A stretch of 64,000 nt of DNA, from contig CAWCKY010000002.1 of NCBI GenBank assembly GCA_963796275.1, positions 256,001 through 320,000 on the forward strand, read 5' to 3'. This document shows positions 1 through 64,000 of this stretch, piece after piece. A program made the translations under genes and the position numbers. This stretch comes from an uncultured Acidobacteriota bacterium (GTDB taxonomy: Bacteria > Acidobacteriota > Blastocatellia > RBC074). Position 1 is the first letter of the stretch, and each line of letters starts with the position of its first letter. The notes beneath the pieces are model-generated. The model saw only the letters and a list, made by a program, of their open reading frames with translations. It searched no databases and had not been told where the DNA came from.

Positions 1-1198
1 CTGTGCCGAACTCGGTGCCGAAGATTTCGGCGGCGCCGGCAGTGACGATGTTTGCTCCGACGGCGGGACCGCGCGCGAGCACAGCCAGCGAGCCGGTGAC
101 GCGGCGCACTTCCACGCGGCGGCGAACATACTGCTGCGGCCCGATATTTTCGTAAACCCAGGTGCCACCGTGGATGTCGTGTAAGACTGCTGACCATGGC
201 ACGACCAGGCTTTCTTCAGTCGCTTTTTCTGAAAGCGTCACTCCCATCTTCTGGCCGGGGCGTAGGGAGCCGTCCTGATTGGCCAATTCGAAGTACAGGT
301 CGGCCGTGTCGTTCAGAGGATTGGCAGTGGGCGGAGCGTTGATGGGGCGAGCGGAGCGTGTTGCGGTGCCTGGCGCCTCATTCAGCGCATGAACTCGCGC
401 AGTTTGACGGCGGTCAATCAAACTTAAGTCGCCGACGTACACCGGCACCCGAATCCAAACAGTGGCGAGGTTGACCACTTCGAAGAGGGCCCCGCCGCTG
501 GGAACGGTCTGGCCCGGGCTAACCAAGACTCTCTGAATCAGGCCATCCTGCGGAGCTGTAATGGTGAATGCGGCATCACCAGAGACAGGCGCGTTGACAT
601 AACGGTCAAGCCGCTCGCGCGCCGCCTTCAGATCGTTTTCGGCGAGGCTAAGTTCTTCGCGCGCCTGTTCAACGGCTTTCTCGCTGCCAGCGCGGTCATG
701 CAAAAGTCGTTCGGCGCGCTTGAAGCGAGCGCCTGCGGCGTCAACCCGCGTCTGTGTATTGGTCACGTCGCGTTCCAATTGCACGCGTAGGTCGCGTTCG
801 GGCGGAAGCAGGGGGGTTAGGCGAAAGAGCGCCTGCCCCTTGCTCACAAACAGCCCAACTACGAGCGGAGCATAGGCCGCGAGAGTGCCGCTCACCGGAG
901 CCGCGACGCTGATGGCGCGATCGGGCGGGAGTACTATTTCACCGGCAAAAGTCCGAGTCTGGGCAACGGTTTTAACCGCGACAGGCGCGGTGGCGATTCC
1001 CAGGCGCTCTTCGGCCTTCGGAGAAAGTTTGACCCTCGCCAGTTCGGACTCTTTGACAGGGCTCTCGACTTTTGCTGCCGGTTCTGCCATCTGACTCCCT
1101 GCGGCCTGTGGCTTTGAACAGCTGCACAACGAGATCGATGAGACGGCGATGATGAAAAGCAGCAGCCCGATCATCGCTCCTGAGAATGGCGGGCGCAC
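1..1198 (-). CDS. Efflux RND transporter periplasmic adaptor (MFP) subunit, running off the window edge
   Basis: Manual translation from GTG at 1198: VRPPFSGAMIGLLLFIIAVSSISLCSCSKP...ELARVKLSPKAEERLGI...AGAAEIFGTEFGT. Lipoprotein-like N-terminus; directly downstream of the TolC-like gene. Confidence 0.85.
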   Translation of the reverse strand, partial: MRPPFSGAMIGLLLFIIAVSSISLCSCSKPQAAGSQMAEPAAKVESPVKESELARVKLSPKAEERLGIATAPVAVKTVAQTRTFAGEIVLPPDRAISVAAPVSGTLAAYAPLVVGLFVSKGQALFRLTPLLPPERDLRVQLERDVTNTQTRVDAAGARFKRAERLLHDRAGSEKAVEQAREELSLAENDLKAARERLDRYVNAPVSGDAAFTITAPQDGLIQRVLVSPGQTVPSGGALFEVVNLATVWIRVPVYVGDLSLIDRRQTARVHALNEAPGTATRSARPINAPPTANPLNDTADLYFELANQDGSLRPGQKMGVTLSEKATEESLVVPWSAVLHDIHGGTWVYENIGPQQYVRRRVEVRRVTGSLAVLARGPAVGANIVTAGAAEIFGTEFGT

Positions 1199-1205
1199 AA
1201 TCAGT

Positions 1206-2630
1206 TTAGCGGTTGGCAATCAGCCTCCTTCCGACGCTCCGTTCGAGTTGCGCTAATGCACGCGCGGTAGCGACCTGGTAATCAGCTTCGCGCAATCGTT
1301 CATCGGAGTAGCGGCGCGCGGTTTCGAGCACGAACAGGTAGGACACATCGCCCGAGCGGTAGGCCGTCTCGGCCAGGCGAATGTTCTGTTCCAGCGGCAG
1401 CAGCACGCGCGTCCGCCACAGTTGATGCGTTGCGCGCGCCTGCGTAAGTTGCAGATAAGCCTCGCGTACTCCCGATACGACTCGTTGCCGGGTGGCGATC
1501 AGTTGTTTGGCGGCGCGTTCGATCTCCGCCTCTGCCCGCGAGATGTTGCCCTGATTCCGGTTGAAGATCGGCAGATCGATCAGCAGGCCCGGCCCTTGCT
1601 CGAAGCCATTGGCGCCTCGCCCGTACTCCTTGGCGATGGCCGTGACATTGATGATACGCGAACGCTCCCACCTGGCGCGCGCTCCGGCTGCTTCGATGGC
1701 AAGCTCCCCGGCCTTCACCTCCGGCGCGGCCTCGAGCGCCTGTTTGATCAGTTCGTTGAGCGATTCTGATTCCGCTGCGGTATTTGAAGCAGTGGAAGGT
1801 GCGGCGATCCGCACAGTCGTCGCGCGCACACTGATGATCTGGCTGGCCGCCGGGGCATGCCGCGACGGCGCGGCGATGATATTCACTCTTACGTCGTCAT
1901 TGCCGAAGCCTAACAACGCGCGCAAATGCTCGCCGGCGAGCGCCGAATCTTGTATGAATCGCGCCTCCTGCTCTTCCGCCTGGCGCGCATCGATGACGGC
2001 GGCGTTGGTTTCCAATTCGCTGATGTCGCCCGCTCGCAGCCGGGCATTAACGATGACGGCTATTTCCCGGCGCTCGCGCGCGATCTCCCTGACGATGCCG
2101 GCGCGCGTGTTCGCCGCCGAATAGTCGGCGTAAGCTATACGAACATCGCGTACCAGATCGAGCGCGCGCCCCACCAGTGTTGCGCCGACACGCTCCTCTT
2201 CCAGTTTGGCCGCCGCTACGCGCCGAGGCCGCTGCCAGATAGTCTCAATCGGCCAGCTGGCGACTGCTTCCAGGATCCGAAAACTGAAGGGAAAGATCAT
2301 CGTCAGTTGCGGGTTGGCGAGCAGACCAGCCTGAATCACGTCGGCGCGCGCCAGCCCCAACGCCGTCATCTCGGCTTGCAACGACGGGTTGTTCCACAGC
2401 GCAATCGCGACGGCCTCGTCTTCCGTCACTCCGTCATCGAGAGAGACGCCTTCGGGCATCGCCAATGGTGTCGTCCCCGGATGCAGTGGATGGCCGGTCC
2501 TGCGTTCAACTTCTTTTGACACGCCGGCAGGCTGAGTCTTGGTTTGCGCCCAACCGCTCGTGATTGCTGCGGCGGGCAGGAGGAAGCTGGTGATGACGAT
2601 TAAAAAGGCTCTTGCCCTAATAGCCAGCAT
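1206..2630 (-). CDS. TolC/CzcC-family outer membrane efflux protein
   Basis: 474-aa ORF with signal peptide and OEP-type motifs (AGLLANP, LPIFNRNQGNI, AYRSGDVSYLFVLE); next to the RND adaptor. Confidence 0.9.
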   Translation of the reverse strand: MLAIRARAFLIVITSFLLPAAAITSGWAQTKTQPAGVSKEVERRTGHPLHPGTTPLAMPEGVSLDDGVTEDEAVAIALWNNPSLQAEMTALGLARADVIQAGLLANPQLTMIFPFSFRILEAVASWPIETIWQRPRRVAAAKLEEERVGATLVGRALDLVRDVRIAYADYSAANTRAGIVREIARERREIAVIVNARLRAGDISELETNAAVIDARQAEEQEARFIQDSALAGEHLRALLGFGNDDVRVNIIAAPSRHAPAASQIISVRATTVRIAAPSTASNTAAESESLNELIKQALEAAPEVKAGELAIEAAGARARWERSRIINVTAIAKEYGRGANGFEQGPGLLIDLPIFNRNQGNISRAEAEIERAAKQLIATRQRVVSGVREAYLQLTQARATHQLWRTRVLLPLEQNIRLAETAYRSGDVSYLFVLETARRYSDERLREADYQVATARALAQLERSVGRRLIANR

Positions 2631-3672
2631 GAACGGTCTCCCTGGATGAAAGTTGGTTCATCCCTTGAGACAATGTAGCCGCGCGATTCCTTGTCAATAC
2701 GCCGCTGTCAATGACATTGCCCGCGGCATCTATCGTGGAGAAGGATATCTTGTCGGGCATAGCCTCAAAATAGATGAAACTGTTGACTGCGTCGTTGCCG
2801 GCGGCGAAGAAGGGGGTGCGCCGGTCCAGATCACCCTTTCGCAATTGGCCGCCCGTTCCGGAAGTGAAGTATTGCACGCCACGCCGCGGCTTGGTTCGCT
2901 CGTAAACGTGATCGTGTCCGGACAAGGCTGCCGTCACGCCGTATTTTACAAACAATGGCTCGAGCTGCGCACGCAGCTTCAGATCTGATCCATGGGGAAT
3001 GCCGGAGGAATAGATCGGATGGTGAAAGTAGGCGATCTTCCACCGCGCCTTCGAAGCCGCCAGCGCACCATCCAGCCAGCGTGCCTGCGGCGAGTCGAAT
3101 TTGGTCGAATCGAGCGCGAAGAATTCAATCAGCCCATCCCCCTTCACAAACGAGTAATAGGCCTTACCGTTCATGTTGAAGTTCGGGTAGTTGATCTCCG
3201 CTTCTCGCCCCCGCCTCACGTCGTGATTTCCGAGCACGGCGTAAAAATGCACGCCGCGGTTCAGCAATTCGGCGTAAGGCCGCTCGAACCTGTCCTTGAT
3301 GAGAGCTGGATTGCCGTCCGGGTAGATGTTATCGCCGAGCATCAAGGCGAAATCAAACGGATGTTTGCTATGGAAGTCAGCCATCTCGGCAGCGAGCGAG
3401 TATTGGTTGTTTTCGCCGGTCCCCATATCGCCGAATGCGATGAACCGCACCATCCCAACGGGGCCTGTGTCGGACGGATTGGGAGTTTCCTTCAACTGTT
3501 GGGCTCTGCTGCTAAACGAAGCCGCGGCGGCGATGATAACAGCGAGCACAAAGATCAAGAACAAAGCCAGCCATCTGCGTGTCACTACTCTCTTTACCTC
3601 ATTGTACCTGGTTGCCTTTTGTTTTTTTTGGCGAATCGGAGCGGCCACCAATCGGCCGACGAAATACGCCAA
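2617..3672 (-). CDS. Secreted metallophosphoesterase (purple acid phosphatase-like)
   Basis: Calcineurin-like motifs FGDMG, GDNIY, GNHD, HHP, GHDH. True start may lie about 80 nt downstream of the ORF start. Confidence 0.88.
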   Translation of the reverse strand: MAYFVGRLVAAPIRQKKQKATRYNEVKRVVTRRWLALFLIFVLAVIIAAAASFSSRAQQLKETPNPSDTGPVGMVRFIAFGDMGTGENNQYSLAAEMADFHSKHPFDFALMLGDNIYPDGNPALIKDRFERPYAELLNRGVHFYAVLGNHDVRRGREAEINYPNFNMNGKAYYSFVKGDGLIEFFALDSTKFDSPQARWLDGALAASKARWKIAYFHHPIYSSGIPHGSDLKLRAQLEPLFVKYGVTAALSGHDHVYERTKPRRGVQYFTSGTGGQLRKGDLDRRTPFFAAGNDAVNSFIYFEAMPDKISFSTIDAAGNVIDSGVLTRNRAATLSQGMNQLSSRETVHAGY

Positions 3673-3748
3673 TGATTCATTGTAACGAAGAGCGGATAAA
3701 CAGGGGATAAATGGGGCAGGAAAAGAGATTTCGCGTGCGCTCCGTCAC

Positions 3749-5182
3749 TCAACCGGCCTGATTCGCAGGTAGAGTGACGCGGAATTGGCTACCGGTATGG
3801 TCAGAATAATGTAAGATCAACGATCCGCCGTGCGCCTCGGCAACCCAGCGTGCGATGGAGAGCCCCAATCCAGCGCCACTGCCGCTATTCCCATTCGCCG
3901 CACGAAACCGGGCTTTATCGGCTCGATAGAAACGCTCGAAGATATGCGGCTGTGCTTCGGCGGGGATACCTGTTCCGGTGTCAGACACGACGACATAATA
4001 GATTGAGTCCGTTTGTCCGAGTTGAAGCACGACCTGCCCGCCGGCGGGCGTATGTTTGATGGCATTATCGAGGAGGTTGAGCAGCATCTGGCGCAGCAGC
4101 GCCTCATCGCCGCGATACGGAGCCTCAACTGCCTCCTCAAACTCGACCGAGACAAGTTTACGCACGGCTAGCACGCCTACGGCGCGCGCAGTTTCGGCAA
4201 CCAGTTCATCCAGATAGAAATCATGCAGCTCCAGCCTGCGCTGCCCGGAATCGGCGCGCGCCAGGGTGAAGAGGTCATCTACGATCTTGTTCAAGCGGCG
4301 GCTCTGTTCGTTGATGATCGCCAGCGTTTCGTGGTATTCGCCCACTTCGCGCCGCGGGCTCTCCATTATCACTTCCGTCGCGGTGTGAATGATGTGGAGC
4401 GGCGTTCGCAGTTCGTGCGAAGCGTCCGCCACAAATTGCCGCTGCTTAGAGAATGATTCCTGCAGGCGAGCCAGCAACTCATTGAATGTCGCGGCCAACT
4501 GACCCAGTTCGTCGCGCGAATTGGTGATTGGCAGACGTTGTTCCAACCTTTCGGCGCTGATGCGCCGCGCGCTGTTTGCCATCTCCATAACCGGCGCCAG
4601 ACTTTTACGGGCCAAAAACGATCCGCCGATCCAGGCCAGCAGCATTGCCGCCGGCACCGCCATCAGAAAAATGACGCGCAAACCGGCCAGGTCTTGTGAC
4701 ACCGCTGCGAGACTTTGGCTGACTACAATTAAATAGCCTTTGTTTTCGCGCTGATACCTCACGCGCCGCGTGGCGACTCGCAATTCTTCTTCCTTACCAT
4801 AGATTCTGCCGATGGTGTGCAAAAATCGAATTTCGTCATCGGTAGGGAAAAGTCGCTCATCCGGCAGATCGGCCTGAAGGTCATTCGACAATACCTTCTC
4901 TTCCAGCAGACGCCCTTGCGCATCGAAGATTGCTGCCGCCTGGTCGGGAAAGTAATGCTCATTTAGAGCGCTGTGTATAGCTTGCGTTTCGCTCTCGCCC
5001 TCATCCAGCTCATAGACCAGGAGTCGCGATATCCCTTCCACGGTTGTTTGCACGCCGGCGTCCAATCGACGGTGAAGCTGGTTCGCCGCCAGCAGGTATA
5101 CGCCAACGCTGAACACGATCAACACGAATGCCAGTGTCCCTGTGTGCCACAGCGTCAATCTAGTTCGCACCGAATCCAGCAT
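3749..5182 (-). CDS. HAMP-domain sensor histidine kinase (CusS/CzcS-like)
   Basis: Two TM segments, HAMP (DELGQLAATFN), H-box ADASHELRTP, N-box NLLDNAIK, G-boxes DTGTG and GAGLGL. Confidence 0.92.
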   Translation of the reverse strand: MLDSVRTRLTLWHTGTLAFVLIVFSVGVYLLAANQLHRRLDAGVQTTVEGISRLLVYELDEGESETQAIHSALNEHYFPDQAAAIFDAQGRLLEEKVLSNDLQADLPDERLFPTDDEIRFLHTIGRIYGKEEELRVATRRVRYQRENKGYLIVVSQSLAAVSQDLAGLRVIFLMAVPAAMLLAWIGGSFLARKSLAPVMEMANSARRISAERLEQRLPITNSRDELGQLAATFNELLARLQESFSKQRQFVADASHELRTPLHIIHTATEVIMESPRREVGEYHETLAIINEQSRRLNKIVDDLFTLARADSGQRRLELHDFYLDELVAETARAVGVLAVRKLVSVEFEEAVEAPYRGDEALLRQMLLNLLDNAIKHTPAGGQVVLQLGQTDSIYYVVVSDTGTGIPAEAQPHIFERFYRADKARFRAANGNSGSGAGLGLSIARWVAEAHGGSLILHYSDHTGSQFRVTLPANQAG

Positions 5183-5186
5183 AGAA

Positions 5187-5882
5187 TCAGGTTGGAAGTT
5201 GGTCGTTTCCCGCCGCCAGCAGATAGCCCTCGCCGCGTAGCGTGCGAATCAGTTTCGGCTCTCGCCCTTCGTCAATCTTGCGTCGCAACCGTTGAATGTA
5301 AACCTCAATCAGGTTCGAAAACGGATCGAAGTTCTCGTCCCAGACGTGTTCGGCGATCTCCGAACGGGAGACAATCTGACCGGCGCGCCTCGCCAGGTAT
5401 TCCAACAAAGCATACTCTTTGGCAGTCAACGCGATCGGTTGACCCGCGCGCTGAACTGCGTGTGAACGAGTATTGATTTTCAGGTCGCCGGCTTCAATTG
5501 TCTCCGGCTGCAAGGACTGGCTCCGCCGCAACAGCGCCCGCACGCGCGCCAGAAGTTCGTGAAAATCGAAGGGCTTGATCAGGTAATCGTCCGCGCCGGA
5601 ATCTAATCCGGTGATGCGATCGCGCACATCATCTAAAGCCGTCAGCATCAGCACAGGTACGCTCGTCCCCCCGGCGCGAATTTCGCGGCAAACCTCAAAA
5701 CCATCTTTCAATGGAAGCATTACGTCGAGGATGATCAGGTCATAGTTGTTGATGCTCGACAGATAAACAGCTTCTTCACCTTCAGCCGCGATATCGACAG
5801 CGAAAGACCGCTCGCGCAACCCTTTCGCCAGCACACGCGCCGCATCAAGTTCGTCTTCAGCCAGCAAAACACGCATCTTCAT
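5187..5882 (-). CDS. OmpR-family response regulator (CusR/CzcR-like)
   Basis: REC domain (LAEDE, ILDVMLP, KPF) plus winged helix (IEVYIQRLRRKID, TLRGEGY); adjacent to the kinase. Confidence 0.93.
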   Translation of the reverse strand: MKMRVLLAEDELDAARVLAKGLRERSFAVDIAAEGEEAVYLSSINNYDLIILDVMLPLKDGFEVCREIRAGGTSVPVLMLTALDDVRDRITGLDSGADDYLIKPFDFHELLARVRALLRRSQSLQPETIEAGDLKINTRSHAVQRAGQPIALTAKEYALLEYLARRAGQIVSRSEIAEHVWDENFDPFSNLIEVYIQRLRRKIDEGREPKLIRTLRGEGYLLAAGNDQLPT

Positions 5883-6449
5883 CCCTTTACATCAGAATCC
5901 TGGCTACTTCAGAGACAATCTCAGAGTGCCGTCCAGCAACTATCATATTATGCGCCAGATAAATACATGATAAACCCGGCGATCTGGCCGCTACCACTTG
6001 TAATTGTCCGTAGTTTGGCTCTGGCATCTGGCGCATTGGATCAGGCAGTTGTAATATTGAAGCGACATTGGAAGACTTCATAAGTGATAGCGGCCACTCA
6101 TTTGCGGTAAGCTCGACCTCGCCGATCACGAACATCCAATGCCGCACAATATGGGCGGCTTTCTTTTTGCGACAGGTTCACTTAGGTCACCCCGCCACTG
6201 CTCGCACATGCGTCTGTAACTCATTAATTCTCACAAGGCTGAGATAGGCGCAATCCAATTGGATCGCAGGTGAGTGGTAACCATAGGGTCGACAGAGATA
6301 GCATCAGACGCATCCGACGTATCGCATGCGACGCGCGCTGATTGCCGCATTCGCCGAAGAACTTGTCCGCGCGCTCAGGCGACTGTCCCGAACGATTCCT
6401 CCACATCAAGATCGCGGCTCATGTGTTGCGCGCCTTCCAGGGACACTTC

Positions 6450-6750
6450 TCTGCGCCTCAATCACATGCGGTTGATGTTGATCTGCACCTATGGCACACC
6501 GACCTACGGCTCGATCAGCAAGTCCACGCGCCGGAGACGGTCACCATTGCGTCGCGTATTTCGTTCGCTTTGTGCGCAACGCGGCCAGGTCGGGACCGAA
6601 GAGCTTGATCGCGATCTGTACGCGCGTGCCGGAGAGCAGGTGGTCAGTGCGGTGCGAGATCGGTTGGTCGACCTTCAGGCCCACGCCCTGGATTGTGGCG
6701 AGCCTCTGCCTCAAGTCTTCCAGCACTTCGGTGTGCTTGCGACCGCCCTC
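6450..6750 (-). pseudogene. Internal fragment of a CusA/CzcA-family RND pump
   Basis: [46 protein letters not shown], followed by a broken 'VDLLIEP*VGVP*VQININR' with in-frame stops. Confidence 0.75.
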
Positions 6751-6756
6751 TTTCGT

Positions 6757-7779
6757 TCAGAAACCATAAACCCTACGCCTCGCGCGAGCAGCCAGCCCGA
6801 CCATACTCCGCGCCAACGGACCAGGTATGGCCGCCAACAAACGAAGGGGCAACGGCCCGCTTCCCGCCAGCCGCAATTCTTCTCGGGCTTCCATCCGCTT
6901 CCCTTTGCGAATCAAACAGCGGGCCCTCGTCAGATACTCGTCCTTCAGCGCCGCTTGATAGCGCTCCTTGTGCTGGGCGAGAAATTGCGCGTCGGCCCCG
7001 AACGTTCGCTGAAGCATCGTGATGCGGCACGTCGCCCTGTGCAACGCATCGCAATGTGAGAGTCGATGCCCTTCATGGTCACACTGCCAGACAGTTTCGC
7101 AGTCGAAGTAAGCCGCCTTGCCGATCCTCGCCAGACGCGTGAAACACTCGTGATCATCGTAAACACTGATGTCTTCGCTGAAATGGAGCGCGTCCCCGGC
7201 CTGCTCACGCCGCACAACCGCGGTCTGTGACGACACATAATTTTCCCTTAGCATTGTTTCGTACAGACTGCCGATATGGACGTTGAAGTCCGCCCGGCCC
7301 GGCGGCAGGGAGGCAAGGGACGAATAAGCTACGGGCGGGCCGAGGATATCATCCCAACTCCGCGGGTCGCGATGCCAGCCAAACAAGCCGTTGTATGTTT
7401 CGGTCCCGTCCATGTCCCTCAGGCCGAGATCGCTGAAACAGAACAAGACATCCGGTCGCGCCCGCATAAAAGCTCGCTGCAAGACTAGCTTGTCGGCGAA
7501 CCATTCGTCGTCAGAATCATTAAACGCCACGAGCGGGTTGCGGGCTTCAGCGATGCCGCGGTTGCGCGCCGCGCCGACGCCGCGGTGTGATCCGAGCACA
7601 TAGCGGATCCGATCGCGATATGACTCGAGCGCCTGCTTGGTGTTATCAGTGGATCCATCATCCACGACGATGACCTCGTCTCCGGGAGACATCATCGCCA
7701 GAACGGATCGCAACGACCGGCCAATGTGTTTGGCCCGATTATAAGTGGGGATAATTACGCTGACCGATAATTCATTCAT
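6757..7779 (-). CDS. Glycosyltransferase family 2
   Basis: VSVIIPTYNR, VVDDGSTD, AARNRG and FNDSDD motifs. Confidence 0.92.
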   Translation of the reverse strand: MNELSVSVIIPTYNRAKHIGRSLRSVLAMMSPGDEVIVVDDGSTDNTKQALESYRDRIRYVLGSHRGVGAARNRGIAEARNPLVAFNDSDDEWFADKLVLQRAFMRARPDVLFCFSDLGLRDMDGTETYNGLFGWHRDPRSWDDILGPPVAYSSLASLPPGRADFNVHIGSLYETMLRENYVSSQTAVVRREQAGDALHFSEDISVYDDHECFTRLARIGKAAYFDCETVWQCDHEGHRLSHCDALHRATCRITMLQRTFGADAQFLAQHKERYQAALKDEYLTRARCLIRKGKRMEAREELRLAGSGPLPLRLLAAIPGPLARSMVGLAARARRRVYGF

Positions 7780-7848
7780 CTAAACCTCAAAGGATACTCC
7801 ATCCATAGCGAGCATCTGGGCGAGCTTGGATGGAGAGGAATTTTGAGA
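7780..7848 (-). repeat. Solo copy of the IscB-element 3' end hairpin (PATE/MITE-like)
   Basis: aaacctcaaaggatactccatccatagcgagcatctgggcgagcttggatggagaggaattttgaga aligns with 40581-40648, and the 49-nt core is 47/49 identical to 44391-44439. Confidence 0.85.
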
Positions 7849-7937
7849 CCCCGCGACTTAGGGTAAATCACTTCAAGTATAGAATGACATGTAGTATCAT
7901 TCGTTCCGTGAAATTGACATGTGCTAGACCCTGACCT

Positions 7938-9113
7938 TCATATTGCTCCCTTCTCACTCGCGAATAATTCGTTGCGTAGCGGGCGCAGACGGAACTTGTA
8001 GGTGTGGAGCGCCCATCCGATAAAGCTGCGGGCAAAGATGTAGCAGAATGCGTGCGGGCGCGCTGCCGTCGCCCATTCGAGCTTCCAATCCATTTGCGGC
8101 ATTAAGAAGTCAAATTCCTTCGCCCCCTGCGCCAGAAGTTCGCGCAAGACTTCGGAAGTGATGACATGGCCGGGCGCTCCATGACTAAACTGTTCGTCGT
8201 AGGCGGGTTTGAGGAGAAAATATCGCCCGTCGTAAGTCAGACCGTAGTGCATCGCTACGGTGCGGTCGCCGATATCCAGCCGGTAAAGCGAGAGATAGCC
8301 AAATCGCGTCGCTGACCGCGCGACCTCATCGTAAAACTTCCGCGTCTCGGCGGCGCATGCGATGGCCGTTCCTTCCTTGCCTTTCCAACCGGCGCGTTCG
8401 AGCTGGTAGAAACGCTCCAACTCCGTCGGATCGGCCTCCGTCGTGCTGGTAAGCCGCAGGTCGCCTTCTTCTTCCAGCTTACGTTGGCGGCGGCGCACCG
8501 AATAGCGGAACTTCGAGGTGGTGTGCTTGAGGGCCGCCTCCAGCGTCGTGACCTGTCCGGGTAGCGCGATGTAGGGGCCGGGCGACATCTTCCACTGTCC
8601 AGTCAAATGGCCGTCCGAGCTTGCAAGACTGAGCAGGCTTTCGCTCGCCCCGCCCTCCGGCACTAACCTTAACTCGATCAGGTCCCAGCCGCGCCTCTCT
8701 CTCAACAATTGCCAGACGGCCCGCACCGCCGTCGGAACGTCCTGACCCGCGCCATGAGCCAGATCGAAGCGACACGAGTGCACGTTCGTCGGACTGCGCA
8801 ACATTCTGACCGGCAAGCCGTGAAAGAGCGCCCGCCCCTCGATGAGCGGCAGCAATGCGCGTAAACGTCCATTCACACGTGCCGTAACGATCAAAAGTCT
8901 CTTTTGCGGCGCAAAGGCGCGCATATAAGATTCGATCCACTCCGGGCGGAAGAATGGCTGATCGCAAGGCCCTTCGGCACATAACTCGCGCCACTCGTCA
9001 GCAAACCGCTCGATGATTTCGACGCCGCCTGAGAACGCCTCCGCCACAATCTTCGCCTCGGCTACGGTTTTCAAATTCACGATTGAAGAACTGTCCAAGC
9101 TACTGGTTAACAT
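7938..9113 (-). CDS. GNAT-family N-acetyltransferase (CelD/BcsL type)
   Basis: WRELCAE...PFFRPEW, GWKGKEGTAI, LKPAYDEQFSHGAPGH, FDFL. Start ATG at 9113 chosen. Confidence 0.85.
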   Translation of the reverse strand: MLTSSLDSSSIVNLKTVAEAKIVAEAFSGGVEIIERFADEWRELCAEGPCDQPFFRPEWIESYMRAFAPQKRLLIVTARVNGRLRALLPLIEGRALFHGLPVRMLRSPTNVHSCRFDLAHGAGQDVPTAVRAVWQLLRERRGWDLIELRLVPEGGASESLLSLASSDGHLTGQWKMSPGPYIALPGQVTTLEAALKHTTSKFRYSVRRRQRKLEEEGDLRLTSTTEADPTELERFYQLERAGWKGKEGTAIACAAETRKFYDEVARSATRFGYLSLYRLDIGDRTVAMHYGLTYDGRYFLLKPAYDEQFSHGAPGHVITSEVLRELLAQGAKEFDFLMPQMDWKLEWATAARPHAFCYIFARSFIGWALHTYKFRLRPLRNELFASEKGAI

Positions 9114-9239
9114 GCGCCATATCCTTATGTGAAAACTTGATTGCGGAGAATGCCGTCTGAGTTCGAAGCTCAAGTAATGCGCCAAATCGAGTTAATAACG
9201 AACGCCTGGCGCACGAGAGTTTTCTGGCTGGATACTCTT

Positions 9240-9339
9240 CCGCACGTCCGGCGAGTTTCCGCAGAATGTTGTAAAAGCGAATCTTGCCGCCTGTATCTAC
9301 CAGAACCAGTTTGCGCATTTTGACCCACAGGATTTTCAT
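9240..9339 (-). pseudogene. N-terminal fragment of a family-4 glycosyltransferase
   Basis: MKILWVKMRKLVLVDTGGKIRFYNILRKLA resembles a GT4 N-terminus, then breaks off. Confidence 0.55.
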
Positions 9340-9500
9340 TGCCTTTTCCCTGAACTCCCGCTGAACGAAAACTCTTGAATTGCCGCGCTCGCGGCGTCCG
9401 GCGCCTCGCCGTCGAAGAAGCGCCGCTGCCAGGTTTCAAAATTGACGAGCATCCACAATCGCTCCGCGTGGCGCTCGCCCGCCGCGTGGCGCGCCGCGAG
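9336..9500 (-). pseudogene. C-terminal fragment of an asparagine synthase (AsnB-like amidotransferase)
   Basis: HAAGERHAERLWMLVNFETWQRRFFDGE resembles AsnB C-termini; fused to MFS remnants upstream. Confidence 0.55.
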
Positions 9501-10164
9501 CACGAGCACGTAAGCCATCGTCGCCACTATCGCCGCCGCGCCCGCCGTCGCTTCGGAAACCGAGAGCGAGCGCTGACGCAACGACACGAGAGCGGTGGCA
9601 CCTCACCTCGCGCGGGACGAGGGCCGCTGCGACGAGCAGCGCAACCAACAGACCGGCAACCGCTGGTCTGGCGATGGCCTCGACGTCAGCCGCCACGCGC
9701 GAATACGAGAGCGCCTGGACGTACTGTTCATTGCCAACGACTTGGGGGATCCTGGCTTCGAAGGTTGGCGTGAAGAAAGCCGTTACCGCGTTGATGGCGA
9801 AATCAGCGCGTAAATCTACCAGACGGCGGTGATGAACGGAAAGAGCATGAGCAGGCCGAAGCGCACGGGGTCGGCGGCGATCAGAATCTTTTTGCGGCTG
9901 AGGCGGTCCGCAATCACGCCCGCCGGTTGCGAGAATAGAATGAAGGCGAGGATGCGCAGCATCAGAGCGTTGCCGATGACTGCGGTCGCCGACGCCCCGC
10001 CTGAGCTGATAGGTGAAGAGCGCCAGACCAACTATCGTCACGCCGCTGCCGAGCAACGAGACGATCTGCGCGCCGAACAACAACTTGAAATCGCGATTGC
10101 GCCAAAGCGATAAAGGCGCGATGGGATGCTGTGGTATTTCGTTCATCAGTTGACAGTGAGTCAA
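9500..10164 (-). pseudogene. Frameshifted, truncated MFS transporter
   Basis: LWRNRDFKLLFGAQIVSLLGSG / AGVIADRLSRKKILIAAD / AFFTPTFEARIPQVV are split across different frames. Confidence 0.8.
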
Positions 10165-10178
10165 TAACGTTAGTCTTT

Positions 10179-10238
10179 AGTCCCGCCTTCAGGAGGAAGG
10201 ACTTGAAATTCCAGATACTTCCTCCTGAAAGCGGGACT
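10179..10238. repeat. REP-doublet (REPIN-like) inverted repeat
   Basis: agtcccgccttcaggaggaag (10179-10199) and cttcctcctgaaagcgggact (10218-10238) form a 21-bp inverted repeat with 1 mismatch and an 18-nt spacer. Confidence 0.7.
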
Positions 10239-10469
10239 GCAAACCACTCTCGGCTATGCCGTTATCCATTGGTTATTTCTGCTCCGGCTTTGTGCCGGGG
10301 GGGATTCGCAATCTCGCCGAGATTCACGGCGGGGCGATTTCGCTTGAGAAATCGCTGTAGGGGGGAGCGCGCGCAACTCACGCTGCCTGCTTAGGGCGTG
10401 GTGTAGTGGCAAAAATGAGCGAAATCAAAACCGCACTTACGGAGAAAACTTCCGGTTCGGCGCCAGTAG

Positions 10470-10940
10470 CGCCGCGTGCTGTTTCTAATCTCCAAAACCG
10501 GCGCCAGGCTTTTTACGGGCCAAAAACGATCCGCCGAACCAGGCCAGGAGCAAGGCCGCAGGCACTGCCGCCAGAAACCGCGGCGCAAGCCGGCCAGATC
10601 TTGTGAGACAGCTGCGTGACGCTGGCTGAATACACCATATAGCTTTTGTTTTCCCGTGTAAACGTCACGCGTGGCGACTCGCAATTCTTCTCGACAGATA
10701 AACAGCTTCTTCACCTTCAGCCGAGATATCGACCGCGAAAGACCGCTCACGCAACTCTTTCGCCAGCACGCGCGCCGCATCAAGTTCGTCTTCAGCCAGC
10801 AAAACACGCATTCTCAGGCCCTAACATCAGAGTCCATCGTTAACCTGGCTACCTCAGAGACAATTTCAGAGTAGCCTGTTCAGCTTCCATTATACTATGC
10901 GTCAGATAAATACAGGATAAACCGATGATCTGCCTGCTAC
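10470..10940 (-). pseudogene. Degenerate, internally deleted duplicate of the response regulator/kinase pair and its upstream region
   Basis: About 10500-10690 matches about 4593-4790 (kinase), and about 10690-10940 matches about 5755-5995 (regulator 5' end plus upstream DNA). Confidence 0.88.
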
Positions 10941-11239
10941 TAGTGCTTTGTCGTGACCCGGCTCTGACATCGACTCCTACAGCCAGACCGGAAAGCCTCC
11001 ACGCTACATTATTTTAGGGCGCCCATGCCAGCCACATCCGCGCCGTACTTTCAACCCTCGCACTTACTGGGGGAATATGAACTAGTTAATACACTTCTAT
11101 TTGCCACCGGACGCTTATTTCAGTAAGCTTACACATAATAGTAATGTCGGATGGGACTATCACACTTGACTTCGCTCTGATCAAAAAATTCAAAATCTTT
11201 TTTCAAATGTCAAATTTGAGATCATGAGAGGTGTCACCA

Positions 11240-12640
11240 ATGAAACGTGTTTTAGTCTTCGTGTTTTTGCTCTCGAGTCTGGCTTCTACTGTGTCGTCGC
11301 ATGGCTCGCCTGATGTGAGTCTGACCTGGATTGGACAATCCGGGTTTCTAGTAGAGACTGAAAGAGGACCTAAGGTCATTTCGGATCCTCCCAGCAACAA
11401 TCTTGGCTTTCTCTTTCCGACAACCCCCGCTGATGTTGTGACTGTCAGCCATACCCATGGCGATCACACCAACATTGCCGCGGTTCAGGGCGATCCGGCC
11501 CTGGTTGACGGACGCAACGTGGCTGAGCGACAGGAGGTCCTAGCAGCAGGCATGGCCTTCGTCGTGGTTCCCGGTTTTCATGACATCAATGGGGCCACGC
11601 GCAACTCGATCGTGACCTGGACGCAGGGCGGCATTCGCTTCGCGCAATTTGGCGATTACGGTCAAGCGACATTAACCGAAGCCCAGTTGAACGATCTGCG
11701 CGATGTCGATGTCGCTTTTATCGCGGTCAGCACTCCTACCACGCCTCCGGCACGGATGAAAGACCTCATCGATCAGTTGCGGCCGCGAGTCGCTATTCTC
11801 AGTCATTTTCGTGGGCCATTGGGCGGAGCCTCTGTGACACTGCCCTTCCCTAATATCATCGCTCCATTCACCGATCTGGTCTACAAACCGACCAACGTCA
11901 CGTTGAACCGGGACCGGTTGCCCAAGACACCTGAGGTCTGGGTTATGGAACCGATCGCCAATACCAATACGGTCAATTCCGCGAGTCAAAACCGAGGTAT
12001 TCCGGTTGCGCCGGGATCGCTGGCAAATCTCTCGGGAGATTTTACGAACGCGTCGACAGCGATAGCCAGGTCATCCCCGCTGCCAACGACGCTGGGTAAC
12101 GTGGAAGTCACAGTTGGTGGACAGGCCGTCCCGCTTTTATATGTTTCGCCAACCCGGATCAATTTTCAGGTCCCGAGTCAATTGGAAACACCGGGGCAGG
12201 CTTTAGCAGAAGTCAGAGTCGACGGAACAACGGTAGGGCGTGCGCAGGTCACAACTTTGCCAGGCGCTCCCGGCCTCTTCACCGTGACCAATCGATACTA
12301 CCTGCCTATTTCACGCCATTTGCCGGTACAGCGCGGCGATTCGATAACTATTTGGGCGACGGGGCACGGCGAACTTTCTGAGTTAATTGCAGACGGACAA
12401 CCTGCCCCTTTTAACGAATCGATAACCACCAAAGAGGAACCGAGGGTGACCATCGGCGGGGTCGATGCGGATGTATCGTTCAGCGGTTTGGCACCTGGGT
12501 TGGTTGGGGTCTGGCAGATCAAGGCCGTGGTCCCGGCCAATGCTCCTGCCGGCAACGAGGTGCCAGTGGTAGTTACGCAAGGGTTGATCAGTAATACATT
12601 GCCGATCGCGATTAGAGTCAAACGCAGGGGCAGGGATTAA
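11240..12640 (+). CDS. Secreted MBL-fold metallo-hydrolase fused to a TIGR03437-like (Solibacter-type) C-terminal domain
   Basis: Signal peptide; WIGQSGF and VSHTHGDH (HxHxDH); C-terminal VNSAS..VAPGS, PLLYVSPTRINFQVP, FSGLAPGLVGVWQI. Confidence 0.8.
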   Translation: MKRVLVFVFLLSSLASTVSSHGSPDVSLTWIGQSGFLVETERGPKVISDPPSNNLGFLFPTTPADVVTVSHTHGDHTNIAAVQGDPALVDGRNVAERQEVLAAGMAFVVVPGFHDINGATRNSIVTWTQGGIRFAQFGDYGQATLTEAQLNDLRDVDVAFIAVSTPTTPPARMKDLIDQLRPRVAILSHFRGPLGGASVTLPFPNIIAPFTDLVYKPTNVTLNRDRLPKTPEVWVMEPIANTNTVNSASQNRGIPVAPGSLANLSGDFTNASTAIARSSPLPTTLGNVEVTVGGQAVPLLYVSPTRINFQVPSQLETPGQALAEVRVDGTTVGRAQVTTLPGAPGLFTVTNRYYLPISRHLPVQRGDSITIWATGHGELSELIADGQPAPFNESITTKEEPRVTIGGVDADVSFSGLAPGLVGVWQIKAVVPANAPAGNEVPVVVTQGLISNTLPIAIRVKRRGRD

Positions 12641-12956
12641 TCCAAACAAGTTGCTTTCTAAACCGGTCTGATAATTTCGAACTTGTCGAGCGTCGGCGCG
12701 TAAAATCGCCACCAGATGATCACGCTTCGATCTGTCCTTGGTCGAATCGAAGAGGCGTGTATCTGCCTAACCATTACGCGGCAGAGGTTCCGCACGCTCG
12801 CCGATGTGATCGGGAAAGTCGCCGGTGACATGCAAGAAGCTCGGATCGCCAACGCTAGTGAGAAGTCGCTGGATGTTGACGCTGAGCGGACGACTGTAAT
12901 CGGCGACGACGAGCATAACCCCGACTATCAGGTGAAATGAGCAGGTGCTGTTAGAG

Positions 12957-14195
12957 ATGATAAGAACTCTTCTGATCTTGTTGGTACTGATGATTACGGC
13001 CGCCACCGATTCGACTCCGGCCAGGTCTTGGCCGGGATTTCGCGGCAAGGGCGACAGCCATACTTCAGATAAACGATTGCCGCTTGAATGGGCTGATGAC
13101 AAGAACGTCGCATGGAATACTTCCTTGCCCGGATACGGGCAGTCAAGCCCGGTCATCTGGCAGGACCGGGTCTTCTTGACCGCCACCGATGGAGAGAACA
13201 AAGAGAAATTGATAGCTGTCTGTCACAACCGTAAGACGGGAATCCGCCTTTGGCTGAAAGAATTTCCGGCATCTTTCATAATGAAAGATGCAAAAACGGT
13301 GAGCAAGGCCGCTCCGACGCCGATTGTAGACGAACGGCGCGTCTACTTCTTCTTTGAGAGCGGGGACCTGCTCGCTCTTGATCATAATGGAAAATTGCTA
13401 TGGCAGCGCAAGCTTTCGGAAGAGTACGGCGGTTACAAAACCAATCACGGACTGGGCAGTTCGGTCGCGCAGACCGTCAAGGCAGTCATCGTGCTGGTCG
13501 CGCATTCCGGGCTTTCTTATCTGCTCGCCGTCGACAAACAGACGGGCCGTAATCTGTGGAAGACCGATCTCAAAGAGGGCGGCGGTTGGAGCACTCCGCT
13601 TGTCGCAAACATCAACGGTCATCAACAAATCATCGTAAGTATCAGCGGCGCGGTGAAGACATATGACGCTGATCAAGGCCAGGTCATTTGGTCGGTCAAC
13701 GGACTTAAGGGAAACAACATTCCCTCGCCCACGCTCGCGCTCGAGCAAAACTTCGTTATTGCCGGTTCGAGCGATAAGGGGATGAATGTCGCCATCAAGC
13801 TCGGCGGAGATGGCGACGTCACAGCCACACACATCGCCTGGCGCGCTCAGGAAGCGACCGCCTACTTTGCATCGCCGCTCGTTCATCAAGGTCTCGCCTA
13901 CTTCGTCAATAAAATCGGAGTCGCGTTTTGTCTGGATTTAAGGACGGGCGAGGAACGATGGCGCGAGCGGTTGGGCGGCGAAGTGTGGGCCTCGCCATTG
14001 GCTGCCGGAGACCGCATCTATTTTTTTGGCGTGGACGGTAAGACGCACGTGCTGCGCGCGGGCGCGAAGTTCGAACAACTCGCCGTCAATACGCTCACGG
14101 AGGTCGAGCGAGTATACGGCGTAGCCGCTATGGATGGCGCGCTGTTCCTGCGGTCAGGACGCAAACTGATTAAACTCAGACAAATGAAGGGATAA
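12957..14195 (+). CDS. PQQ-binding-like beta-propeller repeat protein (BamB-like)
   Basis: WPGFRG, LPGYGQSSPVIW and repeated AxDxxTG..W blades; signal peptide. Confidence 0.85.
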   Translation: MIRTLLILLVLMITAATDSTPARSWPGFRGKGDSHTSDKRLPLEWADDKNVAWNTSLPGYGQSSPVIWQDRVFLTATDGENKEKLIAVCHNRKTGIRLWLKEFPASFIMKDAKTVSKAAPTPIVDERRVYFFFESGDLLALDHNGKLLWQRKLSEEYGGYKTNHGLGSSVAQTVKAVIVLVAHSGLSYLLAVDKQTGRNLWKTDLKEGGGWSTPLVANINGHQQIIVSISGAVKTYDADQGQVIWSVNGLKGNNIPSPTLALEQNFVIAGSSDKGMNVAIKLGGDGDVTATHIAWRAQEATAYFASPLVHQGLAYFVNKIGVAFCLDLRTGEERWRERLGGEVWASPLAAGDRIYFFGVDGKTHVLRAGAKFEQLAVNTLTEVERVYGVAAMDGALFLRSGRKLIKLRQMKG

Positions 14196-14275
14196 TTGTT
14201 ATGAAAAACATCAGTTTGAATTCTATGTTTCAACCGTAAATTGGTCACTCGCAGAAAATAAAATTACAAGCGAGC

Positions 14276-14510
14276 ATGAAACCGTTACTGCTCACTGTCA
14301 CATTATCGCTGATCTCTATATCGGCTATCTCTGCGATGAAGGTCTCTCCTCTTACGCCCGTAGCTCCAACGCCATCGCCCGGCAAACGATCATCGGAGAC
14401 AAACGCATCCTGCGCTTTCCCACAGTCAAACCGCCAAACTGAAGTTCAATATCGAAGCATCCAAGGCCTGCCCGACCATCACGAATATCGAAATCTACAA
14501 CTCGCCATCG
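14276..14510 (+). pseudogene. Remnant: signal peptide joined to the C-terminal end of a probable alpha-L-fucosidase F5/8-type domain
   Basis: MKPLLLTVTLSLISISAISA, then in other frames TIIGDKRILRFPTVK and KFNIEASKACPTITNIEIY. Confidence 0.45.
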
Positions 14511-14890
14511 CCATGAACCATGCGCATGGATTGAGCTTCTCAAGAAGCGGCCGACGACCGCAACGGCTATCGGTGAGCGGAGCGAGCTTCGAAATCAAGA
14601 AAAGCGGAAGGCCCGGCTCCGGTCGGCGGAGCGACCAGGAACTCCAGAGACTCGAACTCTCTCGCCATGGCCTTGAATTTTGCGGTTGCATCCGGCAAAC
14701 TGCGAATCCGTAACACAAATTCACATTTCGTGTGAACATCGTCAGACCCGTGTGGATGCCCGCTCGGCCGCACTTTGGACAACGAAGATTTCCAGACTAC
14801 AAACTTCCAGTAATCAAACGGGCGGATAATTTATGTTCCTACAAGAATCTATACAAACCGAATGTCCGAAATAACACCCAGGAGGATTCG

Positions 14891-17245
14891 ATGAAGCCCG
14901 TTTTCATCCTGTTATTGGCCATCCTATTACAGATATGCCCGCAAATAGCGGCGCAGACGCAACGCACTCTTTCCGGTGAGATCATTACCGGCAGAAATGA
15001 AGCGGTCGCCGGAGCAACGATAACCGTTCGATCCTCCGCCGGTGAGCTTTCCGCAACGAGCGATAGCGAGGGCAATTTCACACTGATCGTTCCCGCCGAA
15101 GCGCTGATAGTGAAGATCACCGGGAAAAACATCCTCGCATATGAACGCACGATCGACGCGCGTGAATTGAATGGACAACTGCGTTTTGCGGTTCGCTACC
15201 GCGTCCCTCCGATTCATGACAGCCTGGTGATCTCCGCGTCACAACTTGATCCGGTGATCGATCGTCGCAATGAGGCCATCTACCGCGACACCCTCTTTTC
15301 TCGCGACGATCAGGTTTTCCACACACTTGATGCGGGCATCAATGCGGGGCAGCACGAGGGCGGCGGCAAATCCCTCGAAATTCGCCGCTTTGGATTCAAC
15401 CTCGATCACGGGGGCGTCAACGGCGGGCTGAAGGTCCTGGTTGACAATGTGCAGCAAAATCAGGGCACGCAGGGGCACGGGCAAGGCTATCTCGGCCAGT
15501 TGAAATCGCTCACTCCCGAACTCGTCCAGGAAGTGAACATCCTCAATGGGCCGTTCAGCGCGGAGTATGGCGATTTTTCAGGGCTTGGCGTCGTTCACAT
15601 CCGGTTGAAGGAATCATTGCCGGATTATGTCACTGCGCGTTTCCAGGGCGGGTCGTTCGAAACGTTTCGTACGTTTCTGGCCTACAGCCCCGAGCTTGAG
15701 CATGGCGATGCGCTGGTTGCTTACGAAGGTTCGCGGACCGATGGGCCGTTCGAGAATCCGCTCGACTACAAGCGCGATAACATCACCGGCAATTACATAC
15801 GCCGGCTGAACGAAAATCGGCAGCTCGGTTTCAAGTTCAACTTGGGACGCAACGACTTCTTCTCCTCGGGACAGATTCCGCTCGACGAAGTCTTCGAGGG
15901 TCGGCTGGATCGCTTCGGGTTCATCGATCCTCAAAACGGCGGGCGCGCGCGGACCGGTGTATTAAGCGCATATTACCGGCAGAACCTGGCCGACGGGAGC
16001 GTCTTCAAGATCGACGGTTTTCTGGGACGCTCGATCTTCGATCTGTGGTCGAACTTCACTTTCTTTCTGATCGATGAAACGTTCGGCGATGAAATCCAGC
16101 AGCATGATTCGCGCCTGCAGGAAGGCGTAAACACGCAATACCTGAAGCCCCACACCATCGCGGGCCAGCGGGCGATGCTCAATATGGGCGCGAACTACTA
16201 CGACAATCAGATCAACGTCGGCCTCTTCCCTTCTATCGCCCGGGCGCCGAGCCGCAAATTCATCTCGCCGGAGAATCTGGCCCACCCGGACGTTCTGCTC
16301 ACCAGCGCGCGGGCACGCGTGGCAAATGTGGCGGGTTACGTTCAGCAAGGAGTGGACCTGTTCAGCGGCCGACTTCACCTCGAAGGCGGGATTCGCTACG
16401 ATTATTTCCATTTCAAGGTCGCTGACCGCATCGATCCGGCGACATCGGGCGCTCAAGGAGGCGCGCGTGCGCAGCCGAAGTTCAATCTGGCCCTGACGCC
16501 TAGCGGGCGCGTTCCGATGACGTTCTATTTAAACTACGGTCGCGGCATCTCCAGCCAGGATGCGCGGGGCGTCGTGCAACGACCCGATAGGCCGAATATC
16601 TCGACGACGGACTTCTATCAGGTCGGGATCTCGCAGAACTTCGATCGAATGAGCATGAGCGCTGATCTATTCCTGATCGATCGCTCAAACGAACAGGTTT
16701 ACATTCCCGATGACGGCAGTTTTGAATTCAAAGGGCCGAGCCGAGCCTACGGTTTCGAAGTGAAGAGCGCGATGAGGGTGACGCGATTCTTGAGCTTCAA
16801 CGCGGGCGTAACGAGAGTCGCTAATGCCTTCTACCGCGACTACTTCTTTGAGGAGGACGATCCCGCGCCGGGGAAGAGAAAGTACATCGACAGCGCCCCC
16901 CATATCGTCTCCAACGCAGGTTTAACAATCTCCGGGTGGCGAGGCTTCAGCGGGTCGCTACGCTGGCGTCATACCAGCAACTATCGCCTCGATCCGGTCG
17001 ATCCCGCAATTCGCGCCTCGGGGCTGGACGTGCTCGACCTGAGTATTGTCAAGCAACTTCGTCATTGGATCGAGCTCAACTTCTCGATCGACAATCTGAC
17101 AGACAAACGCTACTTCGAGACGCAGAACTATTTTGAATCGAGGATCAGGCCAGGCGACCCGATCATTTCGCGGATTCACGCCACACCAGGTTATCCGATC
17201 ACGTTGACTGGAGGAGTGACGTTTCGCTTTTCGAGGAAGGGCTAG
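14891..17245 (+). CDS. TonB-dependent receptor, probably for nickel/cobalt
   Basis: GGAGG RBS at 14881, signal peptide, carboxypeptidase-regulatory-like N-domain, plug (HGQGY, GPFSAEYGDFS), barrel end (NLTDKRY...GVTFRF); upstream of nikR. Confidence 0.88.
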   Translation: MKPVFILLLAILLQICPQIAAQTQRTLSGEIITGRNEAVAGATITVRSSAGELSATSDSEGNFTLIVPAEALIVKITGKNILAYERTIDARELNGQLRFAVRYRVPPIHDSLVISASQLDPVIDRRNEAIYRDTLFSRDDQVFHTLDAGINAGQHEGGGKSLEIRRFGFNLDHGGVNGGLKVLVDNVQQNQGTQGHGQGYLGQLKSLTPELVQEVNILNGPFSAEYGDFSGLGVVHIRLKESLPDYVTARFQGGSFETFRTFLAYSPELEHGDALVAYEGSRTDGPFENPLDYKRDNITGNYIRRLNENRQLGFKFNLGRNDFFSSGQIPLDEVFEGRLDRFGFIDPQNGGRARTGVLSAYYRQNLADGSVFKIDGFLGRSIFDLWSNFTFFLIDETFGDEIQQHDSRLQEGVNTQYLKPHTIAGQRAMLNMGANYYDNQINVGLFPSIARAPSRKFISPENLAHPDVLLTSARARVANVAGYVQQGVDLFSGRLHLEGGIRYDYFHFKVADRIDPATSGAQGGARAQPKFNLALTPSGRVPMTFYLNYGRGISSQDARGVVQRPDRPNISTTDFYQVGISQNFDRMSMSADLFLIDRSNEQVYIPDDGSFEFKGPSRAYGFEVKSAMRVTRFLSFNAGVTRVANAFYRDYFFEEDDPAPGKRKYIDSAPHIVSNAGLTISGWRGFSGSLRWRHTSNYRLDPVDPAIRASGLDVLDLSIVKQLRHWIELNFSIDNLTDKRYFETQNYFESRIRPGDPIISRIHATPGYPITLTGGVTFRFSRKG

Positions 17246-17499
17246 GTGAAGAATGTGAATACGATGCGCTGTAACTTCGGATCAGCGAGCGTTCTATCCT
17301 CTCTGGCTCGGAAGGCTCCCGGATACGCAATGAGCCATCTAAACGAACGCCCCCCTTCGCCGACGACGGTGACGCGGGCCGCACTTATATCGATTCTAAC
17401 AATACCGCAATCTATTGCCCGAGGTGCTTCCCAAACACGCTCAGGCAAACCTATACTGGGTAGATCGTTATTTCGATTGCTACTGACAAGGAGAAATCG

Positions 17500-17973
17500 A
17501 TGGGTGATCTGGTTCGCTTCGGCGTGAGCGCCGAGGAAGAGTTGATGACCAATTTCGACCGGCTATCAACGGACAAAGGCTACAGCAACCGTTCCGAGGC
17601 GTTGCGAGATCTGATGCGCGACGCGCTGGTACAAGAGCGCCTGGAGAAATTCCCCGATACTGTCAACGTGCTGGGCAGTTTGACGCTGGTTTATGACCAT
17701 CATGCGCGCGAGCTTTCCGAGCGAATGAATGAGATACAGCACGAGCGGCATGCGATGGTGGTTTCAGTTCTGCATGTCCACATCAGTCACGACGATTGTA
17801 TGGAAGTGATCGCATTGCGCGGCAGGGCGCGTGACATCCGCGAACTCGCCAACGCGCTGCTCAGTCTGAAAGGCGTCAAACATGGGAAACTCTTTCTGAC
17901 GCTCCCCACGCGGGAAATCGTCGGAAGGAAAGCTCCACATTCACAAGCGCATCGGAAAAACAAACCGGCATGA
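17500..17973 (+). CDS. nikR: Nickel-responsive regulator NikR
   Basis: RHH domain (RFGVS, GYSNRSEALRDL) and Ni site (YDHH, HVHISHDDCMEV). Confidence 0.95.
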   Translation: MGDLVRFGVSAEEELMTNFDRLSTDKGYSNRSEALRDLMRDALVQERLEKFPDTVNVLGSLTLVYDHHARELSERMNEIQHERHAMVVSVLHVHISHDDCMEVIALRGRARDIRELANALLSLKGVKHGKLFLTLPTREIVGRKAPHSQAHRKNKPA

Positions 17974-18156
17974 CGGCATGAAACACTTCTCCCCGAGACG
18001 TCACGCTTCCTATCGCCGAAAAAGAAGGCCTGGATCAGCGACGTTTCACACCGAGTACAGTCAACCTGCCCCCACGTCAGCGGTCATGATCGCCTGCGAT
18101 GGCCGCATCCTAAAGAACGGCCGCCGCGGCGAATTTTCACAAGTTTCAGCTTGATC

Positions 18157-19722
18157 TCAACCTTCACAGCCACTTAGAGTCTCGCCTAAAGGACGCCATC
18201 TGTGACCGTTTCGCGCAACCAATTCACGAGCTGCCGCTGGCCCCTCGCTTCCAGCCGCATAGTTAGGAAATTCCGGAGGATTCTGTTCAGCCCACGCCTC
18301 TCCGATTGGGGTGATCAATCTCCACTGAGCTTCTACCTCATCATGCCGAATAAAAAGTGTTGCGTCGCCCTGCATCAAGTCAAGCAGGAGGGTTTCGTAG
18401 GCGGAAGGCAAGCGCACGCCAAATGCAGTCTGGTAACAGAAATCCATGTGCACGGACGCTGTGTACATCTCTGCCCCGGGACGCTTGGCTGCGAAGGTGA
18501 CGATAATTCCTTCATTGGGGTGAATGCGTATGACGATCACATTCGGTTCGATCATGTCTTCTGGCGCGCGAGCGAACAGCGCCTGCGGCGTTCGCTTGAG
18601 ATGGACGGCTATCTCTGTAATTGAGTGCGCCAGCCGTTTGCCTGTGCGGGCATAAAATGGCACGCCTCCCCATCGCCAATTCTCGACTCGAAACTCGACA
18701 GCCGCGTAAGTCTCAATTAGCGAATTGCTCGCCACACCTTTTTCATCCCTGTAGGCCGGCACGCTCTCGCCATCGATCTCTCCTCCGCCGTACTGCCCAC
18801 GCACTGTACGCACTGCCACCTCTCCGGGTGTCATCGGATGAATCGAGCGTAAGACCTGTACCTTACTATCACGCACCGAATCGGCATCGAACGTAACTGG
18901 CGGCTCCATCGCTGTGAGCGCCAGAAGCTGTAAGAGATGATTTGCCATCATATCGCGCCGGGCACCAGCCTCTTCGTAATAAGATCCGCGCTGGCCTACG
19001 CCCAGCGTTTCACCCGCAGTAATTTCGACGAAATCGATATAGTTGCGATTCCAGACGGGCTCAAAAAGGGAGTTGCCAAAACGAAATACGAGGATGTTCT
19101 GTACCGTCTCTTTGCCGAGGTAGTGGTCTATGCGATAGACCTGATGCTCGTCGAAGACACGTGCGATGGCTGCATTAAGAGAGCGCGCAGAGTCGAGGTC
19201 GCGTCCGAAAGGTTTTTCGATCACGATGCGGGACCAGCCTTTTTGTTCGGACGCAAGCCCTGCCGCGCCGAGCCCATTCACGAGGACAGAGGCGATCGAT
19301 GGTGGCGTTGCGCAATAGAATAGGTGGTTAGCGCTTGCGCCTTCTCGCATAGTCATCTGTTCGAGACGCGCGGCCAGAGAGCGATACGTCTCGGCATCTG
19401 TAAAATCGCCAGACATGTAATGCAGTCGCGTCGCAAATTCCCCCCACTGTACATCGCTGATTTCGCCCATATCCGCCGACCCAGTCGCGCCGGCACGTAT
19501 CTCCTCGCAGAACTCATGATCGCTCATCTGCCTTCGTCCGATGCCCAGCACACTGAAATCGTCTGATAGATACCGCTCGCGCACCAGATGAAAGAGTGCT
19601 GGAACCAGCTTGCGTTTAGTCAGATCGCCGAATGCGCCGAGGATCACGATCGTACACGGATCAGCCTTCGGAAGCTTTGGTTTAGTTATCGGGAATGGAG
19701 TGGCCTCGACAATTACTGACAC
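18157..19722 (-). CDS. zwf: Glucose-6-phosphate 1-dehydrogenase
   Basis: GAFGDLTKRKL, IEKPFG, RIDHYLGKETVQN, WGGVPFYARTGK. Confidence 0.95.
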   Translation of the reverse strand: MSVIVEATPFPITKPKLPKADPCTIVILGAFGDLTKRKLVPALFHLVRERYLSDDFSVLGIGRRQMSDHEFCEEIRAGATGSADMGEISDVQWGEFATRLHYMSGDFTDAETYRSLAARLEQMTMREGASANHLFYCATPPSIASVLVNGLGAAGLASEQKGWSRIVIEKPFGRDLDSARSLNAAIARVFDEHQVYRIDHYLGKETVQNILVFRFGNSLFEPVWNRNYIDFVEITAGETLGVGQRGSYYEEAGARRDMMANHLLQLLALTAMEPPVTFDADSVRDSKVQVLRSIHPMTPGEVAVRTVRGQYGGGEIDGESVPAYRDEKGVASNSLIETYAAVEFRVENWRWGGVPFYARTGKRLAHSITEIAVHLKRTPQALFARAPEDMIEPNVIVIRIHPNEGIIVTFAAKRPGAEMYTASVHMDFCYQTAFGVRLPSAYETLLLDLMQGDATLFIRHDEVEAQWRLITPIGEAWAEQNPPEFPNYAAGSEGPAAARELVARNGHRWRPLGETLSGCEG

Positions 19723-19953
19723 GCCATTAACCTTTCAGGCTGACATTCAACCATACTCAATTGTGGGCAATTTAAATTTCAGTAAGCAAAGTAGGATATT
19801 TACGGCTGAAATACTATTGGGATGTTAGGAAACGATATCGGAATATAAGTAAGCCGTTTAGGAAGTTAGCGTATTCGTATGGGAATTAATCGACCATGCC
19901 TAGGAAATATGACTAGGCATTCAGGATATTTACGTCTTCCCTTTCGGCAACCT

Positions 19954-21600
19954 TCAAGTTGGAAGAATAAACTGGATTGTTGCGCCTTTCTCCTCGTTTG
20001 GTGTAGCACAAAGACTTCCGCCGTGAGATTCGATTATCGTTCGACTGATTGAAAGTCCCAGGCCCATCCCTTCTGATTTCGTGGTAAAGAATGGATCGAA
20101 TATCCGTTCACTATCACGCGGATCAATGCCAGTCCCCGAGTCTCGAAACGCTACCAGCACCTCACCCGGGATACGGCTCAGCGTAGTGATCAGCAAATCA
20201 CGCGGATAACATCCAACTCCGCTCATGGAATCCTTGCTGTTCAGAATGAGATTTAAGATCACTTGCTGCAACTGTACCCGGTCACCCACTACCTGGGGGA
20301 GATCGGCTGCCAGGGCTGTTTGCAGGTGTATCTCACTCTTATTCAACTCGGTTATTGTCAAGGCGATAACTTCTCGAATGATCTCGTTGAGGCTCAGCAC
20401 CGCCCTTTCGGAATCTTTTCTCTTCAACAGGGCGCGAATCCGTGTAACCACTTCACTCGCACGCATGCTATCGCTGATCATCCGCTCGGCCACCTCACGC
20501 AACTTTCCAATATCCGGCGGCTCGCGATTCAGCAGGCGCAGACAAACCTGCCCATTCGTGACTAGAGCGCCGAGCGGCTGGTTTATCTCGTGCGCAATCG
20601 AGGCGGTCAACTCACCCATCGTCGTCACGCGCGTGACGTGCGCGAGTTCTGCCTGCAATTTCTGCAAGGCAGCTTCCACTCGCTTACGCTCGATCATCTC
20701 CGCACCCTGCATGGCATAGAGATCGGTCAACCGCAGCTCACGCTCTGATGGACGATGAGGTTGACTAAAGTGCGTTGAGATCACACCAAGCGGTTCGCCG
20801 TTGCGGTTGAACAAGGGCGTGGACTGCATCGCCCGATATCCGGCAGAGGCGGCGATCTGCTGGTGTGGCTCAAAGTCCGGATCAGTCGATACATCTTCGA
20901 TGATGATGCGCTCCTGCCTTAGCAGAGCCCGGCCACAGGCTGAGCTATCGTCGCAGCTGCCGCTGAAGTGATCCAGGAAATCCTGTTTAAAGCCGCAATC
21001 CGCAACGATCTCTAACGCCTTGGTCTCATGGTTGTAAAGTTGAACATGGCCGAAGTCTGCCTTCTGCATCTCTATTGTAGCCTGAAGGACTTCCTCCAGC
21101 AGCGGCTGGAGTTGAGTGTTCGATAGTAACCGAGTGCTAAGCTCGTGGAGGCGCGTCATGGCTATCAGTTCAGCCGCCAATTCATCTTTCAGGGCATGTG
21201 ATTCGGCCTCAGCCTTTTTGCGTTCGGTGATATCTTCGACGATTCTCACAAGCATCGGATGCGTGGTCTCGGTTCCAGGAATAATTGAGACACTTGTGTT
21301 CGCCCAGATGACGCCTCCATCTCTGCGAAGGTAACGCCGCTCCAAACGATAATTGTGGAGGCTACCCACCTGGAGCTGGGCGAGACGCGACCACGCGTGT
21401 TCACGGTCTTCCTCGAGCGTGACATCAATAATAGAGATTGCCTGCAACTCTTCTGCGGAATAACCGAGCATTCTTTGCAGGACGGGGTTTGCCGCGAGGA
21501 ACCTTCCGCTCACATCGGTCAAACCGATGCCGACCGCCGAGTTTTCAAATACTGCTTGCCACCTCTGCTGGGTAAACGTCTGAGGGCTAATAAACGACAT
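19954..21600 (-). CDS. Cytoplasmic PAS-GAF sensor histidine kinase (FixL/NodV-like)
   Basis: PAS, GAF, GELTASIAHEINQPL, QVILNLILN, FFTTKSEGMGLGLSIS; no TM segment. Confidence 0.9.
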   Translation of the reverse strand: MSFISPQTFTQQRWQAVFENSAVGIGLTDVSGRFLAANPVLQRMLGYSAEELQAISIIDVTLEEDREHAWSRLAQLQVGSLHNYRLERRYLRRDGGVIWANTSVSIIPGTETTHPMLVRIVEDITERKKAEAESHALKDELAAELIAMTRLHELSTRLLSNTQLQPLLEEVLQATIEMQKADFGHVQLYNHETKALEIVADCGFKQDFLDHFSGSCDDSSACGRALLRQERIIIEDVSTDPDFEPHQQIAASAGYRAMQSTPLFNRNGEPLGVISTHFSQPHRPSERELRLTDLYAMQGAEMIERKRVEAALQKLQAELAHVTRVTTMGELTASIAHEINQPLGALVTNGQVCLRLLNREPPDIGKLREVAERMISDSMRASEVVTRIRALLKRKDSERAVLSLNEIIREVIALTITELNKSEIHLQTALAADLPQVVGDRVQLQQVILNLILNSKDSMSGVGCYPRDLLITTLSRIPGEVLVAFRDSGTGIDPRDSERIFDPFFTTKSEGMGLGLSISRTIIESHGGSLCATPNEEKGATIQFILPT

Positions 21601-22415
21601 GACTCCTCCTCCACACTATGATTCATCGGTAGTCTCTAAAACCAATTCTTAAATGATGAATGGAACAGCTTGCATGTCGCCACTTGGTTTACCGATGTGC
21701 CACCGCGGAATGCTCAGTGTCCAATGCCTTTCATCGCAAGCACGGCATTGGTGAGGATAAGGATATCTATGCGAACGCATTTTGAAGACGCTGATGACTC
21801 CTGACTGATGTTGGGGAGGATGTAATATCTGACGAAATGCCCGTTCCCGGATATTTCGGGATAATATTAGAGATTTCACTTTCTCGGATCAAGGCGTCGT
21901 GTCTCCTCCTCCAGTTAGCAAACCGAGTGCCGTACCCCTCTATTGCCCTTAGCACGGGAGTCAATTGGTTAATGAATGGTTTATCTCGGCCGGCAGCACT
22001 CTGTGAGTTAAATTGCCTCGGATGATCGCTCCAAAATTGTGATGACCGCCGGATAAGTTGGCGCTCTTCATTGTTGAGAGGGAAAAGCGATGCCTCTTGA
22101 GAAACTGGCAGAATCGGTCGTCCGAACCTGAGGCATCTTGGCAGAAACGCGAGCTCAAGCTCGCCACACAACGCTGTCCCGCCCCACTGCTCGGTCATTG
22201 AATGCCTGGTGCCAAACAATCTGGCAACGCTAGATACTACCAGGTTACGACTTTCCATGGGAGAGAAAAGACAATTATCGAGGAACGCGTTGATCAATAG
22301 CGGAGAAGTATTACAGCGAAGCATTGATTAAGCGGTTCAATGGTTCCAGACAATTTTCGTGTACGAACCGGAAACAGCTAAATAAAGATGTATTTTATCG
22401 CCTCACACAGCCTTC

Positions 22416-22453
22416 TCATCTCCTGCACTCACCACGTGGCATACAGATTGAAA
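22416..22453 (+). promoter_or_regulatory. Putative sigma54 (-24/-12) promoter of dnaK
   Basis: TGGCAT-ACAGA-TTGAA at 22437-22452; 34/38 identical to 31969-32006. Confidence 0.65.
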
Positions 22454-22646
22454 CACAGAAAGAAGAGCCCGACGGCTAAATCACCCTTAGTCAAAAGGGA
22501 GGAGTCGTTCACGTAAGTCAGGGACGACATTTTAAAACAATTATCAACTGCTGAGAGCGAGAGAGGTCACAGTAGTTGAACGCAACGACGCTTGGAAATG
22601 CAGCTCCACGCAGATTGCAGCATTTTATCAATGGGAGAGGCAAGTT

Positions 22647-24554
22647 ATGGCAAAAGCAGTAGGCATAGATCTCGGCACTACCAATTCGGTAGTCGCAGTC
22701 ATGGAAGGCGGCAAACCCGCTGTAATCGTCAACAGCGAAGGCAGCCGCATCACGCCATCCGTCGTGGCTTATACTAAGACCGGAGAGCGGCTTGTCGGCC
22801 AACTGGCCAAACGACAGTCGGTCCTCAATCCTGAAAATACTATCTACTCGGCCAAACGCTTCATTGGCCGCCGTTACGCAGAGGTGCAGTCGGAGATCAA
22901 GAACGTTCCCTATAAAGTAGTGTCTGGTCCGAACGATGCCGTCCGGTTCGATATCCAGGGAAAACAGGTCTCACCGGAGGAAGTATCCGCCCAGATATTG
23001 CGGAAGCTAGCTGATGACGCGGCCAAGTATCTCGGTGAGAAAGTGACGGACGTAGTGATCACAACACCGGCTTATTTCAACGACGCGCAGCGTCAGGCGA
23101 CCAAAGACGCGGGTCAGATCGCCGGTCTCAATGTGCTGCGCATAATCAACGAACCGACGGCCGCTGCGCTGGCTTACGGCCTTGATAAGAAGACGAATGA
23201 AACGGTCTTGGTCTTCGATCTAGGCGGCGGCACTTTCGACGTCTCAATCCTGGAAGTCGGTGACGGTGTCTTCGAGGTCAAATCAACCTCGGGCGATACT
23301 CATCTGGGTGGCGACGATTTCGACAAGCGGATCGTCGATTGGCTGGCCGAAGAGTTTTTGCGCGACCAGGGCATCGATTTGAGAAAGGACCGCCAGGCAC
23401 TGCAGCGGCTGACCGAAGCGGCTGAGAAGGCCAAGATCGAGTTGTCGAGTGTGGTCGAGACCAACATCAGCCTGCCCTTCATCACGGCTGACGCGAGTGG
23501 GCCGAAGCATCTCGAGTATAAACTCACGCGGGCGAAGTTCGATCAACTGACGGCTGATTTGGTCGAGCGTTGTATCGGGCCGGTCAAGCAGGCGCTCTCG
23601 GATGCAAAGCTCACCGAACGCGATATTGATGAGGTGGTGTTGGTCGGCGGCGCAACCCGCACACCATCGGTGCAAGCTGTCGTGCGTCGGTTGACCGGGG
23701 GCAAAGAGCCGAACCAATCGGTCAACCCTGACGAAGTGGTGGCGATCGGCGCGGCGATCCAAGCCGGCGTACTCGCCGGTGAGGTCAAAGACGTGGTGCT
23801 GCTTGACGTGACGCCCCTCTCATTGGGCGTCGAAACGCTGGGCAGCGTGATGACCAAGCTCATCGAACGTAATACGACCATTCCGGTGCGCAAAACCGAA
23901 GTCTTCTCGACGGCGGAAGACAGTCAAACTGCAGTCGACATTCACGTGCTGCAGGGCGAGCGTGAACTGGCGCGTGACAATCGCACACTCGGCCATTTCC
24001 GGCTCGAAGGCATCCGGCCTGCTCCACGAGGCCTGCCGCAGGTGGAGGTCACCTTTGACATTGATGCGAACGGCATCCTGACAGTCACAGCGCGAGACAA
24101 AGAGACAGGCAAGGAGCAGAAGATCACCATCAGCGGCTCAACACAGCTCTCGAAAGATGAGATCGACCGAATGGTGACAGACGCACAGAGTCACGCTGAC
24201 GAGGATCGGCGGAGGCGAGAAGAAGTTGAAGCGCGCAACCACGCCGATTCGATCGCCTATCAGGTAGAGCGCCAGCTCCAGGAGTTGGGCGACCGAGTAC
24301 CGGCGAATGAAAAGGCGCGGGCCGAGCAATTGATCTCGGAGATTCGCCAGTTGGTCAAGAACAACTCATCAGACATCGCCCGGCTACGCCAGTTGGCGAG
24401 CGACTTACAGCAGTTGGCCCATGGGCTGGCTTCGGCTAGTTATAGTCAGGCCGCGGCCGGCGGGGGCGGCGAAAGACCTCAATCAGGCCCGGGCGGCACG
24501 AGCACGGGAAGCGGCGATGATGTAATAGATGCTGAATTTCGGCAGAGCAAGTAG
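22647..24554 (+). CDS. dnaK: Molecular chaperone DnaK (Hsp70)
   Basis: [31 protein letters not shown]-terminal DDVIDAEF. Confidence 0.98.
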
Positions 24555-24559
24555 TTTGA

Positions 24560-24603
24560 CGATGTCACATTTCAGCGGCATTAGCGGCCGAAATGTGACA
24601 TCG
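24560..24603. terminator. Hairpin between convergent genes, probably a bidirectional terminator
   Basis: 14-bp perfect inverted repeat cgatgtcacatttc / gaaatgtgacatcg just after the dnaK stop; weak U-tract. Confidence 0.55.
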
Positions 24604-24698
24604 CCGAGGTATAAGTCTTTTGCAATTGGATGAGAAACAAAATTTATCGCTGAACAGATAGATGTCGGCACTGTTTCCAGGCCTCACATCTGATCGCC

Positions 24699-25853
24699 TC
24701 AATGCGCAAGACCCGCTTCTTCAACACGCAACCCGCGCCAGGAGTCTCTCCGCTCCAGGATGAGCGCACCAAAACCGAGGATCAGCACCAACGACTGCAT
24801 AACCCAGCCGATCCAGGGCAGCGAAACGAAGAAGGCAACCACCAGCGCCCCCGCTGCTAACCGGGTATAGGGTGAGGTCGCAGTTTGTTTCAGTCGTCCG
24901 AGTACCCATCCACCGATCAGGTATGAGACAAAAACGCCTGACAGTAACAGTGCTACGCAGTAAAGCGCGAACAGGACTACGGCGAGAGGAATACCGATGA
25001 CTGTGATCGCCAGCAGCACACAGATCAGCGGGATCAGGATCATCCCCAGCAAGCCGGCAAGCAGCACATGTCCTGGTTGCTGCATCATTCTATCGGCGAT
25101 GCGGCGGGGCCACCGCGCGGAAAGCGCGATCGTGGCTGCTCCGAGGATCAGTAACACCAGGAAGATAAAAAGCAATTGCCATAACCAGTTCACTAAGTTC
25201 CACTCCCTAGGACTTCCTTCCTGATTGAATTGAATTCGACCGAGTATCTGCGCCTGCGGCGATATTTCAGGCGGGGTCGGGGCATGAACGACCAGATCGC
25301 CGCGGATTACCGCGCCGGGCAGCACTCTCAAGACGTTGGTGTGAGCTTGCACCGATCCTCCAATTTCTGATGCGAGTCTCGTCTCCGTGGCATTCACCGA
25401 CAGATTGCGCTTCACCGGTCCCAACACTTCAACGGAACTGCCCATCAGATAGGCGTCGCGCCCAACGCTAGCTTGCGGTTGCAGAATGACGGAATTCCCC
25501 GCAAGCCTGGCATTATCGGTTACCGGAGCATTAACGCTGACGTTCGCTCCCGCCGCCCACAGATCATTTCCGACCGTGCCATTGATGTTGACATTTGAAC
25601 CAGCCGCCAGGACATACCCTTGAACAGGACCCGCCATCGTCACGTTCGTTCCAGCGGCAGTCAAGTCTCCCTTTATATCTTTCGCCACATTCACATTACG
25701 TCCTGCGATGACGAGATCACCGTCCATATCGCTTCCAGACTCTACAGTCAGATCGGCGCCGGCGGCCGGCGTCGTCGAGCGAAAGGCGCCCCACCAGAAA
25801 AAGCAGGCCAGCGCTATCGCAGCTATTGCAATCAGAATCCACATTGCTTTCAT
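24699..25853 (-). CDS. Membrane protein with bactofilin-like beta-helix repeats and a 4-TM C-terminus
   Basis: Repeated GD(L/V)xAAGxNVxI/V units followed by hydrophobic helices (ITVIGIPLA, LPWIG). Confidence 0.75.
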   Translation of the reverse strand: MKAMWILIAIAAIALACFFWWGAFRSTTPAAGADLTVESGSDMDGDLVIAGRNVNVAKDIKGDLTAAGTNVTMAGPVQGYVLAAGSNVNINGTVGNDLWAAGANVSVNAPVTDNARLAGNSVILQPQASVGRDAYLMGSSVEVLGPVKRNLSVNATETRLASEIGGSVQAHTNVLRVLPGAVIRGDLVVHAPTPPEISPQAQILGRIQFNQEGSPREWNLVNWLWQLLFIFLVLLILGAATIALSARWPRRIADRMMQQPGHVLLAGLLGMILIPLICVLLAITVIGIPLAVVLFALYCVALLLSGVFVSYLIGGWVLGRLKQTATSPYTRLAAGALVVAFFVSLPWIGWVMQSLVLILGFGALILERRDSWRGLRVEEAGLAH

Positions 25854-26106
25854 TGTTTTGCCCTCCCCTCAGCACGCCAATCTCAGCCCACGGGCGGCAA
25901 CAGAATGGTGTCGTATATCTAGATCCCCTGCCCCTTGATATCCGTCATCACAGAGCAGTTAAGGAGTCAGTGACGGATTGCAAATCCTTCTTCTACCAAT
26001 CAACCGCAGCCCTTCATGCGGAGGGTTCGTCGTGAACGCTGACGTCTCTCAGTTCAAAACCATCCAGTCATTCTGCGCCCTGCTATTAATCGGCATTAAA
26101 TCGAAC

Positions 26107-27237
26107 CTACGCGGTGGCGCTGCTTACCATCTGCACTTTGTATTTATCAAGCTTCCGATAAAATGTGCGACGGTCAATGCCGAGTATCTTGGCTGCCCGG
26201 GCATGATTGCCGCCCGTCTCTTCCAATATGCGCAGAATGTGACGGCGTTCGACCTCCTTAAGTGTGCGCTCACCACCCACAGGCTCACTCGATCCCAACC
26301 TCCCCATCAAACCGCTGATATGTAACGGCAGGTCGGGAATTCTCAGCGTCGGCTCGACACCTATCGCCAGCGCGTGTTCGACGGCGTTCTCCAGCTCGCG
26401 CACGTTGCCCGCCCAGTCAGAGCCGATCAGCAGTCGCATCGCTTCCTTTGAAAAATGACGCGCCTCTTGATTGTTCGCCTCCGAGTTGTTACTCAAGAAA
26501 TAGTCGATCAAGAGCGGAATGTCTTCGCGCCTCTCGCGCAGTTCTGGGAGGTAGATATTGACGACGTTAAGGCGATAGTAGAGGTCCTCTCGAAATTCGT
26601 TTCTGCGGATCGCTTCGACGATATCCTGATTGGTGGATGCGATCACCCGCACATTGACCTCCATGTTCTCGCGCCCGCCAACCCGGCGAATCACTCTCTC
26701 CTGCAGAGCGCGTAGCAATTTCGCCTGCAAATCAGGCTTGAGCGCCTGCACTTCATCAAAAAACAGTGTGCCGCCATGCGCCGTCTCAAATAAACCTCGC
26801 TTGCTCTCAGAGGCTCCGGTGAACGCGCCCTTCTGATGGCCGAAGAGTTCAGATTCTGCGAGTTGCTCGGGCAGCGCGCCGCAGTTGATATCGACGAACG
26901 GCATAGATGCGCGCGAACTGTTGTGATGAATTGCCCGGGCCACCAGCTCCTTGCCCGTTCCTGTGCGCCCGCTTATGAGTACAGTGGCATTGGTTGGCGC
27001 TACTCGCTCGATTATCTGAAAGACGCGCTGCATAGCTTGCGAGCGTCCTATCATTTGACCGGCGCGTCTGCCGTTGCGCGACTGCTTTTCAGATGATGGA
27101 GATACTTCACGGAATGGGGGAAGCGCATTAGAAGCCCCCTGGTGAACTGGTTTCCAGAGAAAGTGATTAACCACAACAACCCTTTCTTGTGACTCCCCGT
27201 TTTGATGACAACCGAGTTTTTTTGCGCTCGCGGGCAT
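26107..27237 (-). CDS. Sigma54-dependent enhancer-binding protein lacking its N-terminal receiver domain (possibly truncated)
   Basis: GRTGTGKELVA, ESELFGHQKGAFTGA, FREDLYYRLNV, WAGNVRELEN, Fis-type HTH; no REC/GAF upstream. Real start uncertain. Confidence 0.85.
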   Translation of the reverse strand: MPASAKKLGCHQNGESQERVVVVNHFLWKPVHQGASNALPPFREVSPSSEKQSRNGRRAGQMIGRSQAMQRVFQIIERVAPTNATVLISGRTGTGKELVARAIHHNSSRASMPFVDINCGALPEQLAESELFGHQKGAFTGASESKRGLFETAHGGTLFFDEVQALKPDLQAKLLRALQERVIRRVGGRENMEVNVRVIASTNQDIVEAIRRNEFREDLYYRLNVVNIYLPELRERREDIPLLIDYFLSNNSEANNQEARHFSKEAMRLLIGSDWAGNVRELENAVEHALAIGVEPTLRIPDLPLHISGLMGRLGSSEPVGGERTLKEVERRHILRILEETGGNHARAAKILGIDRRTFYRKLDKYKVQMVSSATA

Positions 27238-27431
27238 AACTTCAATATCAAAGGCTGAATGGAGTGAGACAGGTTTATAGCTGCACTCTTTGCATACTCT
27301 TTCGAGCGGGGAGAATAATTCACAAAGCAGAGTAGTAGATATACTGCGAAAAAACTATTGGAAGATCAGGTAATAGTATTGGTATATAGAGAAGTCATCT
27401 AAGAAGTTGACGCATTCATATTGGAATTGGT

Positions 27432-28076
27432 TCAGCGCGGGTGGGTGCTCGGGGGGTTGATGCCTAACTTTTCGGCCATACGAATCAGTTCAGCTAACGA
27501 TTTAGCCTGCATTTTTTGCATAACATGGCTACGATGGACATTCACTGTCTTCTCACTGGTGCCAAGTTCTGAGGCGATCTGTTTATTAAGCAGCCCTGCG
27601 ACGACTAAACACATCACCTCGCGCTCGCGGACGGTAAGCGTCTCATGGCGTCTTCTGAACTCAGCTATTTCATCCCGCTGACTTCGCGATGCGCGATCGA
27701 GCTCGATTGCCTGCTCTATCGCGTCAAGCAAGTCCTGGTCTCGAAAAGGCTTGGTGAGAAACCCCACTGCCCCGGCTTTCATCGCCTGCACTGACATCGG
27801 GATGTCCCCGTGCCCTGTTACAAAGATAATGGGGATCTGAATTTGCCTCTCCGATAGTTCGCGCTGGAGATTTAAGCCGCTCAAGCCGGGCAAACGGACA
27901 TCGAGCACCAGGCAACTCGGCACACCCGGCGGCAGATCGCTTTGCAAAAACTCCTGCCCTGAGCTGAAAGTTATACCTTTGATCCCTACTGTTTCGACGA
28001 GTGTTTTGATGGCTTGAAGCATCGATGGATCATCATCGATGATAAAGACAACTTGATCTACTCCCTTTATTTCCAC
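27432..28076 (-). CDS. FixJ/NodW-family response regulator
   Basis: [31 protein letters not shown], LuxR HTH (LTVREREV...NKQIA). Confidence 0.93.
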
Positions 28077-28583
28077 TATCGTTGCCTGCAGTCAGGGTAA
28101 ATATGCCATATGCAGCATGCCTGGCAATCTATGCGAGCAGAGTCCCGGCAAAATGCGATGAAACGCGCCATGATGCCAAATATATGGAAGAGGTAAGATT
28201 CTGATTGCAACTTCGACAAGAAGTTACGCTGCGTCTGTTGTTGGGCGGGAAGTAAAGATAATAACATCCATCTACTACAGTCATCAAGAAATGAAGACGC
28301 CGCTTAAAAGTTGACCGAACGTGTACCGTATCGGAGGCCTAGTCCTCGGCACCACTATGAAGCGATGTTAAGTCAGAAGCAGATTCATGTTCTTGTACGC
28401 CGGTAATGCGATGAGGCATCCGATGAGTTTCGAGCATATTCTTTGCCCGAACCGCCGTCAGCGAGTCCCCCTGATGAGCAGGTAGTGGTCGACAGCTTAC
28501 CCGGTGCTTACCATCCGGTTGCCGCGGCAATAACTCAGAACACTTGCGGCGGCGGGTCTTTTAATCTCACAGGCGGCAGCGAC

Positions 28584-28841
28584 TCACGCAGCGGCGGGTC
28601 GGGTTTGCTCTTTCCCACGCGCATTATTCGACTTGATCCTAGGGTTAGCTGAAGGCGGAAGCCCCAGTTCGTCGCCGATAAATCCTGTCCCCCGGCAATC
28701 GAGACACCGTTCAACGCGCCCCCCCTTGCACTTCAGACAATCTTCGTCGAGCAGACTGACATTCGGCATGACGCCCGTCCCACCACAAACCTGACAGTTG
28801 ACTGTGCCATTCCCATAGCAGGTAAGACACATCTCTTTCAT
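28584..28841 (-). CDS. Small stand-alone DnaJ-type zinc-finger protein (85 aa)
   Basis: Strong RBS gaggaggagaagt-ATG; four motifs CLTCYGNG, CQVCGGTG, CLKCKGGR, CLDCRGTG. Confidence 0.75.
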   Translation of the reverse strand: MKEMCLTCYGNGTVNCQVCGGTGVMPNVSLLDEDCLKCKGGRVERCLDCRGTGFIGDELGLPPSANPRIKSNNARGKEQTRPAAA

Positions 28842-29408
28842 ACTTCTCCTCCTCAATAAATCTATTCCACCTCGCGTTCGGGGGCAACCATAAAGTGCGC
28901 GGATAATATCTGTACGATCTGGGCAAAGGGCAAGCACGAGCCCAACGCCAAGCAAAACATTTGGATTAGGTGTGTGGCGAATTTGTGGTACCTGAAGAGC
29001 AAAACTGTCATCCCCTCTCTCAAATAGAGAGGCGTTCAGACAACGAATCCTGCGGAACCGATCGTGAGCACGCGTTGGGTTTCTGACAGCTTGCTTTTTG
29101 TTGTGGAGGATTGAGAGTAACTCGAGAAACTGAATGTAAATGGCGCGCTTCGCGCTGAACATAAGTTGATCAAGGTATGTGGTTTGCACTCCAATCGCCG
29201 GGACCTTATTAGATGGTTGCCTCGATCTTGATCAGGTCGCCAGCGCAGTCTTCAAGTGGCCTGCGAATCGATTTCTCCTTCGGAGAAATCGATAACGCCA
29301 AGCACCTAATACCGGCCGAGATACGGGATATTTGGCCACCAACTGGAACCCGAATAGGTATGTGATGCTTAGGCAAAATCCACAGAGCCACCAGTGAAAA
29401 GAGGTGAA

Positions 29409-30074
29409 ATGAAGCTACCCTTTCGTAATCGCCGCGAAGCGGGGCGGTTGCTTGCTGCGAGGCTCGATGCTTACGCCAATCGCCCGGACGTGCTCGTGCT
29501 GGCTCTACCACGCGGCGGCGTGCCCGTCGCATATGAAGTAGCCCGCGCGCTCAGAGTTCTCCTGGATATCTTTCTCGTGCGCAAGCTGGGCATCCCCGGC
29601 TACGAGGAACTGGCGATGGGTGCCATCGCGACAGGCGGCGTGCGAGTGCTCAACGATCAACTCGTGCGCGCTCTGCACATCTCGGACCAAATGATCGAGG
29701 CGGTCGCCGCAAGGGAGCAAAAAGAGCTGGTGCGGCGGGAACATATCTACCGCGGCGATCGTCCGCCTCGCGAATTGCGTGGTCGAACCGTGATTCTCGT
29801 GGATGATGGCCTGGCGACCGGAGCCACCATATACGCCGCCATAAAAGCGCTGCGAGAGCAACAGGCTGCCCGTATCGTCGTAGCGGTCCCAATCGCATCG
29901 CCCGAGTCATGCGAGGAGATGAGGAAAGAAGTCGACGATATCATCTGTGCCATCACACCAGCTCCATTTCATGCGGTCGGGCTCTGGTATGAGGATTTCT
30001 CACAAACAACGGACGAAGAGGTGCGCGATCTACTCGCGCGTAGCGCGCGGGCAGACAGCAGCTATGAATCCTGA
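29409..30074 (+). CDS. Phosphoribosyltransferase-family protein
   Basis: FRNRREAG, LALPRGGVPV, PRPP loop ILVDDGLATG. Confidence 0.9.
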   Translation: MKLPFRNRREAGRLLAARLDAYANRPDVLVLALPRGGVPVAYEVARALRVLLDIFLVRKLGIPGYEELAMGAIATGGVRVLNDQLVRALHISDQMIEAVAAREQKELVRREHIYRGDRPPRELRGRTVILVDDGLATGATIYAAIKALREQQAARIVVAVPIASPESCEEMRKEVDDIICAITPAPFHAVGLWYEDFSQTTDEEVRDLLARSARADSSYES

Positions 30075-30117
30075 AAGCAGAGTGAAATTCGTCTAAATTA
30101 CAAACAGGTTTGGCCTT

Positions 30118-31143
<1,026 letters not shown>

Positions 31144-31968
31144 TTCCGAGCTTTCAACATCTCTGTACGACACCGAGGCGCAAAAGATCTCGCAGGTTCT
31201 CCAAAACCCGCATATGCCACCATGGCTTAAAACTATTGGTCGGATACTCGTGACAAAGTTGACAATAACTTGCGATCCACACCAACTACACTCGGGCACT
31301 CGGATCGAATTTACACGCCTTCCGCTTGATCATCTTCAATTGATCATTCGGACTTCTCTTCCTTTCGCGCTTCTTTTCAGTTCGTCGCAGATCAGTCGAG
31401 TTACTTTTTTTATTTCAGATTTTTTCAATTGGGCGCCTCTTCCCCTCTTCCCAAAGGCTTTTTAACTCATCCCATCGCGAGACACTCCTGGAATAATCTG
31501 TGTCAGTGGGCCTACAGACATTTAGTACTAATAATAAGGACTGGCGTAATGATTTTCACCCACTCTTTGGCTCAATTCTCTCTTAGAGTATCACAAGCTT
31601 GGCGACCGTTTCCGCTCGATATTATCGCAGTTGATTGCTAACTTCTGTCATTCTACAAGTTGAATCTACGTCCGAATCTGAGGCAACTTGGCCGAATCGC
31701 GAGCCACAACCTCGCCACACTATTGCTGAGCAACTCCAATATGGGCGGCAGAAAACAACCAAACTGCTCACTTCGAGGGAGACCGGGCACCAGCGAACAA
31801 TTTGCGTGTATGAACCGGAAACAGATCAAAAACAGCGTAGACATTGAAACATCGAATTCATACCATTTTCACGGATGCCACGGATAATCGCGGATTACCG
31901 TGATTGCTTCCGTTTCTATCACTCATTTTTCGGTTAGCCAGACAATCAATTCTTCGCTTCCTGCCCAA

Positions 31969-32006
31969 TCATCTCCCGCACTCACAGCGTGGCATACCGA
32001 TTGAAA
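31969..32006 (+). promoter_or_regulatory. Putative sigma54 promoter of the grpE operon
   Basis: TGGCAT-ACCGA-TTGAA at 31990-32005; homologous to the dnaK promoter. Confidence 0.65.
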
Positions 32007-32053
32007 TGTTGAAATGCCTAAAATTGAAATGCCAAGAATTGAAATGCTTAGAA
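32001..32053 (+). repeat. Tandem 15-bp repeats (3 copies) plus one partial TTGAAATG
   Basis: ttgaaatg / ttgaaatgcctaaaa / ttgaaatgccaagaa / ttgaaatgcttagaa. Confidence 0.85.
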
Positions 32054-32165
32054 TCGAGCCCGGCAGTCTGCGTCAAGATCAAAGTGGCCTCGGGTGATAC
32101 ACATCGGCAGCGATAATATCAACCAAGGAACTGAAGTCTGTTAAGAGCCGGGGATTGGCAGCGTC

Positions 32166-32732
32166 ATGAAGAAAGTACCGAACCATGAGAAGAACACTCT
32201 GCCGGAAGGCAAAGCACAAATGGACACTGAGCAGGGCGATATAAAACGGCTGAAGTCAGAGAATGACCAGTTGAGGGATGAGAACGCACAGCACAAAGAG
32301 AAGTTGCGCCGCGAGCATGAAATCTACTTGCGCAGCATCGCCGACTTTAATAACTACCGCCAGCGCATTGAACGCGAACACGCAAATGCTGCTCAGATAG
32401 GTAAACGAGAGATGATACTTTCCCTGCTCGATTTCCTGGATGACTTCGAGCGCGCGCTCAAACATATCGATGAGTCAGAAATATCCGTCTCAGAAGGGCT
32501 GCACGCGATTCACCGGCGTTTGGCGAAGCTGCTCGAATCGCAGGGAGTGACCACTTTCGAGAGCGTGGGCCATCCCTTTGATCCGTCGCTGCACGAAGCG
32601 GTGGGGTCAGCAGATAGTGATGAACAGGAACCGGACACCGTGTTTGATGAATTGAGTCCAGGTTATCGCTGGGGAGAGGAGTTGCTCCGCCCAGCTCGTG
32701 TTCGTGTGGCTCGGCAAGCCAGTGGTCGGTAG
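32166..32732 (+). CDS. grpE: Nucleotide exchange factor GrpE
   Basis: ADFNNYRQR, FDPSLHEAV, GY...LLRPARVRV. Confidence 0.93.
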   Translation: MKKVPNHEKNTLPEGKAQMDTEQGDIKRLKSENDQLRDENAQHKEKLRREHEIYLRSIADFNNYRQRIEREHANAAQIGKREMILSLLDFLDDFERALKHIDESEISVSEGLHAIHRRLAKLLESQGVTTFESVGHPFDPSLHEAVGSADSDEQEPDTVFDELSPGYRWGEELLRPARVRVARQASGR

Positions 32733-32814
32733 TCAGCAGTCAGTTCGCCGCCACAGTTTACTATAAGAGGAGATTACTCTAGTTGAAAGCTGACTACTGA
32801 GGCAGGGCGCAGCT

Positions 32815-33837
32815 ATGGCCGTGAAATTCAGAGATTACTATGAGGTTCTCGGTGTCGCTCGCACGGCGAGCGCAGATGAGATAAAGAAGGCTTATCGCAA
32901 GCTCGCTCGTAAATACCATCCTGACGTCAATCCCAAAGACAAAACGGCCGAAGAGAAATTCAAAGAGATCAACGAGGCCTATGAAGTCTTATCCGATTCT
33001 GAGAAACGCAATCGCTATGATCAACTTGGGGAGAACTGGAAAGCTGGCGCTGACTTCACTCCCCCACCGGATTGGGCGCGGGAAGGCGCGCGCGCGGGGT
33101 TCGACTTCAGCGAGATTTTCGCCGAGGGGCGTGGCTCGAGCGGTTTCAGCGATTTCTTCGATGCTTTCTTCACAAGCGGGCGAGGAGCGCGGGCGGGCGC
33201 GGGCTTTGCCATGCGCGGCTCGGATGTAGAGGCCGAGATACCACTCACGCTTGATGAGGCCCATCGTGGCGTCATGCGGACGATCACAATCGAGGCGGCC
33301 GAGCGTTGCCCGGAATGCGGCGGGAGCGGGATTAAGGACAAACAAAATTGCCCGATGTGCCGTGGGAGAGGTTCCATCCGCCGTCCCAGATCGCTGGAGG
33401 TCAACATCCCGGCAGGGGTGCGCGACGGATCGGTCATTCGTCTCGCAGGGCAGGGCGACCCCGGTCTCGGCAAAGCGCAGGCGGGCGATCTCCTCCTGCG
33501 GGTGCGGATCAAACCGCATTCTATCTTCCGTATCGCCGGCGAAGATGACATTCAAATTGAACTGCCGATTGCGCCATGGGAGGCCGCTCTCGGGGCAAAT
33601 GTCAGCGTCCCTACGCTTGATGGCCAGGTGGAGATGACCGTTCCGGCAGGAGCGCAGGGGGGACAACGAATGCGATTGCGCGGGCAAGGCTTGAATCGCA
33701 GGCGTGGCGGACGCGGAGACGAGTACGTCAAAATCAAGATCGTCATCCCGCGAAAACTTTCCTCCATAGAGAAAGAATTGTTTGAGAAGCTGGCCGCCGA
33801 ATCAGAATTTGACGCGCGCGAGCTGATAAAAGTTTAA
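32815..33837 (+). CDS. DnaJ/CbpA-like J-domain co-chaperone with only two CxxCxGxG motifs
   Basis: J domain with HPD, G/F region, CPECGGSG and CPMCRGRG, DnaJ C-terminal domain. Confidence 0.92.
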
Positions 33838-33935
33838 ATTGTGGATTGGGGTTTGCAGTTGTGAATTTGCGTCTTTTCAGGGTTCCCCGCCGTTCCGACA
33901 TGCGCCATCCCAATCCGCAATCATAGGGAGAGACG

Positions 33936-34247
33936 ATGACCGAGCGACAATTTCAAATCGTCCTCTGTCGCAGGGAACGCGAACAGCTGACCTTGGATAC
34001 CCTCGCCAGCTCCGCGGGTCTCCATCCGGACCTGGTTGAGCGATTCGTTGAGTTCGGCTTGCTTGAACCGGCTGAGAGGGAGGGGACGCAGTTAATCTTC
34101 GAGGCTGCGGCGGTCCTGCGCTTGCGAATGATCGAACGATTGCGAAGCGACATCGGCATCAATCTTACTGGCATTGCCGTCATTCTCGATCTGCTCGACC
34201 GGCTGCAAGCCTTGCAGGGTGAAAATGAGCGGCTGCACGTTCATTGA
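33936..34247 (+). CDS. Chaperone modulator CbpM-like / MerR-HTH protein
   Basis: LHPDLVERFVEFGLLEP, RLRSDIGINLTGIAVILDLLDR; follows the CbpA-like gene. Confidence 0.82.
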   Translation: MTERQFQIVLCRREREQLTLDTLASSAGLHPDLVERFVEFGLLEPAEREGTQLIFEAAAVLRLRMIERLRSDIGINLTGIAVILDLLDRLQALQGENERLHVH

Positions 34248-34385
34248 TCGCGAGGATTCGGCGATCGAGTATGTCATTTGGATAGCAAATGTTTGGAGGG
34301 AAAATGAGATATCCCCACACATCCCGGGCTATAGGCGCATTCTTCCATCAGCTATTTTCACGTTTCCGCATCGTGGAGGATAAGA

Positions 34386-37034
34386 ATGGATCTCAACCGT
34401 TTTACTGAGAAAGCGCAACAGGCGCTCGGCTCGGCGCAGACCAGGGCGGTCCGCTACAGCCATCAACAGGTCGATGTCGAACACTTGTTGGCCGGCCTGC
34501 TCGATCAGGAGGGAGGGCTGGCGACCTCGATTTTGAATAAGGCTGAGGTCAATGTCGACGGCCTCAAACGACGTGTCGAGCAGGAGCTCGATCGGCTGCC
34601 GAAAGTCTCGGGTCAAGCGGGCGCACCCGATCAGGTCTATATCACGGGCCGACTGAATCGACTCCTAACGCAGGCAGAGGACGAAGCCAAGAAGATCAAG
34701 GATGATTATCTCTCCGTCGAGCATCTGCTGCTCGCAATGACTGATGATGCGGGCGCGATGCGCGGTATCTTTAAGGAGTTCGGCATCACGCGCGAACGGC
34801 TCATGCGCGCGCTGCTGGAAGTTCGCGGGAACCAGCGCGTCACCTCTCAAAATCCCGAAGCGACGTATGAAGCCCTCGAACGCTACGGGCGCAACCTGAC
34901 CAAACTGGCTGCACAGGGCAAGCTCGATCCCGTCATCGGCCGCGACGATGAAATCCGTCGAGTGGTTCAGGTCCTCTCGCGACGCACGAAAAATAATCCC
35001 GTCCTGATCGGTGATCCTGGTGTCGGAAAGACCGCGATCGTTGAGGGCCTGGCGCAGCGTATCGTGCGGGGCGATGTCCCCGAGGGCATTAAAAATAAAC
35101 GCGTCACATCCCTGGATTTGGGCGCGCTGATCGCCGGCGCCAAATACCGCGGCGAGTTCGAGGAACGCCTCAAGGCCGTTCTCAAAGAGGTTCAGGAATC
35201 GAACGGTGAGATCATCCTGTTCATTGACGAGCTGCACACTGTGGTTGGCGCCGGCAAGGCTGAAGGCGCGATGGACGCGGGCAATCTGCTCAAGCCGATG
35301 CTCGCGCGCGGCGAGCTGCACTGCATCGGCGCGACGACTCTCGCTGAGTATCGCCGGCATATCGAGAAAGATGCCGCTCTCGAACGTCGCTTCCAGCCGG
35401 TATTTGTGGATCAACCGTCGGTCGAAGACACGATCTCGATCCTGCGGGGGTTGAAGGACCGCTACGAGATACATCACGGCGTGCGGATCAAAGACTCGGC
35501 ACTGGTCGCCGCGGCCGTCCTCTCGAATCGTTACATCAGCGATCGCTTCTTGCCTGACAAGGCGATTGATTTAGTCGACGAGGCAGCGGCCAAGCTCCGC
35601 ACCGAGATCGACTCGATGCCGGCAGAGTTGGACATGATCTCGCGCCGGGTCATGCAGCTTGAAATCGAACGACAGGCATTGAAGAAAGAGACTGACCCGG
35701 CCTCGAGAGATCGGCTCTCCCAACTCGAAAAAGAGTTGGCGGAATTGAAATCACAGGCAGATGCGCTCAGGGCACAGTGGCAGGCTGAAAAACAGGTCGT
35801 GCAGCGCCTGCGTTCACTGCGTGAACTGATCGAGCAGACACGGATCGAGATCGAACAAGCGGAGCGCCAATACGATCTCAACCGGGCTGCAGAGCTGAAG
35901 TATGGCCGCCTGACTGAGCTCGATCGCAAGCTTCAAGCGGAAGAAGAGTTACTGACCAAGAAGCAAGGGGGAACGCGACTGATCAAGGAAGAGGTGGATG
36001 AAGAAGACATCGCCGATGTCGTCAGCCGCTGGACGGGGATCCCCGTCTCGAAGCTGCTCGAAGGCGAGCTGCAAAAACTTCTCAACCTCGAAGAGTATCT
36101 GCACCGGCGCGTCATCGGCCAGGACGAGGCGGTGACCGCAGTGGCTGAAGCTGTGATTCGCGCCCGCTCGGGGCTCAAAGATCCGAATCGTCCCATCGGC
36201 AGTTTCATCTTCCTCGGGCCGACGGGCGTCGGCAAGACCGAGCTGGCCAGGGCGCTCGCGGAATTCCTCTTTGATGACGAGCACGCGATGATTCGAATCG
36301 ATATGTCCGAGTACCAGGAGAAGCATACCGTCGCCCGCTTGATAGGAGCGCCACCCGGCTACGTCGGATATGAAGAGGGCGGACAATTGACGGAGGCCGT
36401 GCGGCGGCGTCCCTACTCGGTGATCCTCTTCGATGAGATCGAGAAGGCTCACCACGACGTCTTCAACGTCCTGCTCCAGATTCTTGACGATGGCCGCCTG
36501 ACCGATGGTCAGGGTCGCGCGGTCAATTTCAAGAACACTATTGTGATTATGACCTCTAACATAGGCAGCCACAGGATTTTGGAGTATCGCGGTGCGTTCG
36601 AGGGCGAAGGCTACGAGCGAATGAAGGCAGCAGTGCTGGAGGAGATGCGTCTTCACTTCCGGCCCGAGTTCCTCAACCGTGTAGACGAAACAATTGTCTT
36701 CCACTCGCTCTCGGAGGAGCACCTCAAGCAGATCGTGGAGATTCAGCTCAACTTGCTGCGCCGGCGCCTGGACGAGCGGCACATCGAGATTGAATTGACC
36801 GAGGCTGCAAAAACACATTTGGTACGTACTGGCTACGATCCTAACTATGGTGCGCGTCCGCTCAAGCGGGCGCTTCAGCGGGAGATTGAGACAGCGCTCG
36901 GACGGCGGATATTAAAGAGTGAAGTACGTGATGGGCAAAAAGTAGTCATAGATTTTGACCGCGCGAGTGGCGAATTGGCCTTCACTACCGAGGCGCCCAT
37001 AATCAGGGAACAGGTTGCCTCGGGCGGCGTTTAG
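34386..37034 (+). CDS. clpB: ATP-dependent disaggregase ClpB
   Basis: Two AAA+ modules ([16 protein letters not shown]), middle coiled-coil domain, YGARPLKR. Confidence 0.98.
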
Positions 37035-37089
37035 GCGAGGTTGATCGACTCCGCTCAATTTTCAACAGCTTGATCCAAGTGAGGTGCAT

Positions 37090-37539
37090 ATGGCATTCGT
37101 GAGAATTTTGTGCGGGATTGATTTCTCTCAAGCATCATTGGCGGCATTTCAGCAGGCTATGGGTTTGGCGCGGATGGGTAAGGGTAGCCTTTGCATCTTT
37201 CATTCTATCGAAGCACAGCCGTTTATCTCGGACCTGCTCGGAATTGACGAAATGGGTGAAATGGCAGTCAGGCTCAATGAAAAGGCGGCGGCCGCTCTGG
37301 AATCGCTCGTCGCGTCTTCAGCCTCGACCTTGGAAGGCATCCCGCTGACCACGGAGATCACCGCCGGCCGGGCATTCGTTGAAATACTAAACTACGCCCG
37401 CGACTGGTCGGCTGACCTGATTGTTCTAGGGGCTGAGGGCGAGGCATCATTTGGGCAAATCATCGTTGGCAGCACAGCCGAGCGCGTGATGAAAGGCGCA
37501 CAGTGCTCGGTGCTGATCGTCAAGCCGCCGCTGTCTTAG
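37090..37539 (+). CDS. Universal stress protein
   Basis: ILCGIDFS...ADLIVLG...GSTAERV...CSVLIVK. Confidence 0.9.
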   Translation: MAFVRILCGIDFSQASLAAFQQAMGLARMGKGSLCIFHSIEAQPFISDLLGIDEMGEMAVRLNEKAAAALESLVASSASTLEGIPLTTEITAGRAFVEILNYARDWSADLIVLGAEGEASFGQIIVGSTAERVMKGAQCSVLIVKPPLS

Positions 37540-37745
37540 AGGAAGAAACGGCCAGTAACTGACAAACTGACTCTAGATCAGCGATTTTTAAGCAGATCTA
37601 GGGATTGCGAAGCCTTGGTGTGGGACATCTGCATGCCCCGAAACATGTTCGATTGGAATCCCCAACTCTCACCTAACCAAATAAAGGCTTGCCAACATAA
37701 CGGGCTACGTTTTTTTGTGCCATTTATCCGAATCATTGAGTTGTA

Positions 37746-40577
37746 CTACGCCGCGCCGCCCACACCTGTTTGCGAGGGCCGGCGGCGTTGCTCTTCCTGC
37801 CGCTTTTGCTCCTGCTGTCGTCGTTGTTCCTCCTGCCGCCTTTGTTCTTCCTGCCGTCTCTGTTCCGAGGCTCTTTGGCGTTCTTCATTCTGTCGTCGCT
37901 GTTCTTCCTGACGTCGTTGGTCCGCCTGACGTCGTTGATCCTCTTGGCGCCTCTGTTCCTCGACTCTTTGGCGTTCTTCATTTTGCCGCCTCTGCTCTTC
38001 CTGTCGCCGCTGATCCTCCTGTCGCCGCTGCGCTTCTTGCTGCCTCTGTCCCTCGGCTCTTTGGCGTTCTTCATTTTGCCGCCTCTGCTCTTCCTGTCGC
38101 CGCTGATCCTCCTGTCGCCGCTGCTCCTCTTGCTGTTTCTGTCCCTCGACTCTTTGGCGTTCTTCATTTTGCCGACTCTGCTCTTCCTGTCGGCGTTGAT
38201 CCTCCTGTCGCCGCTGCTCTTCTTGCTGTCTCTGTCCCTCGACTCTTTGGCGTTCTTCATTTTGCCGACTCTGCTCTTCCTGTCGTCTTTGTTCCTCCTG
38301 TCGTTTTTGCCCCTCGACTCTTTGGCGGTCTTCATTCTGCCGTCTCTGTTCTTCCTGTCGCCTCTGTTCTTCCTGTCGCCGCTGATCCTCCTGTCGCCGC
38401 TGCTCTTCTTGCTGCCTCTGTCCTTCGACTCTTTGGCGTTCTTCATTCTGGCGTTTCAGTTCCTCGGCTCTCTGGTGTTCTTCTTGCCGTTGACGCCCAT
38501 CATCCCGATTCGGCTCTTCCGATCGGCGAGGTATGTCCCTGTCAACCGGTCGCGTCGGTAGGGTCGGTCGAGGAAATTCTTTATCGTCGGGTCGCGCCGG
38601 CCGAGTTTGATGGGGCGCGTCTTTGTCGCCAGGCCTCGTCGGGAGAACGGGCCGATTTGAATTTCCATCGTTAGGCCGTGTGGGCTGAGCCGGTCGTGGT
38701 CCCTCTCCGTCGTTCGGCTGTGTGGGTTGAGCTGGTCGTGGTCCCTCTCCGTCATTCGGCCGCTTGGGCTTCGCCGGTCGCCCCCCATCATTCGGACGGG
38801 TCGGATGGGTTGGACGCGGTACGTCCCCGTCGTCATGCCGCACGGGTTGAGCTGGTCGCGGTATGTCTCTGTCGTTCGCCTGCCCTGGCCCAGCCGGACT
38901 ATCACCATCTCTGCCTTTTGGCCGTGTCGGCAGAGACGGCCGAGCCACATCCACATCGTTTGGCCGCGTCGGTCGAGCCGATCGAGGACCGTCTTTTTCA
39001 ACCACCCGTGTCGGCAGGGACGGACGAGGTGCATCTTTATCGGCTGGTCGCCCTGGTAGAGCGGGACGGGCAACATCTCTGTCCTTCGATCGTGTCGGAT
39101 GGCCCGGATGATTCGGTCTCGCAGGCCGTTGAACTATCGGTGTTTCGAGCCTGCGCCTGATCTCCGGGCGCTCAACAAACTTAGCACGAGTCGGAACCAC
39201 TCGAACCGGTTTAATCTGGTCCCAATTAACCCACGCGGGTTTCGCTGAGTTATTCGACCTTCTGTCGCGTTTAATGGAAATCAGAGCATCACGCGTGACG
39301 ATCGCACGCCCATTATGGAATCGGCTGCCATCCATGCCGCTGACGCCGCCAGGCGCACGGTAGTTCCGTAGAGAGCCGACAGCTCCACGAAATTTGTTGA
39401 ATCGCCCCTTGTGGCTGTGATGCGCCTCACCGGGCGCTAGCGGACACCATCCCAACCATCGATGACCATTGCGATCTCGATCATGACCCCGATGATCCTT
39501 TCTATCACCCCAGCCAAAAAAGGCGACCAGATGCGGGGACCATCTCCACGGCCGGCCGGTGTGAAATTTTACGCTGGGCACCCAGCACCAACGTTTGCCA
39601 TGAAATGCCCATCGCCCATAATGATATGGGAGCCAACCCCACGGCTCATTTGAGATCCAGGTCCAGCCATATGCTGGACTCCACCGCCAATTCCCGTGAC
39701 GGTATGGAGCCCAATCGGTAGAAGCGCCGCGCGGACACCAAACCCGGCCATAATCTGGGGTATCGAGCCATTCGCCGTACACATCCAGCTCGTGGACGCC
39801 GGGCAGGACATCCGGTACATAACTCGGACTTTGATTGCTTTCTGCTCGCGCGAAGAGCTCTTCATCACGCCGATCGTTCCAAATATCCCAACTGTCCTTC
39901 TCATCGACCGAAGCACTTTGAAATGTGCCCGGATCATCGCCCCTCAACACAACTCGCTGTCCCTGATTGATGACGACCGAGTCTATCTCCTGATTGTCGA
40001 TTAAGGCTTCGCCACGCCACACTACGACCTCTGTCGTACCATCTTCGTCTACATTGATTCGATAAAGACCTTCCTTGAGAAAAACGACAGCTACGGTAGG
40101 AGTGTCGACCTCGAAATAGACAGGATCATCGGTACCATCATCCTTCGCATCCTCTATCTGGAATTGTCGTTTATCCAGACTATCGATCCGGAATGTTGCC
40201 GTTCCGACCGACAGCGCTAAACGAATTGTGTCGTTATTGAATTGGGTAAAGCGAAGGTTGGTATTGTTATTTATTCGGACGATGTTGCGACCGCTCAATT
40301 GGATTTCGGCACGCCCATCGGGTCCGCTGTAAAGCTGATCGCTTTCATCGAGCGGGAGGTTCAGTGTCGCGTCGAACCACTCTTCATTCGAATCGTTGGC
40401 CCGCCGGTAGTTGATCTCGCCCTCGATCAGGCTGACACGGGCGACGTGAATGACTGGATCATCAGCCAGAACGACCGACCCGAACGCCATCTGGGAACAG
40501 ATCATTATCACCATCGGCCAAATACTGCAGGCGCGGTGACGGGGGAAATAATCAACAAGTTTGTGAAAAAACTTCAT
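37746..40577 (-). CDS. Secreted FecR-like/DUF6600-like protein with Pro-rich and Q/E/R-rich repeat tail (943 aa)
   Basis: ARVSLIEGE..RAEIQL (FecR-like), LDVYGEW..WAPYRHGNW..EPWGWLPYHYGRW. ATG at 40577 is preferred over TTG 40589, which lies inside the IscB element. Confidence 0.8.
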   Translation of the reverse strand: MKFFHKLVDYFPRHRACSIWPMVIMICSQMAFGSVVLADDPVIHVARVSLIEGEINYRRANDSNEEWFDATLNLPLDESDQLYSGPDGRAEIQLSGRNIVRINNNTNLRFTQFNNDTIRLALSVGTATFRIDSLDKRQFQIEDAKDDGTDDPVYFEVDTPTVAVVFLKEGLYRINVDEDGTTEVVVWRGEALIDNQEIDSVVINQGQRVVLRGDDPGTFQSASVDEKDSWDIWNDRRDEELFARAESNQSPSYVPDVLPGVHELDVYGEWLDTPDYGRVWCPRGASTDWAPYRHGNWRWSPAYGWTWISNEPWGWLPYHYGRWAFHGKRWCWVPSVKFHTGRPWRWSPHLVAFFGWGDRKDHRGHDRDRNGHRWLGWCPLAPGEAHHSHKGRFNKFRGAVGSLRNYRAPGGVSGMDGSRFHNGRAIVTRDALISIKRDRRSNNSAKPAWVNWDQIKPVRVVPTRAKFVERPEIRRRLETPIVQRPARPNHPGHPTRSKDRDVARPALPGRPADKDAPRPSLPTRVVEKDGPRSARPTRPNDVDVARPSLPTRPKGRDGDSPAGPGQANDRDIPRPAQPVRHDDGDVPRPTHPTRPNDGGRPAKPKRPNDGEGPRPAQPTQPNDGEGPRPAQPTRPNDGNSNRPVLPTRPGDKDAPHQTRPARPDDKEFPRPTLPTRPVDRDIPRRSEEPNRDDGRQRQEEHQRAEELKRQNEERQRVEGQRQQEEQRRQEDQRRQEEQRRQEEQRRQNEDRQRVEGQKRQEEQRRQEEQSRQNEERQRVEGQRQQEEQRRQEDQRRQEEQSRQNEERQRVEGQKQQEEQRRQEDQRRQEEQRRQNEERQRAEGQRQQEAQRRQEDQRRQEEQRRQNEERQRVEEQRRQEDQRRQADQRRQEEQRRQNEERQRASEQRRQEEQRRQEEQRRQQEQKRQEEQRRRPSQTGVGGAA
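37780..38460 (-). repeat. Coding tandem repeat: about 93-nt units built from 18-nt RRQEEQ subunits
   Basis: gactctttggcgttcttcat recurs, e.g. at 38148 and 38241 (93 nt apart). Confidence 0.9.
38530..39115 (-). repeat. Coding repeat: about 14 copies of a 14-aa RPxxPxRPxDxDxP unit
   Basis: RPALPGRPADKDAP, RPSLPTRVVEKDGP, RPAQPTQPNDGEGP, RPTLPTRPVDRDIP and others. Confidence 0.85.
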
Positions 40578-40585
40578 CAGAAACC

Positions 40586-41920
40586 TCAAAAGGATACCCC
40601 ATCCATAGCAGCCATCTTGGGCGGCTTGGATGGGGAGGAATTTTGAGATCGTGCGCTAGCACGATTAATTCCGTAGCCGTCCGCCTTATGAATCACCCGG
40701 CAGTATCGATGGCTGATCCCCTGGATCGTGCCTGCCGCAGTCTTCACATTGAATGAGCCGCTGCTACGCACAGCGACTCGCCCCACATAGCAGCCGATCT
40801 TTTTGCCGGATCTGACATTTGCCTCGACCATATCTCCGGTTCTGAAGCCTTTGACCGTACGTGGGCCTTTGGCTGATGTGCGTGGAAACCCGTACTTGTC
40901 CATCCGGCACATCTGTCGGGTGTTATGCCCTGTCGCCTTGATCTCCAATGGGATAACTCCGTCGACAACGACCTGTGCGGGCGTTGACTTCCCGACGCAG
41001 GCCGCGTCGATCCAGTGCGCCTTGGGCAGGTCTCGCATCGTCCGGTTGTATTTGGTCAGTCCGCCTGATCCTGTCTCGACCGGCAGTCCGAAGCCCTTTA
41101 ACCGCTCCAAGAGCGCCCACCGCGTTGCATTCAACGCCGCCGCATCCTTCAATGGTTCTTTGACCTGCTGCTCGATCTCAGGAAATCCAAACTCGGCTGC
41201 GGTTCTAGTACCCTTCCGTTGATTGCAACCAGCACAGGCCACCGTCAGATTCGAGACTCGATCACTGCCTCCTCGTGATTCCGGAATGATGTGTTCGATC
41301 TGCAGGGGAATATCTGTCTTTGAACAGTAGGCGCACTTCCGGCCCCACTTCTCAAGCAGATACTCTCTCACCTCGTATCCGGCCAACTCACCCTGCTGAT
41401 ACTCGATTCCGGAGATATCCGGATTCTCCAGCAACTGAGTGTCGAACTTTACCAACTCCATTGAGAGGCCCGAGATCGGATAGAGCCGAGCCAGCCGATT
41501 GACCCACGTCTCAATATTGCTGATCCGGCTCTTGAGCGAAGGTGGCAGCCACCCTTCTGGCCGCCTCCGGTTGAGAAATCGCGGCTTCCGGTATCTGGTC
41601 TTTCTTGAGCGCCGACTGCACCGGATCGCTCTCCGTGCAGCTAAAGCCTGCTTGATTGCCTCTCCTCGGTGCTCAATCTCGGCTGCAAAGACGACCTGTC
41701 CGGATCCCTGATTGACTATCGCCACTCCGGTCTTTCTGGATCCTGGATCCAGCTTGAGCCGAAGATCCGGCACTTGTTCCTCAACCACGCGCTTGAGGAT
41801 GATCGTGAATGGCGCTCTCCTGAAGACTGCGGCCTTGCCTTCCTTCAGCAGGAGTCTGGCCCGTACCGCCGAAGTCGGCGCCAGAGGTCTTCTGTTTTGA
41901 TCGATGACTGCTACTTGCAT
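40586..41920 (-). CDS. iscB: RNA-guided endonuclease IscB
   Basis: PLMP domain (RPLAPT), RuvC-I LDPGSRKTG, Arg-rich bridge helix, RuvC-II MELVKFD, HNH (CAYC..IEHIIPESRGGSDRVSNL..CAGCN), RuvC-III HWIDAAC. Confidence 0.96.
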   Translation of the reverse strand: MQVAVIDQNRRPLAPTSAVRARLLLKEGKAAVFRRAPFTIILKRVVEEQVPDLRLKLDPGSRKTGVAIVNQGSGQVVFAAEIEHRGEAIKQALAARRAIRCSRRSRKTRYRKPRFLNRRRPEGWLPPSLKSRISNIETWVNRLARLYPISGLSMELVKFDTQLLENPDISGIEYQQGELAGYEVREYLLEKWGRKCAYCSKTDIPLQIEHIIPESRGGSDRVSNLTVACAGCNQRKGTRTAAEFGFPEIEQQVKEPLKDAAALNATRWALLERLKGFGLPVETGSGGLTKYNRTMRDLPKAHWIDAACVGKSTPAQVVVDGVIPLEIKATGHNTRQMCRMDKYGFPRTSAKGPRTVKGFRTGDMVEANVRSGKKIGCYVGRVAVRSSGSFNVKTAAGTIQGISHRYCRVIHKADGYGINRASARSQNSSPSKPPKMAAMDGVSF

Positions 41921-42214
41921 TGTGAGAATGGCCCTTTCGAGCCGCTGGCATTGCTGCCGTTATGTTAGCCTCGACAATGATGCCTGAGCTTGTTAGTTCA
42001 ACGCACTGGCGATTACCCGTAACCGATATTTAACGCTGAACGACAGTTGCCACGGACTGGCTATCGCATCCGTGGGTGTCTCGGTTTAATAACCTAACTC
42101 AAACATCGTAGCTGCATGCCTTTCGGCTATCGCTTAGTCTGGTCAACCAGGCTCATCGGTGACCCGACAAGCCCCCACTATAGTTGCAAAGCAACTTAGT
42201 GGCGGGTGGGTGAC
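41921..42214 (-). ncRNA. omegaRNA (HEARO-like) scaffold
   Basis: HEARO-like blocks in order: GTCA-CCC..GGGGGCTTG, GTTGACCAGACT, CTACG, GACACCCACGGATGC..CCAGTCCGTGG, CATTGTCGAGG. The 3' end is approximate. Confidence 0.85.
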
Positions 42215-42767
42215 AGCTTCCTCCGGCCAAGTCAAAAGAGCTTCTAACTACTTAATTAGATCGATCAGAACCTGCATCATTCTATTCAGAGCTCACGCCA
42301 TGCCCATGACAGCTTCGAACAGATTAGAAAACAGCTCGAAGCCCCCCCGATTCGCGCGCGGAAAGATTCAGCCCGCTTAGCGGTGCGGGGATGAACAGTA
42401 AAATAGTGGTCGAGGGTTACGCCAATCGGGCAGATGACTAAGATGGACTGTCATTACCTCTGGGTAGCTCGCACGGCGGATATCATTCGGGTCGATGTTA
42501 CGTCTTTCGTACACGGGTGACTGGAAAAAACACGCTCTGTACGGATGAAGGTTGATCTGGTCACACTGCGGTATGAGAGCCGTCGGCTCGTTTACCGGCG
42601 AAATCTTTAATATGTTCCGTTTTATGAATATCGAAACGCCGAAGGCTGAAATTCGCCCCTAAGTCCGTTTATTTTGGTGATTGGGAGCTCATCGGCAGGA
42701 TAGGGCACAAGTAATTTACAGGATTTAAATCCTGAACTGGCGCTTTGTGTAAAGCTCTTTCTACGGT

Positions 42768-43748
42768 TCACTGACCACTCAGATTGGAGCCGGGTTTCCG
42801 AGGATCGATCCGAGGCTCGATTGGAAGTCTGATAGGCGGGATTTTGATCGGGGGGAGACGCCGCTTCTTTTTGGTGTCGGCAGGCTTCCAATCATACTCC
42901 CCGATCTCCGGGCGATCTTTAGCCGTGATGAACCCGGAGCTGTTGAGTTGGTATTCATTTTTCTTAGGAAAGCGAGCTACCAGCTTGCTCGTATATCGAA
43001 TCCGGTCCTCGTTCATAGGATGAGTGCGAAATCTATTGCGCAGCGGGATCTTAGTCTTCTTCTCCTGCTTCCGCAGCTTTTCCAGGAAAGTAATCAATGC
43101 CTGTGGATCATATCCGGTCTTCCATAGATACTGTGCAGCCAGTCGGTCTGCTTCCTTTTCTGCATCGCGTGAGAATTTGAAAGATAGTACGCTCGCAGCC
43201 TGATTGATGGAACCGTTTCCGCCTCCGAGGAAATTCAACGAACGCGAAACCCAGGCGATCAGTTCCCTTCTTGATGCCTGTTCGATGCTGTGTCGCGCGG
43301 CTATATGCGCGACCTCATGCGCAATCACGGCTGCCAACTCAGCTTCATTATCGGCAGCCTCAATCAAACCGCGGTTGACGTAAAGATACCCTCCGGGTAG
43401 AGAAAATGCGTTTATTTCTGGGGAATCGATCACTTTGGCCGTGACCGCCGATTTGCTGTCTGAATTGATAACGATGTTTTGCGTGACGCGATTGATAAGC
43501 TCCTGGATGCCAGGATCCTTGACCAATTCTGCGCGCGCTTCCAATACACTCGCCATTCGCTTACCCAGCTCAGCCTCTCGTTCCAGCGAATAGATATTGA
43601 CCTGGCGCTTATTGATATCTCGCTTGCCGATCAAGTCCGGATCTTCCCTCTCCTTGAGCGGTTTCTTCTCTTTATCTGATGCCGCCACCGACATTACAAT
43701 AAGCGAAGAAGTCAGTAGCGTGATCAGTAGCTGCCTGATCAGATTCAT
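42768..43748 (-). CDS. M48-family metalloprotease (BepA-like)
   Basis: INAFSLPGG, ELAAVIAHEVAH (HEXXH), EKEAD, THP; signal peptide. Confidence 0.9.
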   Translation of the reverse strand: MNLIRQLLITLLTSSLIVMSVAASDKEKKPLKEREDPDLIGKRDINKRQVNIYSLEREAELGKRMASVLEARAELVKDPGIQELINRVTQNIVINSDSKSAVTAKVIDSPEINAFSLPGGYLYVNRGLIEAADNEAELAAVIAHEVAHIAARHSIEQASRRELIAWVSRSLNFLGGGNGSINQAASVLSFKFSRDAEKEADRLAAQYLWKTGYDPQALITFLEKLRKQEKKTKIPLRNRFRTHPMNEDRIRYTSKLVARFPKKNEYQLNSSGFITAKDRPEIGEYDWKPADTKKKRRLPPIKIPPIRLPIEPRIDPRKPGSNLSGQ

Positions 43749-44379
43749 CCTACTCCCTTTCCAATTAGTTAACATGAATAGTCGAACCAGCGATCTGTTC
43801 TCATCACTTGCTGGCAAGGGTTTCTCCGATTAGCCCTTGATGTTACTTTGGCTTAATGCCAGAACCACCTTGGCCAACAACTGATTTTGTAATAATCATT
43901 CAATGCAGTGGGCACGATAATGAGAAAACGCGGAACTACAGCTTTGAGGGATAGCTGGGTCTCATTGACTTATTCCAACAGAGTTTTCACTCCTTAAAAT
44001 ACATCCCTTTCTAGGTGCCATGATGTGAGATATCACACACGGGTTACTGATATCTCGATTCCGGTTATTCGCGATCGACGAGAATTGCCTAACCTATCTC
44101 AGACGACTGCAGCCGATAGCTACTGGAATCAATGCTTTCGGCTCTGCAGGCTAGGCGCAAGGCTCTAATGTATTCGATCATCCAATCTCTCAAGCTCCAA
44201 GAGCGACAAATATGATTCAGGTGCCTCCCTTTTCGAGAAGACAATCGTTAAAGTTATGAGCAACTGGTTCATCCGCAGCTGAAGAGATGTCATCGATAAT
44301 AATCAGCTTTGATTTTAAACTTTGTTTAAAAAAGTTATTTAGGGATTCAAAGTATTACGGTACGTGGCGGTATTATCAT

Positions 44380-44439
44380 CCGCGAAAGAATACTCCATCC
44401 ATAGCGAGCATCTTGGCGAGCTTGGATGGAGATGAATTT
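44380..44439 (-). repeat. Second solo copy of the IscB-element end hairpin
   Basis: tactccatccatagcgagcatcttggcgagcttggatggagatgaattt; followed by ATGAT on the minus strand. Confidence 0.82.
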
Positions 44440-44478
44440 CGCATCGTGGGCGAATCATTTCGGAGGAACGGGTCGCAG

Positions 44479-45751
44479 TCATTCGTGCCGGAATGCCACC
44501 AGTGGATCGACCTTCGTTGCCCGCCGCGCCGGCAGGTAACAAGCCAGCAGCGCCACGCCGAGCAGCAGCACCGCCGCCGCCGTGAAGGCTTGCCCGTCGT
44601 GTGGCTTGATCTGGAAGAGCAGCGTTTCCAGATAGCGTGCCAACCCGAAGGCCGCCACAAGTCCGACTGCCGCGCCCATCGCGGCCAGCAGCATCCCGCG
44701 CCCGATGACCAGGCGGAAAACATCGCGCGGGCGCGCGCCGAGCGCCAGGCGAATGCCGATCTCGTGCGTCCGTTGCGACACCAGATAGGCCATCACGCCA
44801 AACAGCCCGACCGAAGCCAACAACAGCGCGACAGCGGCGAAGCTCCCCAACAAGAACATATTGAAGCGACGCGGACCGAGTGAGGCGTAAAGCAGTTGCT
44901 CGATGGTCTGGATGTCGATAACCGGCACGTTTGCGTCTATTGAGCGAAGCACGCCGCGCACCGCCGCTGTTTGCGCCGCCGGCTCAGTGCGTGTGCGGAC
45001 GACTAACTTCGATTGTATGGCCCGTGCCATCACTGCTGTCGCGATATAGATCGTCGGCCCTGGCTCGGTCGCCGGCCCGAGGCTGCGGACATCGCCGGCA
45101 ACGCCGATGATCGTGTACGTCTGGTTGCCCAGGCTACGCAGTGTGACCGTCTTGCCGAGCGGGTCTTCGCCGGGCCAGTAACGGCGCGCCATCTCTTCGC
45201 TGATGATCGTCACGGGCTGGCTCTCCGGCACGTCGCATTCATCGAAATCGCGCCCGCGCAGCGTGATGCCGAGCGTGCGCCAATAGCCCGGACTGACAAC
45301 CCGCCAACCGGCCGAAGGCTGACTGCCGTCGGGCGCGACGGCTCTGCCCGGAATCTGCACCTCGCTACTGGTGGGTTCCCGAGGCCGCTCAATGGCACTG
45401 AACTGGTGAGCGCAGCGTCCTGCACGCCGGGCAAGGCTTTGGTTTCACGCAGCAGGCGCGTGTAGAACGCCCAAGATTCTTGATGCCCCGAATAGCGATT
45501 GCGCGCCAGGTTTATCCGCATAGTCAGCAAGTTCTCTGGCTTAAACCCTAGTTCGACATCTTGCAGCTTCGCGAAACTGCGCAGCAGCAATCCAGCGCCG
45601 ATCAGCAGCGCGACTGAGAGCGCCACCTCTGCGATCACTAACGTGCCGCGCAGACGTTGTCGTCCGCCCGCGCCGCCGCTATCTCCTGCTCGACACGGAC
45701 CTTGCGTAGCAGTCCGTAGAGCCGCGTATAGATCAGTCTCAACCAGAACAT
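44479..45751 (-). pseudogene. ADOP-family ABC permease with a large internal deletion and frameshift
   Basis: N-terminus MFWLRLIYTRLYGLLRK joined at about 45680 to the C-terminal half (EVALSVALLIGAGLL...EIGIRLALGA...PARRATKVDP); frameshift near 45360. Confidence 0.85.
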
Positions 45752-45765
45752 CGGTCGCAGTCCCC

Positions 45766-46098
45766 TTAAGTAGTTTGCATGACTTTGTAGACGGCCCGGG
45801 CGAGCCGCCCCCAATTCTCTTCCTCAATCTCTAGCTGTTTGCGGCCGGTGCGAGTCAGCTTGTAGAACTTGGCGCGGAGATTGTTCTCTGACACGCCCCA
45901 TTCGGCAGTTATCCACCCTTGCCGCTCGACCCGGTAGAGCGCTGGGTAGAGCGAGCCCTCTTCCACACGCAGCACGTCCTCAGACATTTGCATGATGCGC
46001 TGACCGATGCCGTAACCGTGCCGCGGCCCGAGTGAGAGGGCCTTGAGAATCAACATGTCGAGTGTGCCTTGCAGCAGCTTGGTGTCTGGGGTTGGCAT
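45766..46098 (-). CDS. PadR-family transcriptional regulator (acidobacterial type)
   Basis: LLQGTLDMLIL, HGYGI, EEGSLYPALYR, SENN.RAKFY. Confidence 0.93.
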   Translation of the reverse strand: MPTPDTKLLQGTLDMLILKALSLGPRHGYGIGQRIMQMSEDVLRVEEGSLYPALYRVERQGWITAEWGVSENNLRAKFYKLTRTGRKQLEIEEENWGRLARAVYKVMQTT

Positions 46099-46117
46099 CG
46101 TCGTTTTTCTCCATAGT

Positions 46118-46161
46118 TCCTAGATTATCTAGGACAACATAGAACGAAGTCCCTAGATTGT
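46118..46161. promoter_or_regulatory. Putative PadR autoregulatory operator
   Basis: Perfect palindrome TCCTAGA-tta-TCTAGGA (46118-46134) plus a related site cctagattgtc at 46151, directly upstream of padR. Confidence 0.6.
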
Positions 46162-46475
46162 CAAATTACCGAAGGAGAGGAGTGGGAAATTAGATGGCGT
46201 CCGGCGGATCGAGGGTTTAATTCTGGGTCATTATGAAGGGAGCAACGAAGCCATCGAATTCCGGCAGTATTATCTAGCTTTGAGTAAACTATCTTCCAAA
46301 TATCAACGCAATGTCCTTTTCACGGCCTATAGGACGGTTGGGATTTGTATTTGTTTCATCAAGAGCACCGTATGCCGAATTTGAGTTCCAAACCTAATCC
46401 GTCAAATGTGCCAGCGATGTCTTTAGCGGGAGCAAAAAGAATCGACCTCAACTGCTTACTCTGTGTTTTCTCCAT

Positions 46476-48113
46476 TCAAGGTTCCCGGTAAAGCAGGAGC
46501 AAGATGCCAATGATCGCGAAGCACAACGGCCAGACCAAAGAAGGAATGCGGCGATCACCTTCCGGCAGCCGCAACTCCAGCCAGCGCGCGCACCCCGCCG
46601 CAATAGCGAGCAACGCGAGCGGCACGTGGGTCAATTCGGCGAGCAACTCCTTCTTTACGTTTTCCGATGAATGCGAGTGTGTAAGGAGCAGTGCCCCGCC
46701 CAGCGCACAAATCAACGGGAAGACCAGAGCCGCACGCTTTGAGCGGATACGATCCGTCCGCACGGCCCACTCGAAGAGGCCGAAGGCTATGGTCAGGACG
46801 GCAAAAGCCCGGTGCTGCAAAACCTCGGAATTGTCGAAGCTTTCCCAGAACCCGTTGGGGCCTAGCGGCCAGTTCTCCGGATCCGCGCGCAGGAAGATGA
46901 AAGCGGCGAGCGCCAGAAAAACGAGCGGCCAATGCCTCGCCCATCTCACGTGTCCCGTCCACCATGCTAACTGCAGCAGCCCGGCAACTAAAACCATTAA
47001 CCCAGCCCAGTGGTGATTGTACTCAGACCAGGCTCTGTCAGCCTGCCTATTCAGAATAGGAGCGTCTCCTCCCATAACTGGGGATCGCGTCTCCAGTGCA
47101 TCAACGTCTTTCATCCTCTGCCGCGTGGGCTCCGACAATTCCTCCAGACTGGGGCTTCGCAGACGCGGCCAGTGCGGTGCCATTCGTTCACCAATTTCGG
47201 ACAGGTTCAAGCGATCATCCGTGACGTCTGCCGCGGGCGGGACCGAGGTCAACGATGCGGCCGCCAGGATGATTGCGAAGCCTATCCCGACCTCTACCTC
47301 GGCCAGCGGGCGCAGCCGGTTGAACTGCAAAGTCGGGGCCGAGTTCATCCGTCTGACTGTTAAGAAGTTCAGCGCTCCGATAAGGAGCAACGCCCCGAAG
47401 AGCAGAACTTTGGCGCTCACCATCAATCCGTAGGCCGTCCCATAAACAGCGCCCGGTGCATCAATGTAAAAATACGAAAGAGTAAGTCCCGCTGCAGCGA
47501 TGACCGCGACGCTGGCTATTGCCAGTGAGGAGAATCGGCGTGCGATTGTCTCCCGCACCTGCTCATCTGAGCAGCGCGAGATTGCAATCAGCAGATATGG
47601 CAGCCCGCCTATCCAGGCGGCCGTCGCGGCGCAGTGCAGCGCGGTGACTACGCCGAGCAAGGCCCGGTCCGTTAAGCGCGATGCGGCGTGGCTCGTCATG
47701 ACAGATGCGCCGATGATAACGACTGCAAGCCCGAAAGCCCACTGCCATCTGCGACGAAAGTGAGCACGTGCAACGAGAGCAAGCCCCGACGAAGCGGCGA
47801 TCAATACTATGCCGGCGCGAAAGAAGCTCGCTCCCACGACTTCTCGCAATGGCAGCTCAGCTGTGGCTATCAGTGCAGCAGCATTGAGGCACAGGAGGAT
47901 GAGTTGAAAAAAAGCCAGACACATCGCCGCCCAGGTGATCAGGCGCCGGAATGAGCAGAGCGCCAACTTCCAGCTCTCGTCGCCGGGCAATCGGTGCAAC
48001 CGTGCAACCAACAGCGCGAAGACTACGCCACCCACCGCCAGGCTTTGCGCGACGATCGCCAACGCATGCAAGACCACAGAAAAGTACGCGAAGAGATCGA
48101 GGAGTTGAGCCAT
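46476..48113 (-). CDS. copD: CopD-family copper resistance membrane protein with extended C-terminal domain
   Basis: TSHAASR, LH..AWIGGL, RRFS, YG..K..L; His-rich C-terminus (WSEYNHH, QHR, HSH). Start at MAQLL. Confidence 0.8.
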   Translation of the reverse strand: MAQLLDLFAYFSVVLHALAIVAQSLAVGGVVFALLVARLHRLPGDESWKLALCSFRRLITWAAMCLAFFQLILLCLNAAALIATAELPLREVVGASFFRAGIVLIAASSGLALVARAHFRRRWQWAFGLAVVIIGASVMTSHAASRLTDRALLGVVTALHCAATAAWIGGLPYLLIAISRCSDEQVRETIARRFSSLAIASVAVIAAAGLTLSYFYIDAPGAVYGTAYGLMVSAKVLLFGALLLIGALNFLTVRRMNSAPTLQFNRLRPLAEVEVGIGFAIILAAASLTSVPPAADVTDDRLNLSEIGERMAPHWPRLRSPSLEELSEPTRQRMKDVDALETRSPVMGGDAPILNRQADRAWSEYNHHWAGLMVLVAGLLQLAWWTGHVRWARHWPLVFLALAAFIFLRADPENWPLGPNGFWESFDNSEVLQHRAFAVLTIAFGLFEWAVRTDRIRSKRAALVFPLICALGGALLLTHSHSSENVKKELLAELTHVPLALLAIAAGCARWLELRLPEGDRRIPSLVWPLCFAIIGILLLLYREP

Positions 48114-48117
48114 GGCC

Positions 48118-48516
48118 TCAGCCTTTCGAACCTTTGACGTTGAAAGGAATGCCGCCTCGCGTAATGTGTCCGTCGATCGCAAGCACCTGCCAACGCAGAT
48201 GGTAAGCCCCCGCGCCGAGCCCGGTGGCACGCGACGAGAGCATGTCCGGCGCTCCCTCTTCATTGATCTTGAGAGCGACCGTTTTGCCGTCGGGTAGGGC
48301 CAACATCAGACGCGAGCGACTGCGATCAATCCGTACGTTGAAGCGCAGTTTTATGGCTATATCTGGTCCCGCGATGGCCGAGTCAGCCGCGGGATTTGCC
48401 TCGACAAGTACAGCGTGAAGCACAACATGCGCATTGGCAGAACGGCCCGGACCAATCAGAACAAACAATCCAAATGCGAATGCCCGAAGAAAATCTGAAC
48501 GTCTACTAGCTTTCAT
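48118..48516 (-). CDS. copC: CopC-family copper-binding protein
   Basis: Signal peptide, HAVLVEANP, WQVLAIDGH. Confidence 0.85.
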   Translation of the reverse strand: MKASRRSDFLRAFAFGLFVLIGPGRSANAHVVLHAVLVEANPAADSAIAGPDIAIKLRFNVRIDRSRSRLMLALPDGKTVALKINEEGAPDMLSSRATGLGAGAYHLRWQVLAIDGHITRGGIPFNVKGSKG

Positions 48517-49359
48517 ATTTCACCACGCGTAGGTATCATTTTCTCCTTCACCAAAACTCCATCTTTATAACTCCAGCTTTCGCCGCGACGACAATCCATC
48601 CTTAAATCGCCCGAGTTTTAGGGCCTTGTTAATTGCGGGCTTAAGCCTGATGACCATCGGTAATCTCCAAACATGAAACATCCGGCCCGCTATTCGCGGT
48701 GTTAGCTCATAATCCGACAGGATTCGAATCTAAATGGTTAGGGGAAAAAGTTCTTGAGCAATTATTCGGGAAGGAGGGCCCTCAAGATTTCAGAGGATGA
48801 TGTTGGCTAATTCCAAACGCTTTCTCAAATCTATGTTGCACTCTAAAATTTGAGAAAACTCTCTAAAATTATAAATTGGCGATAAAGAGCTTTCAATCTC
48901 TCTAATGCCAACTCATTTGTTCAATTACATTTATGAAGGCCCGCTCGCGAGTTGGCGGCGAGCCCCCTGATTTTTGGGAGTGGTTTAATCGGCGCTCGAG
49001 AGAGGATGCCCGCTCTGGATCCAGGCATTAGTGCCGCCGACGACATTGAATAATTTTCGGAGCCCCTGCCTGGCGAGTAGACTGACAAGCAGCGATAGAG
49101 CGATAACCGCTGGCTCAAGCGATAGCTGCCGGGCGTCGCTGGTCAATCTCTGAAATTTGCTCGGTCAATTACGACAGGGGGATGTTGATTGCTCCTGGGA
49201 TGCTGAATTATTTTTTCCAGATACCTCTCGAAATTTTAGCTTTACCGGATTGTTTCCGGAGGAAGCTCATGTTTCACGAACATTTGAATATCAAGAAATG
49301 CAAACAAACCGAGTTATGTCCAGAACTGCGCGCGCAGTTGAGCAGCGTATCGATTTCGC

Positions 49360-50778
49360 TTACCAGGGCGAACCGGATCTGCGCACGCCCGCGGAAGACT
49401 GGGCCGTCGAGATGGTAGTGTGCAGCACGAAAGTGCCCGTACCCGTCCCATCCGGGTTGCGGTTCATGGAGACTCCGTCCGTGCCAGCCAGCCCCGACGT
49501 GTAAGAGAAGCTATTCCTGGCTGCTCCACCGCTGTCCCTGATGGTGACCGTGTCTCCGCTGTTGCCCAGGTTGAGTCCACCGCTCGAAGCTGCCACCGCG
49601 TTGCTCAAACCCGCGGGTATGGCCGAAGCGTCCGCAAAAATTACCACTGCTTTACCGGGGTTCAGCGTCGTGCCCGATGCGAAGATGTGGCGCACTGCCG
49701 TCCCATCAGAGATAGTCCAGCCACCGATATTTGCCGCCGTACCACCGACGTTGACCAGTTCGATGAACTCTCCCGCAGTATCGCTGCCCGGTTCATTTGC
49801 GAGAATCTCATTGATGATCACTTGAACTGGCGGCGGCGTCCCATCGCTGCCGAAACTATAGCGTGTAAGGACGGGGTAGTGATCGCTAGTCGTGGCGTCG
49901 TAGTTCGAGATGAACTGATCGACCCGGAACACCTCCACTGATCCGTCGATGTATGTGGCGTTTGCCTCGTTCGTGTTGAGGTGGTGGTCGATGGTATCCG
50001 AGAAGCTGGTGGTCGAGGAAATGCCGAAGTCAGAGAGCCGTTGGGTAGGAAAACGATAGTCAGCGACGTCATTGACGAAGTTGGCATAGGGGGACGCCCT
50101 ATTGGGAGAGATGGAGGTATCCACGTCATCGTTGAAATCACCGATGACCCACACCTTACGCGTCGGGAAATTCGTATCGAGGTACGATTTCAGGGCAGTC
50201 GAAGCGTTTCTACGTTGCGTCCAGCTATCTGTATCGCTGCAACACTTCGCGTGGAGAATGATGACAACGATGCTCTCCGTCGTCCCATTGAGCGTGACGC
50301 GCAGGGTGACCTGCAAGGGCGGGCGGCCGGCGAAATCCTGGTCATTCGCCGTCAGGATGACACGCGCATCCGTCACTGTCGCGACTGAAGTCTTGTAGAG
50401 GATGCCTACATTCTGCTCAGCGTTGTTGAACCCGCTGTAGAAGGCAGCGCCGTTTACGACGTTCGACTCTTTGGCGAGGAACCCGGCGTAGCCCGGTAGC
50501 TGGGACTTGAGACTGTTCCACTGCGCCAGGCTGACAATCTCGGCTACGCCCCAGATATCCATGTCAGCGCCGGCGATCACGCTACGTACGTTTTGGAGTT
50601 GCAGCGTTTCATTGGTAGGACCGTTTCCCGTATCGCCAAACCACTCAATGTTCCAGCTCGCGATATCGAGCGTCGTGTCCGTGCCTTTGCCAGGCACAAC
50701 TTGCGCGAAAGCGGTCGTGCTCAGGCACAATGTGAGCAGGAATAGATAGATATGAGTGGTAGAGAGTGTTCTTCTCAT
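49360..50778 (-). CDS. Secreted EEP-family nuclease/phosphatase fused to a lamin-tail domain
   Basis: SWNIEW, GDFND, SDHYPV; LTD IINEILAN..EFIELVN..GWTISD. Confidence 0.87.
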   Translation of the reverse strand: MRRTLSTTHIYLFLLTLCLSTTAFAQVVPGKGTDTTLDIASWNIEWFGDTGNGPTNETLQLQNVRSVIAGADMDIWGVAEIVSLAQWNSLKSQLPGYAGFLAKESNVVNGAAFYSGFNNAEQNVGILYKTSVATVTDARVILTANDQDFAGRPPLQVTLRVTLNGTTESIVVIILHAKCCSDTDSWTQRRNASTALKSYLDTNFPTRKVWVIGDFNDDVDTSISPNRASPYANFVNDVADYRFPTQRLSDFGISSTTSFSDTIDHHLNTNEANATYIDGSVEVFRVDQFISNYDATTSDHYPVLTRYSFGSDGTPPPVQVIINEILANEPGSDTAGEFIELVNVGGTAANIGGWTISDGTAVRHIFASGTTLNPGKAVVIFADASAIPAGLSNAVAASSGGLNLGNSGDTVTIRDSGGAARNSFSYTSGLAGTDGVSMNRNPDGTGTGTFVLHTTISTAQSSAGVRRSGSPW

Positions 50779-51220
50779 TCATGTCCTTTCGTGTTTTTTT
50801 TAGGTGTACAACGTCTGACGGGGCGTCGTCTGAATTCGCTTTTTAGATATGTAGACTGTAACCGTTCGAGGCGTGTATGAGGTTACGGTAATGTTAAATC
50901 AGAAAAGGCCGATTGCGCCGGTTGCCTTCGCAATCGCCCGTGGTGGAAGAGACTCAAATAGACAATGACGTGCTCGCTCATCGCCGTTTCGAAAGAGTGT
51001 GAGGGTTGAATCCCTTGCCACCGGAGAAAATTTGATTCCGTTTAGATATACTCAGATCAATCTGTCATTCAGTATTGGAACTGTACTGCTAGTTCAAAAC
51101 TGTTTCGCTTCCCTTCCTCGTGCATTAAGGTCACTAGTATCCCGTTCGACACGATCGATCCCGGATCGTTAATTGCGAATCCGCACTAGTAACAAACAAT
51201 CATTGCAGCTTCGACTTATA

Positions 51221-51997
51221 TTACAGAGTTCGCGTCTGCCCACCGTCGATATCAAGAAGTGCGCCCTGACAATAATCAGCCAGCGGCGAAGCCAAAAATG
51301 CGACAGCCCGCGCGATTTCAGTGGGTTCTCCGAACCGCGCCACACGCGAAACCCGCGTCATCTCGCGCGCGGCATCTGACTCTTCGATCCCCTGCTCTGC
51401 AGCGAGCGCACGTAATCGTAACTGCAATCGTTCAGTAACGATCGACCCGGGGTTGATCGCGTTTACACGTACGCCATCGATTACGCCTCGATCGGCCAAT
51501 GCCTTGGTCAAATTGAGCAACGCGCTATTGACGGCACCGCCGATCGTGAAATCGGCGCTCCCGGTGCGGCCACCGATTCCCGCGATGTTGACGATGCTGC
51601 CGCTGCTGGCTTGCAGGTATGGCCAGGCCGCCCGGCAGCAACGCATGGCTCCATAAAACTTCAAGGCGAATCCGTCGATCCAATCATCATCTGAGAGATT
51701 GAAAAAATCACCCCGCTTCGTTGCGCCCGCATTGTTTACCAGTAGATCGAGCCGCCCATAAATGTCGATCGCCGAGGCAACCATAGATGAGGGAGCTTCC
51801 GGCGTACGCAGGTCCGCCACATATACATAACTCTCGGATACCAGCGAAGCGGACAATGCTTCAAGCTGGTCCTGCGAACGCGCGATCAGTACCAATCGCA
51901 TGCCTTCGCCTGACAACGTTTGGGCGATGGCACGGCCAATTCCACGACTGGCGCCCGTAACAATTCCGACTTTGCCTCTTAGTTGAAGATCCATCAC
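51221..51997 (-). CDS. Short-chain dehydrogenase/reductase
   Basis: TGASRGIG, NNAG, VNAINPG, DGG. Confidence 0.9.
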   Translation of the reverse strand: MMDLQLRGKVGIVTGASRGIGRAIAQTLSGEGMRLVLIARSQDQLEALSASLVSESYVYVADLRTPEAPSSMVASAIDIYGRLDLLVNNAGATKRGDFFNLSDDDWIDGFALKFYGAMRCCRAAWPYLQASSGSIVNIAGIGGRTGSADFTIGGAVNSALLNLTKALADRGVIDGVRVNAINPGSIVTERLQLRLRALAAEQGIEESDAAREMTRVSRVARFGEPTEIARAVAFLASPLADYCQGALLDIDGGQTRTL

Positions 51998-53367
51998 GCC
52001 AGGTTCAGATCAAGAAATTCATTCCTGAATTTTCCTTGAGGGTCATATTGACGTAATAATTGCTGAAAATCCGCATACTTTTCATAACGGGATTTTAACT
52101 GTGCCGGGGGGATAGTAAACAATTTTCCCCAGTGAGGGCGCGCGCCAAACGGAGCCAATTGCTCTTCGACGAGGGGAATAAGCTTCATTACCGAATCGGT
52201 ATTCTGCTTCCAGGTAAAATGAATTGCGATGCTGGGCCGATTGTAACACGTGCTCATCCATAGATCATCGGCGGCAATGGTTCGTATCTCGGAAATAAAA
52301 AGGTCTTGTATCCATCTATCGCCCATTTTGTTAATGGCTTTGAGCGCCGCGTACGCATTGCTCGATGGCACGAAATACTCAGACTGCAGTTCTTTTCCGC
52401 TGCTCGGCGTGAAATCCATGCGAAAGTGCGGCAAACGTTCGTGCCAGGGACCGGGGACGCCCATCTGTTCCGTGCAATTTTCCGCCGCGAGCTCGACAAT
52501 CGGATGCAGGTTCTGCTTGGCCGGCGTTGCGCCATAAAAATCGGGCTTTATGACGAGCGGTTTCCCGTCGATGATTCGGCTCTTCACCCAGACTTCGCTG
52601 ATGTTATTTTTCTGCCAATCCGTGAACAGGCTGACGCTGTAACCGCTCGACATAATGGCATCGAAATTCTTCTCCAGTTCGGGAAAAGGCAGGTTCTCAT
52701 AAACATTTTGCCGGATTTGATAGCTCGGCTGGATGTCGAGCGTCACCTTCGTTACGACGCCAAGCCCGCCGAGGCCAACTACCGCGCCGAGGAATTGATC
52801 GCCATCCTTATCTTTCGATAAAGTAACGACCTCGCCCTCTGCCGTGACAAACTCTATGCCGGAAACGGCGGTCGCTAAATTCCCATTATTCACGCCTGAC
52901 CCATGCGTCGCCGTAGCAATCGACCCTGCTACGGAGATATGCGGCAGGGATGCAAGATTGTGCAGAGCGTAGCCCGTGTCTTGCAAAAATTTGCCCAATG
53001 TCCCATAGCGAATGCCCGCCTCGACGGTAACCGTCTTTTTGGCAAAGTCCAGTGCGATCACTCTGTTCAGGTTCTTCGTCGAAAGCAACTGATGGGTGGA
53101 GTCCGCAATTTTGTTGAAACAGTGCTGCGAGCCGAGCACACGTAATTTGTCCGCCTTCTTCACGATGGCCTGCACTTGCTCGACCGATTCGGGATAGACG
53201 ACGTTCTCGGTGCTGTATTCCAGATTCCCCGACCAATTATTGAGGCGCGCAGTTGCCGGGCTGGCCGGTGTAGCGGCCGAATCATCTTGCTTGCAGGCGC
53301 TTATCGGCACGAGTGTTGCTCCCGTGAGCGCGGCGGAAGACAGCTTCAGAAACGTTCTTTTTTTCAT
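51994..53367 (-). CDS. FAD-linked alditol/xylitol oxidase (ALO family), probable exported lipoprotein
   Basis: NWSG, LGSQHCFN, NLASLPHISVAG, RLPHF, ELQSEY, RPHWGK; N-terminus KKRTFLK...ISAC. Confidence 0.85.
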   Translation of the reverse strand: MKKRTFLKLSSAALTGATLVPISACKQDDSAATPASPATARLNNWSGNLEYSTENVVYPESVEQVQAIVKKADKLRVLGSQHCFNKIADSTHQLLSTKNLNRVIALDFAKKTVTVEAGIRYGTLGKFLQDTGYALHNLASLPHISVAGSIATATHGSGVNNGNLATAVSGIEFVTAEGEVVTLSKDKDGDQFLGAVVGLGGLGVVTKVTLDIQPSYQIRQNVYENLPFPELEKNFDAIMSSGYSVSLFTDWQKNNISEVWVKSRIIDGKPLVIKPDFYGATPAKQNLHPIVELAAENCTEQMGVPGPWHERLPHFRMDFTPSSGKELQSEYFVPSSNAYAALKAINKMGDRWIQDLFISEIRTIAADDLWMSTCYNRPSIAIHFTWKQNTDSVMKLIPLVEEQLAPFGARPHWGKLFTIPPAQLKSRYEKYADFQQLLRQYDPQGKFRNEFLDLNLA

Positions 53368-53557
53368 ATGTTTTATCTCATTATTTCAACTCCATTGCAG
53401 AGGCGCGATTCTATCAAAACCGCTGCCGGAGCTGTAATGGTGAACCGCGGCACCCAAGAATAACTCGCGGGTAATCAATCTCGTTCTTGATCACCGATTC
53501 GCTCTTACGACACGCCCCCATACTTCCCCGTTCATCCCGATCGCCACCTTGACGCGG

Positions 53558-54682
53558 TCACTGATAAACCGCGTTTCTCAATTCGGTCGGGAAACGGCCG
53601 GCCATCCCTTCTATCGCCGTATTGGTCAGTGCTACCACCGTCAGGTTTTGCGCCGAGTCGATGAACCATGAGTGGCCGTAGACTCCGCCCCATCCCCAAG
53701 TGCCGGTCGAGTGCGGCGATCCCGCTTTGCCCGGATCCATCAGTACGGCGGCACCGAAGCCGAAGCCCCAGCCCGGTCCGCGCAAGTTGACTGGCAAGTC
53801 GCCCACTTGGTTGCTCATCATTGCAGATGCTGTTTCTGACTTCATCATTGAACCCCCGTCGCCGCGCACGGTCTCCAGAAATCTAAGGAAGTCGGGCGCC
53901 GTCCCCACCATGCCCGTGCCACCGGATGGGTAGGAACTTGAGTCGAACACGCGTGATGGCGCAAAGGCGATCCCCGCACCGTCAGCGAATGGCACGATAT
54001 GCGATTCGCTCATACGTACGGGTCTGTCCGCGCCATCGGCATACGCGGCAGCCATGCGATCGGCGTCGAGCAGTGCGAAGTCGGTATCCTTCATTCCGAG
54101 CGGCCCTGTCACCAATTGCCTCACGGCTTCCGGGAACGTATGTCCGCAGACCCGTTCGATCACCGCTCCCAAAACATCCAGTGATAGCGAATATTGCCAT
54201 CCCTCGCCCGGACGGAACATCAAGGGAACCGATGACAGACGTGCCAGGTTGTCTTCCATCGAACGCCCCGGTTCATCCAATCCGTCGGAAATCCCCGCTC
54301 GATGGTATTCGCTTCCCGGGGTCTGCAAAAAGCCGTAGCTCAGTCCCGAGGTATGTGTAAGTAATTGGCCCACCGTGATCGGAGGACGCTCACCGCTCGT
54401 CAGGGCGGGGCGGAAGCCTGGCAGCCATCTGGTTACAGGATCGTCAAGCGAGAGTCGACCGCGTTCCACCAGTACCATCGTTGCGGCTGAGACGATGGGC
54501 TTGGTAAGCGAGGCGAGCCGGAACAGCGTATCTATCCGCATCGGTCTGCCGGCCTCTCTGTCTGCCAGTCCTGCCGCGCGCCGATAAACGAGATTACCGT
54601 CACGCGCGATGAGCACCACTGTGCCAACGATGCGATCGGATGATAACGCCTGATCTATCACACGATCGATTTCCACTGACAT
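53558..54682 (-). CDS. Serine hydrolase (class C beta-lactamase-like esterase)
   Basis: SLTK (SxxK), LLTHTSG, WQYS, WGGVYG. Start uncertain (54682 or further upstream). Confidence 0.88.
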   Translation of the reverse strand: MSVEIDRVIDQALSSDRIVGTVVLIARDGNLVYRRAAGLADREAGRPMRIDTLFRLASLTKPIVSAATMVLVERGRLSLDDPVTRWLPGFRPALTSGERPPITVGQLLTHTSGLSYGFLQTPGSEYHRAGISDGLDEPGRSMEDNLARLSSVPLMFRPGEGWQYSLSLDVLGAVIERVCGHTFPEAVRQLVTGPLGMKDTDFALLDADRMAAAYADGADRPVRMSESHIVPFADGAGIAFAPSRVFDSSSYPSGGTGMVGTAPDFLRFLETVRGDGGSMMKSETASAMMSNQVGDLPVNLRGPGWGFGFGAAVLMDPGKAGSPHSTGTWGWGGVYGHSWFIDSAQNLTVVALTNTAIEGMAGRFPTELRNAVYQ

Positions 54683-54910
54683 CGCTGACGTATTTGTATC
54701 TACCTCAAATTCATAGAACTCTTTCATCATCGAGCTCCTCAAAGTAATGAAATAAATTTGCCCAATACACAAGCTATCTGTGCGCAAACTCGGGCCTCAA
54801 ATGTTCAAAAATATAAATATATTCAGAATTCTGAAATTACAAAGTAATCCAATACTCTGAACAGCTTCCTAACTCAAGCCAAATAAATGTATGAGCGTAT
54901 CAATTTAAAT

Positions 54911-54926
54911 TGGCATATATCTTGCG
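54911..54926 (+). promoter_or_regulatory. Putative sigma54 promoter
   Basis: TGGCAT-ATATC-TTGCG in an AT-rich intergenic region about 160 nt upstream of the TonB receptor. Confidence 0.6.
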
Positions 54927-55087
54927 GATAAAAATTCGACCGATTTTTCGATTGGCTAGACGCAAACAAACCTGAAAAAAAGTTGTGAATTTCTATATTC
55001 GTCCGACGATCAGCCGTACTCGGCAAGTACCATTAGTCGGTCGGGCGATATAACCACCAGAAATCTTACAGAAGGACAGGACCTACC

Positions 55088-58000
55088 ATGAAATTTGCAA
55101 AGTACTGTTTATTCATCGCCTGCATGTCTTGGCTTCGGTAGTTGTTCACGGGCAAGCTGTCTCCGTTGGTGACATCGAGGGCACGGTGACGGACCCTACG
55201 GGAGCAGTTCTCCCAAGCGCCTTCGTGACCACAACCAATAAAGGCACCGGGGCCACACGCACCGTCACATCCGACAACAATGGATACTATCGGATCGCGG
55301 GTCTAGCGCCCGGCATCTATACGGTCAAGATCGAGAGCAAGGGCTTCACCGCCCAAGTTACGGAGGGCGTGACGCTTAACGTCGGCACGACGATAACGCT
55401 CAACGCCTCGCTCAAGCCGGCGGGGACGACCGAGACAGTGGTGATCAATGCCGGAGATGCTGCGCTGATTGAGACGACACGGACCGAGCTGGGCGGAGTA
55501 GTCAACAACCGCGAGATAGAGAATCTGCCGCTAAACGGACGCAGCCTCGCCGGTCTGGCGATACTCATCCCTGGTGCGCGTCCGACGCAATCGTTCGACC
55601 CCACGAAGAATCGGAGCTCCTCTTTCTCGATCAACGGCGGCGGCGGTCGCAACATAAACACCACCGTGGACGGCGGTGACAACAAGGACAACACGGTGGG
55701 CGGCATCGTCATGAACTTTTCACTCGAGGGCGTCCAGGAATACAAGCTCGAAACGCAGCGGTTCTCGGCGGCCTCGGGGCGTAGTGAGGGATCATCGCTC
55801 AACGTCATCACCAAGAGCGGCACCAATGAGTATCACGGGTCGGGGTTCCTCTTCGCGCGTGATAAGAAATTCAACGCCAACGACCATATTTCGAAGGTCA
55901 CCGATCTGCCGAAAGCCGAGTACAGCCGTCAGCAATTCGGCGGGAGTTTCGGCGGACCGATCAAGAAGGATCGCTTCTTCTTCTTCGGCGTCTATGAAAG
56001 GACGCGCGAAGAATCGGGTTTCAACGTGAGCGCGGATGTTGTGAACGAGTTGCAATTTGCCCGTTCCATTGGGGCGAGGCCGATCGAGTTCGTGCCCACC
56101 CCATTTCGCGACAATCTGTGGCAGGTGCGGTTAGACGGCAACCTCAACGACCGGAACACGGTCTTCGTGAAGTGGGCGGAGCAGACCAACAATGCACTCA
56201 ACGACCAATCGAACATCAATGATGAGTTGAGCGGCAATTTCACCAGGAACACGCTCTATCAAGGCACATTGGGACTCAATTCGACCATCTCTCCTAAGCT
56301 CGTCAATCAATTTACCTTCGCTTATCAATACTGGAACAACCTGATAGATTCCGAGACCTTCGTGCCATTTCTCATTTTTCCCACCACCGGCTTCGGAACC
56401 AATCCCAACATTCCGCAGCAGTCGATTCAAAAAAAGTTTCAGATGAGGAATGATATGTTCCTATCGGCCGGCAACCACGGATTGAAGTACGGTGGCGATT
56501 TCGTGGTGATACCGAAGCTCGGCGGTTTCTTCCGCACTCCGCCCACGCCGAACGTGACATTTACTGACGATCCTTCTGAAATCACCACTAACACGGCTGA
56601 TTACCCGCAGGGCTTCGCCACTCCCGGCGCGGTGCAGACATTGGCGGCGACCTCGGGTGACCCGTCTTTTGATTATCACGACACTTCGATGCTCGGCCTC
56701 TATTTTCAGGACGATTGGAAGGTCAGTCGGCGCCTAACCCTCAACCTGGGAGTGCGCTACGATCTGGATATCAATTTCCTGCCGCCGCTGCCGGAAAATC
56801 GGACATATCTGATCCTGAAGCAAATAAATCATCCCGTGGCAAGCAAGCTTCTCGGTAACGACACGAACAACTTCTCACCGCGCTTTGGCTTCGCCTGGGA
56901 CATCAATGGCGATGCCAAAAACGTCATCCGAGGTGGATATGGCATCTATTATGGTCAGGTATTCCAGAACATCCCGCTCTTCGCACAGCAGCAGACGAAT
57001 GACACCGTCTTTACCACGTTCAGTTTGACGAACGCCGAGCTGGCAACTTTCCGCTACGGAATCGACCCGATCAACATCCCGCCGACGTCTACCGTGCTGG
57101 CTACCGGCTCCACCGGCCGGATCATGCATCCCGACAGCGAAATTCCTTACACGCAGCAGTGGAACATCGGGTACAGCCGTCAGTACGGGAGAGACTTTGC
57201 CGTGGAGGTGGACTACATTCATATCCTGGGCCTCCACGAGTTCGTTCGGCACCGGTTGAACCCCCAGGTTCCCGGCAATTCCGTCACCAATATTGACGGT
57301 ACGACGATCACTAATGCACGGTTGCTGGCGACCGATTTCCTCCGCGCGGGATTGCCGGCCAATCGTCTGGGCGATGTGGTCTCCGAAGAATCGATTGGGC
57401 GCTCGCGGTACGACGGGCTCAACATTCAATTGAGGAAACGGTTCTCCAACCGTTTCACCTTTCAGAGCTCTTACGTGCTCTCGCGTTCGCTGGCCTATAC
57501 CGGCGCACTCAACATCAGTGCGGCAGCGGGCTTCGCCGGTCAGGCTCAGGATCAGAACAGAATATTGGATCCGAGCGAACTGGGTCCAACCTCGAATGAC
57601 GAACGTCATCGTTTTGTCTTCTCGGGAATCTTCGACTTGCCGTTGGGGTTGCAGATCTCACCGATCGTCCAGTTGGCTTCGGCTCGTCCCTACACGCTCC
57701 TTGATGGTACGGATCGGAACGGGGACGGAATCAATAACGATCGCTATCTCGATCCTGCGACTGGACAGATTGTGCCGCGAGGTTCGGCGCGCGGAGGCTT
57801 CGACATCGTAAATGCGGGCATCGATCCGGAGACGGGCCGCCCGATCTTGGTTCGTGGCGATCGGGTCTCAGGACGCACCTTCACCACAGATCTGCGCATC
57901 TCGAAGTACATCAAGCTCGGCGAGCGCACCAAACTGGGATTGTTCTTCGAAACTTTCAATATGACCAACCATGTGAATTTCGGGGACGGCTTCCAGGCCA

Positions 58001-58137
58001 ACCAGCAGACCGGGGCAACCAATGAATTCCAGAGGGTGACCGGTTACCTGGGCAATCGAACGGCTAGCATCCCGCCGGCTCAGGGTGGCGCGGGCAGCCC
58101 GTTCCAGGCGCAGTTCGGCGCTCGCTTCTCTTTCTGA
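55088..58137 (+). CDS. Oar-like TonB-dependent receptor with an apparent 1-nt frameshift in the signal peptide
   Basis: Carboxypeptidase-regulatory N-domain, LPLNGR, TKSGTN, QDDWK..LNLGVRYD, C-terminal QFGARFSF. ATG 55088 (MKFAKYCLFIAC) is out of frame with the ORF starting at 55129. Confidence 0.85.
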
Positions 58138-58202
58138 GGCGCTCGAACAAATTAATAAAATCAATAAATCCGAAACGTCATCAATAACGATTCGGATAAT
58201 GG

Positions 58203-58248
58203 AAGGCCGTTGATGATTTCGGAATTGTCAGCGGCCTTTAAATTTTTT
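58203..58248. terminator. Probable intrinsic terminator between convergent genes
   Basis: aaggccgttga...tcagcggcctt stem followed by taaattttt. Confidence 0.55.
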
Positions 58249-58321
58249 AGACTGATAGTAATTCATCTGACCACTCTTGGTGGCCAAATCCACCGGGTAC
58301 CGAAACCTGACGATATGCGCT

Positions 58322-61003
58322 TCACTCCTGTCTCAAAATCGTCATCGGATCAATTTTCGTCGCACGCCGTGCAGGCAGATAACCGGCCAGCACTGCGACG
58401 GCGAGCATCAGCGATACGGCCAGCGCTATCGTCAACGGATCATTGGCGCTGAGGCCGAACAGGAACCCCTTAATCAACCGGATCGCTGCCAGAGCTACTG
58501 GTAACCCAATTGCGATACCGATCGCCACCAGGAACAGCGTCTCACGCAAGACCAGCCACCGGACGTTACGCGCATGCGCGCCCAGCGCCATGCGGATGCC
58601 AATCTCGTGCGTGCGGCGCACCACGGCGTTTGCCATCACGCCATAAAGTCCCAGCGCGGCCAGCAGCAGCGCGATGACGCCGAAGAAGCTGGAGAGCAGC
58701 GCAATCAGCCGCTCCCGGCTGATTGACTCGTCGATATGGTCGGCGAAAGTTTTGATGTCGAAGACCGGCAGGTTCGGATCCAGGCTGTGAACTACATTAC
58801 GAATGGCCGCCACAAGAGCGCTGGCGTCGCCCGTCGCGCGCACGCACAATCTCTGCCTTCCAAGAAAGCGCTCGCTTTCGACATAGTAGACCGTGCGTGA
58901 CATTGTTTCCCTGAGGCTTGCCAGCATGGCGTTTCCGACCACGCCGACGATCTCCAGGTTTTTAATCGGTCCCATCGAAAATCGCTTACCCAGCGGGTTT
59001 TCATCACCGAAGAAGTAGCGCGCAAAACTGTCATTGACGATGACGGCTCTGTTGTAAGCTCCGATCGAGTTCTGCGCCTCGAAATAATCTAATCCCGAAT
59101 CCTGCGCGTTGAAATCGCGCCCCCTCAGCAATGATATTCCAAATGTGGCGAAGTATTGTGATGTAATTGGGTGGAATCGCGTGGTTTGCCTTTCGTTCGG
59201 TGGAATCTGAGAGCCGGGGACTTCGATCTCCGCCTCTCCTCCGAATCCTCTAATCGGCAGTGGACCATAGGCGGCTGATTTTATGCCCGGCAGCGCCCTC
59301 ACACGATCGATCAATTGGGCATAGAAATTCCGCTGCTGATCACGGGTGTAACCGCTGCCCTCGGGCCAGGTCTCCATTGTTATGATCTGATCGGTCGTGT
59401 AACCGAGATCGACCGCTTTCAGATTTCGCAAGCTGCGCGCGAACAACGTCCCGCTGACCAGCAACACCAACGACATTCCGACTTGAAGCACAACCAGCAG
59501 CCGGCGCATTTCCCATCTGCGTCTACGCCCTGCCACGCCGGCGGCCTCAATTTTGAGCGCCGGAATCAGGTCTAAGCGCGTCGCCTGCAAAGCGGGCACC
59601 AGGCTGAATAGAAGCCCCGTCAATACCGAGATGCCGAGCGTAAAGACCAGCATCCGCCAATCAGGTTTGATATCGAGCGTCGCGTCCTGCGGCAGGAATC
59701 CTAGCAGCGCCTGCGTCCCCCAGCGGGCAAACACTAACCCCAGCGCGCCGCCCAGGGCGGAGAGCAACAATCCTTCGGTCAACAATTGGCGTACGAGCCT
59801 GAAGCGTCCCGCGCCAACGGCAAGACGCACTGCGATCTCACGCCTCCTCGTCAGCGCGCGCGCGAGCAGCAGGTTGGCGATGTTGAGACAGACGATGAAC
59901 AACACCACGCCTACCATACACATCAGCAAGATGAGCGGCTGTGAAAATCGGCTTCGAAGATTTGTGGTGGGGACGCCTGTTCTGGCCGAGTGGAGCTGAA
60001 TGCGCGGCGCGAAAATTCGTTCGGTTGGCGAATTGCCGGCTGAAGTCCGGAGATTGTTTTGCCGGATAATGTTTTGATAGAGGGAGTCCGTCGCGGCCTG
60101 AGCCTGCGCAATGCCGATTCCGGGTTTCAGACGCGCCATTACCGGCGCGGCCTGGACATGGTCCAACATCTCGCGCTTCATCATCATCGGAATGCGCAGA
60201 TCGGGCGCGACGCCGATCTCCACGTCATTAAATCCCTGGGCGACGACCCCGATTATGGTGAATAGATAATTGTTGACGCGTATCTTCCTGCCGACGATTT
60301 GAGGGTCGGCGCCAAATCGCCGGCGCCAATAGTTGTAGCTGATGACCGTCACGAAATGCTCGCCCGGCAGTTGGTCATCGGCATCGCTAAAAACGCGGCC
60401 AAGATGCGCTCCCACGCCCAACACCTTAAAGAAATTACCTGAGACCAACTCTGCGATCACGCGCTCCGCCTGATTGCCGTCACTCACAGTCAACGCTGTC
60501 GAGTGAAAGCTGAACATCCCGGCAAAGGACGAAATCTTCTCGTTCAACTCCGGGAAGACCGGATCGGGGTAAGCGAAAGAAAGGCCATCCACAAAAACTA
60601 ATTGCTCAGGTTGCCCGACCGGCAGCGGCTTCAATAGCAGCGCGTCGAGCAGACTGAAGATCGCTGTGTTCGCGCCAATGCCCAGCGCCAATGAGAGCGC
60701 GGCCACGGCGGTGAAGCCTTTGCTCTTAAGCAACATACGCACGCCAAAACTCAAGTCTTGAAAGAGCGTTTCGATAAATCTGATTCCACGCATATCGCGA
60801 TGAGCCTCCTGCAACAAAATGACGTTTCCGAACTGGCGGCGCGCAGCCCGAGCCGCCTCAATCTCGCTCATTCCCCGGCCGACAAATCGCTCGGTGAGCA
60901 GGCGCAAGTGAACCTCGATCTCGTCGCCGAACTCTCGATCCGCTCTGCGGCCTCCGAACAATCCCCGAAGCCTGGCCGCCAGTTCACGCAAATAATGGAT
61001 CAT
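58322..61003 (-). CDS. ADOP-family (duplicated MacB/FtsX) ABC permease
   Basis: AARRQFGN, LALGIGANTAIFS, CLNIANLLLAR..EIAVRLAVGA, EIGIRMALGA, PARRATKIDP. Confidence 0.93.
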   Translation of the reverse strand: MIHYLRELAARLRGLFGGRRADREFGDEIEVHLRLLTERFVGRGMSEIEAARAARRQFGNVILLQEAHRDMRGIRFIETLFQDLSFGVRMLLKSKGFTAVAALSLALGIGANTAIFSLLDALLLKPLPVGQPEQLVFVDGLSFAYPDPVFPELNEKISSFAGMFSFHSTALTVSDGNQAERVIAELVSGNFFKVLGVGAHLGRVFSDADDQLPGEHFVTVISYNYWRRRFGADPQIVGRKIRVNNYLFTIIGVVAQGFNDVEIGVAPDLRIPMMMKREMLDHVQAAPVMARLKPGIGIAQAQAATDSLYQNIIRQNNLRTSAGNSPTERIFAPRIQLHSARTGVPTTNLRSRFSQPLILLMCMVGVVLFIVCLNIANLLLARALTRRREIAVRLAVGAGRFRLVRQLLTEGLLLSALGGALGLVFARWGTQALLGFLPQDATLDIKPDWRMLVFTLGISVLTGLLFSLVPALQATRLDLIPALKIEAAGVAGRRRRWEMRRLLVVLQVGMSLVLLVSGTLFARSLRNLKAVDLGYTTDQIITMETWPEGSGYTRDQQRNFYAQLIDRVRALPGIKSAAYGPLPIRGFGGEAEIEVPGSQIPPNERQTTRFHPITSQYFATFGISLLRGRDFNAQDSGLDYFEAQNSIGAYNRAVIVNDSFARYFFGDENPLGKRFSMGPIKNLEIVGVVGNAMLASLRETMSRTVYYVESERFLGRQRLCVRATGDASALVAAIRNVVHSLDPNLPVFDIKTFADHIDESISRERLIALLSSFFGVIALLLAALGLYGVMANAVVRRTHEIGIRMALGAHARNVRWLVLRETLFLVAIGIAIGLPVALAAIRLIKGFLFGLSANDPLTIALAVSLMLAVAVLAGYLPARRATKIDPMTILRQE

Positions 61004-61005
61004 CT

Positions 61006-61276
61006 CTATTCCTGGACCTCCAGCTTCAACAGTCGCCCGATCACCACCACGGCGATCCGTTCCCAATCCCCCATCTCACGTGCGCGCTGTTTTCGGCCGC
61101 TTTCGTGATCAAATAGTATTTATCCTTGTGCCTGTTGTGATTGTTTTCCGACGTCCTCCAGTCCGAAACGATCCATTCCCGCGCCGCAGGAGTGAGGCGT
61201 AAACCATTCCTTCATTCATCAGGTCGAGCGTCCCTTGGAGAACCTCCGCTTTCACTGCATTCTGTTCTTTGGGCAT
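61006..61276 (-). pseudogene. Degenerate PadR regulator
   Basis: MPKEQNAVKAEVLQGTLDLM, then broken pieces GMVYASLLR / WIVSDWRTSENN..KYYLIT / WERIA. Confidence 0.75.
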
Positions 61277-61657
61277 TACATATGAAGATAACCCTCTTCC
61301 ACTGGAATGTCCATAGGTAAGCGGTAAGGTGAGGCGAGTCTACGGGCATCTGCCAGAATCGAGTTATCAACTTTTTTATTACTTCATTACAGGCTGGAGG
61401 GGACGTCGAGCTTGGCGTTAGCTCACGTTTCATCAACAACGTTAGGTTTCGGAGAAGGGGTTCCAAAGTTGATCCGCCAAATAAGCCAGCGAGGTCATTA
61501 GCGGGCGCAATGTGGAGCATAGCTTGGTTGGGAAGGAGGTCTGGCGTCACGCACGGCCTTGCGCCTAAGCATTCTCTTCGCTATATGAAGCTGCGCGGCG
61601 ATACGGCATAATTGGTCCCCTGATCTGATCATTTTATGTTAAAGGAAGAGCAATTTA

Positions 61658-62857
61658 ATGCAGTCACCATTCACACACATTGAACAGGCTCCGCCCGATC
61701 CAATCATTGGATTGACCGAAGCCTTCAATCAGGATCCGAATCCGGCCAAAGTCAACCTCGGCGTCGGCGTATACCAGGACGCGTCGGGGAAGGTGCCGGT
61801 CCTCAAAGTCGTGCGCGAGGCCGAATCGCGCTGGTATCAGGAAGAGGCGACCAAAAGCTACTTGCCGATCGATGGCCTCCCCGCATACAACAAGGCGGTT
61901 CAAAAGCTGCTATTCGGCCTTGATTCCCAGCTCATCGCCGAGTCTCGCGCCGTCACCGTTCAGGGGCTGGGAGGAACCGGAAGTTTGAAGATCGGCGCCG
62001 ATTTCCTCAAACGCTTTCTGCCCGATTCCGAAGTCTGGATCAGCAATCCGAGCTGGGAAAATCACCAGATGCTCTTTGAATCGGCCGGTTTCCGAGTCAA
62101 TTCATATCCTTATTACGATGCCGAGACCCACGGACTCGATTTCAATGGGATGCTCGAAACCCTGAAGCGCTTGCCGGCGCGCAGCATAGTCGTGCTTCAC
62201 GCCTGCTGCCACAATCCGACCGGAGTCGATTTGAACGCGGAACAATGGTCTCTGGTGATCGACGTGGTGAGGCGGGCAGACATCGTGCCGTTCCTGGATT
62301 TCGCCTATCAGGGATTCGGCGAGAGCCTCGACGAGGATGCCTTTGCCATCCGCGCTTTCGCAGAGGCCGGCATTCCGTGTTTGATCTCCAGCTCTTTTTC
62401 CAAATCTTTCGCGCTCTATCGCGAACGCGCCGGCGCACTCACTATCACCACGACTGGCGCCGAGGAGTCGAAGCGTGTGCTCAGCCAGGTCAAACGCATC
62501 ATTCGCACCAATTATTCCAATCCATCGTCACACGGCGCGCAAATCGTCGCGATGACGCTGGCCGATGCCGAATTGCGCCAGGCTTGGGAGGCCGAATTGA
62601 CCGAGATGCGCCAGCGCATTTTTCAGATGCGGGGAAAGTTCGTCGCCAGGCTGATCGAGAATGGCATCGAACAGGATTTTAGCTTCATCAAGAATCAACG
62701 CGGGATGTTTTCTTATTCGGGCCTGACGTCTGAGCAAGTCAAATCTCTCCGCGAAAAATATAGCCTCTATATCGTCAGCACAGGACGCATCTGCCTGGCG
62801 GCGATAAATGATAAAAATATCGACTATATCTGCAATGCGATTGCGGATGTCCTGTGA
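61658..62857 (+). CDS. Aspartate/aromatic amino acid aminotransferase (AspC/TyrB)
   Basis: KVNLGVGVY, HACCHNPTG, DFAYQGF, SFSKSFALYRERAG. Confidence 0.93.
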   Translation: MQSPFTHIEQAPPDPIIGLTEAFNQDPNPAKVNLGVGVYQDASGKVPVLKVVREAESRWYQEEATKSYLPIDGLPAYNKAVQKLLFGLDSQLIAESRAVTVQGLGGTGSLKIGADFLKRFLPDSEVWISNPSWENHQMLFESAGFRVNSYPYYDAETHGLDFNGMLETLKRLPARSIVVLHACCHNPTGVDLNAEQWSLVIDVVRRADIVPFLDFAYQGFGESLDEDAFAIRAFAEAGIPCLISSSFSKSFALYRERAGALTITTTGAEESKRVLSQVKRIIRTNYSNPSSHGAQIVAMTLADAELRQAWEAELTEMRQRIFQMRGKFVARLIENGIEQDFSFIKNQRGMFSYSGLTSEQVKSLREKYSLYIVSTGRICLAAINDKNIDYICNAIADVL

Positions 62858-63134
62858 TTTAAAGGCATCACACAACCGGGGGTAAGGGCTACGCTTCACA
62901 GCCATTGGTGCTACGTACTGTGAATTTGAAATTCCCGGTGGCTGGAGATATATCCCTCTTCGTCGCGGAGCGACGGCGTGAATTTAGGCGTGCGTTATTA
63001 CGCCTTGTTATTACATAAACTTTTGGTTTTACGGTGGCGCAGCGGATTGTATCCGGTGGTGAAGCGTAGCTGAACCACGGCTAATATCCGCTGTCCTTAC
63101 CATCTTGCCAAATGGCACACCGGTGATATTCCGT

Positions 63135-64000
63135 TCAATTCCCCGAATTCCCGGTAATAACTTTTGTGGCGCGATCGATTTCGGCCGTGAACCGTTGGAG
63201 GACCGCCGCGGTGACTTCCACCTGTTCGGATGCCTCTTTCCAGTTTCGTTGTTCTATCGCTTCCCTCACTCCTGGCAGCGTCTTTACACCATATCCGGTA
63301 TAGAAGCCCGGAGCATAGATTTGATGTCGATACCAATTACGCCGGGGCAATCCCTCATTTCGAATTAGTGCGCGCTCAGTCTTCATGAGTATCTGATCCA
63401 ACTCGTCCTGCATGTCGCGCGGCAATAGGCGTCCGTCAGCCGTAGCACTTGTTCTTTCATTCTGGTAACGTCGCGCACTCTCCTGCAATCGAATCAGAGC
63501 GTTTTGCAGCGGCGCAAAGTTGAGGTAAGGGACCGGCTCTTTGGGCCGGGGAGCGACATATGGCTTCATCGGATCAGAGACCGCTTCCAAAAGTCTCTCG
63601 TTGATCAACCTGTTCCCGCGCTTTGTCTCTTCACGCGTGTTATCCAGCAACCTGGTAACCTCGGCGAGATATTTCCCGACCGCATCGGCGAAGCCCAGAA
63701 ACTCGAAAGGCAGTACCTCGGCATTCGCGCTTCGCAGCACCGCCCGGCCAGTCGTCTGCATAAGTGCAACACCATAGTCAAAGTTTGGATCGACGAATCT
63801 GGTGAAATGATCGAAAGAGTCATAGACCGAATGGTAAACGCCGTTGTAGTCCTCCTCGCCTGCAAATCCAATGTTGAGCGAGGCGATCCCAAGATGTTGG
63901 AGGAAAGGAGTGTAATCGGAGCCGGATCCGAGAGCCTCGATGCGCAGATCATCGCGATCTCTCGCTTCCCGCTGCTCTTCCGGACTGCCTCTGACGATTA
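63135..64000 (-). CDS. M28 glutamate carboxypeptidase II-like protein (3' part)
   Basis: ALGSGSDYTPFLQHLG, YHSVYD, and transferrin-receptor-like dimerisation end (WYRHQIYAPGFYTGYGVKTLPG). Confidence 0.88.
   Translation of the reverse strand, partial: IVRGSPEEQREARDRDDLRIEALGSGSDYTPFLQHLGIASLNIGFAGEEDYNGVYHSVYDSFDHFTRFVDPNFDYGVALMQTTGRAVLRSANAEVLPFEFLGFADAVGKYLAEVTRLLDNTREETKRGNRLINERLLEAVSDPMKPYVAPRPKEPVPYLNFAPLQNALIRLQESARRYQNERTSATADGRLLPRDMQDELDQILMKTERALIRNEGLPRRNWYRHQIYAPGFYTGYGVKTLPGVREAIEQRNWKEASEQVEVTAAVLQRFTAEIDRATKVITGNSGN

Follow-up and report, generated by a model that had tools for sequence, protein, structure and literature searches.

The GT2 glycosyltransferase gene studied here starts exactly at the border of a 139-nt transposon remnant. 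We consider it probable (about 0.7) that a TnpB-type element of the IS200/IS605 family inserted precisely in front of the GT2 start codon, and that GT2 is now translated from a Shine-Dalgarno (SD)-like GAGG supplied by the left end (LE) of this element. What survives of the element is its LE only: after the two hairpins and a linker come the leader of tnpB and 11 nt of the gene itself, the whole stopping at ...AAATTGAC. The coordinates of all features are collected in Table 1; they refer to the window, by which we mean the whole stretch of 64,000 nt that was analysed.

Table 1. Features of the GT2 locus and of the two other LE copies in the window.
Feature	Position	Strand	Remarks
IS200/IS605 (TnpB-type) relic, 139 nt	7780-7918	+	Transposon top strand is the window + strand; insertion absent at orthologous loci
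TAM TTCAT (minus strand: ATGAA)	7775-7779	+	7777-7779 is the GT2 start codon
LE hairpin	7786-7847	-	23-nt loop between the upper-stem arms
LE lower stem, 6 bp, CTCAAA / TTTGAG	7847-7842 / 7791-7786	-	
LE upper stem, 8 bp, CTCCATCC / GGATGGAG	7835-7828 / 7804-7797	-	
Second, inner hairpin remnant (ACCC...GGGT)	7848-7864	+	Alignment of 26 copies
tnpB start, 11 nt, with GTG for the original ATG; ends in TTGAC	7908-7918	+	
GAGG, SD-like core	7785-7788	-	5 nt upstream of ATG; 3 of 4 bases inside the LE lower stem
GT2 glycosyltransferase gene, 340 aa, intact	6757-7779	-	PF00535, E 6e-30
Acetyltransf_6 gene, upstream, co-oriented	7938-9185	-	Pfam
Full IscB element	40578-42214	-	omegaRNA 41959-42214, iscB 40586-41920, LE about 40578-40665
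Third LE copy, non-SD subfamily	44377-44454	-	Flanked by ATAAT (44376-44372)

A preliminary description of this locus had recognized a solo transposon end, devoid of iscB and omegaRNA, adjoining ATGAA at the GT2 start codon. Both points hold: there is no HEARO (omegaRNA) match near 7.8 kb and nothing IscB-like there, and the junction sequence, Pfam and the homologue alignments agree on the start at 7779. This ATG stands directly behind an in-frame TAG; PF00535 matches GT2 residues 7-114 with its profile positions 1-113; the alignments begin at residue 1 in 23 of 33 metagenome homologues, and at residue 6 or before in 32 of the 33, with an ATG at the aligned start in 14 of the 15 homologues displayed. 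Taken together, the in-frame TAG, the Pfam match and the homologue alignments mean that the GT2 start does not lie elsewhere. The ORF is intact, and its dN/dS is 0.30 against the two orthologues described below.

The GT2 upstream region was then compared with that of relatives, as the preliminary description had proposed, using orthologues of the acetyltransferase-GT2 locus from a protein-guided scan of metagenome contigs. Two of them, L104 and L105 (88% and 85% aa identity in GT2, respectively), have the two-gene locus without the insertion, joined exactly at the ATG (...tagccacat|ATGAATGAA). The empty site reads ...aggtcaagacctagacccat|ATGAATGAATTATCGG in L104 and ...aggtcaagatctagccacat|ATGAATGAATTATCGG in L105, compared with ...ggtcagggtctagcacat[139 nt]ATGAATGAATTATCGG in the window; as both orthologues join the flanks directly, both boundaries of the 139 nt are exact and there is no duplication. 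A 1094-nt soil-metagenome contig leads independently to the same joint: it aligns to 7592-7779 and to 7981-8246, the 201 letters that the window has between these being replaced by 72 different ones, and its homology stops at 7779/7780, the ATG|LE junction. Such soil-metagenome contigs come from relatives and were used for the joint at 7779/7981 only. A DNA search of 40 relatives returned no orthologous GT2 locus, only LE-like matches in two of them (G002 and G005).

The two empty sites also tell how GT2 may have been translated before the insertion. In both, 6 nt separate the acetyltransferase stop codon from the GT2 ATG further downstream, and the sole GGAGG is found 17 nt upstream of this ATG, an arrangement that suggests termination-reinitiation coupling at the native locus. 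Relative to these orthologues, the stop context is shifted by 139 nt in the window, and the acetyltransferase ORF is 19 nt shorter through the loss of 1 nt; given that the relatives' stop is 6 nt from the GT2 ATG, the relic has separated the GT2 ATG by 139 nt or more from both the stop and the native leader.

Read on the minus strand, the relic runs ...CTCCATCC-23 nt-GGATGGAG-TATCCTTT-GAGG-TTTAG|ATGAATGAA or, in a longer reading of the hairpin region, CTCAAAATTCCT-CTCCATCC-(23 nt)-GGATGGAG-TATCC-TTTGAGG-TTTAG-ATGAATGAA. The GT2 hairpin is one of three copies of a repeat in the window, the two others (40589-40655 and 44385-44451) matching at 82% over 67 nt each; with up to 3 mismatches allowed, its 51-nt core has no second occurrence in the window, and none of 100 shuffles matched. 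Two hallmarks of an IS200/IS605 left end are found in the relic, namely a subterminal imperfect hairpin and an insertion 3' of the TAM without target-site duplication (TTCAT|LE). In the consulted text of Meers et al. 2023 (bioRxiv 10.1101/2023.03.14.532601), the wild-type TAM lies 5' to the left end and reads TTCAT for GstIscB/TnpA and TTTAT for a TnpB sibling. On the opposite strand these two motifs become ATGAA and ATAAA, which identifies the hairpin unit as the LE of an IS200/IS605-family element read on the bottom strand, with ATGAA as its TAM.

The preliminary description had called this unit an IscB end of about 67 bp, and here it has to be corrected on both counts: the repeat really extends over 139 nt, and its closest counterpart is the LE of a TnpB element. 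The window does contain a full IscB element, of which the copy at 40589-40655 is the 3' end and whose iscB encodes 444 aa with RRXRR and HNH domains; its omegaRNA (108.8 bits) is the window's only HEARO match, and none of the 5 HEARO matches in the genome lies near the GT2 copy. The ATGAA that flanks this element (40577-40573) begins a 943-aa DUF6600 ORF, and the reconstructed pre-insertion site reads GGAGGAAGCT|ATGAAG. The third LE copy comes just after an FtsX-family ORF (44479-45360, minus strand). The relic resembles the IscB LE at 82% over 67 nt, compared with 91% over about 145-150 nt for C6:2822573-2822722, the LE that belongs to the sole full-length TnpB gene in the genome (full element C6:2821455-2822716). 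This TnpB has 375 aa, with OrfB_IS605 and Cas12f1-like TNB domains; its gene lies on the opposite strand and is directed away from the LE. The ORF at 384-1592 (minus strand) of locus L009 is a TnpB. On its opposite strand, the relic itself retains the 5' leader of tnpB together with the initial 11 nt of the gene, and it ends in TTGAC: on the plus strand, its inner edge (...GTTCC-GTGAAATTGAC|ATGTGC) equals the tnpB start ATGAAATTGAC of the full copy, with ATG changed to GTG. An IscB origin of the relic was rejected on the basis of this closer TnpB-type LE and the presence of these 11 nt.

We searched for LE copies in the whole genome (9.46 Mb, 7 contigs) with blastn and an nhmmer profile and found the hairpin unit complete in 24 copies and truncated in 2, besides 3 weak matches. 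The aligned copies share the two hairpins, the linker and a sharp end, either ...TGAGGTTT(N)AG|ATGA[AT] or ...TTTCGCGGATTTTG|ATAAA. The lower stem covaries between subfamilies (CTCAAAA/TTTTGAG vs. GCGAAA/TTTCGC), and the stem of the second, inner hairpin covaries among four LE subfamilies (26 copies aligned); by the hairpin foot, GGATA goes with TTCAT and GAATA with TTTAT, which amounts to one covarying position in two subfamilies, with a pairing register that is not fixed. The association of the repeat with ATGA and start codons, for which the preliminary description had called for a genome-wide check, is indeed found. Thirteen of the 15 GAGG-bearing copies adjoin ATGA[AT], and in nine of those 13 an ORF of 95 aa or more starts with the junction ATG (96, 142, 252, 340, 943, 715, 132, 273, and 95 aa), against 21.8% of all 48,482 ATGA[AT] sites (binomial p=3e-4). 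Six of the nine have native N-termini, the Pfam match beginning at profile position 1-2 among the first residues of the protein (GT2, DUF6351, PhdYeFM, Abhydrolase_1, adh_short, and Glyoxalase); of the remainder, DUF6600 is uninformative and two have no Pfam match. In the 9 ATAA-flanked copies, the linker lacks an SD core and no ORF begins at the junction. As for the omegaRNA 5' flanks, i.e., the guides, all five out of five are purine-rich and SD-like.

That the GAGG stands at SD distance before the GT2 ATG, as previously described, is borne out: GAGG-TTTAG-ATG places a purine-rich core at the proper distance from a verified start, and no other SD-like motif than this LE linker GAGG occurs within 20 nt of the ATG. 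SD cores are present at 35.2% of the crude ORF starts of this genome (1464/4162) vs. 8.7% of control-offset positions (363/4162), and by this count the genome uses SD sequences; a motif search for the 16S 3' tail did not find it. A role of the GAGG as the GT2 ribosome-binding site (RBS) is thus plausible, and we infer that GT2 would be read through from the upstream gene, with initiation on the GAGG once the weak, A/U-rich lower stem opens.

Alternatively, the relic may be neutral, GT2 being translated independently of the LE GAGG, for example by SD-independent initiation on an A/U-rich leader, and the GAGG being nothing but lower-stem sequence. We regard this as unlikely, even if a number of observations go in its direction. 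In the predicted RNA fold, the GAG of GAGG is paired in the weak, A/U-rich 6-bp lower stem, and this stem is the one that covaries between subfamilies, so a constraint on DNA structure explains its sequence. The GAGG is found in all 15 copies of its subfamilies, whether gene-adjacent or not, so no selection at the GT2 locus is needed to account for it. The ATGA junctions of Anaerolineae-type IscB ends have ORFs without an SD core in 8 cases out of 8, and only 35% of the crude starts in the present genome have one. Right-end-only relics (7, among 12 right-end matches) are about as common as left-end-only ones (7 IscB- or TnpB-type copies, by our own count), so plain decay would also leave a relic such as that of GT2; preferential retention of the LE is unsupported by these end counts, and purifying selection can by itself produce a bias toward start codons. 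With a single iscB and a single tnpB left intact, the family is simply decaying. Against neutrality, the GT2 ATG has no alternative SD-like motif at hand, the native arrangement with its close upstream stop is now 139 nt or more away, and an SD core is missing from the very same linker in the LE subfamily whose flank, ATAAA, offers no start codon. Translation of GT2 from the LE GAGG remains, in our opinion, the better reading.

Another possibility, raised in the preliminary description next to that of a decayed element, was a PATE-like element mobilised in trans, and it is on the right end that the two alternatives part. In an alignment of four copies, two TnpB-type elements end in ...GGGTAATTGAC| and ...GGGTATTGAC| (in short form, ...TAATTGAC| or ...TATTGAC|), a third right end is ...GGTAATTGAT| (...TAATTGAT|, TTGAT), and the fourth copy has none; as TTGAC closes the right end in 2 of the 4 copies aligned, we take it as the terminal motif. 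It differs from TTCAT at positions 3 and 5. IscB and TnpB elements have in common a right-end hairpin, CCCCCACTA...TAGTGGCGGG, which is absent in and beside the relic, and 0 of the 12 blast matches to right ends in the genome fall near C2:263,9xx. The relic, therefore, has the TTGAC without the hairpin that a complete IS200/IS605 element or PATE would carry.

For the GT2 copy to be a complete PATE, a transposing unit of 139 nt, the TTGAC and a GAATGA/TCATTC hairpin would have to act as a substitute right end, which we find very improbable. It is true that the boundaries are discrete, with the TAM on one side and TTGAC on the other, and that a genuine PATE-like copy exists at C7:908801-908986, in which 42 nt of right end are combined with an LE; excision at alternative terminal-motif-like sites is also reported in the consulted part of Meers et al. 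(bioRxiv 10.1101/2023.03.14.532601). However, several copies with the same two boundaries would be expected of a PATE, and the inner boundary of the relic is unique: three LE copies continue into tnpB, and in the same subfamily two short solo LEs break off after about 112 and 89 nt. In view of these differing stop points, we read the short solo LEs as independent decay products and not as a uniform PATE family. The genome contains full TnpB and IscB elements as relatives of the relic, as well as Y1 transposases: the search for a Y1 TnpA suggested in the preliminary description gave 9 Y1_Tnp matches, of which the only one that adjoins an LE copy directly is a broken gene (105 aa open, 1 TGA). 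The PATE reading of the GT2 copy was rejected for want of a right-end hairpin and of a second copy with the same inner boundary, and of the two original alternatives it is the decayed element, one-ended, that stands.

The history of the locus can be tentatively retraced from these boundaries. The insertion of the TnpB-type element falls exactly between the 5' leader and the ATG of GT2, 3' of TTCAT on the plus strand, and the body of tnpB together with the right-end hairpin would have been lost by deletion between two AATTGAC repeats, one in tnpB codons 2-4 and the other at the right-end terminus. Slippage may have caused this deletion, or else TnpA may have cut at the internal TTGAC as a pseudo terminal motif. 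We cannot distinguish deletion in place from the arrival of an element that had been shortened before. Either way, the relic is probably immobile. To the idea that the hairpin acts mainly as an RNA element, be it an attenuator, a terminator or a processing site, by which GT2 expression in the operon is lowered or regulated, we give hardly any credence: the stable two-tier hairpin followed by UAUCCUUU would suit it, but the loop of 23 nt, a whole-leader fold energy no better than that of shuffles (z=-1.3) and a consensus scan of the relic that was empty of promoters and terminators (0 terminators found, 0.5 expected), and on which both were rejected, argue against it.

We also looked at the ends of IscB elements in other genomes, scanning 80 loci with IscB relatives (Chloroflexota, Cyanobacteria, Nitrospirota, and others), the closest relative in the scan being that of a Ktedonobacterales MAG (63% identity). 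LE junctions were defined as the points where copies cease to be alike, which requires a partner, available for 64 loci; the break falls at NTGA in 38 of them. In 22 of these 38 loci, an ORF of 80 aa or more begins at the junction codon, vs. 160 of 627 (25.5%) other [AG]TGA sites located downstream within the same loci (p=4e-5). ATGA-flanked ends lie at ORF starts in 14 cases out of 17 (p=2e-6), and GTGA-flanked ends, mostly cyanobacterial, in 8 out of 21 (p=0.15), which does not differ significantly from the control; the association is, therefore, supported for ATGA-flanked ends only. In all three fractions, the loci L085, L058, and L081, which are miscalls inside or before the LE, were counted as failures. 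Many junction ORFs have recognisable N-termini, such as lipoprotein signal peptides (L031, L036) or nucleotide-binding motifs (L039). The HEARO was located in 16 of the 20 loci searched, and the right-end flank is displayed for 15; joining this flank to the TAM gives an RBS-start site in several loci, such as AAGGAGCGAGTCT|ATGAAG in L095 and GAGGAGAGCGCC|ATGAAA in L076, and others have no SD.

Once the three miscalls were dropped, 35 curated junctions could be sorted according to the presence of an SD and the distance of the iscB stop. All 8 loci where this stop lies 6-7 nt before the ATG, with no SD, have a junction ORF, as do 8 of the 15 with a distant stop and a GGAGG-type SD, both of the 2 with a close stop and an SD, and 4 of the 9 with neither; the last locus is an artefact. 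The pattern is suggestive, and since the groups are clade-bound, it is to be taken as a lead and not as a test. As a separate observation, an LE copy in a same-genus genome ends ...TTTTGAGGGTTTCAG|ATGAAAAAC and is followed by a signal-peptide-like ORF.

Structured transposon ends lying over translation signals have a precedent in the left end of IS200, where a hairpin blocks read-in transcription and a stem-loop sequesters the tnpA RBS; there, however, the signals are those of the element's own tnpA, whereas here the motif faces outward, to a host gene. Insertion sequences can also supply outward expression signals, hybrid promoters for instance, and the LE described here would likewise donate such a signal, a putative one of translational nature, with an SD at fixed spacing to a TAM-encoded start. 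The ATGA/GTGA flanks of HEARO elements may have been noted earlier, so priority is uncertain on this point. The nearest described system, in the consulted text of Meers et al. (bioRxiv 10.1101/2023.03.14.532601), which covers IS605-family ends, the ends shared by IscB and TnpB, PATEs and the co-orientation of IscB with upstream genes, is that of the IS605-like elements and PATEs ISGst1-5 of Geobacillus stearothermophilus. They have the same TTCAT TAM, with TTTAT in a sibling subfamily; their terminal motif likewise differs from the TAM at positions 3 and 5; IscB and TnpB share end families and the right end bounds the omegaRNA; most copies lack tnpA, and decayed or mini derivatives exist. Unlike these, the GT2 copy has no right-end hairpin, and a TAM that is the start codon of a host gene with an SD in the LE linker is not mentioned in that part of the preprint. 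The ATGA/GTGA flanks observed here also fit the NTGA given as the TAM of IsrB/IscB by Hirano et al. 2022 (PMC9581776), where the parts consulted treat the TAM as nuclease specificity only, with no tie to ATG/GTG/TTG starts. In the literature searched, which includes the consulted part of a 2026 review, we found no statement that a TAM is a host start codon or that an LE carries an outward SD.

The relic is, thus, an ordinary decayed IS605-family left end in an unusual and precisely documented position. What is unusual is the geometry, established at single-nucleotide resolution with empty sites, in which a TAM coincides with a host start codon and is preceded, at a suitable distance, by an RBS-like motif; other copies in this genome show it again, as do ATGA-flanked IscB elements of other phyla. 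One may go further and propose, with somewhat less than even confidence, that NTGA-flanked IS200/IS605 elements characteristically sit between a host RBS and its start codon. The TAM would then be the start codon plus A, the omegaRNA guide would be the host RBS region, and the LE would have evolved to sustain downstream translation, either via an outward SD (GAGG here, GGAGG in the cyanobacterial elements) or via an iscB stop placed 6-7 nt before the ATG (coupling). If true, this model would explain the reported co-orientation of IscB with upstream genes, of which it would provide a mechanistic reading, as well as the persistence of LE relics in front of genes. The geometry matters for annotation too, since hairpin repeats just before start codons may be transposon ends that have become part of the translation-initiation region. 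If general, it would also mean that guide RNAs derive from host RBS regions, and that transposons with RNA-guided nucleases could occupy operons with little polar damage.

The iscB reading frame of the window's IscB element runs through the hairpin of its own left end (LE) and terminates at a TGA within TTTTGAGG, 8 nt upstream of the ATG of an ORF of 943 aa encoding a DUF6600 protein; this layout suggests that the two ORFs are translationally coupled. On the other side of the element, the 5' flank of the omegaRNA, the guide RNA of IscB elements, reads GGAGGAAGCT, which places the element between a native Shine-Dalgarno sequence and its start codon. The DUF6600 ORF (37746-40577, minus strand) also contains a 93-nt (18+75) tandem repeat in about 10 copies (37784-38489).

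Every LE copy contains a second hairpin (for example at 7848-7864 and 40640-40662 of the window), whose stem is kept with differing sequences across four LE subfamilies.

Features of IscB elements and their left ends
Feature	Location	Strand	Content or neighbour
IscB element and flanks	window 40573-42230	-	iscB ORF, LE hairpin, omegaRNA 5' flank
PATE-like, internally deleted IscB element, ~186 nt	source genome C7:908801-908986		right-end 42 nt and LE
Deleted IscB element	source genome C7:1014010-1014505		internal deletion; omegaRNA and LE without iscB; adjoins PhdYeFM-like ORF
Deleted IscB element	source genome C7:675436-676368		internal deletion; omegaRNA, iscB fragments and LE; adjoins alpha/beta-hydrolase ORF
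Second-hairpin stems, four subfamilies			ATCGTGC/GCACGAT; ATCGTGGGC/GCCCACGAT; GGAGGGG/CCCCTCC; ACCGTGC/GCGCGGT

Decayed IS605-family debris is abundant in the source genome, with fragments of tnpB, iscB, LE and right ends clustered at C2:40-57 kb, C6:1.78 Mb and C7:1.01-1.03 Mb; a single iscB and a single tnpB of this family are intact.

Upstream of the glycosyltransferase gene GT2, the acetyltransferase ORF lacks one base (window 7938-7960) compared with L104 and L105, two metagenome orthologues of the locus without the LE relic, and ends 8 codons earlier than its counterparts there, where 6 nt separate the acetyltransferase stop from the GT2 ATG. The GT2 region is itself flanked by several collinear direct repeats (4562-5976 versus 10469-10923; 81-92% identity, ~4.9-5.9 kb apart), which suggests that a segment around the polysaccharide locus was duplicated.

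In cyanobacterial IscB loci (L044-L101), the LE terminates in ...GAGGAGGTTCG|GTGA. A perfect GGAGG precedes the GTG by 3-8 nt, and a stretch containing CCTCC lies upstream within the same end; long ORFs open at only 8 of 21 such junctions. PMC13565253 may offer a parallel case of transposon-adjacent motifs tied to translation signals.

What the first reader, a model, noticed from the sequence alone, without database searches (positions are those of the whole stretch)
40573..42235. IscB element inserted exactly between a host RBS and its start codon, carrying a replacement RBS
Seen: on the minus strand the flank before the element is ...ttggccGGAGGaagct and the flank after it is ATGAAGTTTTTTCAC..., the start of the 943-aa gene. 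Deleting 40578-42214 gives a textbook GGAGG-N5-ATG. The element's last bases are ...ttttGAGGtttctg|ATG, a new Shine-Dalgarno 6 nt before the displaced ATG, overlapping the iscB TGA stop (40586-40588). Known: HEARO/IscB elements integrate next to ATGA-like motifs, and ATGA(A)-type TAMs are reported for some IscB proteins. Inference: the element targets translation starts and makes the insertion harmless by supplying its own RBS and translational coupling, while using the host promoter to transcribe guide plus omegaRNA.
Basis: partly seen in the sequence, partly recalled or inferred. Interest (0 to 1): 0.88.

Follow-up and report, generated by a model that had tools for sequence, protein, structure and literature searches.

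The report
IscB transposon docked at a start codon
A small RNA-guided-nuclease transposon sits exactly between a gene's ribosome-binding site and its start codon, and relatives of this transposon in several bacterial phyla sit at start codons far more often than chance allows.

Summary
Window 40578-42214 (minus strand) is a 1,637-bp non-autonomous IS200/IS605-type element. It carries a HEARO/omegaRNA (41959-42214) and an intact iscB (40586-41920). It separates GGAGG-AAGCT from the ATG of a 943-aa DUF6600 gene. Orthologues in related genomes read GGAGG-N5-ATGA at this spot, so the insertion lies between the native SD and the start codon.

This is not a one-off. In this genome, 7 of 15 ends of this type abut validated protein N-termini. 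A crude tolerated-sites null gives 12-17%. In a Chloroflexota sister family, 21 of 25 ends abut ATGA followed by a long ORF (null 17%). Several other families end in SD-like motif + 5-7 nt + ATGA/GTGA.

The replacement-RBS idea stays unproven. The GAG of GAGG is the 3' arm of a covarying basal stem of the transposon end. The family with the strongest start-codon association has no SD, only a stop codon 7 nt before the ATG.

N|ATGA targets and reliance on outside transcription are published. I found no report of start-codon docking in nine literature searches.

Verdict: a real, likely selected insertion-site strategy. It is a new variant of a known element type. Function is untested.

The parts
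42215..42230 (-). 16 nt flanking the omegaRNA end of the element. This is the presumed omegaRNA guide. It contains the displaced native Shine-Dalgarno GGAGG (42224-42220) and the 5-nt spacer AAGCT (42219-42215).
   Evidence: sequence; orthologues keep gcgcGGAGG-N5 directly before their ATG. The guide role is inferred from published IscB architecture (Meers preprint).
41959..42214 (-). omegaRNA scaffold (HEARO RNA). Its first base is the element boundary.
   Evidence: RF02033, 108.8 bits (cut-off 83), E 1.1e-22, model positions 1-211; 7 copies in the genome share this 5' end, each with a different flank.
40586..41920 (-). iscB, 444 aa, an intact RuvC-HNH nuclease. Similarity to relatives stops at about residue 416 in most loci, and the last ~28 codons run through the transposon-end hairpin.
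   Evidence: RRXRR E 6.5e-68; HNH_5 E 9.9e-15; solved IscB chains match (TbaIscB E 3.7e-42, OgeuIscB E 1.5e-30) and the HNH C-x2-C...H...N...C-x2-C motif aligns; most relatives match residues 3-416 only.
40578..40647 (-). Structured transposon end on the iscB 3' side. Basal stem CTCAAAA (40647-40641) pairs with TTTTGAG (40591-40585). Then an internal loop, then the apical hairpin (40635-40597), then a 6-nt tail. The loop TATCC next to the hairpin covaries with the target.
   Evidence: fold -46.2 kcal/mol, z -5.6, 0 of 200 shuffles fold as well; stem variants CTCAAAA/TTTTGAG, TGCGAAA/TTTCGCG and GCGAAAA/TTTTCGC each pair 7 of 7. CTCGAT/ATCGAG pairs by eye.
40584..40587 (-). SD-like GAGG, 6 nt before the host ATG. 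It overlaps the iscB stop TGA (40586-40588).
   Evidence: the genome's 16S rRNA ends ...GGATCACCTCCTTTCT. GAGG is kept in 15 of 15 ends of this type; its GAG is predicted to be paired.
40574..40577 (-). Target ATGA (N|ATGA). The ATG is the host start codon. It is the presumed TAM for IscB on the empty site.
   Evidence: 13 of 15 GAGG-type ends abut ATGA. Kapitonov 2016 reports N|ATGA targets for ISC elements.
37746..40577 (-). Host gene, 943 aa, DUF6600 protein with an N-terminal signal-like segment and a long Q/E/R-rich tail. The ORF is intact.
   Evidence: DUF6600 E 9.9e-25; orthologues in 5 genomes align from residue 1.
42768..43817 (-). Upstream co-oriented gene (M48 peptidase). A 553-nt intergenic region lies between it and the element.
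   Evidence: Peptidase_M48 E 9.1e-32. One promoter-like site at 42306-42279 (-), which is not above chance.
7783..7855 (-). Second copy of the same GAGG-type end module inside the window (a short non-coding derivative). It ends ...GAGGtttag|ATGAATGAA, and the ATG (7779) starts a 340-aa family-2 glycosyltransferase.
   Evidence: G000:C2:263783-263855. Glycos_transf_2 residue 7 aligns with profile position 1.

Best explanation
Window 40578-42214 is a non-autonomous IS200/IS605-family 'ISC' transposon made of an omegaRNA, iscB and a structured end.

How it got there (inferred from the family). A Y1 (TnpA-type) transposase supplied in trans pasted it as single-stranded DNA immediately 5' of an ATGA. 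The target appears to be read by the loop next to the end hairpin. Here that ATGA is the start codon of a conserved gene, so the element now separates the native GGAGG-N5 from its ATG.

Why this placement recurs. This is the typical resting place of this element family and of several related families. Three reasons can be proposed.
1. An insertion at N|ATG leaves the ORF whole.
2. The site is always transcribed in the sense direction from the host promoter. IscB needs this, because its guide is the 16 nt outside the element, here the host's own RBS region.
3. The element end can restore translation of the displaced ATG. In this copy it offers a GAGG 6 nt upstream. The iscB reading frame also runs through the whole end and stops (TGA) inside that GAGG, 8 nt before the ATG. 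Ribosomes finishing iscB would open the basal stem and could re-initiate.

Expected nuclease role. IscB with this guide would recognise the empty allele (RBS region + ATGA as TAM) and cut it, favouring re-copying of the element, as published for IscB.

What is shown: anatomy, exact junction, recurrence at start codons, covariation. What is inferred: transposition by TnpA in trans, guide use, SD function, translational coupling.

The confidence of 0.6 is for the whole account. Identity and the exact junction stand at about 0.97, a non-random start-codon association at about 0.9, and restoration of translation by the element end at about 0.5.
For: Identity.

Exact junction and orthologous empty sites.

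Mobility: searches show 5 HEARO copies, internally deleted copies and different flanks. One search shows metagenome contigs diverging at both ends.

Recurrence in this genome:
- 30 end modules were found. 15 are GAGG-type, and 13 of those abut ATGA.
- 9 of 15 open an ORF of at least 90 aa, against 20.9% of all 83,833 ATGA sites (p=0.001).
- 7 of 15 are validated N-termini. One rests on orthologues. Six rest on Pfam with the profile start 1-39 residues in: PhdYeFM, Abhydrolase_1, DUF6351, Glycos_transf_2, adh_short, Glyoxalase.
- The crude tolerated-sites null is 12-17% (p=0.001-0.007).
- 2 more lie inside the leader of a co-oriented gene.
- Sister ends that abut ATAA: 0 of 12 abut a co-oriented ORF.

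Other genomes:
- Of 78 IscB loci with a readable 3' end (80 fetched), 13 non-cyanobacterial loci have a boundary fixed by alignment. 12 of these 13 abut ATGA/ATGG opening an ORF of at least 80 aa or running off the contig. The null is 17-21%.
- A census of one Chloroflexota end family in 4 genomes gives 21 of 25. 8 of the 25 repeat loci.
- 18 of 20 downstream ORFs have Pfam hits, and 9 have the first domain starting at profile position 1-2 within 52 residues of the junction codon.

SD-like ends at 5-7 nt from ATGA/GTGA occur in this bacterial family, in cyanobacteria (GAGGAGGttcg|GTGA, cGGAGGtttttag|GTGA), and in L048, L095, L099 and L114.

The iscB stop lies 0-10 nt from the host ATG in many families.

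Anti-SD CCUCC is present in this genome's 16S rRNA.

Published: N|ATGA and GT|GA targets (PMC4810608, passages). Need for transcription from outside and co-orientation with the upstream gene (10.1101/2023.03.14.532601, passages).
Against: - The GAG of GAGG is paired with CTC in both the MFE and the centroid fold. That basal stem covaries across subfamilies. GAGG may therefore be kept for transposase recognition, not for ribosomes.
- The family with the strongest start-codon association (21 of 25) ends ...cgcgccTGAaatttcg|ATGA and has no SD-like motif.
- 4-5 of 15 copies in this genome are not at or near a co-oriented gene start.
- In cyanobacteria only 7 of 19 automatically bounded junctions open a long ORF, about 10 of 26 by eye. 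A nearby in-frame ATG could be the true start in some of them (L090).
- An SD-like motif in the flank on the omegaRNA side was seen in only 8 of 34 loci from other genomes.
- omegaRNA-only mini-elements lacking iscB also sit at start codons, so coupling to iscB translation cannot be the general rescue.
- No transposase gene is linked to this end subtype in the assembly. There are 9 Y1 hits. The only one next to a related end is beside an ATAA-type end and has an internal TGA.
- There are no expression data.
- Copies within a genome and among kin are not fully independent, and the nulls are crude.
Confidence: 0.6

Rival explanations
1. Retention bias only. The transposase needs nothing but TCAT/ATGA. 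Insertions inside genes are purged. Start codons are simply a large share of the ATGA sites that are both harmless and, for IscB, transcribed in sense. The GAGG is just the 3' arm of the basal stem that the transposase recognises, and the stop-codon position is incidental. The element has no adaptation towards translation.
For: The basal stem covaries (CTCAAAA/TTTTGAG, GCGAAA/TTTCGC, GCGAAAA/TTTTCGC, CTCGAT/ATCGAG), and GAG is paired in the fold. Families without any SD-like motif show the same or stronger start-codon association. Target choice is explained by the loop next to the hairpin: TATCC with ATGA, TATTC with ATAA, CATCC with GTGA. A third of the copies here are elsewhere.
Against: The observed share exceeds a tolerated-sites null: 7 of 15 and 21 of 25 against 12-17% (the null was computed on this genome only). 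In this bacterial family, all four end variants with start-like targets (ATGA, GTGA) keep GAG+G even where the inner stem has changed (TTTTGAGG, ATCGAGG). The ATAA-type ends have GCGG, CGCG or TCGC at that position. SD-like motifs 5-7 nt before ATGA/GTGA recur in unrelated end families. The iscB frame is kept open through the end up to 0-10 nt from the host ATG in several families.
Confidence: 0.25
2. The insertion silences or strongly reduces the host gene through polarity, loss of the RBS and a structured leader. The host genes are dispensable and simply have not yet decayed.
For: The host ATG now lies behind 1.6 kb of foreign sequence. The new SD-like motif is weaker (GAGG against GGAGG) and is predicted to be paired. 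No expression data are available.
Against: All 7 validated host ORFs in this genome are intact, although the end modules have diverged to 76-98% identity from one another. 18 of 20 tested downstream ORFs in other genomes are intact Pfam-bearing genes. By their N-terminal sequences, which I recognised by eye and did not test, these include housekeeping-looking ones: a biotin-carboxylase-like MIHKLLIANRGEIA and a 100-aa NuoK-like protein.
Confidence: 0.08
3. Active preference at insertion. The transposase or single-stranded-DNA availability favours translation-initiation regions, for example open AT-rich DNA of transcribed leaders. The bias would then arise at integration and not by selection afterwards.
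For: The enrichment exceeds the tolerated-sites null. omegaRNA-only mini-elements show it too.
Against: No conserved bases are seen beyond ATGA on either side of the junctions. Sister ATAA-type ends of the same family are not in leaders (1 of 12 within 130 nt of a co-oriented gene). Nothing in the IS200/IS605 passages I read points to such a preference.
Confidence: 0.12

Closest known systems
ISC transposons: non-autonomous IS200/IS605 elements encoding IscB (Kapitonov, Makarova, Koonin 2016, PMC4810608; passages read)
   Same: An IscB-only element of 1.3-1.7 kb with subterminal hairpins, no terminal inverted repeats, no target duplication, a 5'-GTCA start, and an N|ATGA (or GT|GA) target. Mobilised in trans by a Y1 transposase. 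Short protein-less derivatives exist.
   Different: That paper has no occurrence of 'start codon' or 'Shine'. It does not relate the ATGA/GTGA target to translation starts, nor note SD-like motifs or the stop-codon position at the element end.
[quoted passage not shown] 2023 preprint, 10.1101/2023.03.14.532601; passages read)
   Same: The omegaRNA scaffold lies at one element end and the guide lies outside the element. Transcription must start outside. iscB is co-oriented with the upstream gene. The TAM equals the transposase target.
   Different: They report an orientation bias relative to the upstream gene only. The single 'start codon' hit I read is an axis definition in a figure legend. 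They make no statement on position relative to the downstream gene's start, on an RBS, or on coupling.
IStrons (IS200/IS605-type elements fused to a group I intron). Recalled; only named in the Kapitonov passage.
   Same: An IS605-family element that lessens the harm of its own insertion to the host gene at the RNA/expression level.
   Different: IStrons splice themselves out of the mRNA. Here no splicing is implied. The ORF is left whole, and translation would be restored by position, an SD-like motif or re-initiation.
Safe-site transposons such as Tn7 at attTn7 downstream of glmS. Recalled; no call.
   Same: A mobile element with a preferred harmless site defined relative to a gene boundary.
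   Different: Tn7 uses a dedicated DNA-binding protein for one conserved site per genome. Here a 4-nt motif gives thousands of possible sites at gene 5' ends.
PATE/REP-type protein-less IS200/IS605 derivatives. Named in the Kapitonov passage.
   Same: The 150-500-bp copies here keep the element ends only, or the omegaRNA plus the end.
   Different: Many of the mini-elements here and in the Chloroflexota genome retain a full omegaRNA and sit at start codons.

Membership tests
IS200/IS605-family ISC (IscB) transposon | Encodes an IscB nuclease (arginine-rich/RuvC domain with an inserted HNH) | tested here: met
   RRXRR E 6.5e-68, HNH_5 E 9.9e-15; matches to solved IscB chains, with the HNH motif aligned.
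IS200/IS605-family ISC (IscB) transposon | omegaRNA/HEARO directly upstream of iscB, with its 5' end at the element boundary | tested here: met
   RF02033 108.8 bits, model 1-211 at 42214-41959; flanks of 7 copies diverge at that base.
IS200/IS605-family ISC (IscB) transposon | Subterminal hairpins, no terminal inverted repeats, no target-site duplication | tested here: met
   end hairpin with z -5.6; the flanks GGAGGAAGCT and ATGAAG share no duplication; orthologous sites show nothing missing or doubled.
IS200/IS605-family ISC (IscB) transposon | Specific 4-nt target next to one end (N|ATGA) | tested here: met
   13 of 15 ends of this type abut ATGA; 23 of 25 in a sister family.
IS200/IS605-family ISC (IscB) transposon | Several copies at unrelated loci (mobility) | tested here: met
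   one intact copy, one 3'-truncated copy and three internally deleted copies, all with different flanks; the same ends occur at other flanks in metagenome contigs.
IS200/IS605-family ISC (IscB) transposon | A Y1 (TnpA) transposase available in trans that recognises these ends | tested here: inconclusive
   9 Y1_Tnp matches in the genome. None lies next to a GAGG/ATGA-type end. One (C6:2593610-2593894, internal TGA) lies next to an ATAA-type end.
IS200/IS605-family ISC (IscB) transposon | RNA-guided cleavage of the empty site (guide = flank, TAM = target) | not testable with these tools
   Inferred from published work only.
Shine-Dalgarno ribosome-binding site | Complementary to the 3' end of the organism's 16S rRNA | tested here: met
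   the 16S rRNA ends ...GGATCACCTCCTTTCT (location confirmed). GAGG pairs with CCUC.
Shine-Dalgarno ribosome-binding site | About 5-9 nt upstream of the start codon | tested here: met
   6 nt (tttctg); mostly 5-7 nt in the other GAGG-type copies (9 nt in one).
Shine-Dalgarno ribosome-binding site | Accessible (unpaired) in the mRNA | tested here: not met
   G-A-G are paired with C-U-C in the MFE and centroid structures. This is a prediction only, and a ribosome translating iscB would open the stem.
Shine-Dalgarno ribosome-binding site | Needed for translation of the downstream ORF | not testable with these tools
   No expression or reporter data.
Translational coupling (termination-reinitiation) | Upstream ORF on the same strand stops within a few nt of the downstream start | tested here: met
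   TGA at 40588-40586, ATG at 40577, 8 nt between; 0-10 nt in many related families (TAA-N7-ATGA, overlapping ATGA, TGATG).
Translational coupling (termination-reinitiation) | Downstream translation depends on upstream translation | not testable with these tools
   No data. Mini-elements without iscB at start codons show it cannot be the only route.

The most novel reading that the evidence does not exclude
IscB/omegaRNA transposons with NTGA targets are 'start-codon dockers'. Their 4-nt target (also the nuclease's TAM) has been tuned to 'start codon + A', and their guide is the host's own ribosome-binding region. Their protein-distal end has evolved devices that hand ribosomes on to the displaced start codon: an SD-like arm of the basal stem, and an iscB frame held open to within 0-10 nt of the host ATG. 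The element would then gain guaranteed sense transcription for its guide at almost no cost to the host. Many bacterial genes would be translated through a transposon-supplied leader, some coupled to iscB translation.
Probability: 0.45. Interest if true: 0.85.

Novelty: new variant of a known kind. Interest (0 to 1): 0.78.

Why it matters
IscB elements are the ancestors of Cas9 and are being turned into genome editors, yet where they live in genomes, and why, is little described. The published picture is a 4-nt target, a guide that must be transcribed from outside, and co-orientation with the upstream gene.

The data here add a concrete rule of residence. Many families sit precisely at N|ATG(A) of a co-oriented gene. 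This makes sense of the ATGA/GTGA targets and gives the guide a defined content, the host RBS region. It also suggests how a 1.6-kb insertion in a leader can be tolerated.

If the end really restores translation, this would be a second way for IS200/IS605 elements to neutralise their own insertion, beside intron-splicing IStrons. It would also mean that host translation can become coupled to a transposon gene. For annotation, it warns that genes directly downstream of iscB or HEARO are probably expressed through the element.

Tried and rejected
- **Empty allele in reads.** One search for runs and one laying of 4 runs gave no clean joint from 40577 to 42215. There was only one contig joint, 40577 to 42264, at depth 2, shorter side 26 letters, 'between: not known'. 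I do not count it. The relatives held are only about 50-60% identical in the host protein, so empty sites could be compared only at the orthologue level.
- **Metatranscriptome contigs across the element ends** (run X20). DNA carry-over cannot be excluded, so these are not used as evidence of transcription.
- **Automatic boundary calling by all-against-all alignment**. It failed or stopped short for 27 loci, and 10 loci had no partner. For 9 cyanobacterial loci, chance matches carried the alignment past the GTGA. Those loci are left out of the automatic counts and described by eye only.
- **Displaced native SD in flanks from other genomes.** Only 8 of 34 loci have an SD-like motif 2-18 nt before the element. 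This is no general support.
- **Promoter and terminator scan**. One promoter-like site at 42306-42279 (-), within chance expectation. Not used.
- **Idea that GAGG versus GCGG encodes the target difference.** Rejected, because the loop next to the hairpin (TATCC, TATTC, CATCC) covaries one-to-one with ATGA, ATAA, GTGA.
- **The 142-aa ORF at C2:72231.** Rejected as a gene (no Pfam hit). The frame starting 7 nt later has a signal-peptide-like N-terminus.
- **Literature.** Nine accepted searches found no paper linking IscB or IS200/IS605 insertions to start codons or an RBS. Weinberg et al. 2009 (HEARO) is not held, and I did not see Altae-Tran et al. 2021. Supplements are closed. Kapitonov's supplementary figures of insertion sites, and Meers' extended data, could contain examples I could not see. 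PMC11448079 was read by passages and is not relevant.

Full report
**1. What is in the window**

On the minus strand the sequence reads ...ttggccGGAGGaagct | GTCACCCACCC ... ccttttGAGGtttctg | ATGAAGTTTTTTCAC. The piece between the bars, 42214 down to 40578 (1,637 bp), is the element.
- Its first 256 bases match the Rfam HEARO model (the IscB omegaRNA) end to end: 108.8 bits against a cut-off of 83, with model position 1 at 42214.
- The ORF 41920-40586 (444 aa) has the RRXRR/RuvC and HNH domains. It matches solved IscB proteins, with the HNH motif in place.
- The iscB stop TGA (40588-40586) overlaps GAGG (40587-40584). Six bases later comes the ATG (40577) of a 943-aa DUF6600 protein.

**2. 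The insertion point is exactly between the native SD and the ATG**

The 943-aa protein has orthologues in 36 of 41 related genomes searched (the count includes this genome). In five of the twelve loci fetched, the alignment starts at residue 1.
- Those five read gcgcGGAGG-N5-ATGA directly: GGAGGaacct|ATGAAGATCTTTCAC in a same-genus genome, and GGAGGaagtt, GGAGGaattt, GGAGGtaaat and GGAGGtagct before ATGAC/ATGAG in the others. The last of these is from the unpublished genome G004.
- Two more loci show the same string a few bases off the projected start.

No bases are doubled or lost, as expected for an IS200/IS605 element. The GT of GTCA belongs to the element, so the target is N|ATGA. Kapitonov et al. 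described this target type for ISC elements (PMC4810608, passages).

**3. It is mobile and has relatives in the same genome**

The 9.46-Mb genome holds the following:
- 5 HEARO copies;
- one other iscB copy, cut off at its 3' side;
- three internally deleted copies that keep both ends;
- many copies of the last ~85 bases alone.

An iterated nhmmer search finds 30 such end modules.
- 15 end in ...ccttttGAGGttt(2-5 nt)|. The flank is ATGA in 13, ATTA in 1 and ATAA in 1.
- 11 end in ...ttctttcGCGG/GCGA...|ATAA.
- 4 are truncated or divergent.

Soil-metagenome contigs that match the element leave it exactly at 40573/40574 and 42214/42215 and continue into unrelated sequence.

**4. Start codons in this genome**

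- Of the 15 GAGG-type ends, 9 are followed by an ORF of at least 90 codons starting at the junction ATG. Among all 83,833 ATGA sites of the genome, 20.9% are (binomial p = 0.001).
- Seven are true N-termini. One is the 943-aa gene, shown by orthologues. Six are shown by Pfam profiles that begin at profile position 1-2 within 1-39 residues: Phd/YefM antitoxin, alpha/beta hydrolase, DUF6351 behind a signal peptide, family-2 glycosyltransferase, short-chain dehydrogenase, glyoxalase.
- Two more lie inside the leader of a co-oriented gene, one 7 nt and one up to ~100 nt upstream. One is unclear. Four or five are not near a co-oriented start.
- I built a crude gene model from ORFs of at least 120 codons, accepted greedily. 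It gives 14,025 ATGA sites in non-coding DNA and 1,960-2,833 gene starts at ATGA. If only harmless sites were kept, 12-17% of ends should be at starts. Seven of 15 gives p = 0.001-0.007.
- Of the 12 ends that abut ATAA, none abuts a co-oriented ORF, and only one has a plausible co-oriented gene within 130 nt.

**5. Other genomes**

A scan of one genome per species gave 80 loci encoding relatives of this IscB (48-67% identity). They come from Chloroflexota, cyanobacteria, Nitrospirota, Blastocatellia and others. 78 have a readable 3' end.

I fixed the end of the element where similarity between copies stops.
- In 13 non-cyanobacterial loci with a supported boundary, similarity ends 4-8 bases after an ATG. 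In 12 of the 13, that ATG opens an ORF of at least 80 codons or runs off the contig.
- In the flanks of the same 80 loci, 17-21% of ATGA/ATGG/GTGA/GTGG sites do so.
- In cyanobacteria the automatic count is 7 of 19. By eye it is about 10 of 26.

I then took a census of one Chloroflexota end family (...ccgcgccTGAaatttcg|ATGA) in the four genomes that hold loci L055, L057, L059 and L066.
- It listed 54 matches, of which 30 loci were fetched.
- 25 ends were complete, 23 abutted ATGA, and 21 of the 25 opened a long ORF. Eight of the 25 repeat loci already counted.
- Several N-termini are recognisable by eye. These include a biotin-carboxylase-like MIHKLLIANRGEIA, a dehydrogenase-like KTAIITGAGTGIG, and a 100-aa NuoK-like protein.
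- Of 20 downstream ORFs sent to Pfam, 18 have family hits. In 9 the first domain starts at profile position 1-2 within 52 residues of the junction codon.
- Seven of the short copies in that census lack iscB, and at least five carry a complete HEARO. These omegaRNA-only mini-elements also sit at start codons.

**6. The end of the element**

The last ~70 bases fold into a basal stem, an internal loop and an apical hairpin (z = -5.6).

The basal stem covaries. CTCAAAA/TTTTGAG, TGCGAAA/TTTCGCG and GCGAAAA/TTTTCGC each pair 7 of 7. CTCGAT/ATCGAG pairs by eye. The stem is therefore a structural part of the end, presumably for the transposase.

This is the main point against reading GAGG simply as a new RBS.

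Four points remain in its favour.
- In this bacterial family, every variant with a start-like target keeps GAG+G at 6-7 nt from the target, even where the inner stem differs. The variants are TTTTGAGG-N5-7|ATGA, ATCGAGG-N7|ATGA and TTTTGAGG-N7|GTGA.
- The ATAA-type ends carry GCGG, CGCG or TCGC at that position.
- SD-like strings recur at 5-10 nt before ATGA/GTGA in unrelated end families. In cyanobacteria these are GAGGAGGttcg|GTGA and cGGAGGtttttag|GTGA. Others are ttGGAGGcatatc|ATGA (L048), cAGGAGGaactg|ATGA (L099) and cAGGAGctaaacgtct|ATGA (L095).
- The genome's 16S rRNA ends in CCUCCUUUCU.

The target itself tracks the loop next to the hairpin: TATCC with ATGA, TATTC with ATAA, CATCC with GTGA. 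GAGG is therefore not needed to explain target choice. I recall this rule from the IS608 structures and did not test it here.

**7. The iscB stop codon**

Similarity between IscB relatives ends near residue 416. In this copy the frame nevertheless stays open for 28 more codons through the hairpin and stops 8 nt before the host ATG.

Many other families show the same closeness: TAA or TGA followed by 7 nt and ATGA; overlapping ATGA (L043, L096); TGATG (L099).

A ribosome finishing iscB would melt the basal stem and could re-initiate at the host ATG. This is inference. The mini-elements without iscB show that it cannot be the only route.

**8. Reading**

- The element is an ordinary ISC/IscB transposon by every feature I could test.
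- What is not in the papers I could read is its place of residence. The end distal to the omegaRNA is docked on the start codon of a co-oriented gene in this genome and in several phyla, well above both nulls.
- The simplest account combines three things. A 4-nt target coincides with 'start codon + A'. Insertions that break genes are lost. Copies whose outside guide is transcribed are kept, because IscB can then cut the empty allele (published model).
- Whether the end has also evolved to restore translation, by SD-like arm or stop-codon placement, is plausible and testable but not shown.
- I cannot separate insertion preference from retention.

**9. Limits**

- Copies within a genome and genomes of one family are not independent.
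- The nulls rest on ORF length and a crude gene model. The tolerated-sites null was computed on this genome only and applied to the Chloroflexota counts as a stand-in.
- There are no expression data.
- No transposase was linked to this end subtype.
- Supplements and two key papers could not be read.

Noticed in passing
window 44378-44452 (-) = G000:C2:300378-300452; also 10 more places in the genome: A sister family of the same end module ends ...ttctttcGCGG...|ATAA instead of ...ccttttGAGG...|ATGA. None of the 12 ATAA-flanked ends abuts a co-oriented ORF. One lies next to a Y1 transposase gene with an internal TGA (G000:C6:2593610-2593894).
   Followed up: partly
end modules of this genome and loci L124-L152: The 5 bases between the apical hairpin and the basal stem covary with the flanking target: TATCC with ATGA, TATTC with ATAA, CATCC with GTGA. 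This looks like the transposase's built-in target guide, as recalled for IS608.
   Followed up: partly
G000:C7:1014011-1014504, G000:C7:675439-676368, G000:C7:908801-908985; loci L158, L176, L179, L180, L181: Internally deleted mini-elements keep a complete omegaRNA/HEARO and the structured end but have no iscB. The 185-bp copy keeps only the two ends. Most sit at start codons. They would make guide RNAs for an IscB supplied in trans.
   Followed up: partly
G000:C2:48064-48134: A ~70-bp near-palindromic unit reads as an end module on both strands. It is GAGG-type abutting ATGA on one strand and GCGG-type abutting ATAA on the other.
   Followed up: no
window 40586-40670 (-): The last ~28 codons of iscB are not conserved among relatives and are encoded by the transposon-end hairpin itself.
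   Followed up: partly
window 37746-38900 (-): The C-terminal third of the 943-aa DUF6600 protein is a long run of near-repeats rich in Q, E and R (RQEEQRRQ...). Most orthologue matches cover only the first ~700 residues.
   Followed up: no
loci L063-L120 (cyanobacteria): Cyanobacterial IscB elements end in a strong SD-like string (GAGGAGG or GGAGG) 4-7 nt before GTGA/GTGG. In about a third, the GTG opens a long ORF with an intact first Pfam domain (MFS_1, SBP_bac_3, AAA_16).
   Followed up: partly
window 40573-40603 and 42150-42214, run X20: Contigs of a soil metatranscriptome cross both element ends into unrelated flanks. One flank reads, after ATGA, like a signal peptide. DNA carry-over cannot be excluded.
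   Followed up: no
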